Shown here: positions 1 through 64,000 of the stretch, piece by piece
Layout of the letters: each line of letters starts with the position of its first letter
Position numbering within the stretch: the stretch's first letter is position 1
DNA from: Leucoraja ocellata
Lineage: Eukaryota
Assembly: GCA_036785375.1 (NCBI GenBank)
Contig: JAWMAR010000131.1
Span: 1,984,001 to 2,048,000 of the forward strand
DNA length: 64,000 bases
Reading direction: 5' to 3'
Program-made: the position numbers and the translations under genes
The notes under the pieces: model-generated
What the model was told of the DNA's origin: nothing
The model's input: only the letters and a program-made list of their open reading frames with translations
Databases searched by the model: none

Positions 1-149
1 ATGGTCTGCAACAGGTAGTTTTAATGAGGAGGAGGTCAAGCAAGCATCTTCTTCTTTCTTGATTGTCCCATCACCGGATCATCTGCCCTTGCAGATGGTC
101 GTGGAGAAGTCTGGTCATTGGGAGAATAGTACGATTATGGTTTGGGTTT

Positions 150-240
150 AGGTTTATTATTGTCACGTGTATCGAGGTACTGTGAAAAGCTTTTGTTTTG
201 CATGCTATCTAATCAGATCAGATAATAATATACATAAGTA
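150..240 (-). mobile_element. LINE 3' tail fragment (Rex1/Babar-like)
   Basis: tttattattgtcacgtgtatcgaggtactgtgaaaagctttt is the reverse complement of the 3' end of the Rex1-like element at about 57360-57415; related copies at about 13170, 19360 and 23080. Confidence 0.6.
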
Positions 241-242
241 CA

Positions 243-420
243 AGTCCACCACCAATTTTCCGGCAACCGATGGTCTGGCACCTCAATTAATCTGGACCAA
301 ATCACGAGAGCACACTTGAATTTTCCCGCTGAAGTCGCCCCAAAATGTGGTGCCTGGGCTGGGTGGCGGCCTATCTCGACCTCATCGGGACTTCCGCGCC
401 ATTCGGAGGGTCGAATTTGC
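243..420. mobile_element. Partial copy of a Tc1/mariner (pogo/Tigger-type) MITE
   Basis: Shares ccaccaattttccggcaac...ggtctggcac...cgagagcacacttgaa with 31668-31900 and, in reverse, with 50436-50735. Confidence 0.55.
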
Positions 421-701
421 CTCCCCCCCCCCCCCCCCCCCCACCCGCTGTTCGGGAAGTTATCACATTTTTTAAAAAATTACATGATCACATATTTTTA
501 AAATGTTTAAGGTAAAATACAACTTAACTGTTGTTCAATTTAGGAGGATTTATTTTCTCTTTTTTTGCCGTCATCCAAGAAAATGTTAATGATGATGTTT
601 ACATGCTTATATATAAATGAGATTGATTTATCTATCTTAATAAGTGTGAAATTTAAAAAAAAAACATGGCTCTCAATTCTTTAAAGGAATGAATGAAATG
701 A

Positions 702-806
<105 letters not shown>

Positions 807-1599
807 TAAGAATGTGGTTTAATATCTTTTGCTATATTACATTTTGTGTGGGTGTAGTTGTTTAACTTCAGGGCATGTTGAAGATTATTTATAATTACTG
901 AATCACTGGCAAAGTGCGATTTTATTGTACTAAATTCAATTTTTTGCATTGTGCCCTCTTGTGTGGGTAGAGTGGTGCAAAAGAAAACAATAAAATTATG
1001 GTAAACGGAGTCCCAAATATATTTTTCTATTGCGGTGATTTTGAAGAATGGTCAGTTGACATATATATAAAAAACTTATTTGTACATAGCTAGAGGCTAT
1101 TAATATATGTAGACTGGCTTGCCAGTAGATCAACATTTGTTTTACTGTGCTACAATTATGATCCATTAACTGACAATGCACTTGAAGCTTTTGATTTCCC
1201 ACTATTGCCACACAATGATATTTTACACTCTATGAACTGCAGCAAACAATTTGACTTTATTTTCTCCACTTCCCCTTCTAAAACATTTTTGGGAGGTAGT
1301 TGTTTCATTCGAAAACATTGAAGCACTGTTGCTGATTCTAATCCTCTTCCAATATCACATGAGCTCTGAAAATCAATAGGCTACAGGAAAGGAATCGGAA
1401 AAAAGAAACCGGGCTCATTTTGCCTGTTTTTTTTTCAAGTGCCCTCCTGCCTCAGAAATGCAGATCAAAATATTAGGTTTTCTATCCTGCATGGCTCAAT
1501 GCAACAACATTTGCCCATTTATGTAATACATTTATTTCCAGAGGTGATATATACCTCGGCATATCTCTTTAGTTGCTGAGATGGCGTTTCTTGTTTTAG

Positions 1600-1809
<210 letters not shown>

Positions 1810-2559
1810 TGAAAGGATTATTTTAAAATAATTACAAAAAATAATCAAAAATCTGCAGTTGCCCATTACAACATATCTTGCATAATTACAGAATTTACTT
1901 TTGAATAATGCTTCATGATTTAGAATTAATGTTTCGATTTATGACTATTGCACATGCTTCAAAAACCAATTTAGTTGGTTTGCAGCACTATCGTAGACAA
2001 GAATGTTTCCTTTTCCCACAGGAATAATTAAATTGTAAGATGACTATATAGCACTCGTGTTAAGCTTGGTGGGAGGTGAGATAAATCAACTTTAGAATTT
2101 GTTTTGAAGAAAAGTAATTTTCCTGTGAAATAAAATTTGTCGTGTATTTCTATGAGGTTCAGTTAGGTGTTATTTAATTGAAGTATTTTAAATGATAAAA
2201 TAATTTAACAGGGTTAAATTACAAATATTACTTCCTCTGGTATAATCTTAATCTTAATATTAGTTTTGGTATGATGGAGTCAAAGTAGAAAGCACTTAGC
2301 TAACAGATTGTGATGAAATTTTGGAATATATTCTGGAAAAATGGTCAATAAAAAAATTGAAGGCTACAATCTCACAAAGTTTTATTAAGTACATATATTA
2401 AGAGATATAGAGCATAGTTGAGTAAATAGACACTAACTGAATTATGGAGTTTATTAAGGAGCTAAATGGTACTTGTGTTCCAGTTCAGTCCAGTTTAACA
2501 AGTTGTGAATAATCGTGAAATAAATGTTGATGTCCTTATTCAAAAAATATTTTAATTTC

Positions 2560-3615
2560 CTATGGGAATGATTCGGGGGACATTATGTGTAAAGTACTGT
2601 GGTTCATACAGTATCAGGTGTGGAATTGGAGGCGATTTTATTAGCATGGATTGAGGATTGGTTAAGGGACAGGGGGAGAAAAAGTAAGAATAAGCAGAAA
2701 CTTTGAAATGGCAGCCTACAATTATTGTCACACAGGAAATAAAGTGACCTATATTTTCAACTATTTTCAGTTTTAGATGAGTATAATAAATGGAATCCTG
2801 GGGAGAATGAAAAGAGTTAGTAAACTAATAAAGACAGGTTAGGCATCTGGATATGAATGTGGCAAATGGAATACACTGGGAAGAAATATCAACTTAAATT
2901 GTTGAGGAAAAATAGAAAAACATCATAATTTTAAAAGGTGACAATTCTGGAAATTGTTGTTTGTCAGAATGACGTGGGTGGTCATGTTACACAAAGCACA
3001 AAGTTAACAAGTATAGAAAGAATTTAAGAAATTATGTGCTACTTTTATCGTAAAAGAATTGGAGAATATATGTAAGGTAGTCTTACTGTGATTAAATGGT
3101 GCCTTATGAAGGCACAGCTGGATTACTAATCACTTGTGTAGTTTTGATTTCCTTGCCCAAGGAGAAATGCTCTTATTTTCGATGAGGTGTAAAATTTATT
3201 CACACAACTAATTTTCTGGATTCAATCAGATGTAGAAAGAGGAGAGATTGAGTGCACCGGGCCTTTTTCTTTCTTTGAGTTAAAATTAATGAGTGATGAC
3301 CTCAATGAAATTAGATTATCTGCCAAAATGCTTGTCAGATTCGATCCAGGGAGTATGTTGTCCTTGTTGATGGAGCCAAAAGCCAAAGGCTTGGCCATTA
3401 GGACAGCGATAAAGAGAAATGTTTCTTTAGAGTGTAATTGATGGAAATTCTCCATCCAAGATGGCTATGTATTTGATTTTGATGACTATTTTAAAGATAG
3501 GAACAAGTAGAGTCTTGGAATCTGGGGATACATGATGATGGAATTAAGTGTAGATCCGCCAACATCTTATTAAATGGAAAAATAGTTTTGAATTGTCAAA
3601 TGGCCTTATGTTCTT
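2560..3615 (+). mobile_element. Old, degenerate CR1-type LINE 3' portion
   Basis: Eroded CR1 RT-like segments (gcatggattgaggattggttaagggacagg = AWIEDWLRDR; gtggcaaatggaatac) ending in aatggcct...; no open frame. Confidence 0.5.
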
Positions 3616-3957
3616 TTTTTTCCATATTCTTGTATCCTAATTAAAAATAAATCCATGACTAATTTAGAGGGAGAACCTTCTATGATGACTTCTGTGACAC
3701 TTGACATCTTGCAATCTTGAAAATAATTAATTCACAACTGAATAAAAAAACATAAGTATCTAAGACGCACAGGAATAGGCTCTCTGGCCTCTGAAATTTT
3801 ATCTCTATTCACTAAGATTATGGTTAATTCTAAAATTTATCCCCATTCCTGTTCTATACCCATGCCTCTTTATTCATTTTGTGTCCAGAAATAGGAGTCT
3901 CAGCTTCGACTGAAGCAAGCAAGCAATTATAGTTCAATACCTACATGGATGTGATAA

Positions 3958-4110
3958 TTAGTCATAGAGTCATGGAATGATACAGTGTGGAAACAGGCCC
4001 TTCAGCCCAACTTGCTCACACCGGCTAACATGTCCCAGCTATACTAGTTCCACCTGCCTGTACTTGGTTCATAACCCTCCAAACCTGTCCTATCCATGTA
4101 CCTGTCTATC
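3958..4110 (-). mobile_element. CR1-type LINE/SINE 3' tail
   Basis: gtcatagagtcat...ggaaacaggcccttcagcccaac...ctatccatgtacctgtc: short tandem tail plus a stem typical of a CR1-family 3' end. Confidence 0.5.
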
Positions 4111-4338
4111 TGGTGAATTCTGATGAATAGGTTTCTCGTTAGTTTAACCTGAAACACCCTAAGATTGTGATCTATGTTCCTAAGGTCTTCAACATAAGGA
4201 GGCAGCCTCTCAGTATCAACCCTCTTTATAATTCCCTATTTTTTTTTTCTTACCATAGCCCCCACAATTTGTTGAATACCATTCCACGCTAGAAATTTTT
4301 CCTACTATCTCACTCTGGAGGCCATGATATATAATTCC

Positions 4339-4466
4339 GTCTGAAGAAGGGTCTCAACCCGAAACGTCACCCTTTCTTTCTATCCAGAGATGCTGCCTGT
4401 CCTGCTGAGTTACTCCAACATTTGCGGTCTATGGCGTAAATCAGCATCTGCAATTCCTTCTTACAC
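4339..4466 (+). mobile_element. Short Penelope-like (PLE pseudo-LTR derived) repeat with a minimal hammerhead ribozyme motif
   Basis: CTGAAGA-A-GGGT-CTCA-ACCC-GAAAC-GTC at 4341-4368, followed by the family body gatgctgcctgtcc...gagttactcca...cagcatctgca.ttccttc. Confidence 0.7.
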
Positions 4467-5147
4467 TTAATGTTTGTTTGAAAATTATTTCAATATATGG
4501 GACATCATATCTGCAATTGATCCTGCCATGTCTTTGCACACATACATCAAGCTCATGTATGTTGATTGTATATTAACATTTGTAAGCTTATTACATCTTC
4601 AGTCATTGTCATTTCATCGGGAATCATTTAATATAAATCGACAATAAAAATGTTGGCTACTTTGTACTTTCTCAAAGAAACAAAGCCAAATCGAAATTAT
4701 TTTGGTGCGTCAAGTAAAGTTCAGCTCTTGCATCAACTAATATTTGAGCCCAAGATCTTTCTGGCCTCTTATGGCCTAGATACTTACTTTATAAACCTAG
4801 TGTGGTATTAGGAAGACATTTCCTTTATCTTCAAACCCTACCTCACCTTGATTCCAAAGACGTTGTGTTTAGTTTAATGTAGAGATACAGCATGGTCCAC
4901 ATCACCCACATGTTCACACTAGTCCCACATTATCCCACTTTCTCATTCTCTCCCTGCACCCTAGGGGCAAATCATAGAAGCTAATTAACCTACAATCATT
5001 TATTTATTCATTTATTTTAAATCTATGTTTATGCCGATATTTTCAGTTCTTCAATGGAGTATAGGTTTAATAAAAGTGGAGTTGGAATATGTGGTTGGAA
5101 GTTTGCTATTGATAATTTTGAAACAGTTACCTGGAAAGGACCACATA

Positions 5148-6762
5148 CAGTGCATTTAGAAAGTATTTGGACCCCTTCACTTTTTCCACATTTTGTTACG
5201 TCACAGCCTTATTCTAAAATGGATTAAATTAATTTAGGTTTATCATCCATGTACACACAATACCCCATAAAGAAAAAGCAAAAACAGGTGTTTAGAAATT
5301 TTTGTAAAGTAGTTAAAAATAAATAACTGAAATATTACATTTACATAAGTATTCAGACCCTTCACTCAGTACTTTCTTGAGGCACCTTTGGCAGTAATTA
5401 CAGCCTCAAGTCTTCTTGGGTATAACGCTACAAGCTTGGCACGCCATTATTTGGGTAATTTCTCCCATTCTTCTCTGCAGATCTTCTCAAGCTCTGTCAG
5501 GTTGGATGGGGAGCGTCGATGCACAGCTATTTTCAGGTCCCACCAGAGATGTTCTATCGGGTTCAAGTCCGGGCTCTGGCTGGGCCACTCAAGGACATTC
5601 ACAGACTTGTCATGAAGCCACTCCTGTGTTGTATTGGCTGTGTGCTTAGGGGCATTGTTCTGTTGGAAGGAGAACCTCTGCCCCAGTCAGGTCCTGAATG
5701 CTCAGGAGCAGGTTTTTATCAAGGATCTCTCTGTACTTTGCTCCGTTCATCTTTCCCTCGACCGTGACTAGTCTCCCAGTTCCTGTCGCTGAAAAACATC
5801 CCCACAGCATGATGTTGCGACCACCATGCTTCACCGTAGGTACGGTTTTGGCCAGGTGATGAGCGATGCCTGATTTCCTGCAGACGTGACACTTCGCATT
5901 CAGGCCAAAGTGTTCAATCTTGGTTTCATCTGACCAGAGAATCTTGTTTAGGAGCCCTTTGGCAAACTCCAAGCGAGCTGTCAGGTGCCTTTTACTGAGG
6001 AGTGGCTTCCATCTGGCCACTCTACCATAAAAGCCTGATTGGTGGAGTGTTGCAGATATAGTTGGCCTTCTGGAATTTTCTCCCATCTCCACAGAGGAAC
6101 TCTGGAGCTCTGTCAGAGTGACCATCGGGTTCTTGGTCACCTCCCTGACCACGGCCCATTTCTCTCGATTGATCAGTTTGGCCGGGTGGCCAGCTCTACG
6201 AAGAGACGTGGTGATTTCAAAGTTCTTCCATTTAAGAATGACGGAGGCCACTGTGCTCTTCGGGACCTGCAATGCTGCCGAAATTGTTTTATACCCTTCC
6301 CCAGATCTGTGTCTCGACACAATCCTGTCTCAGACGTCTCTGGACAATTCCTTCGTCTTCATCGCTTGGTTTTTGTTCTGACATGCACTGTCAACTGCGG
6401 AACCTTATATAGACAGGTGTGTGCCTTTCCAAATCATGTACAATCAATTTAATTTACCGCTTGTGGACTCCAATCCACTTGTAGAAACATCTCAAGGCTA
6501 AACAATGGAAACAGGATGCACCGAAGCTCAATTCTGAGTGCCACAGCAAAGGGTCTGAATACTTATCTAAATGTGATATTTCAGTTATTTATTTTTAATT
6601 ACTTTGCAAATATTTCTAAACACCTGTTTTTGCTTTTATATTATGAGGTATCGTGTGTAGATTGATGATAAAACAATTGAATTTAATCCATTTTAGAATA
6701 AGGCTGTAACGTAACAAAATGTGGAAAAAGTGAAGGGGTCTGAATACTTTCTGAATGCACTG
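5148..6762 (-). mobile_element. Full-length Tc1/mariner transposon (IR/DR type, about 210-bp TIRs) with a pseudogenised transposase at about 6362-5366
   Basis: TA|CAGTGCATT...AATGCACTG|TA. AAGTATTCAGACCC-type direct repeats at both ends of each TIR. Minus-strand translation MKTKELSRDV*DRIVSRHRSGEGYKTIS...WSDETKIE...KHGG...MLWGCF...[11 protein letters not shown], with a stop and frameshifts. Confidence 0.95.
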
Positions 6763-7251
6763 TAGGCAGTGTTTTTTGACAGCATGCATATTTTATTTGA
6801 TATGTTCTAAATATGCATCTACATTTAACAACATTAAAGAAGGAAGATGGAGATACCTTAAAATTAATATCTTGCACCATGACAGCAGGTTTACAGTTCC
6901 TCTTATTTGAGTAAGAATTAGTTTTATTGAAACGGAGTTCAATTTAGTAATGGGACAGAAAATACAACCATTCTTATTTCTATATTACTCATTGAATAAC
7001 ATTACAAATGATAAATGGATAACCAAAGCAGCATGGGTAAAATAAATTGCTCAAAATTATGTTATCAAAGACCCAGATACATTAAAAACCTATTTCCATG
7101 TGTAAAATGGTGTGTAAAATTTATAGATAACATAATGCAAGTCCATTTCTTATTGCTGAAGGCATTCATAAAAATAGAACATATGTTAGTTAATTCTTGA
7201 TAGTTTCCTTTGCTTATTAATGCTCATGTTTACATTGTCTCCCCCTCCTAA

Positions 7252-7365
<114 letters not shown>

Positions 7366-8502
7366 TTAAAGCTAAGAATTGCCACTGAAAATTTACATAT
7401 CCAAAATTTCATCAGAGAAGATTTATATTGTTTTTCTGCTGCACAACCTCATTGTAAATTCCAATTTGTGTACAAAACTGTGGCACACCGCAGTGAGTGA
7501 ACAATTGTATAATATGAAATAATTCATTCCAGTCTTTGAGTAAGACTGTCGTTAAATATTAATTTTGTTTGATCCATTTTGATGCTTATAGTCCTGCTGC
7601 CGTAAATCATATTGCTGAAATGTTTTGTATGTTTTAAAACTAATTAAGAATCGATACATGGTCTTATTTTGACATCACTAATATGGTTTGCTGTTACAAA
7701 TATTTATCTTTTTGGCCCCAATTAAAATAGAAGCATTTAGCTTATGTTAATACCTGATAAACACACACTTCATCTCAAATATGATTTAGTCAGGATTTCT
7801 TCTAACCGATACTTGTCATTACTATGTTGTTTTGTTCTAAAAAATTGCACTTACAAATTCTAACATGATTAGCAATTTATTCCTACATTCTCAAAATCAA
7901 TGTAATAATGCAGGACATTCTGGGAGTTCTAAGAGTTTCTATCTAAATTAATTTCCAGGTATTACATTTTTAGTTTTGGTCAGAAATTTCAATTTTGATT
8001 ATGTTTTCAGGGTTTTTTACACTTATGTCTATTAATAATTTGCCTATAAATATTCACTTTAATTATGTGTACTATCTTTACTAGAGGAATATATCCATCA
8101 ATTGTCACAGATAAATTAAAATGTAATGATATCTATGTAAGCATTCATGCAAATACAATTAATTTTATACCGTGAGAACTTGTTGGGGATAGATCTATTT
8201 GTTTCACTTTCGTGTCCATTACCTCAGTAATTCGATCTGCTTGAATTTTGTATCTCTCTAGATCGTTTAGTGTAATTTGGAGAATTTGCTCTGAAGGCTA
8301 TCTCAATGTCACAATAAAATTGGTAGAAGGAAGTATGGTGTGCGTTTGATTTGTTACTTCAGCCAGTAATTGATGATGTTCTAAGACTTGGCACATTCAC
8401 TAACCAGGCCATTACCAAACTCTTGCAGTGATGGGAATAATACACGTAAACCAGCATTACTACTTTCTATGGTATCACATTTAACAAACATGTCTAAAAT
8501 TG

Positions 8503-8720
8503 GGCAAAAACAAACTACTGGAAGAACTCAGTGGGTCAGCCAGCACCTGTGAAGGAAAATGGACAGAAATCATTTTGGGTTGGGACCCTTCTTCAGACTG
8601 AAGAAGATTCCTGACATGAAATACCATCTATCAATTTCCCAACATAAATGCTATATGGCCTGTTGAGTATTTGCAATAGTTTTTTTGCTTAAGATTCCAG
8701 CATCCGCAGCCTCGTGTGCC
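8503..8720. mobile_element. Head-to-head inverted pair of the Penelope-type repeat
   Basis: Central palindrome cttcttcag-a-ctgaagaag (8588-8606) with degenerate family arms on both sides. Confidence 0.6.
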
Positions 8721-11700
8721 TTATTGTCTAAAATTGGTATTGGTTCTACTTTCAAGCAGACGTGCTTTGCTCTTGTTGGCTGATGCATGAATGGAGTTAT
8801 AATTTCATTTTTAATAGTTAGTTCTTTCTTATAAATAGAATCCAGAAATCTTAACCTTACAACTTTACATCATTTCAGGTTATCAGTGAAAATTGCAGAG
8901 GTACGTTTATAGCAGTCTCATTGAAAAATTACATTGCATTTTCATTTAATTGATCTGTGTTGTGCTTTAGAGTGCTGTCTGTGTGCACCGTAACGTAAAG
9001 CCCTAATCAGTTTCATTTTTTGTTAAGATGGTGTAATTTATTCGTATTGAGTGCTGTACCCCTTTTAGTTCTGTCTAAACAAAATTATTTTCTTTAAATA
9101 GATTCTTACACATTTGACCAGAAACTGATTAACTGTTGAAAATAAAAATTTTGGGACCTGTTATAAGCATTTGATTGTGGTGAGTAAAAAAAATTAGCAG
9201 TTCACAAATACCAAACTCTTTAGGATTTTTGTGAAACAAGTTCCTGACAGGAGTTTATTTAGTAAGGCTAATCTAAGTACTGTCTTTGAATTTTTTTGGA
9301 AATGTGAGATTATATTTTTGTTCCTGTGGAATAAACAGATAATTATCACAAATCCAAGATTTGTTAGGTGCAATGGATTGTCATACCACATGTTGATTGA
9401 AATCTTTCCAGTAACCTTAATTTGAATATTTATGTAAAAGCAATGTTTGTTTGAGTTTGTGGAAAATGTCAAGAAATAATGAAATATTTGCATACAGTTA
9501 TTTCATAAGTAATATATTACTAAATTAATGAAAAGGCTGTTTTAGAACATTTATATTCCAAAAATTCTGGATCTAAATGTGCATCACAATTAAAATCTTT
9601 AGAAAGCAGGAACTTGCATTCATATATCAGCTTTTAAATCTTCTGTATGATCGGTTTTACAAACAAGGAATTATAGTGCAGTCATTATTATGTAAACCGA
9701 ATTGATAGGCAATTTATACACAAATGGAAGAATAAATAACTACCTCTAGGACAGAAAACACACTGCTATCTTTAGATAGTTATACATATGTCTGACCTAG
9801 CAGACATGCCCTTGGTTTACAGTATCAGCTGAAGGGTAGCACTTCTTAAATTATCTTAAAACATCCATGTGGATTTGATGTTTAAATTCATAGTAGTACT
9901 AATGTCTGTAACCTTATGACTCATGAGATGAACATGCAAAGTTTGGGTTGGAAGTTTAATTAACAATTCTTTATGTCCTTTTGGTTTTCTTACAAAGGTC
10001 TGTGAATGAAGAACTTGCTCACTCTTGAATAAAGAATTTCAGTGAGGCCAGTGAAGCTAACAAAAGGAACAAAGATCAGCAGAGAATCCATTCAATCCAG
10101 GTTTCAATAAAATATAAATATTCCACCCCAAAAATACTGAGATCAGGTGTAATCCCCAAAATTGTCTTAGTGAGCAACTCAAAACATTATTATTGATTAG
10201 ATTAAACTCGGCCTGGTCTCTTTTGTCCAGCATGACAGTTGGCAAAATATAAGGCAAAGCATCTGACAGGCCTACATCCCGATAAAAGTCTGCTCAGAAC
10301 AAACTTCATAAGTGATCAGAAATACTTGCCAAATCGTCATAACATTTAGTCAAGGTTCTGTGCTCCTGAAACAAAAAAATCAACCAAAAGTGACTGATTA
10401 ATTTAAAATGGGATATCAAATCATATTTTAATCAAAAATACAGAGGCACCAAAATAAAAACTAGACTAAATGGGTTGTAGTATTGAATGGTGGAATCTGA
10501 ATGCAATGATTATGAAAGATGGGCTGTGGATATATGTTTACAATCCTTCAAGCTAGGCTTCTAGTATTCCACCATACAATTATTGGAGGAGTGGGAGAGG
10601 AGTTCATAAAGTAAGATCAAAAACTACAAAGTAATAGTCATCAATTATCATGCTGTCTAATAAATGTACTATTTTGTCCAGGGCTTTTGTAGGCTCTCAT
10701 CCACTTTTTTTGAAAAAAAAATAGTTTTGCAACATAATAAAACAAGTCAGTTCCAGTTTGTCAAATCACTGAAACTATCACTTTAAGCATTTACTGAAAG
10801 TTTACAGACTTGCCTTTGTTTGCATGAGTGCAGGGCAAGCGTGATGTTGACAAAAGTACTGGAGCAATACATAGTCTTTGTATCAGCACCAAAAAGTAAC
10901 TGTTCAAATGACCAAAACAAACTTCCAACTATATATTTTTATTGAAACAAAACTCCATTGCGGAACTGAAATCTGAATAAATGCACATTTTAAATAAATA
11001 AAAAAATAATGTGCTGCAATGAATGTACAATCATTTAAACAAATGATTTGTTGTAAACTAAAATAACTTATACATCGCTGATTCTCCCCAGATATATCCA
11101 AAGAGTCAATTGGTATTAATACTTTGCCTTGATGAGGTTCAATTTGAGATGAATATGAACAAAACCTTTTGTTGAGCTTGAATGATAGGTTGTGGATCTC
11201 ACAATAGTCTAGGAAGAGATTGCATTAATGCTGGTTGTATTTCCATTAGACGTAGGAGTAGAATTAGGTAATTTGGACCATCCAGTATCCATGGCTGATC
11301 TATTTTTCCCTCTCAACCCCATTCTCCAGCCTTCTCCCGTAGCCTTTGACGCCCTTCCTATTGAAGAATTTTCAGTCTATGCACTTTGAAGACCTTCCTA
11401 ATCAAGAATTTCCAGTCTATTACTAAAGTTGGAAATTAAGCATTTTAACATATTTTCTCTTTATTTGTATGTTGCTGTTGGTGATTAAGATGACATGCTC
11501 TCTGTACATAGATTTGTGCATTAAAAAAAAAATCATCATCAGTGATGTTCAAAAAATCTAGGCACAAAGTAACTACAGTCCCTATCTGTCCATTAGCTGA
11601 GGCCAAATGCAGCTTATTTTTTTGAAGAGTGGAATCTGACATGGGAAGTGGGAATTTCTGATCTTGTGACAAATGGTTCCCACATCTGACATAATCGCAG

Positions 11701-13169
11701 AATTAAAGTCAGACTGATAACCATTAAAGTTATGGAGGTGGAAGCAGGCGTGGGGTAATGGGTTCAAGCTGTTATGATAGGAGAGTTTGGGGGGAAAGTT
11801 CCCCTGTGAATTGTTTTAGCCGTATAAGGGTTTTTGTCTCTAAACTTCCTTGCGATGAAGGGGACTCGTGGTTGTCATGAATGCTATTCTGTCCAGTAAT
11901 AAGTTGGGATAAGAAAACTTGAGAACTGGATACATAAGGGGGTCAACAATTATTTTGAGAAGGGAAAACGTGGCTCTTAAGTGATCATCGTTTCTCTGTT
12001 AAATTTGAATAAATGTAGGTTTATCTGTTATCCTTAAGAATTTTGTTTAATTCTGTTATTTGCAGCTAATTATACCATATTAACCAGCAACTATCATTGT
12101 AAAGACTTCTTATGGTGCATGTTCCTGGATTTCCTAGATAGACAAGACTTGGGGAGAGGGAGGGGGATGGTCTACAATTCTTAGTTCATTTATCATTTTG
12201 TTCTTGATCTTTACATAAAAATGAGAATACTCTGAAATTATCACTAATACATTTCATATTTCTTCACAAGGCCCAGAATGAGATTTTGCAACTAATTTAT
12301 TTAAGATTTTTTTTTAATTTTGTTTATGTGTAGGCTGGCAACATTAAATTTAGATGTTTGTTAATGTAAGTTACTTATTTTCTCAGGAGAATAATATATT
12401 CATTTAAGGACACATAACCCTTTCACCACATAATTATTTTTGGAATGAAACTTGGAATTTTTATTCTATTTTTCTTTAAATTCTGAAACTAAACTAAAAA
12501 GGTGCATATTATTAGTGAAATTTATTTCATGGATGTTTAAGTATATACAAAATACTTTCAGTTGCGCACAGATAATATGGCTACCATTGGACCCATTCAT
12601 AATCTGCATTGTATTTTCTGATTAGCTACCATTCTGAGATAGGACAGGGAATGCTGTAGTATGTAACAGGCAAGGCAGCATCCATTGAGTGAAAAGCAGA
12701 TTTAACTGTTCAGGCACATGACTTTTCATCATTTTCATATGAATAGAATCAGATTTTTTGTTGTTGAAATTGATTATATTCAGATTTCAATTACAATAAT
12801 GTCCATATATTTGAATAATTACAGTACATGATAATTGTCAGATCACATTCACCACGTATATGCCACATTTCATTGTTGTAAAGTTTTTTAAATTGTGGTC
12901 TAGTTATGAAACTTTGTCAGCTCATCTCTACACTATAATTGGGAATGTTAACCAATTGTTGAACTGGATAATGCTATTCAAGGATATGATCTCTAATAGT
13001 GTGATGGCCTAATTTATTACCAATCATGTGTGCACCTGAACAAAAGTTGGGCCTTTATGAAGAATTTAATGCTGTTTTATGCTTCAGCTTTTCACATTTC
13101 TTGGAGGCTGAAGCTCACAATCCTTCAGCCATCTTTGTGAGCCAGTTATTCACCTGGATTATTAATTGT

Positions 13170-13480
13170 TTAGTTTATTGTCACATGTACTGAGGTACAT
13201 TGAAAAGCTTTTGTTGCGTGAAAAATCATCAGTGGAAAGACAATACATGATTACAATCGAGCCATCCAGTGTGTAGAGATACATGATAAGCGAATAATGT
13301 TTAGTGGAAGATAAAGCCAATAAAGTCCGATCAAAGAGTCAAGGGATTCCAATGGAGTAGATTGTTCAGGACTGCGCTCTGGTTGTGGCAGGATGGTTCA
13401 GTTCCCTGATAGCAGCTGGGAAGAAACACCCTGAATCTGAATGCAACCTCTCTTGGTGTAACAAAATGGATGACTTCCCA
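13170..13480 (-). mobile_element. Rex1/Babar-like LINE 3' fragment just upstream of the ADNP promoter
   Basis: Reverse complement matches 57140-57415 (ttcttcccagctg.tatcagg.aactgaa.catcctgccacaaccagag ... gacaataaact). Confidence 0.75.
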
Positions 13481-13579
13481 CCAGCATCTCAGAAAGTAGT
13501 GCTGGGCCAGGGCCAGGCGGGAGGCGCAGTGATAACCCAAATGCTGAATCAGGTTGTGTGCACATATGTGTGCTGAGGT

Positions 13580-14400
13580 CTGTGACTGCACGCTGAGCAG
13601 ATGGAGGCGCCAGATGCCCTAGTCCCGCACCTGCGCAGTGGCGCGCCCCTGCCAGCAACCTAATGGGCGGTCGAGAGGTGTAGCGCCCCCTCCTGGACAT
13701 CCGGGGAGTCTCGTCTGCACAATCCTCGCGAGAATACAGCCGGGGGGGTGGGGGGAGGTGTGGTAGTTTATGCAACATAAACCATTCCTATTCTTCCACC
13801 AACACCACTCTTGTTAACTACTTATTGGGCAGAAATAAGACCATTAATAGTGGGCAACCACCTCTTAGTTTGGAAGAATTGCCCTGAAAGTAGTGCTGCT
13901 CAAACTCTGCTCTCTATTGGACAATAGTCCCCTATGCAAATAAGGCGCCCGCGTCACTTCCGTTCTTTCTCGGCCGCCATTTTGAGCAGCGGAGGCTCAG
14001 TGAATTATTGTCCGAGTGAGATTGAATTTTCGCCCCCCTCTTTTACCCCCCCTTTGCGGCCCAGCGCCTCAGAAAGTTATCGGTCCGGGGAGAAAAAAAA
14101 AGTTCGCTCGGTCGGGTTTGAGGCTTTGTTGTTTTTTTGGGGGGGAGGAAAGGGAAAATTGCGGGGAGCCGCTTGTCCGGCGGCGCTCAGTTGTCTTTTT
14201 TTCCCCCTCCTCTCCTCCTCCTCCTCTTCTTTTGCCACTCACTAAACAGCTCCCTCTTTCAGTGAGCGCTGGAAGCTCGGCCGCTCGGGGGTTGATGTGA
14301 GGAGATTGAAGCGGCAGCAGGAGGAGGAGGCCCTTTGTTTGCGGCTCGCGTTCTTCTCACTGCTGCCGGCCCCGGCTCGCGCTTTAACTGAACAATTAAA
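13580..14400 (+). promoter_or_regulatory. CpG island / ADNP promoter
   Basis: The only non-repeat GC/CpG-rich stretch upstream of ADNP. Dense cluster of ATTGG (reverse CCAAT), octamer ATGCAAAT 13934-13941, CGTCA, ETS CACTTCCG 13955-13962 and YY1 GGCCGCCATTTTG 13972-13984. Confidence 0.8.
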
Positions 14401-14441
14401 ACAAAATAATCAGAGCAAACAAAACACCCCCAAAAAACAAG
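13960..14441 (+). other. ADNP: Probable non-coding first exon of ADNP (start approximate)
   Basis: Follows the ETS/YY1 initiation-type motifs and ends in a donor CAAG|GTGAGA at 14441/14442; a second possible donor TAAG|GTAACA lies at 14652/14653. Confidence 0.5.
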
Positions 14442-17423
14442 GTGAGAACATTTATATTTCTTCTAACAAGTTATTATGACTGAGATTTTTTTTCGTGCAC
14501 ACAAATAGTCCAAAAAAAAATCCAGGACCTGTTTTTTTCCTTCTTCTTTTGCACTGGGTTGTCGTTTAAAAAAAAAATAACAGTGTGCGATGCATGCAAG
14601 TAGTTTATCTCTAGCAATTGACACTTTATGGACAAAGATGAATCGACCTAAGGTAACAGATTCAGCAGTAACGATTGTTTTATCCTGTTTGTATGTTGCC
14701 TATTCGCATGATATAAAAAATCACATTAACACCCGATTAATTTGCGAAATGCACCCATTTGTGAGCCGGCATCAGTCATACTAATCAATAATTTATAATT
14801 GTCAATCATTTGTGTGTGTTTACTGTACTTCAAAGTTAGGTGGGGATTCGGATATTAGTATAATTTACCATGCATTGATTTGATGCATATATGATAGGTC
14901 AAGGCAACCAATCGATGTTAGTGTTGCTTTTCCTAAGCGTGGATTACAATATCACCCAAAAGTGTTTCTCAAAACTGGACGGCCAAGGTTTTTTTCAAAA
15001 GAAGCTCCCCTGTTCAGAGGTTGTTTGATCTATGGGTGCATTAGTTCAGTTAATTTCGAGCTCCCTCAAAATCAGCTCTGTCCTGGACAACTGAAATATA
15101 ACACAGTAATTGTAACCGGTTAATCTGTGTGAGGCATCAGTCGTGAATCTGATCGAACATTTGTTTACACATTTGCTCAATACCTTTTCTAGTGCTCCAT
15201 GGTCTTTAGACAGCATGTTCAACCAATCCAGACAGCAAGGAACGCCCTAGACAGAAGACGGGGTGGATGGAAACTGTGATTTAATTTATTTGTTAATTTA
15301 CATATAAGTATTCACGTGAGTTCACTCGGTGACAGTTCTGCATATTTTATGATGCTGATAATATTTAGGGATGGAATAAGTTGACGATGATAATGTTAAA
15401 ATGTGCACCTCTGGACTGGTTGCCGGCTGTGACGTTGCTGTAAAATGGCGCGAGTACTGCTCCACTGCAGACATGAATAGATTCAGGGATCCCCAGTTTT
15501 GTAATTGCTTAAGTAGAAATGTTTAGCACGTGTTCTTTGGAGAAAACGTATCGTGATCCAACCGTTATCAGGTTCAAAATGTTGCAACGTATATAACCGG
15601 CTTTCAGGAAAAGGCATTTAGAACTGTTGTGCATCAAATAAAATAGTTCATTAAAAAAATTATTGTTGCATTCAAATCCATTTCGGTTGTAGTGTTTTCT
15701 GGATAATCTGATGGCAAACCAATTTTCCTTTCTTGCGTGCACAGCCGCCCCCACCCATATTGTAATGCAACCATGCAGAAAATGAAAATCAATACTGGGT
15801 GCAGCAGGAGGCGCTCTCCAGAAGCTGGTTTGGAGGCTCCAGATGCAGGATGAGGAGTTTTTGGTGAAATAAATGCGGTGAGGGGAAAGGGCGGACGCTC
15901 CCAATACAGCGCCACCTGTAGCTTAATGGTGACTGAACATTGGGTTACATATAAAGCACATTCTTGCAAGAATGCAGTTAATCCAGTAAAACATCACCAG
16001 ATATGTTTTCAGGAAAACATAGTAATTTGCTTAAGATCCAGCTCCATATTGATTGTGTCCATAATTACTGACCCTGTCTTTGTATAACCAGATCCATTTG
16101 ATGACTACTAATGCAAGGCAAAATACGCATGAGTTTCTTTTGATGTTAAAGAATAACTGAACAGTTTTTGGTTGACTCCGTTTTTTGGGTCAACTCATTC
16201 AAGGCATTGGTTCTAGATTCCCCCCCCCCCCCCCCCCCCTTGACTAATTAAAGGATAATCGTTTAAGTTGGTTGTTTCAAAATATGTTTTTGGCTTACAA
16301 ATTCATTGATGTAGTAAGACATCGGTGTAACCAAACGTGTTTTGATTTACGAAGAAATTATCTTTCAAATGTGTACGGATAAAAAAAATTGATAGCACCT
16401 TATTACTGCCATTTATCATTAGGTTAGGAGATGTGTACAATTTATCAACGAATCTTGTAGTTTCAGGTAACTTTGGTTATCTAAATTTTGAACTATTCTG
16501 TTTCTCAGGATTTTGTCCCCAACTATTTTTTGTTACTATATGGTTCAAAATGGCGCACGGTACCATTATTTTAAAAAAATCTGCAGGATATGTCATGTAA
16601 TGCATGTGATTTAATAAACGGCAGAGTAAGATGAGAACTTTTCAAATCTTGAATATTATATCATTTTTAATATTACACGTTGCTATGGCTGTAGGTTACA
16701 CAAATGGGATACACTGTTTACAAAATCGGTGGACAATTCTAATTGTTTTTTTACATTTCGCCATTGGTTCCTTTGGCAAGTAAATGTTTAGAAAGTGTGT
16801 ATTTGTTTAGTCCATGTTATGGTGTAGCTGGATACCATTTCTCTCCAGTTCAATTGTTTTCCATGGTTATGTCCATGATTTTTCTCCCAACTCTTTACAG
16901 TACATATTAACAGTGATGTTTTTTTTGGCATGAGGAATGTCTTCATGGCTTACTTAAATTCATTGTACATTTCTATTTCTTTACAAGAAATCTTACTTTT
17001 TTGCCTTTGTGGCTTAGGCTAAGGTTTACAAGCTTGGCTGGGTTATAGTACCTCTGCCAAATGGGTAATGAACTTGGTTAGGAAATTCAAAATCTAGTAA
17101 CTTGCAAAGTTTCTACTTAGCGGCATCTGATGCAGTTTTCATGTACCTTCCCATTGAGATGACTGAAAGTGTTGAAGAGTAGGAACTCCACCCCCTCTAC
17201 CATCAGAATGGGTGGCTTCCTTAATGCTTGATGGAGAATAGCTAACTAATCATGTATTTGCAATCAAACCAAAGATGTCAGTTGTCTACATATGGATACC
17301 TCAATCGCATTATGCCATCTGAACCATTGTGTTGGCTGAAGGGCTCATTTTAAAATTATATTAAGCATTAATTTTAACTATTGGTCTGCTGGTGGCTCCA
17401 GGGATTTGCGAGGAACCTTATTA

Positions 17424-17722
17424 CACGAGGTCACAGTTTAAGGATAAGGGGGGAATCTTTTAGGACCGAGATGAGGAAAACATTTTTTGCACAGAGTGGT
17501 GAATCTCTGGGATTCTCTGCCATAGAAGGTAGTTGAGGCCAGCTCATTGGCTATATTTAAGAGGGAGTTAGATGTGGCCCTTGTGGCTAAAGGGGTCAGG
17601 GGGTATGGAGAGAAGGCAGGTACAGGATACTGAGTTGGATGATCAGCCATGATCATATTGAATGGCGGTGCAGGCTCGAAGGGCCGAATGGCCTACTCCT
17701 GCATCTATTTTCTATGTTTCTA
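17424..17722 (+). mobile_element. CR1 LINE 3' end (relatively young)
   Basis: RGHSLRIRG-like coding end, then 3' UTR gaatggcggtgcaggctcgaagggccgaatggcctactcctg and a (tttctatg)n tail. Confidence 0.85.
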
Positions 17723-20700
17723 TTACTTTGTTTCTAAATTTTACTTTTTGCAGAAAAAATATTTATTAATAAAATAAAACTCAGTACTGTTAGGTAAATT
17801 TGATGCTAAATCGTTTTCTTAATTCTTCCCCTAATTACCTTTATTTCTATTTAATACGTTTTTTTAATTTTGGTTTAAAACACTGCAGGATTTTTGAGAG
17901 GTGTTACGGTTGACAACTTTTTAATGACAACTGTCTGAAGTGCCAGGTCAAAACAAAAAACATGGATAACCATTCAGCATTAATTGGATGTTGCCAGAGA
18001 AGTAATATGGTTGACACTTGAGAATTTCAACTATTGAATGCAGATATGTCCTTGACAGTGAAATTTCACCCTGACTGGAGTTCATTGTTAGTATTCCAAG
18101 GAGTGTACAAATGTTCATAATCGGAAAATATTTATGACCTCATCTCTTCTAAATACCAAAATTAATTTATCGTGTGACTTCTAAATTTCCCGTTACATTT
18201 TTCTAGCCATTATCTTGGATTTAGATAAAGACATGGATTAGATTTATCTTGTGTGCTATGCTTTTGATGTTTACCTGACTGAATTGCGGCAATCATTTGA
18301 AAATGATACATCTTAAAATGAGACGTCTTGGTTCTTTTACATGCCAGGCATGATTACTGTAATATTTCCATTTATTCTTGGCAATAGAAAATATAGTACT
18401 TTTAACTTGTGTAGATGCATCTGAGTTTTTACAAATCTGATTAGAACAACGTTGGCAAGGGTCAATATAATCATTTGGGGTTGTTCCCTTGTAGAATAAT
18501 TATTCCAGGATTATTTGGTTTATTATACTGGCAATACTCTTCACAGGTAGAGGCTTTGCTTCTTTGTAAATCTTAAAATTATTTAATGTAATAAAAGTCA
18601 TGGCAACTAATATGTTGACTGCTTTTGTGAATGCAGGGAAAATATAGATGAACTGCATAATTGACAGCTGTTTGGCAACTGGTAGTCTTTATCATTAAGT
18701 TTGTTAGAATTTAAGTCAAAGACAGTGAAAGCTTGTACATTATATACTTAACGTGGCATTTATTCTGTATAGATAGTGAATGCTACTGCCATTTATATTT
18801 AAACAAAGTAAATTCTTCAACTTCATAGGGAGAAATTTGTTTTTTTCTTTGTTTTAAATGTCTAAAGATTCAATTGCGCATTTGGAGAGAAGCATTGCCT
18901 GAACTTGGAAAGTAATTTTCATATCGTGAGAGGTGCTTAAAGCATATTAATTCCTAGAGATGTTGAAGATTTCACGAATGGCTTGATGGTCTATATAACG
19001 AATCACTAAGACGTAAATGCTAAGAAACACAATTTTAATAACCTGAATCTGCCAAGTGATGTTTTCAATAATTTACGTCTCTATTTTGTTCCCTGCTGTA
19101 TACCTTGAGGAATTTAAAAGTTGTCCTACTTGCTTTAGTTAGATGAATGAAGATATTTGGTCAAGTTCCTGATGTGCATTTACCAGCTGTATGTGTGCAT
19201 GTACAACAAAAAATAGATTATCTTTAGAAAATGTTTCTGCTTGAATCACTAAATCCTAAAGGAAAATGACAAAAAAAAGATCTTTGAGGTTAAAATCACC
19301 CTTTGCTCTCATGTTCCTGTGCTTTATTTCCCGATGATCAACGGTCATGTTTCAATGGTTTCTTTAATGTCACATGTACCAGGTACATTGAAATACATTT
19401 TTTGTCATGGTGCCAAAGGATAATTTTGAAGAACCCTTTAGTTTTTCCTTAACTAATCCTTTTGAGTAGAAACTGCAGTTAATTGGTGCGCCCTTGAAGA
19501 AGAAAGGATGTTAGGAACTCACAATGATATCAGATGGTTTAGCTATGTGTCGTTAGAAGTGTCAACGGTAATATTTGCTGAAATAAATAGTACATGGTAT
19601 GCATTGTGAATCTTCTAAAATTGCATATATTTAAGAACATTTAATTGCAGGGTAGGTAGTTGGGCTGCAGTGTCAAACATTTGGAAATAGTCCAGTAGTT
19701 CAAACCCTCGGCCCAATCATCTTTCATTACTTGATATGAATTTATTAAGAGGGATTGTTTTTGAACTTCTCTGAACTGAAAATATCACTTTAGCCACATA
19801 TCGGGTGCACATTGGTCAGTTGGAGGTGCGTGGTGCTTTAGAGTAGGGATTAAAACAAACTATTGATTACTTTTGAGTTTGTCGCTGCTGCACTGTAGGA
19901 ATTTACTATTTTGAACTTGCATAGGGGTATGATTAGATTTATAAAATAGAATCTGAAAACTAACAACATGGAAGGAAATGTTGGCTCATTGTCGCTTTCC
20001 TGCCTAGTTCCACCTTTCAGAATTGACTCATTACTCGTGTAACTGCAGCTCTTTGGGTATCCAAGCATTTGTTAATCACGATGATCACCACCCTTGCAGA
20101 GAAATAATTTAAGCCCAAACAGACTTTGAGGTTTTTTTCCCCCTCCCAATATTTATTCCCCCATGGCTTTAAATTGCTGTACTAAGGTAAATGGGTCCTT
20201 TTGATTTGCCTGATCTGTACCATCATAATTATATATATCTCAATGAAATCTCTGGTCATCTTCTAACAAACAATCCCAAATTATCTAATCATTCCTCGTA
20301 GCTAAAACTTTCGAAAACCTGACTCTGTATTTGAGTTTCATCTGCACCTTGTGCGTTCTTATCTTTGCTGTATGTGATCAGAACTGTAGACTGTATTTAA
20401 AGCTGTGGCCCAAGGAAAGTTGTATATAGTTCTAGCGTAACCTCGCTGCTTTATATTCTATGCCTCTGTTAGTGAAGAAAAACATCACTTGTGCATTTTT
20501 CACTGCATCAGTAACCTCTTTTGCTACCTTTGCAGATCTGTGGATGTAAGTTCCAAGATTCCGCGTGTTTCATAACACCATTTTGTTCTCTCATTTATGT
20601 TTTTTTCCCTTGCCTTGTGTTCCCAAATACCTTAAATTACACTTCTATGGATTACATTTCCTTTGCCACCTTACTACTCAATATCTTCCAGCAGTCTAAA

Positions 20701-23700
20701 AAGCTCCTCATTGATGTCAAAGGTCTAGCTTTCATTCGTGATCCCTACATCTAAGTGTAAATTGGTATACATTTCGAAATGTATACCAATTTTAAGTTTT
20801 TTTGATAACAAAAATTCAATAATAAAGACTCGGGTTTGGAAATACTTTTTATATAAAAGTAGCTTATTTTCTTAGACATGGCAAATCTGAGACTTTAAGC
20901 TACAGATTTAATTATAAGGCCATATAGTTTTTAATTACATTTTTAACCAATAATGGATACATAAATATGAAAATCCATGTACTATGTATGCATACCTAGA
21001 ATTTTCATTTCTACTTGTGAAGAATGACTGCAGTATTTGATTTTCGTTAACCTTTGGCAGAGGTGTACGTGAGAAAGAGCTGGTTTATAATTCATGTGTA
21101 TGATTATTTTAAATTAATTGTTGAATTTTGCTATTGAGCTTGGCCTATATCCAAATTCTTTTTTGCAAATTGGATTAGTGAGCTTCTGCTTTGCAGACAA
21201 ATTAGAAGTTGACTTTTGACCAGATACCTGGAAAAGGAAGCTTGAGTGAAAGAAGTCGAGTGGAACTGGAACTTCAAAGCCACTGGGCAAATCATAAGCA
21301 ACAAAATGAATTGCAGGGATCAAAAAGTGCAAACTTCCTGGGTAATAGTTAAACATAATAGTCTGGTGCACAACTTTTGCGGACTAGATTGATGACCCGA
21401 ATGCTCATGTACAAGAATGTATTAACACATTTATTTACACTTGCTGGTTAGATTGCAAACACACCATTAATGGATTCCTTTTTTTTTTTTTTTAATACTG
21501 CCAATCTGGGAGAATCATATGTATAAACTCATCACCCAGAAGACTCAATAGCCAAACAAAGGCTTAGAAATCCTTGAATGCGCAATTGAAACAAAACCTG
21601 CTATAGCCCAGATTAAAATTGCACATGTTACTCAATGTTGCCCATGTTCTGACATTTAAATGTTGTAGTATCTGCCTCAACTATTTCTGGCAGCTCTTTC
21701 CATATACCCACCACTGTCTGTGTGGAAAAAGTTGCCCCTCGGGTTCCTATTTAAAAAAAAATAAGGAAAAATACATAATTAAGAAGCAATGAGAAAATGC
21801 CAGGGAAATGTGATGGCATGTGCCCTCTTTCAATACCTACACTTTTGGGAGCCAAATGCTCCCCAATTGCTTCTATCAAAAATAGATTGTCAGTTTTCTC
21901 CTGAATTTTGCAATGCAACGATGTCATAATATTTTAAATTTAATTCTCATACAATTTTTCAATGCCAATACATTGTGATATAAATAGGAAATAGACAAGA
22001 AGTCTCCATCCATGCCATTCTGAGGAGAATCCACTCCTGACAAAGTGCATGCTGGCTACCCCAACAATATTTCATTTTTGTTTATAGAACATACAAATTG
22101 AGAGAAAATAAGTTTTATCACAATCATTGATAATTCGGGAGGAATTATATGGAGTTGAACGAACTACATATGTTTCTTGGTCACTGGAGCAACTAAAAGA
22201 TGTAGAGCTCAATGATCTGGAATGGTTTTAGTGCTTTCAGCTACCTTTATAAATGTGGCTATGAGATAGTGGTTGGCTGGTTTAATTATAAGATATGCTT
22301 TGTCTATTGTAAGTGGTGGTCAGATCTTTTAAATGAACAGTTGCAATTTAGTTTATTAGGAGCATTTAAAGTTCAGCATACATGTAGAAAGTAGCTGAGC
22401 TAATGATAAGGACCTTGTATCTATCTGGTGCTTGTGGCTTGTTAAAAACTCCAGAGAGCTGGGAAGATGGATGAGACCTATGGGTAGGATATTGAACACC
22501 ACTTGCAAAAACCCACCCTTTAGATTTACTGAAACATAAGAAATTGTGATCTATCTCGTTTAATTAACCAAAATATGATTTGGTAAACATTTAATGTGCC
22601 TGATGCACATTGTTCTTTCAGTAAAGTAGATTTGAACAATAAAGTGATTAAAATGGACAAATGTCTCTTGTCACTCTGCTCACTATATTTTCATTTAGTG
22701 GCTATATTCAGCAGGTCATAAAGCAGATATTCGGAAGAAAATTAAACATAGAGGAAATTAACTTGATATGAAGTTTCCCTATTAGTAAGGAATATTAACT
22801 TTTGCTTGTATATAGTTATTATTTTTATGATTAATATTTAATTATCCATTTAGAGATCCATATATTTAATTTGTATAAATTTTACAGTGGTTGTAATTAA
22901 AGCAAGTCGGGAAGTGAATAATCTTCCTATAATTGCCCATTGACTGCAAAGAAACTTTGTATTATTGATAATGATAAAGGACCAAATTTACGTGTTATTG
23001 CCTAATTTAAAGTAGATTATTTAAAATTGAGAATATTTTATCATTTATAAATGCATTATCATGGTTTTGATGTGTTTGTATTGGTTTATTGTCATTTATA
23101 CCATGATACAATGAACAGCTCTGTTTGCTTAATATCCAGTCAATTCATACTATACATGAGTACAATTAAGCTACACACTAACACAATGGGTAATACAAAG
23201 AGAAAAATACAAGTGCAGAATTTGTGACAGCATTATAATATTATAGTTGCAAAGAAAATGCAAGGGTTGCATTGAGGTAGGTTGAAAGATTAGCATCTGT
23301 TTACGGTCGGACTGTTCAGTAGTTTGATGACAATAGGGATTTGTAAGGAATGGGGGAGAAGAAGAGGAGGAATTGACAATGTTTTGGGATGGGCCCTTTT
23401 TTAGGACTAAGGGTGGTATAAAGAGGGAAGCAGTGATAAGATGTTCACCAGTGGGTGAACCGACGAAGGGTGAGGGATGATGGGCAGCTGGGGGAGGAGG
23501 AGGATGTGGTATTTTGAGGAAGAGGCAGGTGGATGATAGATGGAGTCAGCCAATAAAGGCAGGTGATGATGATTCCTCAAACAACTGCTGGAGGGTTATA
23601 GGCAAGTATGCATAGGCTGACAATGCTATGATGTGATAAGTAAGGAAGGTGATAAGGAAACCACTAGGAGAGAGGTGAAGGGCAAGGGGAACCAGACTTT

Positions 23701-23857
23701 TGTGGGGGAATGGGGACCCATAATAATGATGAAACGGGCTAGGAAAATTGGAATTTATCAAAATGATGGACGGCAAGTGAGATGACATATATGGGTGGGA
23801 AGTGTTTGGACAAGAAGAGAAATGATAGCGTTAAGGTAAAAGAAGACGGGTTCTGAG

Positions 23858-24772
23858 CTTTGTGACACCCCACTAGTTATTGCCTGCCATTCTGAAAAGG
23901 ACCCGTTAATTCCTACTCTTTGCTTCCTGTCTGCCAACCGGTTTTCTATCCATGTCAATATAGTACTCTGAATACCATGTGCTCTGATTTTGCACACTAA
24001 TCCCTTGTGTGGAACCTTGCTAAAGGCTTTCTGAAAGTCCAGGTGCATGCCATCCACTGGCTTTCCCTTATCCATTCTACTTGTTACATCCTCAAAAAAT
24101 TCAAGTAGATTAGTCAAGCATGATTTGCCCTTCATAAATCCATGCTGATTTTGACTGATCCTGTGGTAGACAAACATGCTGGAGAAACTCAGTGGGTGAG
24201 GCAGCATCCATGGAGCGAAGGAATAGGTGATGTTTCGGACGGAGACCCTTCTGATCCTGTCACTGCTTTCCAAATGCTCTGCTATAACATCTTTAATAAT
24301 CGATTCAAGTATCTTCCCCACTACCGATGTAAGGCTAACTGGTCTATAATTCCATGTTTTCTCTCCTTTCTTAACAAATGGAGTTACATTGGCTACCCTC
24401 CAGTCCACAGGAACTGATCCAGCGTCGAGAGAACATTGGAAAATGATCACCAATGCATCCACAATTTCTAGGGCCACCTCCTTAGGTATTCTGGAATGCA
24501 GACCATCAGGCCCTGGGGATTTATCTGCCTTCAATCCCAACAGTTTACCCAACACCATTTCCTGACTAATGTGGATTCCCTTCAGTTCATCCCTCCCACT
24601 AGATACCCAGTCCACTAGTATTTCTGGGAGATTGTTTGTCTTCCTTAGTGAAGACAGAACCAAAGTACTCGTTTAACTGTTCTGCCATTTCCTTGTTTCC
24701 CATTATAAATTCACCTGTAAGGGACCTACATTTGTTTTCACTAATCTTTTCCTTTTTACATATTTAAAGAAA
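23858..24772 (-). mobile_element. CR1 LINE ORF2 (reverse transcriptase) fragment, interrupted by an 86-bp insertion
   Basis: ORF 23758-24663 contains KSPGPDG, DWRVANVTP, NYRPVSLTSVVGKILE, QHGFMKGKSCLTNLLEFFE, LDFQKAF and WIENRLADRKQRV. Confidence 0.92.
24165..24250 (-). mobile_element. Penelope-type short repeat inserted in CR1 with a 10-bp target-site duplication
   Basis: CTGATCCTGT at 24155-24164 and 24251-24260 flanks family sequence gtagacaaacatgctggagaaactcag...gacccttc. Confidence 0.85.
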
Positions 24773-24967
24773 TGTAGCAGATAGCAATTTGTTTTAATTT
24801 GTTTGCTGGGAACAAAAGCATCAATTTATTTTACAAATGTGGGAAAATGTTTGGGTACTTTGCAGGGACACTGCAAATGTGCTAAATCAAAGAGATGGGA
24901 GAACTGAACTAAAGGGTTTATTAAAGTTACAAGCTTTAAGAAATGGCAAAAAGATGTTGATGTGTGG

Positions 24968-25062
24968 TAAAGAACTGCAGATGCTGGTTTAAATTAAGGT
25001 AGTCGCAAAATGCTGGAGTAACTCAGCGGGTCAGGCAGCATCTCTGGAGCGAAGGAATGGGA
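24968..25062 (-). mobile_element. Penelope-type short repeat, truncated
   Basis: gaactgcagatgctgg...aaaatgctggagtaactcagcgggtcaggcagcatctctggag. Confidence 0.7.
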
Positions 25063-26388
25063 TTTTGGATTAAAGCTGGCTAATTAAGAAAGGGATGATG
25101 GGGTGGTGAAGAAAATGGAACAAAAATAGTTAAAACTTGGAACACAATACATTTGAAGAGTTGCGGTTGGTGGTGTGTTGATATGACACAAGGCTCAATG
25201 TCACACGACCTTAAATGGAATTAGGTTATAGGTAATGAACTATAAAATGTTATTAACTGGTAATTTGAGGCAGAGGTGGGAGGAGAGTGTTTTTCTACCA
25301 GGATGGAAGTAAAAAAGGATAACATTTCACAATTGTGGTTCAAGGTTAAGGGACAGTCTGGTTAATACCAAGATGGTGACTGGAAATGGGTAGAGTCAGT
25401 TGGTAGGGATTTGTGAAAATACCCAAAGCCTGTTACTTTGATCCTCCTATATAGCTGGAAAAATTAATTTTTCATAAAGGCTGGCAGTTGAAGATTTGGA
25501 AGGTCGTTTAAACGTTGAAGATGTATAACTGAAATAAAAATTGCCAATTATTTGAAGTTTTGACAGGTTAGGCAACATCTTTGAGGGGAATGGAGTTAAT
25601 TTTTTCAGTCAATCTTTTGCAATTGCAAAACGTAACAGAGCACAGTGAACAAAATAGAAGATCCATAATAAGATAAACATTACAATGCTGGAAATATGAT
25701 TTGCAAGACAAGAACTGCTGATTACTTGCATCAGGAAGGCAGTGACATATCTAATCAAAAGAAGGGTAACTGTTCTCTGAGCTCATGTAGAGCTTCATTA
25801 GAACAAGGAGTTGTAAGCAGGAGGTCTGTATGGGAGTGATATGAAACATGGGGTCAACTTGCTGAATTAAAAGGAGGTCTTCTGCAAAATGGTCAGCCAG
25901 TCTGCTTTTTGGTTTCTTCATTGGAGCATGATGGCCATTTAAAAAAACATACTAAAATGGCAGATGTACAAGTAAATTGCTGCTTCGACAGGATGATGGT
26001 GGGATCCCATAAACTTAAAAGCACATCTCTATCAGTTGTTTGGGAAGACGATACAGTTGTGTGGCCAATAATGTTGCAAAGGAAAATAATTGAAGGAGAA
26101 AAGTGAAGAGAGTATCAAAAAAGGATCACTGAGGCAATCTGAAGATAGAATAAAACAGCACTTTGGCACAAACAATATATGTGCTGAGCATGATGTCAAT
26201 TTAAACTCTGCCCACATCCTTCCATTCCCTGGATATTAATGTGTGTATCTAAAATGCCACTGTCATATATGCTTCCTCCACCATCTCTGGTGGTGCACTT
26301 CAGGCACCCACCACTCTGTGTGTAAAAAAATAAATAAAATAAATTTAAAAAAAAACTTGCCCCACGCGTCTCCTTTAAATTTATGTTC

Positions 26389-26515
26389 AAGAAGGAACTG
26401 CAGATGCTGGAAAATCGAAGGTAGACAAAAATGTTGGAGAAACTCAGCGGGTGTGGCAGCATCTGTGGACCGAAGGAAATGGGCAATGTTTCAGGCCGAA
26501 ACCCTTCTTCAGACT
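26389..26515 (-). mobile_element. Penelope-type short repeat with hammerhead motif, nested in a CR1-like fragment (about 26170-26900)
   Basis: The minus strand reads AGT-CTGAAGA-A-GGGTTTCGGCCT-GAAAC-ATT, followed by the family body. Confidence 0.7.
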
Positions 26516-29003
26516 CTTATCTTATCCATTAAGCTTATCTCCTCTCCCCTTAAACCTATATCCTCTAATCTGCGACATTTCCACCCTGGGAAAAACATTC
26601 TGATTGTCTTATCTTATCTATGCGTCTCATAATTTATATACTTATACCAAGTTGCCCCTCGATCTCTGCTCCAGAAAAAAATTCCCAAGTTTATCCAACC
26701 TCACGTTACAGCTGATACACTAAGCAATGTAGCAACATGATAAACCCCTTCTGCACCCTCTCCATATCCGTTTATAATGGGGCAACTTGAGTTGCACACA
26801 ATACTTCAAATGTGGCGGTACCAGTTTTGTGAAGCTGCAACGTGACTTCCTGACTTGCACTCAATACCCTGGCCAATGAAAGCAAGCATATCAAGCTGTG
26901 ATCCAATTACATAGTGATATTTTGAAATGGTAATGATATTGTAGGATTAAATACACACAAATTGGGAATCTTTAGATCTTTGCTTTAGTGCAGTCCAATG
27001 CATTGCCTTTATTTAAGAAAATAGTGTTTGGTTTATGGTTTTGATGATACATTCAACTTACTGAACCTATGCAAGCTGTAAGATAATTTTCATCAGTATC
27101 AGTTTTTATAGCCTATTCTCCCTTGCGTACTCGTGCACCAAGGAGGAGGGGGCAATTCGCAATGGATGGTGTACCATCACATCTTTGTGATGTGAGATAA
27201 TATAACATATCTGTACATTCAGTGGAAGCTCACAGAGCACAATGGGAAAATATGCAGGTATCATTCAAAGTCAGGGTTGAACCATTGGAGTTGTGAGGCA
27301 GCAATGGTACCTGCTGTGCCATTGTATAATCCTTGCTGGTAAGCAAGAGGACTGACTATGCAATAATGTCCTTACTAAACTGTAAAATGCAGTTTTGCAT
27401 TTTTGCAAAACATATTTTTCTGTACAAATTTGCAATGGAGAAGGATCCACTTTGGGGGCCTTAACACATTTTAGATGTTCTTAATTTGTGCTGTTTTTTA
27501 TTAGCTGTTCTATATATAAATCACTGCACGAGGTTGAATTGTACTTTCTTCTTCAGTTTGGTGGATCTCCAGTGTGCTATTTCTCTAATTCTTTGTTATG
27601 CTTCCCTCGCTGCATCCATCTTACTTGTGACATCAACATTATAATTGTAGGGGGAAATTTTCCTGCCAAACTGAAGGAATGGTGTAATTCTACTTTATTG
27701 TCATTGCCATGGCTGAGCTATTATATGTTGAGCAAGCTGTTAAAGTAATTTTCTCACTAGCTAATAACATTGGTGTGCTTAAACTATACTTTAACTCCTG
27801 GTTTGATACTACTTGTAATATAATTAGTCTTGATGGCAAACCTCTGGTATTTCACCCAAAAAAAGTGTTTGCTACCCATGAGATGGTGAGATATCTAAAT
27901 GGCAATGTAAATTGAAATAAAATGCAAGAAAAGAAAGGAAATTATATATTTTGAGAATAGGCCTGTCTCAAACAACTTGTGGGTTGAGCTAAACTTGTGT
28001 AATATCAAAACGGCAGGCTTTTAACTTTTTTCACTCAGAAAAATGTGTGTTAAATATTTGTTATTTACAGTGTGCTTTACTCACAAAAATGGTTGTTCTA
28101 CATCCTAGATTTTGCAGAAATAACGGCTGAGTAAAAGTGAAAACGTTATATGCCCCAGTTTGTTCATATTATTGACCCAGTGAATGCATCTGTAAAATTG
28201 CATATTAAAAGTTTATATTTTGCTTCATAGTGAATGTAATTGCAGATACCTAATGGACACTCGCTGACATTCAAGCATATTTTTTTTTTTTTAACTCCGT
28301 CAACCATTTTACACCTCTGGTTGTAATGAGTGTGTTTAATTTTCAAAACGTGGCTATTTTAATCTTTTTCTGTGTGGAATTGCACATTTTGTTGATATTT
28401 ATGTTCAGGTGATGTATTTTAGTATGGATGGGGAAATATTGACTCTTATTTTAATATGTCAGGTCTGATTTCACAACATTTCAATTTTGTTGAGCAGCTC
28501 CACTGATCTATCAGTTAATGGATATATCTTCCCTTATGCACAGTTTGCAAATCAAAATCTGACTCAAGATGACCTAATCTTGTAAACTGCCGTTCATATT
28601 GTTTGTGGCAGAGCAGTTGGAGCTTGTGTATGATGAAGCAACTTTGACCCTTAAGTTTTTCTTCCATAACATTTTCTTGCTTTGATCCATTTATTTTTTA
28701 CATTGCAGTGTTTGGTTACAGTGACTTGGACGGGATATGCATAACTCTTTTCATACATCACAAAAAAAATTACCTTTTCATACATAGCGACTAAATACAG
28801 TTTAAAAAACCCCAAATTAAGATGTTTTAAAATATTAATCCACTTTCAATTTGAGTCTAGTCATAATAAGGGTTTTACAATTGCGCAGGTTTTATGGACC
28901 ATTGTAAAAACTTTGCTAATAAATCAACTGCATGGCAACTTGGGTTGAGAATATTTTTAAATAACAAATATTTATAATGTATGTTTCAATCTCATTTACC
29001 TAG

Positions 29004-29094
29004 ATTGCTTGGTTGGAAAAGACTGATCAGTGGCATGATACAATTGAGGGCGAAGGAAAAGAGAAATTGTGCACCAAATTAACATCTATTGAAG
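29004..29094 (+). other. ADNP: Probable 5'-UTR exon of ADNP (91 bp)
   Basis: ctcatttacctag|ATTG...GAAG|gtatac. Purine-rich exon-like segment between promoter and ATG exon; vertebrate ADNP has non-coding exons in this position. Confidence 0.5.
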
Positions 29095-30074
29095 GTATAC
29101 TTTCCTTTAGACATTTCCTTTAGACAGAAAGCTCTAATTTATTTGAGTTTATTTGATTGTTTAATTAGGTGATCTTTTTAATCTAAATTTCCAAATGTAA
29201 ATGTGTAAAATTTAATCTGTAATCCAATAAACAGGTTGCAAATTCCCTGATATCTATTATAATATCTGATATCTTCTGTAGAATATCTTTTCTTACCTGG
29301 AATTACTTCAAATCAAACACTCGGTCATTTTCAGATTATTTAAAATATCAAATATGCAACCTGGAATGTCAGGCGTGCTCACCAAAAATGTTTCTTATGA
29401 AGCATCTGTTGTAACTGCCCAACTGATAGTAAATAGGCTATCTCAAATTAGTTCAATGTGCCTACGTTTGAACAATTTATTACATATCTCTCTTTCTGAT
29501 TAGCCTTTTAATTTTCATGCTGAGTTGTTTTGACATTTTGTCCATTCAAAAGTTGTACTTTGTTTCCTACAGAGATCCCCTTCATCCACAAACTGTTAAA
29601 TCTGGGGACAAAAGTTCAGGTGAGGGTTTATTTAATGTATTGGCATCTAAAATACAGACTTTTGCTGATTCAGGTATTTAAAGAAATATTCTCAATGTAA
29701 AACATTAACTTTAATGCTCTCCACTAATGCTGATCCACTGGAGTATTTCCAGTTTTCATTACTTTATTTGCAGTTTTCCGCATCAGTAATATTTAATATA
29801 TTGTGTGTGTGTGGCCTCCAGGGGGTGCAAACTGTTCTCTAATTCTGGTTTCTGTAACTTCCTGGAGTCTAAACTCCACTTGTTACAATTTGGAACTTAA
29901 TTCACTTCTCATGAAAGTATTCAAAAGAGATTTCAAGAAAACAATGAAGGAAGGAGCTCAAGCTTGCCCCACCATTAAATATGATAATAGCCAAGAGGTT
30001 GCCTTGTACCTCTTCTGCAGTTCCCTATAACCCTCAATTCCTTGATCTTTCCAATATTTATCCATCACAAGTCA

Positions 30075-30540
30075 CAAGATTAATTCGCGGGATGGCGGAA
30101 CTGTTATATGCTGAGAGAATGGAGCGGCTGGGCTTGTATACTCTGGAATTTTGAAGGATGATTTTGAAGGGGATCTTCTTGAAACATAAAATTATTATGG
30201 GTTTGGGCACGCTAGAGCCAGGAAACATGTTCCCGATGTTGGGGGAGTCCAGAACCGGGGGCCAGAGTTTAAGAATAAGGGGTAAGCCATTTAGAACGGA
30301 GACGAGGAAACACTTTTTCACACAGAGTTGTGAGTGTGGAATTCTCTGCCTCGGAGTGCGGTGGAGGCTGGTTCTCTGGATACGTTCAAGTGAGAGCTAG
30401 ATAGGGCTCTTAAAGATAGCGGAGTCAGGGGATATGGGCAGGAACGGGGTACTGATTGTGGATGATCAACCATGATCACATTGAATGGCGGTGCTGGCTT
30501 GAAGGGCCGAATGCCTACTCCTGCACCTATTGTCTATTGT
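30075..30540 (+). mobile_element. CR1 LINE 3' end
   Basis: ORF fragment MFPMLGESRTGGQSLRIRGKPFRTETRKHFFTQ, then a CR1 3' UTR and (ctattgt)n tail. Confidence 0.88.
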
Positions 30541-31667
30541 CCACAATAGATATCTAATGGTCTGGCTATCCTCAACCTCTGTAACAGAGCATTCCAGAAC
30601 TTCACTGCGCTTAAAATCTCCTTGCATTTTAATTTAACTTACCAGCCCTTTATTTTGTGGGGATGTCCCCATAGTTTGTGACTTCCACTTATGAAAATAA
30701 TTAAATCCTCCCTGTCCAACCTCTTAGGATCTTTTTGAGGAAGGTCAACCAACATTCTTCTACACTCCAAGGAATGCAGACTCAATCGGTGCAGCTTATT
30801 GGTAACACAACTCCTTCATTTGTGCACTACAATAATTAAATCTCTGAACTTGACTCATTTGCAGGCTCTTGCCATTTAAATAATCTGCTTTTTGATTCCT
30901 CCTACCAATATTTATGGAAATATTAGAGTGATATTGGGGGTTTTGTTGAATTTTGGGAAATCTTATCAGAGAACTGTCATGTTGAGACATGGAGATTTGA
31001 TTTAAGGGGCATTGGTAAAAGTATGGATTTAAGTTATTTCCTGGTGTGTGTTATACTATTAGGTGCATGTGAATAATCCACTGTTTAAACCCCATCTCTG
31101 GGTTTGGTTTCAAAATTACTTGTATAGCTGTGCCACATCAACACAATTACCATTCTTCATGCATGAATCCAGACCCTGAATTCTACCAGGTTTATTTGAG
31201 TTCACTGCACTCTAGCAATTCTTGGAACGGTTAGACACAGACACAGAATCTAATGTTTTTTAATTTCTTATAACAGTTGCGAGGTCTGAAAATTAACAAA
31301 ATCTTGAAAATCGTTTACCTTTCTTTAATTATTATTATTTTCTGTCAGACAACTTTCTGAGTCGGTTACAAGGAGCTTCAGATGATGGAATCTTGCGTAG
31401 AACACAAAGCGCTGGTTGCTCAATAGGTCAGGCAGCATCTCTGGCGGACATGGGTAGGCGGCATTCCAAGATGTCACCTATCCATGTCCCCCAGACATGA
31501 TGCCTGATCTGTTGGGTTATTCCAGCACTTTGAATTCTCCCCTACAATTTTATATCAATACATACCTGTTGCGTGTGCTCCACAGAGCATCGTTATCATA
31601 AAGCCTAAGATGTTTAGTTTGATGTGATATTCCCTTTGTTTGTGGATGTTTCACAGTCCTGCTACTA

Positions 31668-31900
31668 CAGGTCCACCATTGATTTTCTGATAACTGGTGG
31701 TCTGGCACTTCCTTTAAACTGGGGGAAAAAATCCTCGAGAGCACACTTGAACCCCCCCCTTCCAGAAATCCCCACCGAAAATGTGCCCAGGCTGGTTGAG
31801 GGGACCGATCTCAACCTCATTGGCACCTATGCGGCCGATCGGTGGGTTGAAATTGCCTCCTGCGGTCGAGGCTCTGGAATCCAGCAGATCAAAGGTTCTT
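31668..31900. mobile_element. Partial pogo/Tigger-type MITE
   Basis: TA|CAGGTCCACCATTGATTTTC..., homologous to 243-420 and 50436-50735. Confidence 0.6.
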
Positions 31901-31912
31901 AAAAGATTATTT

Positions 31913-32120
31913 TGTCCCTGTCCCGCTTAGGAAACGGAAACCTCTGGAGACTTTGCGCCCCACCCGAGGTTTCCATGTGGTTGCCGGAGGTTGCAGGTGG
32001 TTGCCGGAGGTTGCAGGTAGTGAAACTGACAAAAACCTCCAGGAACCGCACGGTAACCTTGGGTGGGGCACAAAGTCTCCAGAGGTTTCCGTTCAGGTTT
32101 CCTAAAAGTGGGACGGGGCA
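31913..32120. mobile_element. Fold-back MITE with about 75-bp inverted repeats (possibly PIF/Harbinger)
   Basis: ccctgtcccgcttaggaaac..ggaaacctctggagactttgcgccccaccc pairs with gggtggggcacaaagtctccagaggtttcc..gtttccta..agtgggacgggg; internal 20-bp tandem gtggttgccggaggttgcag x2. Confidence 0.75.
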
Positions 32121-32149
32121 TTAGAATACCTACCCCCATTTTCACTCTT

Positions 32150-33245
32150 GACAGATCGTTTCAGGCAACCCACCACACCCTATAAAATAAAATAAGCAAT
32201 GTGCCCTGCACATCTCATTTAAATTTTGCCTGTCTCACTTTAAAGTTTGACATTTCGACCAAGGGGAGAAAAGGGATAGGGTCTACCCTATCCTATGCCT
32301 CTCACATTTTTTTACATACCTATGTGTCGGGTGTCCCCTGGAAAATAATGATTCTCCAGAGAAAATAATCCAAGCTTCTCCAACCTTTTCTAGCTAATAC
32401 CCTCTAATCACGGCAGCATCCCAGTAAATCTGTTGTGTCCTCGACAAAGCCTTCATGTCCTAGTGATGGAGCAATCAGAACTGTGCACGATATTGTAAAT
32501 GCGAGCTAACCAGACTCCTCTATCAAGCTGCACATACTCATGCCCTGACTGATGAAGTTGAGCAAACCATATGCTGCCTTTATCCATGTGTTCATACATT
32601 CAGGGAACTATGGACTTGAACCCCAAGATCCCTCTGTATAACAATGCAGTTAAGGCTCTTGCCATTAACTGCATACTTTCCCCATACATTTGACCCCCCC
32701 CTCCCCCCCCCCCCCCCCCCCCCCCCCCAAAATGCTACACCTTGTGCTCAGTCGGATTAAACTCCATCTGCTTTTTCTCCGTACATTACTATAGCTGATC
32801 TTATAAGGCAATGAATACTTTGGCAGCCTTCCTCACTTCACTGGTTTTGGTGTCATCTGCAAACCTACTAACCAACCCATTTACATTAATAGGCAACGTT
32901 TCGGGCCAAAACCCTTCTGAATGGAAGAAGGGTTTCGGCCCGATACGTTGCCTAGTTCCTTTGCTCCATAGAATCTGCCTCACCCGCTGAGTTTCTCCAG
33001 CTCTTTTGTCTACTTTCGATTTTCCAGCATCTGCAGTTCCTTCTTAAACATTTACATGAATATCCTAGTTTGTATATTTTTCAGAAACACCATAGCCCTA
33101 GCACATACCTGCGTAATTTCAGCTGGTCTCAGACTTCCAACCTTTCCACCACAACCCTCTGTCCTCTGAGTCAGTTCTGAATCCAAATGACCAAGTCACA
33201 ATGGGTCTTAATCTTCTGGATCAGTTCCCCTTGTGAGACTTCATC
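32150..33245 (-). mobile_element. Degenerate CR1-type LINE fragment
   Basis: The minus strand encodes GLVSRFADDTK (RT catalytic motif); surrounding eroded CR1 sequence. Confidence 0.65.
32887..33048 (+). mobile_element. Penelope-type short repeat with inverted 5' end and 9-bp TSD
   Basis: CATTTACAT at 32878-32886 and 33049-33057; hairpin taggcaacgtttcgggcc.aaacccttct / agaagggtttcggcccga.acgttgccta at 32890-32954. Confidence 0.8.
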
Positions 33246-33940
33246 GGTCATTTCCATGATTTCAGAATTCATCGGTGTTATACAAATCTTTGCTGTCCTG
33301 CTCATTTTTACCTCTCAAGCTTGATTGATCAGTTCACAAGTAAAGTGGAATCTGGTATGAAATTTGAACATAGTCGTTAATGGAATAGGATATTAAGCAT
33401 TTGAAGAAATCCATACACATCAAAGAAAATGCACATGTATATTTATTTGTAAATATGACTAAGATATACTGTATAGTATATGAGGGTTTTTTCTTTTCTT
33501 TTCTCTTTTTTTGTATGGCTTTGTAAATATTTTATTAGTGTATAAATGTAAATAATTTGGTGCACATATAGCTGCTGGTGTACATATAGCTGCTAAATTT
33601 GTATAAGATAATTATAAGCAGTTGAATAAGGGGTGGGAATTAATAAGCTTTGGCTTCTTCCTGCTCCTTTTCGGACACGTACGATTTGATTTATTTATAG
33701 ATATTATTTATGACACTTTATAAATATTCTAGTTTTGTTTTTTGTATGCTGTTTCACACGCCTTTTATTCTTTTATTCTGCACGAAATAAAGATTTAAAT
33801 AAATAAATAAATAGATTTCATTCCTACAGTGGTGTCACTTGGTTTGCTTAATGATATAAGTAGTTCTTGGTAATTTAACCTTATTTTGAAAATAATTCCA
33901 TCGGGGCTTACCTGTGCTCTTTTTGGTTTGAACAGAAACT

Positions 33941-34048
33941 ATGTACCAGCTTCCTGTTAACAACCTTGCAAATCTAAGAAAAGCTCGTAAAACGGTGAAA
34001 AAAATCCTTACTGATATTGGGTTAGATTATTGTAAAGACCATATTGAG
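33941..34048 (+). CDS. ADNP: Activity-dependent neuroprotector homeobox protein, first coding exon (exon begins 33936)
   Basis: aacag|AAACT ATG...GAG|gtaagt. [36 protein letters not shown] matches the ADNP N-terminus (human [36 protein letters not shown]). Confidence 0.97.
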
Positions 34049-35393
34049 GTAAGTAGAATGCATTTTGGAAGGGGTTAAAATTATATCACATCCTAATTGT
34101 ACCAGGATTTTGTTAGCATTTCAAAATGAACATAGCAAGTTAAGGCAATTATTACATTTATTATAAGATGGTCCAGAATTTGCTGTTCTTAAGTTGTAGA
34201 AATTGCTATGGTAGGGAGATGTTATTCTGATGTGATAAAAGGATGCTCTTCTGGATGACAAATTATTACAGAGCTTTACTAAATTTATTCCATAACGCCA
34301 CAAGTGCTGGTTGGATCTGGATATGTAGGGTAAAATTTCTAATAATGCAGAACTTGAAATGATGGTAAACAGTGACGAAGAAAGTAGGAGACTGCAAGAA
34401 GACAGGGTGGCACAATGTGGAATTGTGCCACCGTGCCACATTGAAGTGGCAGATGGAATTTAATACAATTAAATAAAGTAATTGGCAGAAAGAATGAGAC
34501 GGTGTAGATCAAATGGCATTGTACTTGATGTATTGTTATGCATTGATGGAGTGGTGAGTAAAGTTTATGGCAAAGAATGTAAACGCAGGAAAACTGCATA
34601 AGATCCCCACAAGTTGATGAGGACAGGGTATACGTTATTTGTTTGGCCACAACAAGAGGATTGTATCCAATTCTGGCCACTACTGTTAAGAGAGGTTGTG
34701 TAGATCCAAGACTTATATTAAAAAAAAAAGATTCCAGGCTGATGTTAGACTTAAAGTTTGGATGACTCTTTTCAGAGCATTGGCGGTTGAGAAGAAGATT
34801 GAAGATATATAAAACCATGACTGTTTTAATATAGAAAGTAGTGAACTGTACTTAGAAGCAATGCTTCAAAGACAAGGTGGCACAAAATTCAAATTTGGAT
34901 AGAATATATAGGGGAATAATCGTAATCTTGCATAAAATATTGGTGGGTTGCAAATAGACTATTATTAATTTGTAGAAATGTAACCTCGGTTGAATAAGTG
35001 TATATTTATAACCTGGAACAGTGACCGTAAGAGCCCTGTAAAAGATTATACAAGGCTTGAAAAGGGGAGTTGGAATTGCACTCTAGGGACAAAAATTTGC
35101 ATGGGAATGAGTGATAATCATGCTTTACTATAAGATGCATTGTCATTTGTCTGGCCACTCCTGCTGTGACAGCAGTTGAATGCTTTGGCATTGAATTTGC
35201 AACTATTGGACAAATTACTACTGAAGTAATACTGCATTTTCAGAATTGAAGTTTGTATCATTTTGCTGCTTACAGTTTTATAGGATTTATATTGCGTGTA
35301 AATATAGAAATTGTTAGAACATTGTTTTGACAAAGCTTCAGGAAAGGTTTTTAAGAACCAATGAATTCAATAGTATAATTGCTCTTATTCCAG

Positions 35394-35486
35394 GATTTTA
35401 AACAGTTTGAACCAAATGATTTCTACCTAAAAAACACTACTTGGGATGATGTCTCGCTTTGGGATCCTTCTTCCACAAAGCTGCAG
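35394..35486 (+). CDS. ADNP: ADNP second coding exon (93 bp)
   Basis: ttccag|GAT...CAG|gttggt. Translates [31 protein letters not shown]. Confidence 0.97.
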
Positions 35487-36006
35487 GTTGGTTTTATTTC
35501 AGATTTTGAATATATTGACGGTTAAGTTATGGTTACATCTGTGATGCAGCTATAACTAGTTAACAGGAAGATCTTTATCTGCAATTTTTTAACTAATGGT
35601 TCGATGATTGTGTTGGTAAATCCACTGTACCGGCAGTTCAAGACATTTGATGCATCTCTCTGTATATGTGAATTGTAGTTTAGTGCAGTTGAAATATGTT
35701 GTATATATGTATTCAGTTGTCTCAAGCCTCACTGCTAACTGTAGTATCGACACAACTTGTAAAGTAGTATCTGTACTATTCTTGTGTAGACACTAAAACT
35801 ATATCATGGCTAAATAACAGATAACTGATTTAGAGCAGTTTTTGGTAGTGAATTTAAAAATTAAACTTCTAAAATTGAAAAAAAATTGTGTATCTATATT
35901 TATGCAATTTACAGTATTCTAATAGTTTTGTTTAAATCATAAATGAAGTAATATTAGATTGATTTACATTGCAATATGACCTAAACATTTTTTGTTTGTT
36001 TTTCAG

Positions 36007-39000
36007 GATTATCGTACAAAACCATTTTGCTGCAGCGCTTGTCCTTTTGCATCCAAATTTTTTTCTGCCTACAAAAGCCACTTCCGAAATGTTCATAGTG
36101 AAGATTTTGAAAACAAAATCCTCATTAATTGCCCTTATTGTCCCTACAATGCCGACAGAAAGACCTTGGAGACCCATATCAAAATATTTCATGTTCCTCT
36201 CTGGAAAGTACCTAGTGGAGGCAAGAATGCACACCATGAAAAGTCAAAGCAGGATAGCAGTCTTAAACTGAAGCATGGTGACAGTGTGGAACAAGCAGTC
36301 TATTACTGCAAGAAGTGTACTTACCGTGATCCCCTTTATGATGTTGTCAGGAAGCATATTTACAGGGAACATTTTCAGCATGTGGCAGCCCCTTATGTGG
36401 CAAGAACAGCAGACAAGTCAGTGAATGGAACATTTTCTGCCACTAATGGAAGAGAGGATGGGACTGTGCATTGTAAACGTTGTCTCTTCATACCCAAAAC
36501 TTACGAAGCCTTGGTGCAGCATGTTATTGAAGACCATGAACGAATAGGATACCAAGTAACAGCTATGATAGGGCACACTAATGTGGTTGTTCCAAGATCA
36601 AAACCCTTGATGCTGATAGCACCAAAGCCACATGACAAGGCTTTAGCAGCTGGAAATTATCAGGGTGGGAAAGGTTCAATGCAGCAGAATATGAATCGTG
36701 CATCCATGTCAAAAAATGCACAGAATTCGGCTGTCAATCTTATGTCGGGTGGTGGTCGTCTGCCACCAAAGTATGCGGTTTCATCGATGGCACATAACTA
36801 TTCTTTGGGTCAACAAATGAGGCTCCCACTGCCAGGTGGTTTACCAGTTTCTATGCAGCAGCGACCACAAACAGTAAAGCAGTTGATCTCTGGTGGCAAT
36901 GGGCGACAATATGGAGTTGGTGCCGGTGAACAGAGGAGAGCATCGCAGATGCAATATAATGTTCAGTCGGGGAGCATGACTGGTAATAGTGGATCAATGA
37001 AACAGTCACAGTACAATATTTCTCAAGCTCAGAGGATGCAAGGATTATCTGCTTCAGCAGTAAAGTCACTAACTTCCCCAACTAATTCTGCTAACCAGAG
37101 CCCTGCGTTAGCAGGGTCTGCTGCTCAGAAGTGGAAGATTTGCACAATGTGTAATGAGCTTTTTCCAGAAAGTGTGTACAGCATACACTTTGAAAAGGAG
37201 CATAAAGCTGAAAAGATCCAGGCTGTAGCTAATTACATTCAGAAGATCAACAGTTTCACAAGCAAATGTCTCTACTGTAATCGCTATTTACCCAGTGAAA
37301 CACTGCTTAACCATATGCTTATCCATGGACTCTCGTGTCCCTACTGTCGTTCCACTTTCAATGATGTTGACAAGATGGCTGAACATGTAAGAATCCTTCA
37401 CATTGATGAAGAAGTGGGACCCAAGACTGAATCAACGTTGACCTTTGATCTGTCTACACAGAAAGGTAGTCGCAGTAATATACAGCTCCATGTTACTACA
37501 TACAGTACATCTGAGAGTACCTCGGTGGAGAATACAAATTATCGGCCCCAGAATCAGAACTTGGGTTTTAGAAAGCCAGAAGGGCAGTTGCAGCAGCCAA
37601 AACCACAGGCCAAATCTAGAATAAAGCCAGATTTGAATTCTATACCTCAAACCCAGATTCCCTATAAAAATGATGTGGGTAAAACCCTTTGTCCATTGTG
37701 CTTTTCTATTTTGAAGGGCCCAATATCTGATGCTTTGGCGCACCATCTGAGGGAACGGCATCAGGTGATACAAACAATTCATCCGGTGGAGAAAAAGCTC
37801 ACCTATAAGTGCATTCACTGTTTGGGAGTCTACACGAGTAACATGACAGCTTCAACCATAACATTGCATCTGGTGCACTGTAGAGGTGTTGGAAAAACAC
37901 AAAATGGTCAGGATCGGAGCCTTACTCATGCCAAGGTAACACACTCGCCAAGTGTAATGCCCATGAAGCGAGAATATGAGTATGCATATGGGGACTTTGC
38001 TTTAATGAAAAAAAGGAAATTGGATGGTGAAGAACCTGTTCAGGGTTTTACCCCAGGAGACGATAAACCAGAGGAGCCAGTAGCTTTAGCTATTGATCCC
38101 AAGGGTTATGAGGATGAGTCCTATGAGGCCAGAAAAATGTTCCTTACAAACTATTTTAACAAACAACCTTACCCAAGCAGAAGGGAAATTGAAAAGTTGG
38201 CAGCTGGCTTATGGTTGTGGAAATCTGATATTGCTTCCCACTTTAGCAATAAGAGGAAGAAATGTGTTCGAGATTGCGAGAAGTACAGGCCTAAAGTATT
38301 GCTTGGATTTAACATGATGGAGACACGAAAAGTAAAGCACAATATGGACTTTGGGACGACTTGGAATATACTAAATAACACAGAAATAGTTGGCAAAGAA
38401 TCTGTTACTTTAAAACCAAGCATAGAAAAAGTAAATCAGAAACTGGGAAAAGGGAGAAGAGATTTGATTCGGGGACCGGAAAAATTGGAGGGAACCGTTT
38501 TAGATTTGAGCCCCCAAATGGAGGAAAATTCAAATCCAAACTTGGGAAAGATGAAAGGAAGAACTGTGAACCTGTGTTCAGAAAACGTGGAGGGAAGTGC
38601 TTTAGACTTGAGCACTCAGGTGGAAGAAAGACCTTCAAATGCCGGCTCTGCAATGGAGGAGGGAACACCATTGGATTTGAGTGCTCAGGTGGTGGAGGAA
38701 AGTCCTTCAATCAAGAGCACTGAGATGGTGGAGGAAAGTCCTTCAAATATGAGTTCTGAGATGGCAACAGAGAGCCCTTCAAATGTAAGTTCTGATATGG
38801 TCGAGGGAAGTGCTTTAGATTTGAGTTCCCAGATGGTGGAAAAAAGCCCTTCAAGTATGAGTGCTGAGATGGTGGAGGAAAGCCCATCGAACATGAGTGC
38901 TGAGATGGTGGAAGCAAGTCCTATAAATACGAGTCCTGATAATATGGAGGAAAATGCAACAAATGCTTTTGTTGGTGAAGATTTGTCATCAAGTGAAATG

Positions 39001-39675
39001 AGTGGTTTGCCGAGCAGGGAAGAAACTTCTGAAATGGTCCCTGAAGAATTAAACAATGAATTGCAAAAACCTGCATTTCCGGCAACTGCATCATTAGAGT
39101 TGAAGGATGATGTGTCAAATATGGATGAGGAGCAATATCCTGCGCCATCTTTAGAATCAAAAGATAAAGACTCAGAAAGTGAAGATTCAGAACAACTTTC
39201 TGAATGCAAAGATGTTGCTTCACCAACTGAGGATGGACTAGCATCGCCGCATGCTTCTGATCAGGAAGATGTTTCATCTGAACTGAAGCAAGAATTTTGG
39301 ATCAAACGACCTTGGACAGATGATGTATCCCAAAGTGAAGAGGAGGAGGAGCCCACTCGGACCTCGAAAACAAAAGCTGTATTGGAAAACGATGAACAAA
39401 ATTGGGGAGCGGGGCCAGGTGAGTGGAGTGGAGCACCATTCCAAAATGAAGGAGAAAAGTGGTCCAAAGAACAGCCTGAATGGAAGAATGTTTCACCAGA
39501 AAATGAGGAGAGTCTGTCCAATCCATTGTTGGATTGGCAAGGTAACACGGCAGATAGTGAAGGTGAGGAGCTGGATCAACTCCTTGATCAGTCAAACGAT
39601 GGCCTCTCCGATAATGTAGCAGAACCTGTTTGCAGCTCTTCATCGGGTGTTGGGCTAAGTAGTCAACCTGCATAA
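36007..39675 (+). CDS. ADNP: ADNP large terminal coding exon (1222 aa; spliced protein 1289 aa)
   Basis: tttcag|[17 protein letters not shown]..., multiple C2H2-type zinc fingers, NLS KR..KKRKLD, homeodomain ([38 protein letters not shown]), PxVxL motif PKVLL (38290-38304), C-terminal LSSQPA. Synteny with DPM1/BCAS4 indicates ADNP rather than ADNP2. Confidence 0.98.
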
Positions 39676-40648
39676 AGTTTGACTTGTTTTGGAGTCTCTT
39701 GCTGTGAAATGTGTGCGGTATCTTAAAATGAAAGAAGCCTGTGTATAAAATTTGAAGGACAATTCAAAGGTACAGAATTACAGATGGGGTTGGGGGGGCA
39801 GTAAAATGTAACTAGTTTTGTTGCAAGTTGCCCTCGGGATGCTTTACAGTTGTACAAAAGTGGCATTGTAATTTACTTTCTAAATGTTTTCTCATTTACC
39901 CATGGTAGTGAAAGGCCAACATGTACTTACTGGTTAACAGTGTAATGTACTATAGATTTCAATAAGACCTTTAAGTTTGTTATATTCATTTACTCAGTCT
40001 GCGTAGCTGGAATGTATATTTCTACAGTTTTAGAGCCATTCTAAGTGAAGCTTATCGTATAGGTCTTGTGTACTTGTTCTAGATTTACTGTATGATTCAC
40101 CTTTTTTTAGTGATGCCCCTGCTGTTAAATAAACGCAGCATTTAGTTCACTTGATAACTGCTTGAAGGAGGTTGTGCTGTAGTGTCTGTCAACATTATTA
40201 TAAAACTAGTTTTTATTGCACATATCCTTATACAACTTTGGTAGCATTTGGCCAGTAGCTTACTGAACATAATAACTGGCCTTGCTGTAATATGGCAAAT
40301 TGCTGTTTAATGTATCCTTTGCTCCAATATTGATGGTTACTGGCATTTCAAATGTTAATGCATTTTTAAAATCTCCCTTCAATCTAAATTACTTACAGAA
40401 CTAGGAATGAAATTCATAATATGCTGATTCACTAATTTGTGTTTTGGATCAGCGCACATGGTGAATTGGGTAAAACATGGCAAATATTTAGAAATGCCTG
40501 GTTTTGCCCATTTCAAGGTTATATGTTAGGGATAAACACCTTTATGGTGTTTGTATACATTGTATCATCTATGTAATAGTGTCTGTGTAGTAAATTTCAT
40601 TTTTGTGATCTTTATTTTCCTTTGTACTTTTCATTTACACTTCTGGAA

Positions 40649-40654
40649 AATAAA
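40649..40654 (+). terminator. Candidate ADNP polyadenylation signal
   Basis: AATAAA about 1 kb after the stop, followed by a T/GT-rich tract; alternatives at 40128 and 40730. Confidence 0.5.
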
Positions 40655-43600
40655 ATGCTTTATCGTACTTTATTGTGTATGATATTTACATGCATTTTAC
40701 ATTATGTACTTGAAATAGTGGACAGTTTTAATAAAATGCAGTCCCCTATATCAGTTTCATAAAGACCCATAATTAAGTTTAGCAGTATTTCTTAACTTAG
40801 TAAACCTCAAATACAGGCTGTTTTGTAAGTTCTCGATAATATATTGGATATGTTACAGTTCATAAATCATTTTGAAGCAACAAAATGACTGCTTACTTTT
40901 GATTTTGGTGGGGGGTGCATCTTAAATTACTGTTGCATTCCTAGTTTCATTAATTTAATGTGTATACATTCAGTGCACATGCTGTGAGCTGTAATTGCTT
41001 ATAATGTTGTTGCTTCATGACTAATTAGTTGTAATAATTCAGTAATCCAGTGGCTGTGTAACTTTGTGTAAAGTTGGATACCATGCAGTCTAGCATGGAT
41101 AAATGTTAATACATTAATTTGTACTTCAATTTTGAAGATAGACTTTAATTCAAGTCTGAGTGGATGTCTTCCACTTTTTTCAAGATCTATTAAGATTGTT
41201 GATCGGCATTTGATTTCATGTTATTGAGATTGTAAAAGCAATTCAATTTCAGATAATCCATTCAATTTAACAGATGCTTACTTCTGTATAAAACATGCTT
41301 GTTTATGATCTGCAAGTTTTTGCAAGGGAAGCATTTAAGAATCCTGACAAATTCAGAATTTAATATACAAATAAATATTTAGGCAGTGAATTTGAATTCC
41401 CCACTTGCAACATTAGAAGCTACAGTTACCAGATCATTAGTCAAAGTTTGAGAAATACATTCGGGTGGGGGTGGAAGTGTAGTTTGCATCATATGGATAG
41501 GCTGTTGGGGCCTACTTTTCAGTTCATTATAGTAGTAACTGCTAGTACAGGGGTTTATCTATCTGAATATTTTTAATAAGAAATTTTAATTAACTCTTAA
41601 TCTTGTAATTTTAATAATGGAGTATAATTTACTCTAATGTACATTTTAAATTCTAAATCTGCTTACAGTTCATATGGATTAAGATTACACTTGTAAATTG
41701 TCCTGATTCTTTATTCATTAAGGTATATATTGTTATATAACATAGTGTCATGGTTGTACAAGACAGTGGTGTATTTTGTGTTCCTCTTGTATATTTTGCT
41801 GAATACATCTGTAAATTTCACTTTCTAATTGTGAGCAATGCTGCTTGGAATGTTCCACCCTTAATGTTGACTGCTTTTCGGGTTAGAATTTGTATGATTC
41901 TTAAATAGTGTCAAACTCAAGTACCATTGCTAACACTTTGCCCTCTGACTCAGTTCTAGATTAACATTTATAGCATCAAGGAATGGGTTCAGTTGCAAAA
42001 GGCCAGTGCAGACATACGGGATTGCACACAAAATGTATTTGAGGAACCAATGCATCTGAAATAAGTTAGTACGCTAAGTGGTATGCAGCATGCCGACATA
42101 ACTTAGTGGATAATTTTGACATTCTTCCAGAAGTCATAGAACTGGCTGGAGCTGCAGTGAGAGTCTAAGAAAATAACTACATTGTGGTTTGGTGACATAT
42201 TCCAAATCCTTTTGCTCAAAGAGTCACAAAGAACTGAAATAGAAAATTGAATATAAAGTTTCATAAGGTAACAAGGTTACATCGATTGGTCTGTATAGAA
42301 TCATTCTGAAATGAGTTTGTTAGCTGTAACAGAGGAAACTACAATTTATATACCAGGATCAATTAAACATAAGTTGAAGAGCTGCCTTGAAAGCTTGAAG
42401 CTCCTTGGGTCATTTGTGTGAGTTTAATCAATTTTAGACAGATTGTGGTGAATAAATCAAAGCACTGGGCAAAAACCTGCTTATTTGAGACACTCACCAA
42501 ATATACAAGAGCACTGTGAAATTAGGTGAAAATACCTATAATTAAGTAAATGTCTATGAATAAAGTTATTGAATAAGCTTCCAAGGGGATTGATTGAAGT
42601 TTCTCAAGTATTTGGAGGGAAATATGTGACAATGTATTTGAACTAGCTGAACTGATTTGTAGTTCAATTGCACATTTGTAAAAATCCTGTTCTTTTACGA
42701 TGCATTAAACTGAAACTGCGTGTGTTGCAGCGGAAGAGACAAACTCTGTCAATAGACTAGGTTCAGGAGTAGGCCATTCGGCCCTGCGAGTCAGTACTGC
42801 CATTCAATGTGATCATGGCTGGTCCTATCAATGTGTCTTCAATATTCTTCAATCAAAACTTGCCTCTAACAGCTAAAAACTGATTAACTTAAACCAGTCA
42901 TTCTCCTGCTGTACATAATAATTAGAGGTGCGCAGGTGATCTGATCCCCGCTTCGATTCCACTTTCCTGTCTGGTGCTCCATTGCCTCTTCTCAAAATTT
43001 GAAAATTTACTACGGCTCTGAAGAAGTTATGAATTTCAAAGATTCCCTGCTTTAAGAGAATGTATTTCTCTTCCACTCTATCTCATACTGGAGCTATGAT
43101 ACTGAGTGCTGATTTCTTATAACAGAAGAGTCCTACAGTGCCTACTTGTCAGAACCCTCAGGAGCTTGTCTGTATCAGAAGATCATCACTCATGCTGTTA
43201 AATTCTAGAACATAGGCCTGATTTACTTAATATTTCACATATAGATGCTCCCTTCATACTTGTAATATGCCAGATGCCAGTTTCATCTGTTCAGACAAAA
43301 TGTCAACTCATTAGAGTTGAAGAATTATCTATTTTTGCTAGAATTGAAAATGTTCCAGATTTTAAAATGAACAGTGGCATCTCTCAGTGTATGTCAGTTT
43401 GTAGGCCTTTCCATCCTTAAACACTTGTTCTAAATGCCAGTGGTTCCAAAGTAATGTCTGCATCTAATCCAGCTGTTCTTGCATCACATTTTGTTTACTT
43501 GTGCAGATATATGCTCCTGAGAAGGTTAAATAGAAGTACGTGGAATGAGTGTTTTGGGTTGACTGTAATGTAGGAGGAGCAGAGATAGTGATTTAAAAAC

Positions 43601-45219
43601 ACCAATTCCTTGGAGGCAATATCAGCAGCCAGCCCAAAATTCAAAGGTCAAAGCTATTTGAGGCGGAGATAGCCTGATGATAAATCCATTGGATTCTCTG
43701 AAGAACACATACAATTATTGTATGGAATTGTTTGACTCTAATTATCTACCAATCAGATAGAGGACCCATGAGCTGTTATAATTTAAGATTCTCTGGCAGT
43801 TGATTCCAACAACTGATGCAAGAAATGTCTGCTTTTGGGGTCATGTCATGTGATTGGAATAAGGGCAATAGTGAGAATGGCCAAGTTTGGATAAAGTTTA
43901 CAATTGCATCCTTGATGTCCTCTTTCATTCTAGTGGTTTCCTTTCCCTGATTCTTTGAGTACAAAGATGGACCAATTCAGTACACATTTTAGCTAGATCG
44001 TTGGATGTGGCTGGACTGTGTTAGGCACCAGGCCTGATTCCATCTGGATTGTTATGAAAGCAGAGATCAATCTGTATCGGAGAAAAATATGAGTTGGGTC
44101 CCTAGGTGCTCATTTGCCTTCAAGGCATGTAATTAATTAGACTGACGTTTAAATGTATTGGTTACCTTTTCTATTACCATCTTGTCTACTGAGTAACTGC
44201 TAACATTTTAACTCCTAATGTCTTGTCTACTGGTTATGAGTGGTCCTGACCCCAAGCTCCCGAGAGATCTGTTAAGTAGATGCCACAACATTTTTTTACT
44301 GTTGTGAGAAATCAACACTCGGGATCACAGCCCCAATGTGAAGTAGCGTATAAGAGAAATACATTCTCTTAAAGCATAGAGAATCTTTGAAATTCATAAT
44401 CTCTTTAGTAGATTGGTAGATTCATACTTCAAGCCAGTTGCCTATAATCCCTCTTTTTATGTCTCATGAACTGATCTTATGCTTGACGCATACCTGATTC
44501 ATTTTACAAAATCACAATTACTTACTGCCCTTTAGTATTGTTTCTCGCTATTATAAACCAATTACCTTTCTAGAATGTACCTTCAAACCACTTGCTTCCA
44601 CACTACCTTTCCTCTAATTCATGAAATCTATTTGCATTAAACATGCAGTTACATTAAATACATATTTCAGCTTCTGACCTACGTTCACTGTTGAATATCC
44701 AATTGTACCTGTATAAATCTGGCAAAGGATGCCTTTTCAAACCCCAGACTATTTAGATTACGTAAATACACCCTTGATTCATTTCTCTGTGTAATTGTGT
44801 CATACTTAAGTGCAGATCTACCTCTCTCTTCCCCCCCCCCCCCCCCCAATCCCCTAATTCTCTAATCAATATTAATTGACATGCATATTTTAATTAATTA
44901 TTTGGCAGGCAAAGTTACAATAATCATCCCCCACAAAAGCTAATTTTCTCTGGTATCAATTTTTAGCACTTAGTCTAACCAGGTTGTTTGCAATTTGAAG
45001 CAAGTTACTAGCTTATGTGAAACAATTTCTTTAAAACTACCTTTAGCCATTCCTTTCAGTCAATCTGTTTAACCTCTCATTGTAACTTAATGAAGTTTAT
45101 GCTTTTTATTAATGCTATATTGTCAGGCACCTATTAATTTCATTTTTCAAAATGTTTGGGTTTTATCCAATTCTTTATCGAGAAACTTGCATTCACCTCA
45201 AATTTAAAAAAACAAGATA

Positions 45220-46803
45220 CAGTGCCATCCATAATGTTTGGGACAAAGACCTGTCATTTATTTATTTGCCTCTGTTCTCCACAATTTGAGATTTGTAATA
45301 GCAAAAATAACGTGGGTAAAGTGCACATTGTCAAATTTTATAAATTGCCATTTTTACAAATTTTGGTTTCACCGTGTAGAAATTGCAGCTGTGTTTATAC
45401 ATAGTCCCACCATTTAGGGGCACCATAATGTTTGGGCACATGGTTTCACATGTGTTTGTAATTGCCTCCTTAATGCAAGTATAAGAGTTCTCAGCATCTA
45501 GTCTTTCCATCACATTTGGAAACTTTTTATTGCTGTTTATCAACATGAGGACCAACGTTGTGCCAATGAAAGTCAAAGAAGCCATAATGAGCTGAGAAAC
45601 AATAAAACTGTTAGATACATCAACCAAACCTTAGGCTTACCAAAATCAACTGTTTGGAACATCATTATGAAAAATGAGAGCACTGGTGAGCTTACTAATC
45701 GCAAAGGGACTGGCAGGTCAAGGAAGACCTCCACAGCTGATGACAGAAGAATTCTCTCTATAATGAAGAAAAATCCCCAAACACCCGTCCGACAGATCAG
45801 AAACACTCTTCAGGAGTCGTGTGGATTTGTCAATTACCACTGTCTGCAGAAGACTTCATGAACAGAAATGGAGAGGCTACACTGCAAGATGCAAACTACT
45901 GGTTAGCCACAAAAATAGGATGGCCAGGTTACAGTTTGCCAAGAAGTACTTAAAAAAGCAACCACAGTTCTGGATAAAGGTCTTGTGGACAGAAGAGACG
46001 AAGATTAGCTTATCAGAGTGATGGTAAGAGCAAAGTATGGAGGAGAGAAAGAACAAGATCCGAGGATTCATCCTCATCTGTGAAACACAGTGGTGGGGGT
46101 ATTGTGGCCTGGGCATGTATGGCTGCTGAAGGTATTGGCTCACTTATCTTCATTCATGATTACAACTACTGATGGTAGCATAATGAATTCTGACACCCTA
46201 TCTGCTCGAGTTCAAACAAATGCCTCAAAACACATTTGCCGGCGGTTCATTCTACAGCAAGACAATGATCCCAAATATACTGCAAAAGCAACAAAGGAGT
46301 TTTTCAACGCTAAAAAATGGTGAATTCTTGCATGGCTAAGTCAATCACCCGATCTGAACCCAATTGAGCATGCCTTTTATATGCTGAAGATAAAACTTGA
46401 AGAGGACTAGCCCCCAAAACAAGCATAAGCTAAAGATGGTTGCAATAAAGGCCTGTCGGAGAATCACCAGAGAATACACCCAGCAACTGGTGATGTGCAT
46501 GAATCACAGCATACAAAGGATATGCAACAAAATACTAAACATGACTACTTTCATTTACACGACTGCCAAACCTTGTAGTGCCCTGAAATGGGGGGGGGGG
46601 GGGGGGGCTATGTATAAACTGCTGTAACTTCTATATGGTGAAACCAAAATGTAGAAAATGGCCGTTATTGAAATCTGACCATGTGCACTTTAACCACATG
46701 TGATTCTTTCTATAACAAATCTCAAATTGTGGAGTACCGAGGCAAATAAATAAATGACGGGTCTTTGTCCCCTTTATTAAAGATAACATTATGGAGGGCA
46801 CTG
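45220..46803 (+). mobile_element. Full-length Tc1/mariner transposon, second family, with degenerate transposase
   Basis: TA|CAGTGCCATCCATAATGTT...AACATTATGGAGGGCACTG|TA with long TIRs. Fragments [47 protein letters not shown]. Confidence 0.93.
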
Positions 46804-46934
46804 TATTAGTGTAACATTCTTAAATCTGGAAACGTCACTTGCCTGAGAAGCAACATGTTCCAAACACTTTTGTTCTCTAGATCTGAGGTTTTGTTTCAAC
46901 TATTTCACTTCACCTCAAATATTGACCTCTAAAA

Positions 46935-47250
46935 AAAATAAAGTACTGGAGTGACTTGCCAGTTCGGGTAGCGTTTTTGAAGAACATGAATAGGTGATGT
47001 TTCGGGTCAGGATCCTCCTTCAAGCTGATTGCGGTGAAAGAGGGGAAAAGCGGGATGAGACGGGGTAGGACACCTTGCATGTAATAGTTGGACAACAGCT
47101 AGAGATGAAAAAGATAAAAGGTGTGAGAATTATCAAAGAGGAGGTGTGAATTGTGAAGGAATCGGGAAGAAGGCGCAAATCCAGGTGAGGCCAAGGATGG
47201 GGGGAATGCACCTAAACATGGAGAATTCAATGTTCATACCATTAGGTTAT
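46935..47250 (-). mobile_element. Penelope-like pseudo-LTR fragment with degenerate hammerhead motif
   Basis: aataggtgatgtttcgggtcaggatcctccttcaag followed by a purine-rich tract and ggagaattcaatgttcatacc; a similar region lies at about 23345-23830. Confidence 0.5.
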
Positions 47251-50200
47251 AAGATAGCGACATCTTACTCCTAATCAATTCTTTATGGCCACGTATCAAT
47301 CAGTGTATTCCATGTAATATCCCCCCAAAAAGGTCACTTTGAAATACATAACCATTCAATTTTAAGGTTTAGAAGAGAGGACAAACGGCATATGCTTCTG
47401 TTTGGTAATTAATGCTTGTTCAATAGTTTGAAATTTCATGCATCTATCCTTAAGCCTTGGGGAAAAAAAGAAGAAACTCCAGTCCTTTCATATTGGATTT
47501 AATATGCTGTGACGCCAACAGTTCCAAATGCCAATTCAGTTAAGTTCTGCTCAGGGCAGCAAGGTAAAAATCTCGTGTTTTATAATTTGGCTGATAACCC
47601 GTTTCAGTGGGAAAAATCAATCTGAGGCGATTAGAAAGGTACTTTAAAGGTTGACCTAAAAACATCACAGGTCATGAGAAGTAATTAATGGACATCACAA
47701 TGAGTCGTTGAGTACATTTTTTTGTATTAAAAAGCGACGTATTATGAGTGCAGAGAAAACAAGGTAAATGCACTGTTGGAGGGTTACATGCTACAAAATG
47801 GTTCATTTTGCTAATTCTATGTGAATATTTCATTGTAGCCTCTCCAGTCAAGTTGTAATGTGAAAGATCTGAAATCGGAGAAGTAGCTAAAGTATTAACT
47901 TGGCCTAATTTAATATTCTAATGTATTAAGAGTTTCTAAGGCATGCCATATTTTTCTTTGAGTTAACCAGAAGTGATACAACTGGAGCTAATTTCATCTT
48001 GGATCTCCTCGTATTGATTTGTGGGTGATCTTTAAACTAATTTAGAGATGAATACCCATTAATTTGCCAAATAAATACTTTAAAGAAAATTTCATGATTT
48101 GAATGATGACTACATGGTGCTGATCCAAATATTGCATATAGCAGTTCATTAAGCTTTGTATTGTGCCAGCATTAAAATAAGAATCAACTTAACCATTGAC
48201 TGGGATAATAGCTGAACCAGAAATGCTATTAATTGTAAAGTATTCCTATTCATTTGGTACACCAAGAAAATTCTTTTTGGGATAGGAATTTAATTTTGTT
48301 GTAGCTTTTCTTTATACACAGTATGATGCGCTTCTTAAATATTTTAAGTAGTTCATTCAAAATTGTGCTTGGAAGATCATCTGAATCAAGTGGATTTCAT
48401 TTTGCTGCATTGATTGAAATACTAAAGGCTATATACAAGTTGTTACAAATTTCTGAAAATCAAGTTCACTCACTGACTAGGTTATGGCTTCCCTTTAGTA
48501 TGACTGGATTCTTAAGCGCATTAAGAATCAGGAGTCCTTCACCTAGTGTGGATACTTTTCTGTTCTTAGAAATTAAAAAGGTAAAACTGATTTGTAATAG
48601 AAAGAGGGACCATTTTGTACAAAATACTGAAATTGCCACTAATTTTCAACAAAACACTTGCATTGGTTAAATTATAAAATCCGAGTCACTGGCACAAGCT
48701 TTTTATTAAGTTAGCTATGGTTTTAAATAGATAATTCATTGGTGACTATTTCAATTTATGAACTAGCTGTAGCATATTAACTGAAAAGTATGAACAGGTT
48801 AATGGTGTATGGGTGCTACTAAAACGTAGGCCAACATATTAGTTTTATCACAATTGGAAATCCGTGCATCAGCTATCACAAGGTAAATTTTAAATGCACT
48901 GGTACAGTTCATACTTTTGACTAAATAACTGGCATCTGTAAAGTACTCTCGTCAATCAATATGATTTAACCTTTTCTACAAAAATTGTCTTCTATTCAGA
49001 TTAAATTAAATACCAGAAAACATTAGCAAAGTTGCACAATATAAAATATTTTTCCCATAAATTGACAATCCTGAGCCACTTTCAAAAGTGAAATTATATT
49101 GAAATTGTACCATAAATGTATATCTTTAATGTAGATAAATATTCGTGCTTTAAAAAGTAATTTTCTCACTAACCTAATTGATAGCTAATCATTTAAGTCT
49201 TTCAGTTTAATTTAAATGCAAAATGTACATTGATAAATTAGTGAATGGCAAAAGTTATGCCGCATTAATTGGATAATAAAGAGACAATTTAAAACAAATT
49301 ATAGCATTGATCAAGTGGTAATACAAGTAATGCTCAATAGTTTTACACCTCTACATTGTTACAGCATACACAATAATTCTGTCTGCAAACAAATTTGACA
49401 TTACACCTGGAGTCAATTTACAAAGTAACAATGATCTCAATTTTAATTCAAAGACATCAGCACAAAACATTATGCAGAAGACAAATTACTGTTGGTCATT
49501 TTCACCACCATTGGTAGGAAGACGTTTCGAAAGGTTTGAGCAATTTGCTGTTATAAATTCCATACGTTAGTGATAACTTCACTTTTAAAAACAGGATCAA
49601 ATTTTGGTTAGTGGCCCAATCCATATTTTTAAGGCTGATTTTATCACATTTATCACAATGCCAATTTTGTCTTATTAAATACTTAACAATCCTTTCAAAC
49701 TATTTCCTTTTCTTGTCTCGTTTGTGTCATTTACAACTGCTGCTAGAGGTTTGGCTATGGCTGCATTACTTAACAGGAACAGATGCTTTCTGTACCTCAA
49801 CTGCTGGGTAAAAATTACATGTTAAATTGACAAGTGTGTAGTGTTTCCATGATATAAAACGGATCCTATTGAATTTATAACATCAATGTTGGAGAATTAT
49901 GCTGTTGGGATAAATATCTGAATAAAATGAATCATTTTACCATTAACCTATCTGCTTTACAAAATAACTATTTTTAGACTTTCTATTGCTTCCATTATAT
50001 TCTTATTTTGATTTTAAAGCTCTGCTTTTTAAGCTAAGTGGCAGTTGACCTTTGTTTTTCTAGAAAATAAAATTCCAAAAGCAGGAAAAGTATTGTATTC
50101 ATAAACTTGAACCAATTAACATAGATATTAAGTCACAGTGTTATGATTATTCAGGAATACTCCAGTAAATACTGTTAGAATTTAGATTATATGTTCATGC

Positions 50201-50435
50201 TTGGTATTTTTAAGCATGCATGTGAAAACTTTCCATTTTTTAAGACACCTTTATCTTGAAGCACACTGCTGTCAATCCGTCACTGAATTTACTTGTTCAT
50301 AATATTTCTTGCATTGAAAGAAAAACACCCCAATATTGCGTTGCCTTGGCCAGGCGATAGTTTTAAACTTTATGTTGCACTTAATATGCTGCCATGGTGG
50401 GTTGGAGCTACAACTTTAGACATTTTTTGATATTA

Positions 50436-50735
50436 CAGGCCCATTACCGATTTTCCGGCATCCTTGTTTCCAGAACCTTTCTGGATAATCCACTTTGGTA
50501 GACCAACAGAGGTCACAGCCTCTCGAGGATTCCAACAGTATAGGCTACGGGCCTGCATAGTCGGCCTCTGAAATCAGCCCTGGCCCGCCGATCATTATGG
50601 AAGTCTCAATGAGGTCGGGATTGGCACCACAGTGTCGGGGGGACTTCCGAGGAGATTTTGAGTGCACTCTCATAATTGTATTTGGATTTAAGGAGGTGCT
50701 AGATCACAGTTGCTGGAAAATCAGTGGTGGAGCTG
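50436..50735. mobile_element. Complete 300-bp Tc1/mariner (pogo/Tigger-type) MITE
   Basis: TA|CAGGCCCATTACCGATTTTCCGGCA ... TGCTGGAAAATCAGTGGTGGAGCTG|TA: imperfect TIRs with TA duplication. Confidence 0.75.
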
Positions 50736-50929
50736 TACTACTAATTTACAGTATTCAACCCCATTAATCCAAGTGTCTTCATGCGTCCGCTTTGTACTTC
50801 AAGAGTTATTTCACATGATATCCATAATTTCAATTAAGCGATTTCCAGGTCAAACTAGGTGGACAAACTGTACAAGACTTGCAATAATGTCCATGTCAGC
50901 ATGAACAGTGACCTCTTAAGCAACGATAG

Positions 50930-51049
50930 TTATGAGTTGTTTGGTTTGAAGAATGTCCTATTGGGATTTGCAGGAAAATATGCTTCAGTTCGATATAGGT
51001 TGGGTAGCTCGTATGTTAAATTCTGTTGGTTAAGAAGGTTTTGGTTTTT
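50930..51049 (-). CDS. BCAS4: Breast carcinoma amplified sequence 4 (BLOC1S4/cappuccino family), terminal coding exon
   Basis: tgcag|AAA. KNQNLLNQQNLTYELPNLYRTEAYFPANPNRTFFKPNNS* (human ...TYELPTLYRTEDYFP). Confidence 0.88.
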   Translation of the reverse strand, partial: KNQNLLNQQNLTYELPNLYRTEAYFPANPNRTFFKPNNS

Positions 51050-51288
51050 CTGCATGAGAACAATAATGAGAAAGTAATTGAAATGCAATGGTTGGATTAT
51101 TGCTGGTTTTAAATAAACAAATAGTGCAAATTTCCATTGCATTTATCACCCATCACCAATTTACCCCACCCCCTGAAAAGATAATTCCCCTTACTTGTTA
51201 ATAATGAACACATAATTAAGCAATTGAATTGTTAACATTTATAAATAAAACTTTGTGGTTTATGTATGGGTTCTGTGCTTTCACTTAC

Positions 51289-51420
51289 ATTCACAAAAGG
51301 TGCATTGATTGAATGCAGAAATTTGCAAACACCACGGGACAAGTTGCTGCAATCTTTTTCTGCCTGAACCACTTGCTCTTCTAGCGTAGCTGCACTCTGT
51401 TCAACCATCTTCACAAAAAT
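51289..51420 (-). CDS. BCAS4: BCAS4 internal exon (132 bp)
   Basis: ttgcag|ATT...AAT|gtaagt. IFVKMVEQSAATLEEQVVQAEKDCSNLSRGVCKFLHSINAPFVN. Confidence 0.9.
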
Positions 51421-53059
51421 CTGCAAAAGATAAATACTTATACTGTAATAATTTATGGCAAAGAATATTTTTCATCTGGCAGCTGTCATTAGTTTGTTCA
51501 AACTACCTTGCCTGGGAAAATAGGTTATTTGCTGTTTCTCCTATCCATTTCACTGAGTTAAATTATGGGCAGGAATTTGTTCAAAGCAGCAGGTTGTGCC
51601 TACTGAAATTAGATGAAGAGCTGGGTAAAAGATCTAAGAACACTGACTAGGTAATTTGAAATGCTAATAAAAGGACAATAAAATGAATTAAGGAGAGTTA
51701 TTTCAGTTCTTTATTCAAACTTAACTCTTAGCCAATTCCATTATAAAGCAAGGCATACACTGCAGGATAAATTCCCAATTCTTATAAAATGGTAACTGAC
51801 AATGTTCAGCTATGATTGGCATCTTTGCTCCAATTTGTCCTTGGTCTGCTTTAGTCACCTTAGAACCAGCAAAATCCAAATAGAAGCAAGTCATCCTCGA
51901 ACTCAGGATTGCCGTAGTATTCATCTTGAGATGATGGAAGTAATTTTATATTAAAACTAGGCAATGCCTATCTCCATTCATAGCTAATGCTTCCAAATAT
52001 TGGCTTAAAAAAATCATTTCAAAAGAATTAATTGACTATTTTCATAACTCATTTCAACAAGCTAATGATTTGAACAAAATCAACTCCGTATGCAGCACAA
52101 TCAACAATACATACATTCACATGAAGATTCACAAGCTGTAAGTATTAGCTTCAAGTCAACAAAAGGTACCATGTTCTAAAATCAAAAGGAAAACTTAAGG
52201 ACAAATTAACTGGATAACATTTCCAAATTCCAAGATGGCATCCCATAAAATAGTGATAATTGATTCAGAGAGTGAAACATAGGAGTTAATCCAAAATTTA
52301 ATTAATCTCTAGTATGATCATTTTTTTTCCAATGATGAATCTGTTCCAATGTTTTTTCAAAAGAGCATTTTGTGGATGTAAATAAATAATGGGCTCTCAT
52401 GTGAATTAAAATCTTAAGTTAACAGAAGTTTTAGCCAACATAAATATGAATACCAATAATTTACATCTTTGGAACAGATCAGAAGTTTAAGTCCTAAAGT
52501 TGTTTTTGAAAAAAGGCAATTTAATTGAAAGTTGGCTAAGTCTTAGGCATCTATTGAAGATTTACCCAGCACTTTTGCAGGTGAATTTTGTTCTCACTTC
52601 CATTTCCCCCCCTTTCCCCTCACACCTCAAGATTTTTCAAGGCTTCAGGTTCACATATCTGAACAAAATAATGAAAAACAGCCACGTCATTGGCCCAAAC
52701 CAATATTCTTTGTCAATTTGTGTAATTATATTATCAATTAACATGTAAATATACAACATTAAATCCAATTCTTTTTAAGCATTAAACTCAAATCGCAATG
52801 ATCACCTTTTAAGCTACAATTTATTTAGAAAAGCCAAGCTAATAGTCCAAGGAAAAACATGAATTGATTAATGGCATCAAAGAGATAAGCCATTGTATCG
52901 TTGATAATACAATTCTAATATGACGTTCCCATTTATACATTTTTGGGTGGACGACGTTGGACATTTATTGTCCAGCACCAGCTATTGAATTGGAAACGCA
53001 GGTAAGAATCAATCATCTTTGTCAACAATTTTATTTTATGCAACATTATGAATTAAGGT

Positions 53060-54005
53060 GGGGGGGGGGGGGGGGGGGGAAGCATTGATATGCAGAGAAA
53101 TGTACAACGCTACAGTTTGATGATGAAATTTAATCTGGAGAAATCCTGCAAGCCATATTATGCAGCAAAATACTTTTAAAAAGGGTTGCCGGGAAATTTA
53201 AAGACTGCAACCGGGTCAATAGTACATTGCAGTAATTTAAAATTCAAACTGGAATGTTAACATAACAATATACATTGGATTGGGGAGAAGAAACGTTTCA
53301 ATACAGCATTTGTAATGTCATTCTTAAACATGGAAAGTCAAATTAGGAAACTGCTATAAAACTGACAGTTGTTGGGAATCTATATGTAGGGATGTTATTG
53401 CAGGACTAAAATAATTAGGCTAAGGCAATGGGTCTCATGAAAGGGAAATAGTGTTGACAATTTTTGGGGCAGTTTTATGTATAAGATTAATTGTCAAATC
53501 AGTGGAGGTGAAGTATCTGGATTTGTAAATGACATTGGACATGGCGATACAAAAACAGTTGCACAATATAGACTAACAGGGTTTCAGGTAAAATATGGAT
53601 AGAGGATTTGCAAAATGAGGAATAAATGGATGACTGTTTGGCAGATCATTAAAAGAAAAATATAGAATTGCATTCCTGGTTCTTAAACCAAATTAATCTA
53701 TTGAAATATAAAACAGGGACTAACTGGGCAGAAGCTGAGAAGCCATTTTCTCCAGCTGGTGTATCTAGACCCAGCAGGCACAGTCCAAGAATAAAGTGGT
53801 CAGCCATTAAGGGCGAAATAAACAAGTTCTTCCTTCGACGAGTCTTATGATTTATTTATTTTTGCGCAACCTTCTCTCCAAGTCCAGAAGATAAGTTCAG
53901 TACATTCAAGGTTGAGACTGAGATTTGTGGACACTTAAGGAATCGAGGAAGGTAAAAAACTGAGCAAAAAAGTCGAGTGAATGAGCAAGCTCAATGCCTA
54001 TTTGT
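53060..54005 (+). mobile_element. Highly degenerate CR1-type LINE fragments
   Basis: Eroded CR1-like segments (ctagacccagcaggcacagtccaagaataaagtgg; gttgagactgagatttgtggacac). Confidence 0.4.
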
Positions 54006-54415
54006 TCTTTAAAGGGAATTAAAAGTAAAACATTTTAAGAAATTGCAAACCATTGTCAAAATCCTGAAGTGTTTCTTTTCTTTTCCAACCCATCTTTCAG
54101 TTATCTTCTTGTTAATTGAATCAACCAACATGGGCAATGTAGACTAAAGAATTATCCACAATACTATTTTCTAATTAAGTCACTGTTTCCTATCAAAACA
54201 CTAAACAACAGCACATATATTGGAGAGCCTCAAAGGGTAATAATCATCTAAAATTGGTATCGAAGAATCTGAAAAACCTACTTCTAACATCCTCATGCAT
54301 GATTCACACTACATCCATGCCATAGCACCTCCATCTGAAGTTTCTATGTGCATTTGAGATTCAGAATTGTACTTTCACATGGTGTTAGAAAAGTACTTAA
54401 AAAATCATTACAAAC

Positions 54416-54517
54416 CTCCATTTTATCAATCTTTGCATACACCTCCTTCATTTCTAGTGCCTTGTCTTTTATTTTTGGTATATTTTCATCCAAAATTTGC
54501 GAGGAATCATTTCGAAT
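54416..54517 (-). CDS. BCAS4: BCAS4 internal exon (102 bp)
   Basis: tctcag|ATT...GAG|gtttg. IRNDSSQILDENIPKIKDKALEMKEVYAKIDKME (human IRSDTSQILEENIP...IYAKVDRLE). Confidence 0.92.
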
Positions 54518-55214
54518 CTGAGAAATAGAAATATACAAGCGATTTAGCTACAGAACATTTGAATGCAATTGCTTAATATAAATATACTCTTTTGAAGGAT
54601 TTTCTTTAAATTCATTTCTTCATTAAAATATCCCAAGACCTGTGTCAAGTTCTGAGTATTCCTGTTAGTGAGTACACTTCCAATTGAAAATATTCTAATG
54701 AGTTTTGCAGAGAATAAAATTATAAACCACCTTTCTAATTTGAGTCAAGCCTGAACATTGGTCACCATTTTCCAGTATGAAAGTATCCCATCTTTTCACT
54801 GTTTATCAGATTAAAATGATAACTAGAAAGGTATTTCATTTTATTCTGTGCAAAATACATCAGGATTATTGATGGAAGTAATACAAACAAAGACAGTGAT
54901 ATGTTTCTGCTAAAAAAAATGCTTACCTTTAAACGCCTGTAAAATAAAATTACTTTGATTTGGATTAAAAAATGAAGCAAAGTGGTGCCTAGACAATCCA
55001 AATGTGGTAATCAAGAAGTTACTTCCAAGTGGTCCCCAACTGTAAAGCAAGGATAAACTGCATGGGACATTCACGGGTTAAGGCCAGATCCGCTGCATAC
55101 AAGTGAAACGATCCAGAGGTACAAGAGGACCCGCTATGATCTACACAAAGCCATCAAGGATGCCAAGAGACAATACCGGGACAAACTTGAGTCCCAGTAT
55201 AATCACTTGGAAAT

Positions 55215-56207
55215 GTGGAAAAGAGAAGGGCCTTGGTGAGGAAGGTGACCAAGAACCCGATGGTCACTGACAGAGCTCCAGAATTCCTTTGTGGAGATGG
55301 GAGAACCTTCCAGAAGGACAAATATATCTGCAGCACTCCACCAATCAGGCCTTTATGGTAGAGTGGCCAGACAGAAGCCACTCCTCAGTAAAAGACACAT
55401 GACAACCGGCGTGGAGTTTGCCAAAAGGCACCTAAAGGACCATGAGAAACAAGATATTCTGGTCTGATGAAACCAAGATTGAACTCTTTGGCCTGAATGC
55501 CAAGCGTCACGCCTGGAGGAAACCAGGCACCGCTCATCACCTGGACAATACCATACCTACGGTGAAGCATGGTGGTGGCAGCATCATGCTGTGGGAATGT
55601 TTTTCAGCAGCAGGAACTGGGAGAGGGAAAGATAAATGGAACAAAGTACAGAGAGATCCTTGATGAAAATCTGCTCCATAGCGTTCAGGACCTCAGATTA
55701 GGGCGTAGGTTCACCTTAACGACCCTAAGCACCATCCAAGACAACACAGGAGTGGCTTCTTGAGAAGTCTGTGAATGCCCTTGAGTAGCCCAGCCAGAGC
55801 CCGGACTTGAACACAATCGAACATCTCTGGAGGGACCTGAAAATAGCTGCGCATCGACACTTCCCATCCAGCCTGACAGAGCTTGAGAGCACATGCAGAG
55901 AAGAATGGGAGAAATTACCCAAATACAGGTCTGCCAAGCTTGTAGCGTCATACCCAAGAAGACTTGAGGCTGTAATCACTGCCAAAGGTGCCTCAACAAA
56001 GTACTGAGTAAAGGGTCTGAATACTTACGTAAATGTGATATTTCAATTATTTATTTTTAATTTCTAAACACCTGTTCTCGCTTTTTTATTATGGGGTATA
56101 GTGTGCATGATGATTAAACATTTTTTTTTAATCCATTTTAGAATAAGGCTGTAACGTAACAAAATGTGGAAAAAGTGAAGGGATCTGAATACTTTCTGAA
56201 TGCACTG
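55215..56207 (+). mobile_element. 5'-truncated Tc1 element, same family as 5148-6762
   Basis: [40 protein letters not shown]; right TIR ends AATGCACTG|TA. Confidence 0.92.
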
Positions 56208-56525
56208 TATTGATCTGCAGCGCATCAATCAGTGAGGATAGGGAACAAATAATTCTCAGCATTGGTACTCCGCGAGGATGCGTTCTCAGCCCCCTTTACT
56301 CCTTGTACACTAGCGACTGTGCAGCCATGTACAAATCTAATTCGCAGATGACACCACCATTGTGGGCCAGATTACAAATAATAATGATACAGAGTACAAG
56401 AAGGAGATCGAGAACCTCGTGTCCTGGTGTCAAGACAACAACCTTTCTCTCAATGACAGCAAGACAAAGGAGATAGTGATCAACTTCAGGAAGAGAAGCA
56501 GTACATACCCCAGTTTGCATTGGGT

Positions 56526-56677
56526 AGGAAGAACTGTAGATGCTGGTTAAACCGATGATAGACACAAAATGCTGGAGTAACTCAGCGGGACAGACAGCAT
56601 CCCTGGAGAGAAGGTACACAATACTTCTCTCCAGTCATGCTGCCTGTCCCGCCGAGTTACTCCAGCATTTTGTGTCT
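56526..56677. mobile_element. Penelope-type short repeat in fold-back form
   Basis: About 53-bp inverted arms gacacaaaatgctggagtaactc...ctggagagaag / cttctctccag...gagttactccagcattttgtgtc around a 10-nt loop. Confidence 0.8.
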
Positions 56678-57979
56678 GTCCCCAATTTACATTGATGAGG
56701 CCGAAGTAGAAATGATTGAAAACTTGATTTTCCTCTGAGTTAATATCACCAACAACTCCTACAAGACCAACCATATTGAAGCAACGACCAAGAAAGCACA
56801 CCAACACCTCTACTTCCTTAGCAGGCTTAGGAAGTTCAGCATGCCCCTGACAACTCTCACCAATTTCTACAGATGCACCATAGAAAGCACTTTATCAGGA
56901 TGCATCACAGCTTGGTTTGGAAACAGTTCCATCCAAGACTGTAAGAAATTGCAGGGAATTGTGGATGCAGCCCAGGCCATCACAAACCAACCTCTCTTCT
57001 ATTCACTCCATTTATACTTCACGCTGCCTTGCTACGGCCAGCAGGATAATCAAGGACGAGTCGCACCCTCACCACTCCCTCTTCTCCCCTCTCCAATCAG
57101 GCAAAATGCATAGAAGTGTGAAAATGCACACCTCCCGATTCAGGGACAGTTTCTTCCCAGCTGTTATCAGGCAACTGAATCATCCTGCCACAACCAGAGA
57201 GTAGTGCTGAAATACAATCAACCTCATTGGTGACCCTCAGACTATCCTTGATCTGACTTTGCTAGCTTTACCTAGCATGAAACGTTATTCCCTTATCATG
57301 TATCTATACACTGTCAATGTCTCAATTGTAATCATGTTGTTTTTCTACTGACTGGATAGCACGGAACAAAAGCTTTACACTACCTCGATACACATGACAA
57401 TAAACTGAACTAAATTAAAACACAAAGTACTTGTGCTATAACGGCAGGATTTGTGCTCAATTAAGAAAACCAAGCCCAAAACATTATCTAACTAAATACA
57501 CCAACTTACAATAAATGACTCCAAATGCAAATAAAACCAAAAAGAAAATAAAGCAGCTATATTAATTAGCTCTTTTAATAAAATGAATCCTTTAGATGCA
57601 AGTATATCATTGGGGTTATCAAGTGGGCTCCTCTCTTCGTTGCATTGAGTTAGGCCCGCGACACCTCGGGAAAGCTCAACAGTTGGTTCTGACGTCCCAG
57701 AATAACCCCCTCAATACCTGCTCTCACCACCTTTGCTGCCAGTATACTAAAGGAAGCTGCAGTCAGATAGCTCACTCTAACAAATGCTAAACACCTGGAA
57801 CCTATCTTCCACTAATCATAGCCCATCATTAAGCTTGTACCATCACAAATATCACCCTTGCATAAGTACACTTGCACTGACTACAATTACAAAGAAATAC
57901 ACAAACTGCATGTCATATGTTTCCTTTCTGTCCCCAACTGACACTATTTCTTCTCCACCAAATCCACCTACTGCCATGC

Positions 57980-58186
57980 TCTGCTGCCTCTGACATTCAC
58001 TTTACAGCCTGATCAAACTCTGTCCACAAATTCCGAGCTCTCCAAATAACGACATTGTCGATCTCGCTATGAAACCTCTGCAACCCACCTTTACCGGACG
58101 TACTCTTGATCTCCATCCTCGCTGCCCAACTTCTGCTGCCAACTCTGCATATCTAAGCCTTTTCCTTTCATAAGCCTCATCCACTT
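57980..58186 (-). mobile_element. Fragment of an RLE-type (restriction-like endonuclease; HERO/R2-group) non-LTR retrotransposon
   Basis: DEAYERKRLRYAELAAEVGQRGWRSRVRPVKVGCRGF resembles the RKxxKY...PVEVGCRG region at the end of the RLE domain. Confidence 0.7.
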
Positions 58187-59202
58187 GTTCTGCTCTTTCA
58201 CAAAATTTAGTTCTCCGGTACCTCAAATGTTGCAATAATGTTACAAAAACCGTGTGGGGATGGGTACTTACTTACTAAGTATTCCAGAGAAGGTTTAGGG
58301 TTGTGCTTTCAGTATATGTAACATTTTAATGTTTTAGATTTAGGGCAAAAGAAAGGTGCTGGCTGATATTATCACAAGTGTGAAATCCCATTCCTTCTAA
58401 TTGGCGACTTAAAAATCAAGCTTTTATTTATTGCTTTCCTTGAACCTCATTATATTTCTCTATTATTATATTTTTGAATCCCGCTTTTACATATGCCGAG
58501 TTTTACTTCCTGATTTAAACTCATATGTGGTCGCACTAAGGAGTCTTCAATCTGATCAGTTAAAATGCAGTACAGCTGCTTTTTCTGATCACAGATAACC
58601 CAAATCCCCTGTGATTGGTTTGACTGATCAATATCACTTACTGCAGCAAATGGACAATCAAGGGTAAGGCTATGCAATTAGGTCTTATTGTTTTTTATAC
58701 CAAGATGTTTTATAGGGGAGCAACCGAGGCAGGTGCATACTCTGGGTAATTATATAGATAACAATGTACCTGTACTAAAAAAATTCAGATTGAATAAATA
58801 CATTTCTTTGATGCAAAACCAAACTGGAAGATATTGTAATTTGCCACATGCAAGCCGCCAAAAAATAAACTGCTGTAAGAGCTCAGCGCATCAAGCAGCA
58901 CAGACGCTCACACAGATGCCGCTTGACCAGCCTGCTACTTCCTGCAGTTTATTTTTTGGCACCACCTTTCAGCATCTGTAGTCTCTTGTTCCTCGTTCAT
59001 ACTCTAAATTTCTATGAGGATATATACAATAATTCAGGATCCCTTATAAATGTCATTTATATACTATAAATATAAAATATCCTCATGCTGTCCATTTTGC
59101 TACCAGCAAATATCTTAATGCAATAAAATCTCAATACATTGTTTATTCTGCACTTTCGATGTCCTAACAATGTCCTCTGCTGTGAATAATATAACAATGT
59201 TT

Positions 59203-59360
59203 TAGATTAGATTAGATTAGACTTTATTAATCCCCTTATTCAGGGGAAATTCAGATGTCCTTGCAGCAAACTAATAAAAATACAACATAGCATTCAAGAA
59301 GAAATTCAACACCAAAACACAAAAACATCCCCACTGTGGGGGAAGGCACAAAGTCCAGTC
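59203..59360 (-). mobile_element. LINE 3' tail with (TTAGA)n microsatellite
   Basis: ttagattagattagattagactttattaatcccc...ggggaaatt; polyA signal, stem and tandem tail on the minus strand. Confidence 0.45.
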
Positions 59361-59436
59361 TTTTACCCTTTTAAAATTGTGATGAATAAATTAGCTATGT
59401 TATGCAATTCTTACTGATTTATAAAGTAAAACTTAC

Positions 59437-59508
59437 CATGTCAAGCATCCCACAAAATTCATCCAATCGGATTAACATTTCTTCAATGCTCTCTTCAAGC
59501 TCCTTGGC
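59437..59508 (-). CDS. BCAS4: BCAS4 internal exon (72 bp); upstream exon(s) not found in the window
   Basis: tgtag|GCC...ATG|gtaagt. AKELEESIEEMLIRLDEFCGMLDM (human AKEVEETIEGMLLRLEEFCSLADL); all four exons are phase 0. Confidence 0.92.
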
Positions 59509-62229
59509 CTACATATGGAAAAAGACACAAACAGGATGTACCAAGATTGGTAAAAGATTTGACACCCTAATTGCCTCAAATTCCATTTTTGAGTTGTTAG
59601 AAGAGAAGGACGGACTGTCATTCCACCAATGATGATCAGAATATTTATTGTACATCGCCTTAGGCAGAGGAAACTATTATGTCAGATTTGAAACAAAATC
59701 AAACCAGTGAATAAGAGAAATCCTTGCGGATTCAACTCTCAATGCAGCATATTGAATGTATATTCTTGGCTGGCAATGTACTGTACTCTTCCAAATGAGA
59801 CATTAACATAAAAGTATGATATATCTATTTGCGTGGATGTAAAAGATTAATTGGCATAATTCAGAGGATGAATTTCTGTGTCTTTGAACCAACAATCTTT
59901 AATCAATAGTATACATGCAGCAAACATTTGCTGCTTTGTGTACATTACCAATAGTTGTGACTTATTATTCTCTGAAATGGTGGTAGTCCGAAAGTCATGA
60001 AGGGCGATAAAATTTGAGTTTTCTCAAACATTATGGGCAAAATGACCAATATCACCACTTCCTCAGCACGAACCATTTCTACAATAATTATTCGAAATTA
60101 GATAATGTAAACATTCAGCAATAGTAAGGATGTGAAACAGTGAAATAAATGCAAACAATTCACATTTATTCATTTTAACATACTTCAATTCGGTCATTTT
60201 AATCATGTAACAAATTGGATTGTTCAACATGCAATAAAAAGGAATCTATTCCAGGTAAATAATTTAACAGCCACATAATCCAAAACAGATTTTTTGTTTC
60301 ATGGACTCAAGTACCATGGAGTTTCACAAGTCAATACGAAGTTTAGATTATGCCAGGTTTTTTTTTTACAATGTGCAGCAAATAACAAACATCAATACTC
60401 TGATTTAGTTTATCATCATCTGGAGATGCAACAGCATAAAGAACCGCCCCATGCAAAACATTTGAATTCATAAAATGAATCAAAACAAACAGACCAGGCT
60501 GATTTCCTGAATGTCAAGAATTCATCAAGCAATCATAGAGTCTGATGAGTTTGTCATTTAGAGCACCCAAGATATAAAAATCTTTGGGTAAAGTGTATTT
60601 TCTAGAATAAAAATCTGGAAAAATTACAATAAAAAGCTTTGCAGTCAATGCTCCAGTTTGCAAACGGGCTGGATATGTTACAGAAACATTAAAGATCAAA
60701 ATCAAGGATTAACTATGCTGTTTGGTCATTTGTATTCTGTGAGATATCTAGTTTCTTCATTTGTAACAGAAGTATTGTGAGGGAAACCATCACATAACGC
60801 ATTGGAGCAATGATCCCCATTTTCAAAAGGGAAATCAGTCGTCATGGAGATCTTAGTTTCCATCTACAACCAGCATTTCATACAAATAATCAAAACAATT
60901 CTTGGATGAATTACTTTGTTCATTTGCAACACTAAGATCTATTTAATAAATAACTTTAAATGTTATTTTTTGAAAACAAATATTTGTTCACTGATTGTGC
61001 AATTGGACAGCCCAGAAATTTGGACTTTCAATGTCAAAATGGCAAACCTTTTAGCAAGGCAGAGATTTGGCTCAATTATTCAATCTTTTTTAAACATTTT
61101 AATGGCAAGGTAAACTCTGGCCTTACATAGATTTTAGTATGTGTTATTTTAATTAAGCCTGACCAAAATAAAACAAAACCAAATCTCAAATTGGAGATAA
61201 GTTTGAAAATACATGATATAAAAAATAGTGCTTTTATTTACGTACCTTGTTTTCTGGTATTCTAACACCATGTATCAAGTACACTGGCAGTGCGGAACAG
61301 GCACAAGAAATAATATAATCTGAGACCTTACCAACTTTGCATGTCTGGGTTTTATTGTTACTGCCCAAATGTTTACATTTGTATCTTCAGCATGGTAATA
61401 TTATTTTTTTCTGGACCATTTTATCTGCCTTCCAAATAAAAACTGATTGGGAATCCACTGAACCTCTATAAATTGCTAATCTTGCATTCTACAATGGGGG
61501 AGAGATCTGACGTTCCACTAATTTGTGTAACAAATGAGTGCATAAGATTTCAAATGGTCTTATTTTTTTTTTTTAAATGAAGCAGGAAACAGCGATGGAA
61601 TAATATGTAGGGTAGTGATGGTAATAATTTTTGTTAGTTAGTAAATGTGCTAGCTCCAAAAGATGGCCCTGATTTTTCTAAGCCCAGGCCTGTGCACATC
61701 TGCAGTTCCTTCCTGTACATTTTGTGGAACATCCCACACTCACCTAGGATGAATGTGCAGGACTGATTTCACTAAGTACCTGACTGCTTTTGACAAATTG
61801 ATTAAGAAGGAACTGCAGAAGCTGTAAAATCAAAGGTAGACAAAAGTGCACAACAGGTTTTTCTTCTGTCAAAGCAGTCACGGATTTTTAGTTTTTAAAT
61901 GTCTTTGACAATAATAGGCACACAAAAGATGGTAAAATTGTAGTAAATAAGCCTCAGATTTGTACTTGAACTTTTAGTACTACATCAAGCCACAGAAAAG
62001 ATCTTCTAACATCAGTCCACTGCAGTGAGGAAAGCACAATAAACTCAAGCGGCCTCAGGCAGATCAACAAGGAATGCCATCATATCAGAAGCATATGAAT
62101 AGGTAGGTGGCTGGTGATTTGGAATATGTGCCCCAAGGGATTATGTAAAGAAAAACAAAGGCTAGATTCAAAGGTGCCAGCTGGTGTAGTCAAATTAAAG
62201 ACGCAATAGATCTATTAATTTAGTCTTTG

Positions 62230-62372
62230 CACGAAGGAACTGCAGATGCTGGTGTAAACCGTAGACACAAAAAGCTGGAGTAACACAGCAGGACAGGCAG
62301 CATGTCTGGAGAGAAGGAATGGGTGACGTTTCAGGTCTGCCTGTCCCGCTGAGTTACTCCAGGTTTTTGTGT
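62230..62372. mobile_element. Penelope-type short repeat, fold-back
   Basis: acacaaaaagctggagtaac.cagc.ggacaggcag ... ctgcctgtcccgctgagttactccagg.ttttgtgt. Confidence 0.75.
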
Positions 62373-62964
62373 TCATGAACGTAGTCTGCAAGAGTTTCAT
62401 CTCATGGTGGAGAAATATCACACAGAGGTCCACATAAATACCCTTTGCCCCCGTTAAATAATAATTCATAAACACGTATGTTAGAGAATTGCATCCTTCA
62501 TTTTTTGAATGTTACTATTGATAATAAATTATAAGATTGAAATCACGCAAATAACCTATAGGTAGTTTTCATGTTATTTGATGTTTTTCCCTGCTCCAAA
62601 CAAAGGTGGGTAAGGTCTGCACATTACAGCACCTGAATAAGTGTCAGCAGTACTAGATTGAATGCTATGATTCCAACAGACGACAAGGAAAACTTGCTAA
62701 CTATAAATAAAAAATATGCTGGAAATGTTTCAGGTCAAATACATCTTTCAAAATTGTATCTGAAAATTCAGTTTCTCTCTATACAGATGTTGTTTGACAA
62801 AAGAGCATTTTCAGCAATTCTGAAATGGACCCACATTCATTATTCAACCATCAGCCCAGTTTTTACAAGTTTCATATTGCTAGGAGACAATGAATCCACA
62901 GTAATCTTCGAATTGGTTCCATCGTCTCTTTCACACAGAGAGATATAGATTTCCACCACCCTTT

Positions 62965-63013
62965 CAGCCTCTCCTCATAACTCCAGCACTCAGCCTCTCC
63001 TCATAACTCCAGC
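62965..63013. repeat. Short direct tandem duplication
   Basis: tcagcctctcctcataactccagc occurs twice. Confidence 0.8.
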
Positions 63014-64000
63014 TTTGGCAACATCCACCTAAATCTCCTCTGCACCCGCTCTAGTACTATGATTGAAATGCACCACTGCATATGCTGATTATAATCTCAA
63101 TTTTTCCAATAATTTGCCCATTGCCAATGTCATGAATATGTCTATTCCTTTCTGCATTGTTAAATAGCAATGTAACATTCTTTATCTTCCAGTTGAAGGA
63201 TATCCCTCCTGGAACTAAAGAGGTTTGGAAAATGACAGATGGTGTTGAATAATTATTTTCTTCTTAAGTAAAATCTATTTATTCTTAATTTCAATTAATA
63301 CCTCCTTCCTCTTCCTGATAATGTTTCTTGTTTTTCCACTCTGAGCTGCACTGTGCAACCCTAAATAAAATGGATTTCTCATTGTAAGCTAAGACTTGGG
63401 CCCATATTGCAATTACATTGGAGCAAACTCCTATTTCGAAGAGTTTTTCAGCATAGCTCAGTAGATGTTCAGATTTTGGCAAAATTCAAGTGTGAGGGAA
63501 GCAACTTTCTTGTTTGTAATGGATGAGCCCAGACGCTGCGCAATTTTAACCTTCCTCTTTGATCTTAATTTATTACAAACAGCTTTATTCTACCAATGGA
63601 ACATTGGTCTAGTCCCCCTTTGGTCTAGTCTCCTTTAATTTTTTTTATCTTCTCCACTATACAATTGTAAAGAGTGCATGGCACAACTATGAATTTGAGA
63701 TCAATATATTTTAGTAACGCAGTTGGCAAGTAAAAATATTACTAATGAAGACCTTCGAAATAGCATGAGATCAAACTGCAAATAGCTGACTCTGACTCTT
63801 CATTGCAACTTTAACTTTGACACCGATGCTGGTCCCAGGATCGCATGGCTCTAAAATCTTTGCAACTTCAACACTACAACTGTTCTGTGAATTTGAGTGG
63901 CCCACGATAAAAAATAACATAGGTTCGTGGTTTTCAATGTTCGCAAGCGCCTCTGATTTCTGAGCATTTGGAAACAGTGAAATATATTAAAAATCATTGA

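What the first reader, a model, noticed from the sequence alone, without database searches (positions are those of the whole stretch)
38485..38952. Coding 36-bp tandem repeat gives ADNP an array of four CtBP-type motifs beside its HP1 motif
Seen: directly after the homeodomain and the PxVxL motif (PKVLL), the ORF runs through about 12-13 degenerate 11-12-aa units (about 36 bp, e.g. ATGGTGGAGGAAAGTCCTTCAAATATGAGTTCTGAG). They come in two types, [12 protein letters not shown] and xxEG[ST]xLDLSxQ. The second type gives VLDLS (38497-38511), ALDLS (38599-38613), PLDLS (38668-38682) and ALDLS (38812-38826). Established: PxDLS is the canonical CtBP co-repressor docking motif, ALDLS and VLDLS are the functional CtBP motifs of EBV EBNA3A, and oligomeric CtBP prefers multiple motifs. 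Mammalian ADNP (1102 aa in human) acts in the CHD4-ADNP-HP1 (ChAHP) complex, and I recall no such array in it. LDLS is kept while synonymous sites differ (GAT/GAC, TTA/TTG, AGC/AGT), which hints at protein-level selection. Inference: a lineage-specific (or ancestral, later lost) multivalent CtBP-recruiting module with SP phospho-spacers, accounting for most of the roughly 190 extra aa.
Basis: partly seen in the sequence, partly recalled or inferred. Interest (0 to 1): 0.8.

Follow-up and report, generated by a model that had tools for sequence, protein, structure and literature searches.

The report
Shark ADNP gains CtBP-type motif array
In sharks and rays the chromatin regulator ADNP carries a repeat-built, floppy segment with four conserved copies of the docking motif for the co-repressor CtBP, which suggests, though binding is untested, that this autism-linked protein has a partner in cartilaginous fishes that it lacks in mammals.

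Summary
The last coding exon of a batoid (ray or skate) ADNP holds a degenerate 36-bp coding repeat with VLDLS, ALDLS, PLDLS and ALDLS at the stated coordinates, in a region predicted to be disordered. It is not an assembly artefact: a transcript-sized contig encodes the same 1289-aa protein with one difference. All four motifs are kept in electric ray, catshark and sawshark (16 of 16 LDLS positions invariant; p about 0.001-0.009 by background). None of 95 named bony-vertebrate ADNPs has an array. Two points are new. The motif units and the SP spacer units descend from one 36-bp unit, so the four copies are one origin, later amplified. Spiny-rayed fish ADNPb carries a single PLDLS/PLNLS in an unrelated context (13 of 14 records), probably a second, independent gain. 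All variants are published CtBP ligands in other proteins (EBNA3A, RAI2, ZBTB18, ZEB1, ZNF750). Best reading: a multivalent, ZEB-like CtBP tether added to ADNP beside its HP1 motif (about 0.55). Binding was neither modelled nor measured, only four array-bearing sequences were available, and spacer serines are conserved too. I found no ADNP-CtBP motif report in the searches run.

The parts
33941..34048 (+). ADNP first coding exon (codons 1-36)
   Evidence: tblastn of P0001 on the window; GT donor; joined CDS matches P0001
35394..35486 (+). ADNP second coding exon
   Evidence: AG/GT ends
36007..39675 (+). ADNP last coding exon: zinc fingers, homeodomain, PxVxL, repeat array, acidic tail
38137..38262 (+). 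Homeodomain (part matched by Pfam PF00046)
   Evidence: residues 710-751 of the query starting at 36010; helices with pLDDT 77-88
38290..38304 (+). PxVxL HP1-binding motif (PKVLL)
   Evidence: orthologous to the PGVLL of bear and other amniote ADNPs; HP1 role from PMC10031977 passages
38482..38940 (+). Degenerate 36-bp (12-codon) coding tandem repeat, 13 segments, acidic, Ser/Pro-rich, predicted disordered
38497..38511 (+). CtBP-type motif 1, VLDLS (also fits the psi-psi-x-psi SIM pattern)
   Evidence: same in 4 of 4 elasmobranchs
38551..38583 (+). Decayed motif-type unit without DL; least conserved segment of the array
   Evidence: 1 of 11 positions invariant; the two shark copies still resemble a motif unit
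38599..38613 (+). CtBP-type motif 2, ALDLS
   Evidence: same in 4 of 4; the single motif of P0005 lies at a similar distance from PxVxL, +108 against +104
38668..38682 (+). CtBP-type motif 3, canonical PLDLS
   Evidence: same in 4 of 4
38689..38796 (+). Three SP-containing spacer units between motifs 3 and 4
   Evidence: SPS invariant in 4 of 4 in each unit
38812..38826 (+). CtBP-type motif 4, ALDLS (VLDLS in Scyliorhinus)
38833..38940 (+). Three SP-containing spacer units after motif 4; the two sharks have one unit more

Best explanation
The segment is a multivalent short-linear-motif array for the co-repressor CtBP, built from a coding minisatellite in the disordered tail of elasmobranch ADNP. 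History (inferred): a 12-codon SP-rich unit was amplified in the chondrichthyan lineage; a few single-base changes turn its core PSN(L/M)S into PLDLS-type sequence; motif-bearing units were duplicated to four before rays and sharks split and have been kept since, each with its own signature. Mechanism (inferred from CtBP biology, not shown here): each LDL core pairs as a beta-strand in the PxDLS cleft of a CtBP subunit. One canonical PLDLS flanked by weaker V/A-LDLS sites raises avidity for the CtBP dimer or tetramer, as in ZEB1 and EBNA3A. ADNP, bound to DNA by its zinc fingers, to CHD4 by its N-terminus and to HP1 by the adjacent PxVxL, would so tether CtBP and its chromatin enzymes at its target sites. 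The SP and S/TQ sites between the motifs may tune this by phosphorylation (speculative). Shown: the sequence, its presence in a spliced transcript, predicted disorder, lineage restriction, conservation. Inferred: binding, the partner's identity, the effect on transcription.
For: (1) Prospective conservation test: motifs defined in the window are unchanged in Narcine bancroftii, Scyliorhinus canicula and Pristiophorus japonicus. 16 of 16 LDLS positions are invariant against 88 of 140 other array positions (Fisher p=0.001) and 173 of 233 ungapped positions of the tail behind the array (p about 0.007-0.009); residue-matched expectation 0.0025. (2) In the ten 12-codon units, the D-L positions of motif units are invariant in 8 of 8 cases, the homologous positions of spacer units in 5 of 12; the unit that lacks DL is the most decayed, 1 of 11. 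(3) The only change at motif position 1 is A to V, between two validated variants. (4) Published ligands: ALDLS and VLDLS synergise in EBNA3A (PMC2883600, passages); VLDLS in ZBTB18 is needed for CtBP2 binding (PMC9684030, passages); RAI2 ALDLS binds with Kd about 5 uM through the LDL core, with no other specific flank contacts seen (PMC11187106, parts 1-2 of 10 and passages); ZEB1 uses a central PLDLS plus two flanking PLNLS (PMC2749851, passages). (5) AlphaFold2 gives the array pLDDT under 50 and no secondary structure, while the homeodomain helices reach 77-88. (6) A second lineage, acanthomorph fishes, has PLDLS or PLNLS in the same tail in an unrelated context: 13 of 14 records, against 0 of the other 81 named bony-vertebrate records.
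Against: No binding experiment or complex model. Only 4 array-bearing sequences; cluster members could not be listed, so variation among about 50 related sequences is unseen. Elasmobranch ADNP evolves slowly, and the spacer serines are as invariant as the motif (6 of 6 at unit positions 5 and 10), as are the E and Q flanking each motif, so constraint is not confined to LDLS. Only 1 of 4 motifs is canonical, and the context is acidic (20% D/E, 4% K/R), without the basic residue that follows many strong CtBP motifs (recalled). The four copies represent one origin; one such motif arises in 0.9% of shuffled tails. The fifth chondrichthyan-like record P0005 has only one motif. Two mouse ChAHP preprints and an ADNP review do not mention CtBP in their main text; this fits the absence of the motif in mammals but gives no support. 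In fishes the motif abuts a conserved EPIAIDS block and is broken in Muraenolepis.
Confidence: 0.55

Rival explanations
1. The array binds CtBP but works like RAI2: several motifs on a flexible chain cross-link CtBP tetramers into filaments or foci, so ADNP sequesters or condenses CtBP instead of using it as a tethered co-repressor.
For: Two RAI2 ALDLS motifs with a 21-residue linker polymerise and inactivate CtBP, and a linker 11 residues shorter still does (PMC11187106). The linkers here are 29, 18 and 43 residues, two motifs are ALDLS, and there are four motifs for the four clefts of a tetramer.
Against: RAI2 has no folded domain, whereas ADNP is a DNA-bound repressor-complex subunit. ZEB1 (three motifs) and EBNA3A (two) recruit CtBP repression. 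Nothing was tested here.
Confidence: 0.13
2. A neutral or charge-driven repeat expansion in a length-tolerant acidic tail: LDLS arose once by point mutation of the spacer unit, was copied with it, and looks conserved because elasmobranch ADNP changes slowly.
For: Both unit types share one ancestor. 173 of 233 positions of the downstream tail are invariant. Other ADNP tails have their own short repeats, for example Ambystoma P0015 and representative P0124. Spacer serines are equally conserved.
Against: Zero changes at 16 sites where 5-7 are expected (0.31-0.46 changes per site). The copies keep position-specific signatures across rays and sharks, so there is no recent homogenisation. One copy is the exact canonical PLDLS. 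A second lineage has the same motif class.
Confidence: 0.2
3. The motifs are SUMO-interacting motifs: a poly-SIM array with acidic and phospho-serine flanks that reads SUMO chains on chromatin.
For: VLDL fits the psi-psi-x-psi pattern used in PMC8602451 (passages; scan). Flanks are acidic and serine-rich. Teleost and frog tails carry hydrophobic-acidic blocks at +105 to +120, and a psi-K-x-E SUMO consensus lies downstream in 5 of 5 chondrichthyan records.
Against: Only 1 of 4 motifs in the window (2 of 4 in Scyliorhinus) fits that pattern; ALDLS and PLDLS do not. SIMs favour V/I-rich cores (recalled), while L-D-L-S is invariant here.
Confidence: 0.08
4. The motifs dock a partner other than CtBP that also reads PxDLS, such as BMAL1/CLOCK.
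For: PXDLS was reported to bind BMAL1/CLOCK (PMC4231743, abstract and outline only).
Against: One report; the V/A variants found here are characterised as CtBP ligands.
Confidence: 0.04

Closest known systems
ZEB1 CtBP-interaction domain (aa 680-780; PLNLS-PLDLS-PLNLS)
   Same: DNA-binding zinc-finger/homeobox repressor with several PLDLS-like motifs in about 100 residues, one canonical site among weaker ones (PMC2749851, passages).
   Different: The ADNP array has four motifs, uses V/A-LDLS as auxiliary sites, is visibly built from a 36-bp minisatellite, and is confined to elasmobranchs among the sequences examined.
RAI2 tandem ALDLS segment
   Same: Repeated ALDLS motifs in a disordered chain with linkers of about 20 residues (PMC11187106).
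   Different: RAI2 is unfolded throughout and has two motifs; it polymerises and inactivates CtBP. No sequence homology was tested directly; a PDB search with the array found no RAI2 chain at E up to 10.
EBV EBNA3A ALDLS + VLDLS
   Same: The same two non-canonical variants, acting together (PMC2883600, passages).
   Different: Viral protein, two motifs, no repeat origin described in the passages read.
Mammalian ADNP in ChAHP (CHD4-ADNP-HP1)
   Same: Orthologue: same zinc fingers, homeodomain and PxVxL; 76% identical to bear ADNP over the region searched.
   Different: The five named mammalian tails examined have no xLDLS motif, and the bear tail is 177 residues shorter, 284 against 461. CtBP does not occur in the main text of the ChAHP papers read.
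Lineage-specific CtBP motif in protostome Su(H)
   Same: Precedent for a CtBP motif present in the poorly conserved region of a conserved transcription factor in some lineages and absent in others (PMC6777938, passages).
   Different: A single motif, read there as ancestral and later lost; here two apparent gains and an amplification.

Membership tests
ADNP orthologue | ADNP_N zinc-finger region plus homeodomain | tested here: met
   Pfam PF19627 E=0, PF00046 E=1e-06
ADNP orthologue | Groups with named ADNPs; long C-terminal tail (unlike ADNP2) | tested here: met
   Sister to Narcine ADNP, support 96, 95% identity over 808 columns; 461-aa tail
ChAHP subunit | PxVxL motif after the homeodomain | tested here: met
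   PKVLL at 38290, in 5 of 5 chondrichthyan records
ChAHP subunit | Physical binding to CHD4 and HP1 | not testable with these tools
   No experiment possible
CtBP ligand (PxDLS class) | PxDLS or an experimentally validated variant | tested here: met
   1 canonical PLDLS, 2 ALDLS, 1 VLDLS; variants validated in other proteins
CtBP ligand (PxDLS class) | Motif in a disordered, accessible region | tested here: met
   pLDDT under 50 and no secondary structure; low pLDDT from a 12-row alignment is indirect evidence of disorder
CtBP ligand (PxDLS class) | Motif more conserved than its flanks | tested here: met
   16 of 16 against 88 of 140 (p=0.001) and 173 of 233 (p about 0.009); four sequences only, and spacer serines are also invariant
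CtBP ligand (PxDLS class) | DL-dependent binding to CtBP | not testable with these tools
   No CtBP chain was available for a complex model; needs experiment
RAI2-type CtBP polymeriser | Two or more ALDLS-like motifs on short flexible linkers | tested here: met
   Linkers 29, 18, 43 residues against 21 in RAI2
RAI2-type CtBP polymeriser | Induces CtBP filaments or foci and relieves repression | not testable with these tools
   Needs SEC/EM and cell assays
Poly-SIM array | Several psi-psi-x-psi or psi-x-psi-psi cores with acidic flanks | tested here: not met
   1 of 4 motifs in the window, Narcine and Pristiophorus; 2 of 4 in Scyliorhinus

The most novel reading that the evidence does not exclude
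ADNP acquired CtBP docking twice independently: in cartilaginous fishes by mutation and amplification of a coding minisatellite into a four-motif array that can span or cross-link CtBP tetramers on chromatin, and in spiny-rayed fishes as a single PLDLS. ChAHP would then have a lineage-variable fourth partner, and the shark array would be a chromatin-anchored CtBP condenser and a clear case of a repeat unit giving birth to a functional docking motif.
Probability: 0.22. Interest if true: 0.78.

Novelty: new variant of a known kind. Interest (0 to 1): 0.55.

Why it matters
ChAHP is described as a three-part complex from mouse work, and ADNP's C-terminal tail is treated as poorly conserved. If the motifs bind, ADNP's co-repressor wiring differs between vertebrate lineages, with CtBP added twice. 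Medaka-type or perch-type fish models of adnp would then not be equivalent to zebrafish or mouse in this respect. The array also offers a natural test of how motif number and spacing decide between recruiting CtBP (ZEB1-like) and polymerising it (RAI2-like), and a traceable example of a short linear motif arising from a coding tandem repeat by a few base changes. The mechanism class itself, multiple PxDLS-like motifs, is known.

Tried and rejected
Assembly artefact: rejected (plus three other species). Array documented across vertebrates: rejected for the sequences seen (0 of 95 named bony-vertebrate ADNPs with two or more motifs); these are 95 of the 120 listed out of 436 hits, and 20 unnamed records were left out. 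dN/dS among paralogous units (pN 0 at the motif): not used as evidence, being circular; in that call two 33-bp units were also out of register, so its spacer-unit rows are not cited (registers corrected). A first motif scan missed most tails because the PxVxL pattern was too strict; redone by alignment. Search for shorter relatives of the array: none among 4669 candidates. Search of 50%-identity representatives: 60 hits, no further array-bearing ADNP seen; 4 of the 60 were read, none has the motif in its tail, and no named jawless-fish ADNP was obtained, so gain versus loss is not polarised; the weak low-complexity hits to the array were not read. PDB search with the array: one chance match to a designed repeat protein, E=0.35. 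ESM Atlas: no usable hit. Cluster members could not be listed, so variation within the P0001-P0005 clusters (23, 8, 17, 3 and 4 sequences) is unchecked. A CtBP-peptide complex was not modelled, for lack of a CtBP chain. Viral and metagenome contig collections were not searched. Literature: searches (ADNP + CtBP, 20 of 42 listed; 20 of 160 listed; 3 of 3; 6 of 6) showed no paper on a CtBP motif in ADNP, judged from listings and abstract starts; PMC10117376 (passages) tests ADNP and CtBP only as TBR1 partners; one search gave no ADNP paper among 15 listed; searches gave nothing relevant. Figures and bioRxiv supplements (the vertebrate ADNP alignment of the ChAHP2 preprint, IP-MS tables) were not seen and may bear on novelty; subscription journals are largely missing.

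Full report
1. The observation. The window's ORF 35980-39675 (+) is the last coding exon of ADNP. With exons 33941-34048 and 35394-35486 it gives a 1289-aa protein with canonical splice ends. TRF reports a 36-bp period at 38678-38922 with 6.8 copies at 70%; by hand the array 38482-38940 has 13 segments. Shuffling the region gave one LDLS in 569 of 100,000 trials and never two, but the copies come from duplication, so the fair figure is that for one origin: 0.9% of shuffled tails hold a [PAV]L[DN]LS.

2. It is real and expressed. Protein P0001, from a contig of at most 5444 nt, matches the spliced CDS at 1288 of 1289 residues. The genomic span of the CDS is 5735 nt, so that contig is a spliced transcript (inference). 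The nearest named relative is Narcine bancroftii, so the window is from a ray or skate.

3. Distribution. The array with four motifs is in Narcine, Scyliorhinus canicula and Pristiophorus japonicus; the sharks have one more spacer unit. The unnamed record P0005, chondrichthyan-like and outside both the ray pair and the shark pair in the tree, has the spacer units and one ALDLS. One search found 436 homologues and listed 120; I analysed 100: the 5 above and 95 named bony vertebrates, leaving out 20 unnamed records. None of the 95 has two or more motifs, and 13 have one. Those 13 are 13 of the 14 records of the acanthomorph ADNPb clade (support 100, which used 38 of the 100 plus 4 representatives): PLDLS in Polymixia and the perciforms, PLNLS in Gadus and one other record, broken in Muraenolepis. 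The context is unrelated to the shark repeat and directly precedes a conserved EPIAIDS block. Salmonids, pike, smelt, otophysans, eels and older fish lineages have other residues there. The tree needs 3 changes, read as two gains and one loss; without a reliable outgroup an old motif lost many times cannot be excluded, but the different contexts argue against it. PLNLS is a published CtBP motif in ZNF750 and ZEB1 (PMC4173152 and PMC2749851, passages).

4. Origin. The two unit types are one family: their consensus units are identical at 24 of 36 bases in register, a value that 0 of 100,000 codon shuffles reached. The core codons differ by single bases (TCA/TTA, AAT/GAT, ATG/TTG), and P0005 spacer units read PSNLS, two substitutions from PLDLS. 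Each motif unit keeps its own signature across rays and sharks, so the four copies predate that split (about 270-300 million years, recalled) and were not homogenised since.

5. Selection. The valid test takes motifs defined in the window and looks at the other three species. All 16 LDLS positions are invariant, against 88 of 140 other array positions (Fisher p=0.001; residue-matched 0.0025) and 173 of 233 ungapped positions behind the array (p about 0.007-0.009). In the ten full-length units, D-L is invariant in 8 of 8 cases and the homologous spacer positions in 5 of 12; the one motif-type unit lacking DL is the most decayed, 1 of 11. Against this: there are only four sequences, the gene is slow, and the spacer serines (6 of 6 at two positions) and the E and Q beside each motif are also invariant. 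Constraint on the array is therefore fairly well supported, and its focus on LDLS moderately.

6. Structure. AlphaFold2 on a 12-row alignment gives the homeodomain helices pLDDT 77-88 and the array under 50 with no secondary structure, as expected of a linear-motif region. The array is 20% acidic, with 8 SP sites and inter-motif linkers of 29, 18 and 43 residues.

7. Mechanism. Each variant is a tested CtBP ligand elsewhere. ALDLS and VLDLS synergise in EBNA3A (PMC2883600, passages). VLDLS is required for ZBTB18-CtBP2 binding (PMC9684030, passages). RAI2 ALDLS binds at about 5 uM by beta-pairing of its LDL core, with no specific flank contacts seen (PMC11187106, parts 1-2 of 10 and passages), which softens the objection that the flanks here are acidic. 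ZEB1 uses a canonical site with two auxiliary ones. I therefore favour a ZEB-like multivalent tether that adds CtBP to ADNP next to its HP1 motif (0.55). Rivals are neutral or charge-driven expansion (0.2), RAI2-like polymerisation of CtBP (0.13), a poly-SIM array (0.08; only 1 of 4 motifs fits the pattern of PMC8602451) and another PxDLS reader (0.04; PMC4231743, abstract). CtBP binding in either mode thus stands at about 0.68. No binding was modelled or measured.

8. Comparison and novelty. The gene is an ordinary ADNP orthologue. Multiple PxDLS-like motifs are a known device (ZEB1, RAI2, EBNA3A, ZNF750), and lineage-variable CtBP motifs have a precedent in Su(H) (PMC6777938, passages). What I did not find in print is any CtBP motif in ADNP: searches showed none in their listings, and 'CtBP' occurs 0 times in the main text of two ChAHP preprints (10.1101/2024.02.05.578923, 10.1101/2025.07.02.662776; passages) and of an ADNP review (PMC10031977, passages). 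Figures, bioRxiv supplements and most subscription journals were not seen. The feature is a new variant of a known kind.

9. Verdict. Observation confirmed; interpretation partly supported and extended by the common origin of the units and the probable second gain in spiny-rayed fishes. Interest 0.55: a specialist in ChAHP or motif evolution would be surprised and can test it with a peptide pull-down, but the mechanism class is known and binding is still a prediction.

Noticed in passing
P0079, P0087-P0090, P0097, P0102, P0106, P0108, P0111, P0112, P0114, P0116 (tail, +94 to +117 after the PxVxL column): Acanthomorph ADNPb has a single PLDLS or PLNLS in a context unrelated to the shark repeat; probably an independent gain.
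   Followed up: partly
PxVxL column of the 95 named bony-vertebrate ADNPs: The P of PxVxL is replaced in many lizards, snakes, frogs and teleosts (L, V, A, C and others), while it is kept in the chondrichthyan, bird and mammal records; HP1 binding may vary by lineage.
   Followed up: no
Teleost and frog ADNP tails, about +100 to +125; also P0121, P0124, P0125, P0149: A hydrophobic-then-acidic block (EPIAIDSDS in teleosts, IILDSSD in frogs) resembles a SUMO-interacting motif; chondrichthyan tails have none at that place.
   Followed up: partly
window 39283-39294: psi-K-x-E SUMO acceptor consensus (LKQE) inside a strongly conserved block of the tail, in 5 of 5 chondrichthyan records.
   Followed up: no
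window 38482-38832: S/TQ pairs (ATM/ATR-type sites, recalled consensus) directly follow the motifs: 2 in the window, 4-5 in the same region of the other three elasmobranchs, none in P0005.
   Followed up: no
P0097: The record labelled Lepidogalaxias salamandroides is 93% identical to Muraenolepis and nests with cods (support 100); the label or the gene's origin may be wrong.
   Followed up: no
Acanthomorph ADNPb, near the C-terminus: A second conserved short motif, PIIIPKFVP, in 8 of the 9 tails aligned; partner unknown.
   Followed up: no
P0015, P0029, P0066, P0124: Other ADNP tails carry their own, unrelated short repeats (salamanders, Nanorana, one fish representative), so this tail tolerates repeat expansion.
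   Followed up: no
window about 36830-36865: The mammalian NAP octapeptide (as given in PMC10031977) is not present in this protein; the region that seems to correspond reads differently.
   Followed up: no
window 5646-6329 (-) and 23758-24672 (-): Fragments of a Tc1/mariner transposase (PF01498, PF25787) and of a LINE reverse transcriptase (PF00078) upstream of the coding exons. No Rfam family reached its gathering score in the window.
   Followed up: partly
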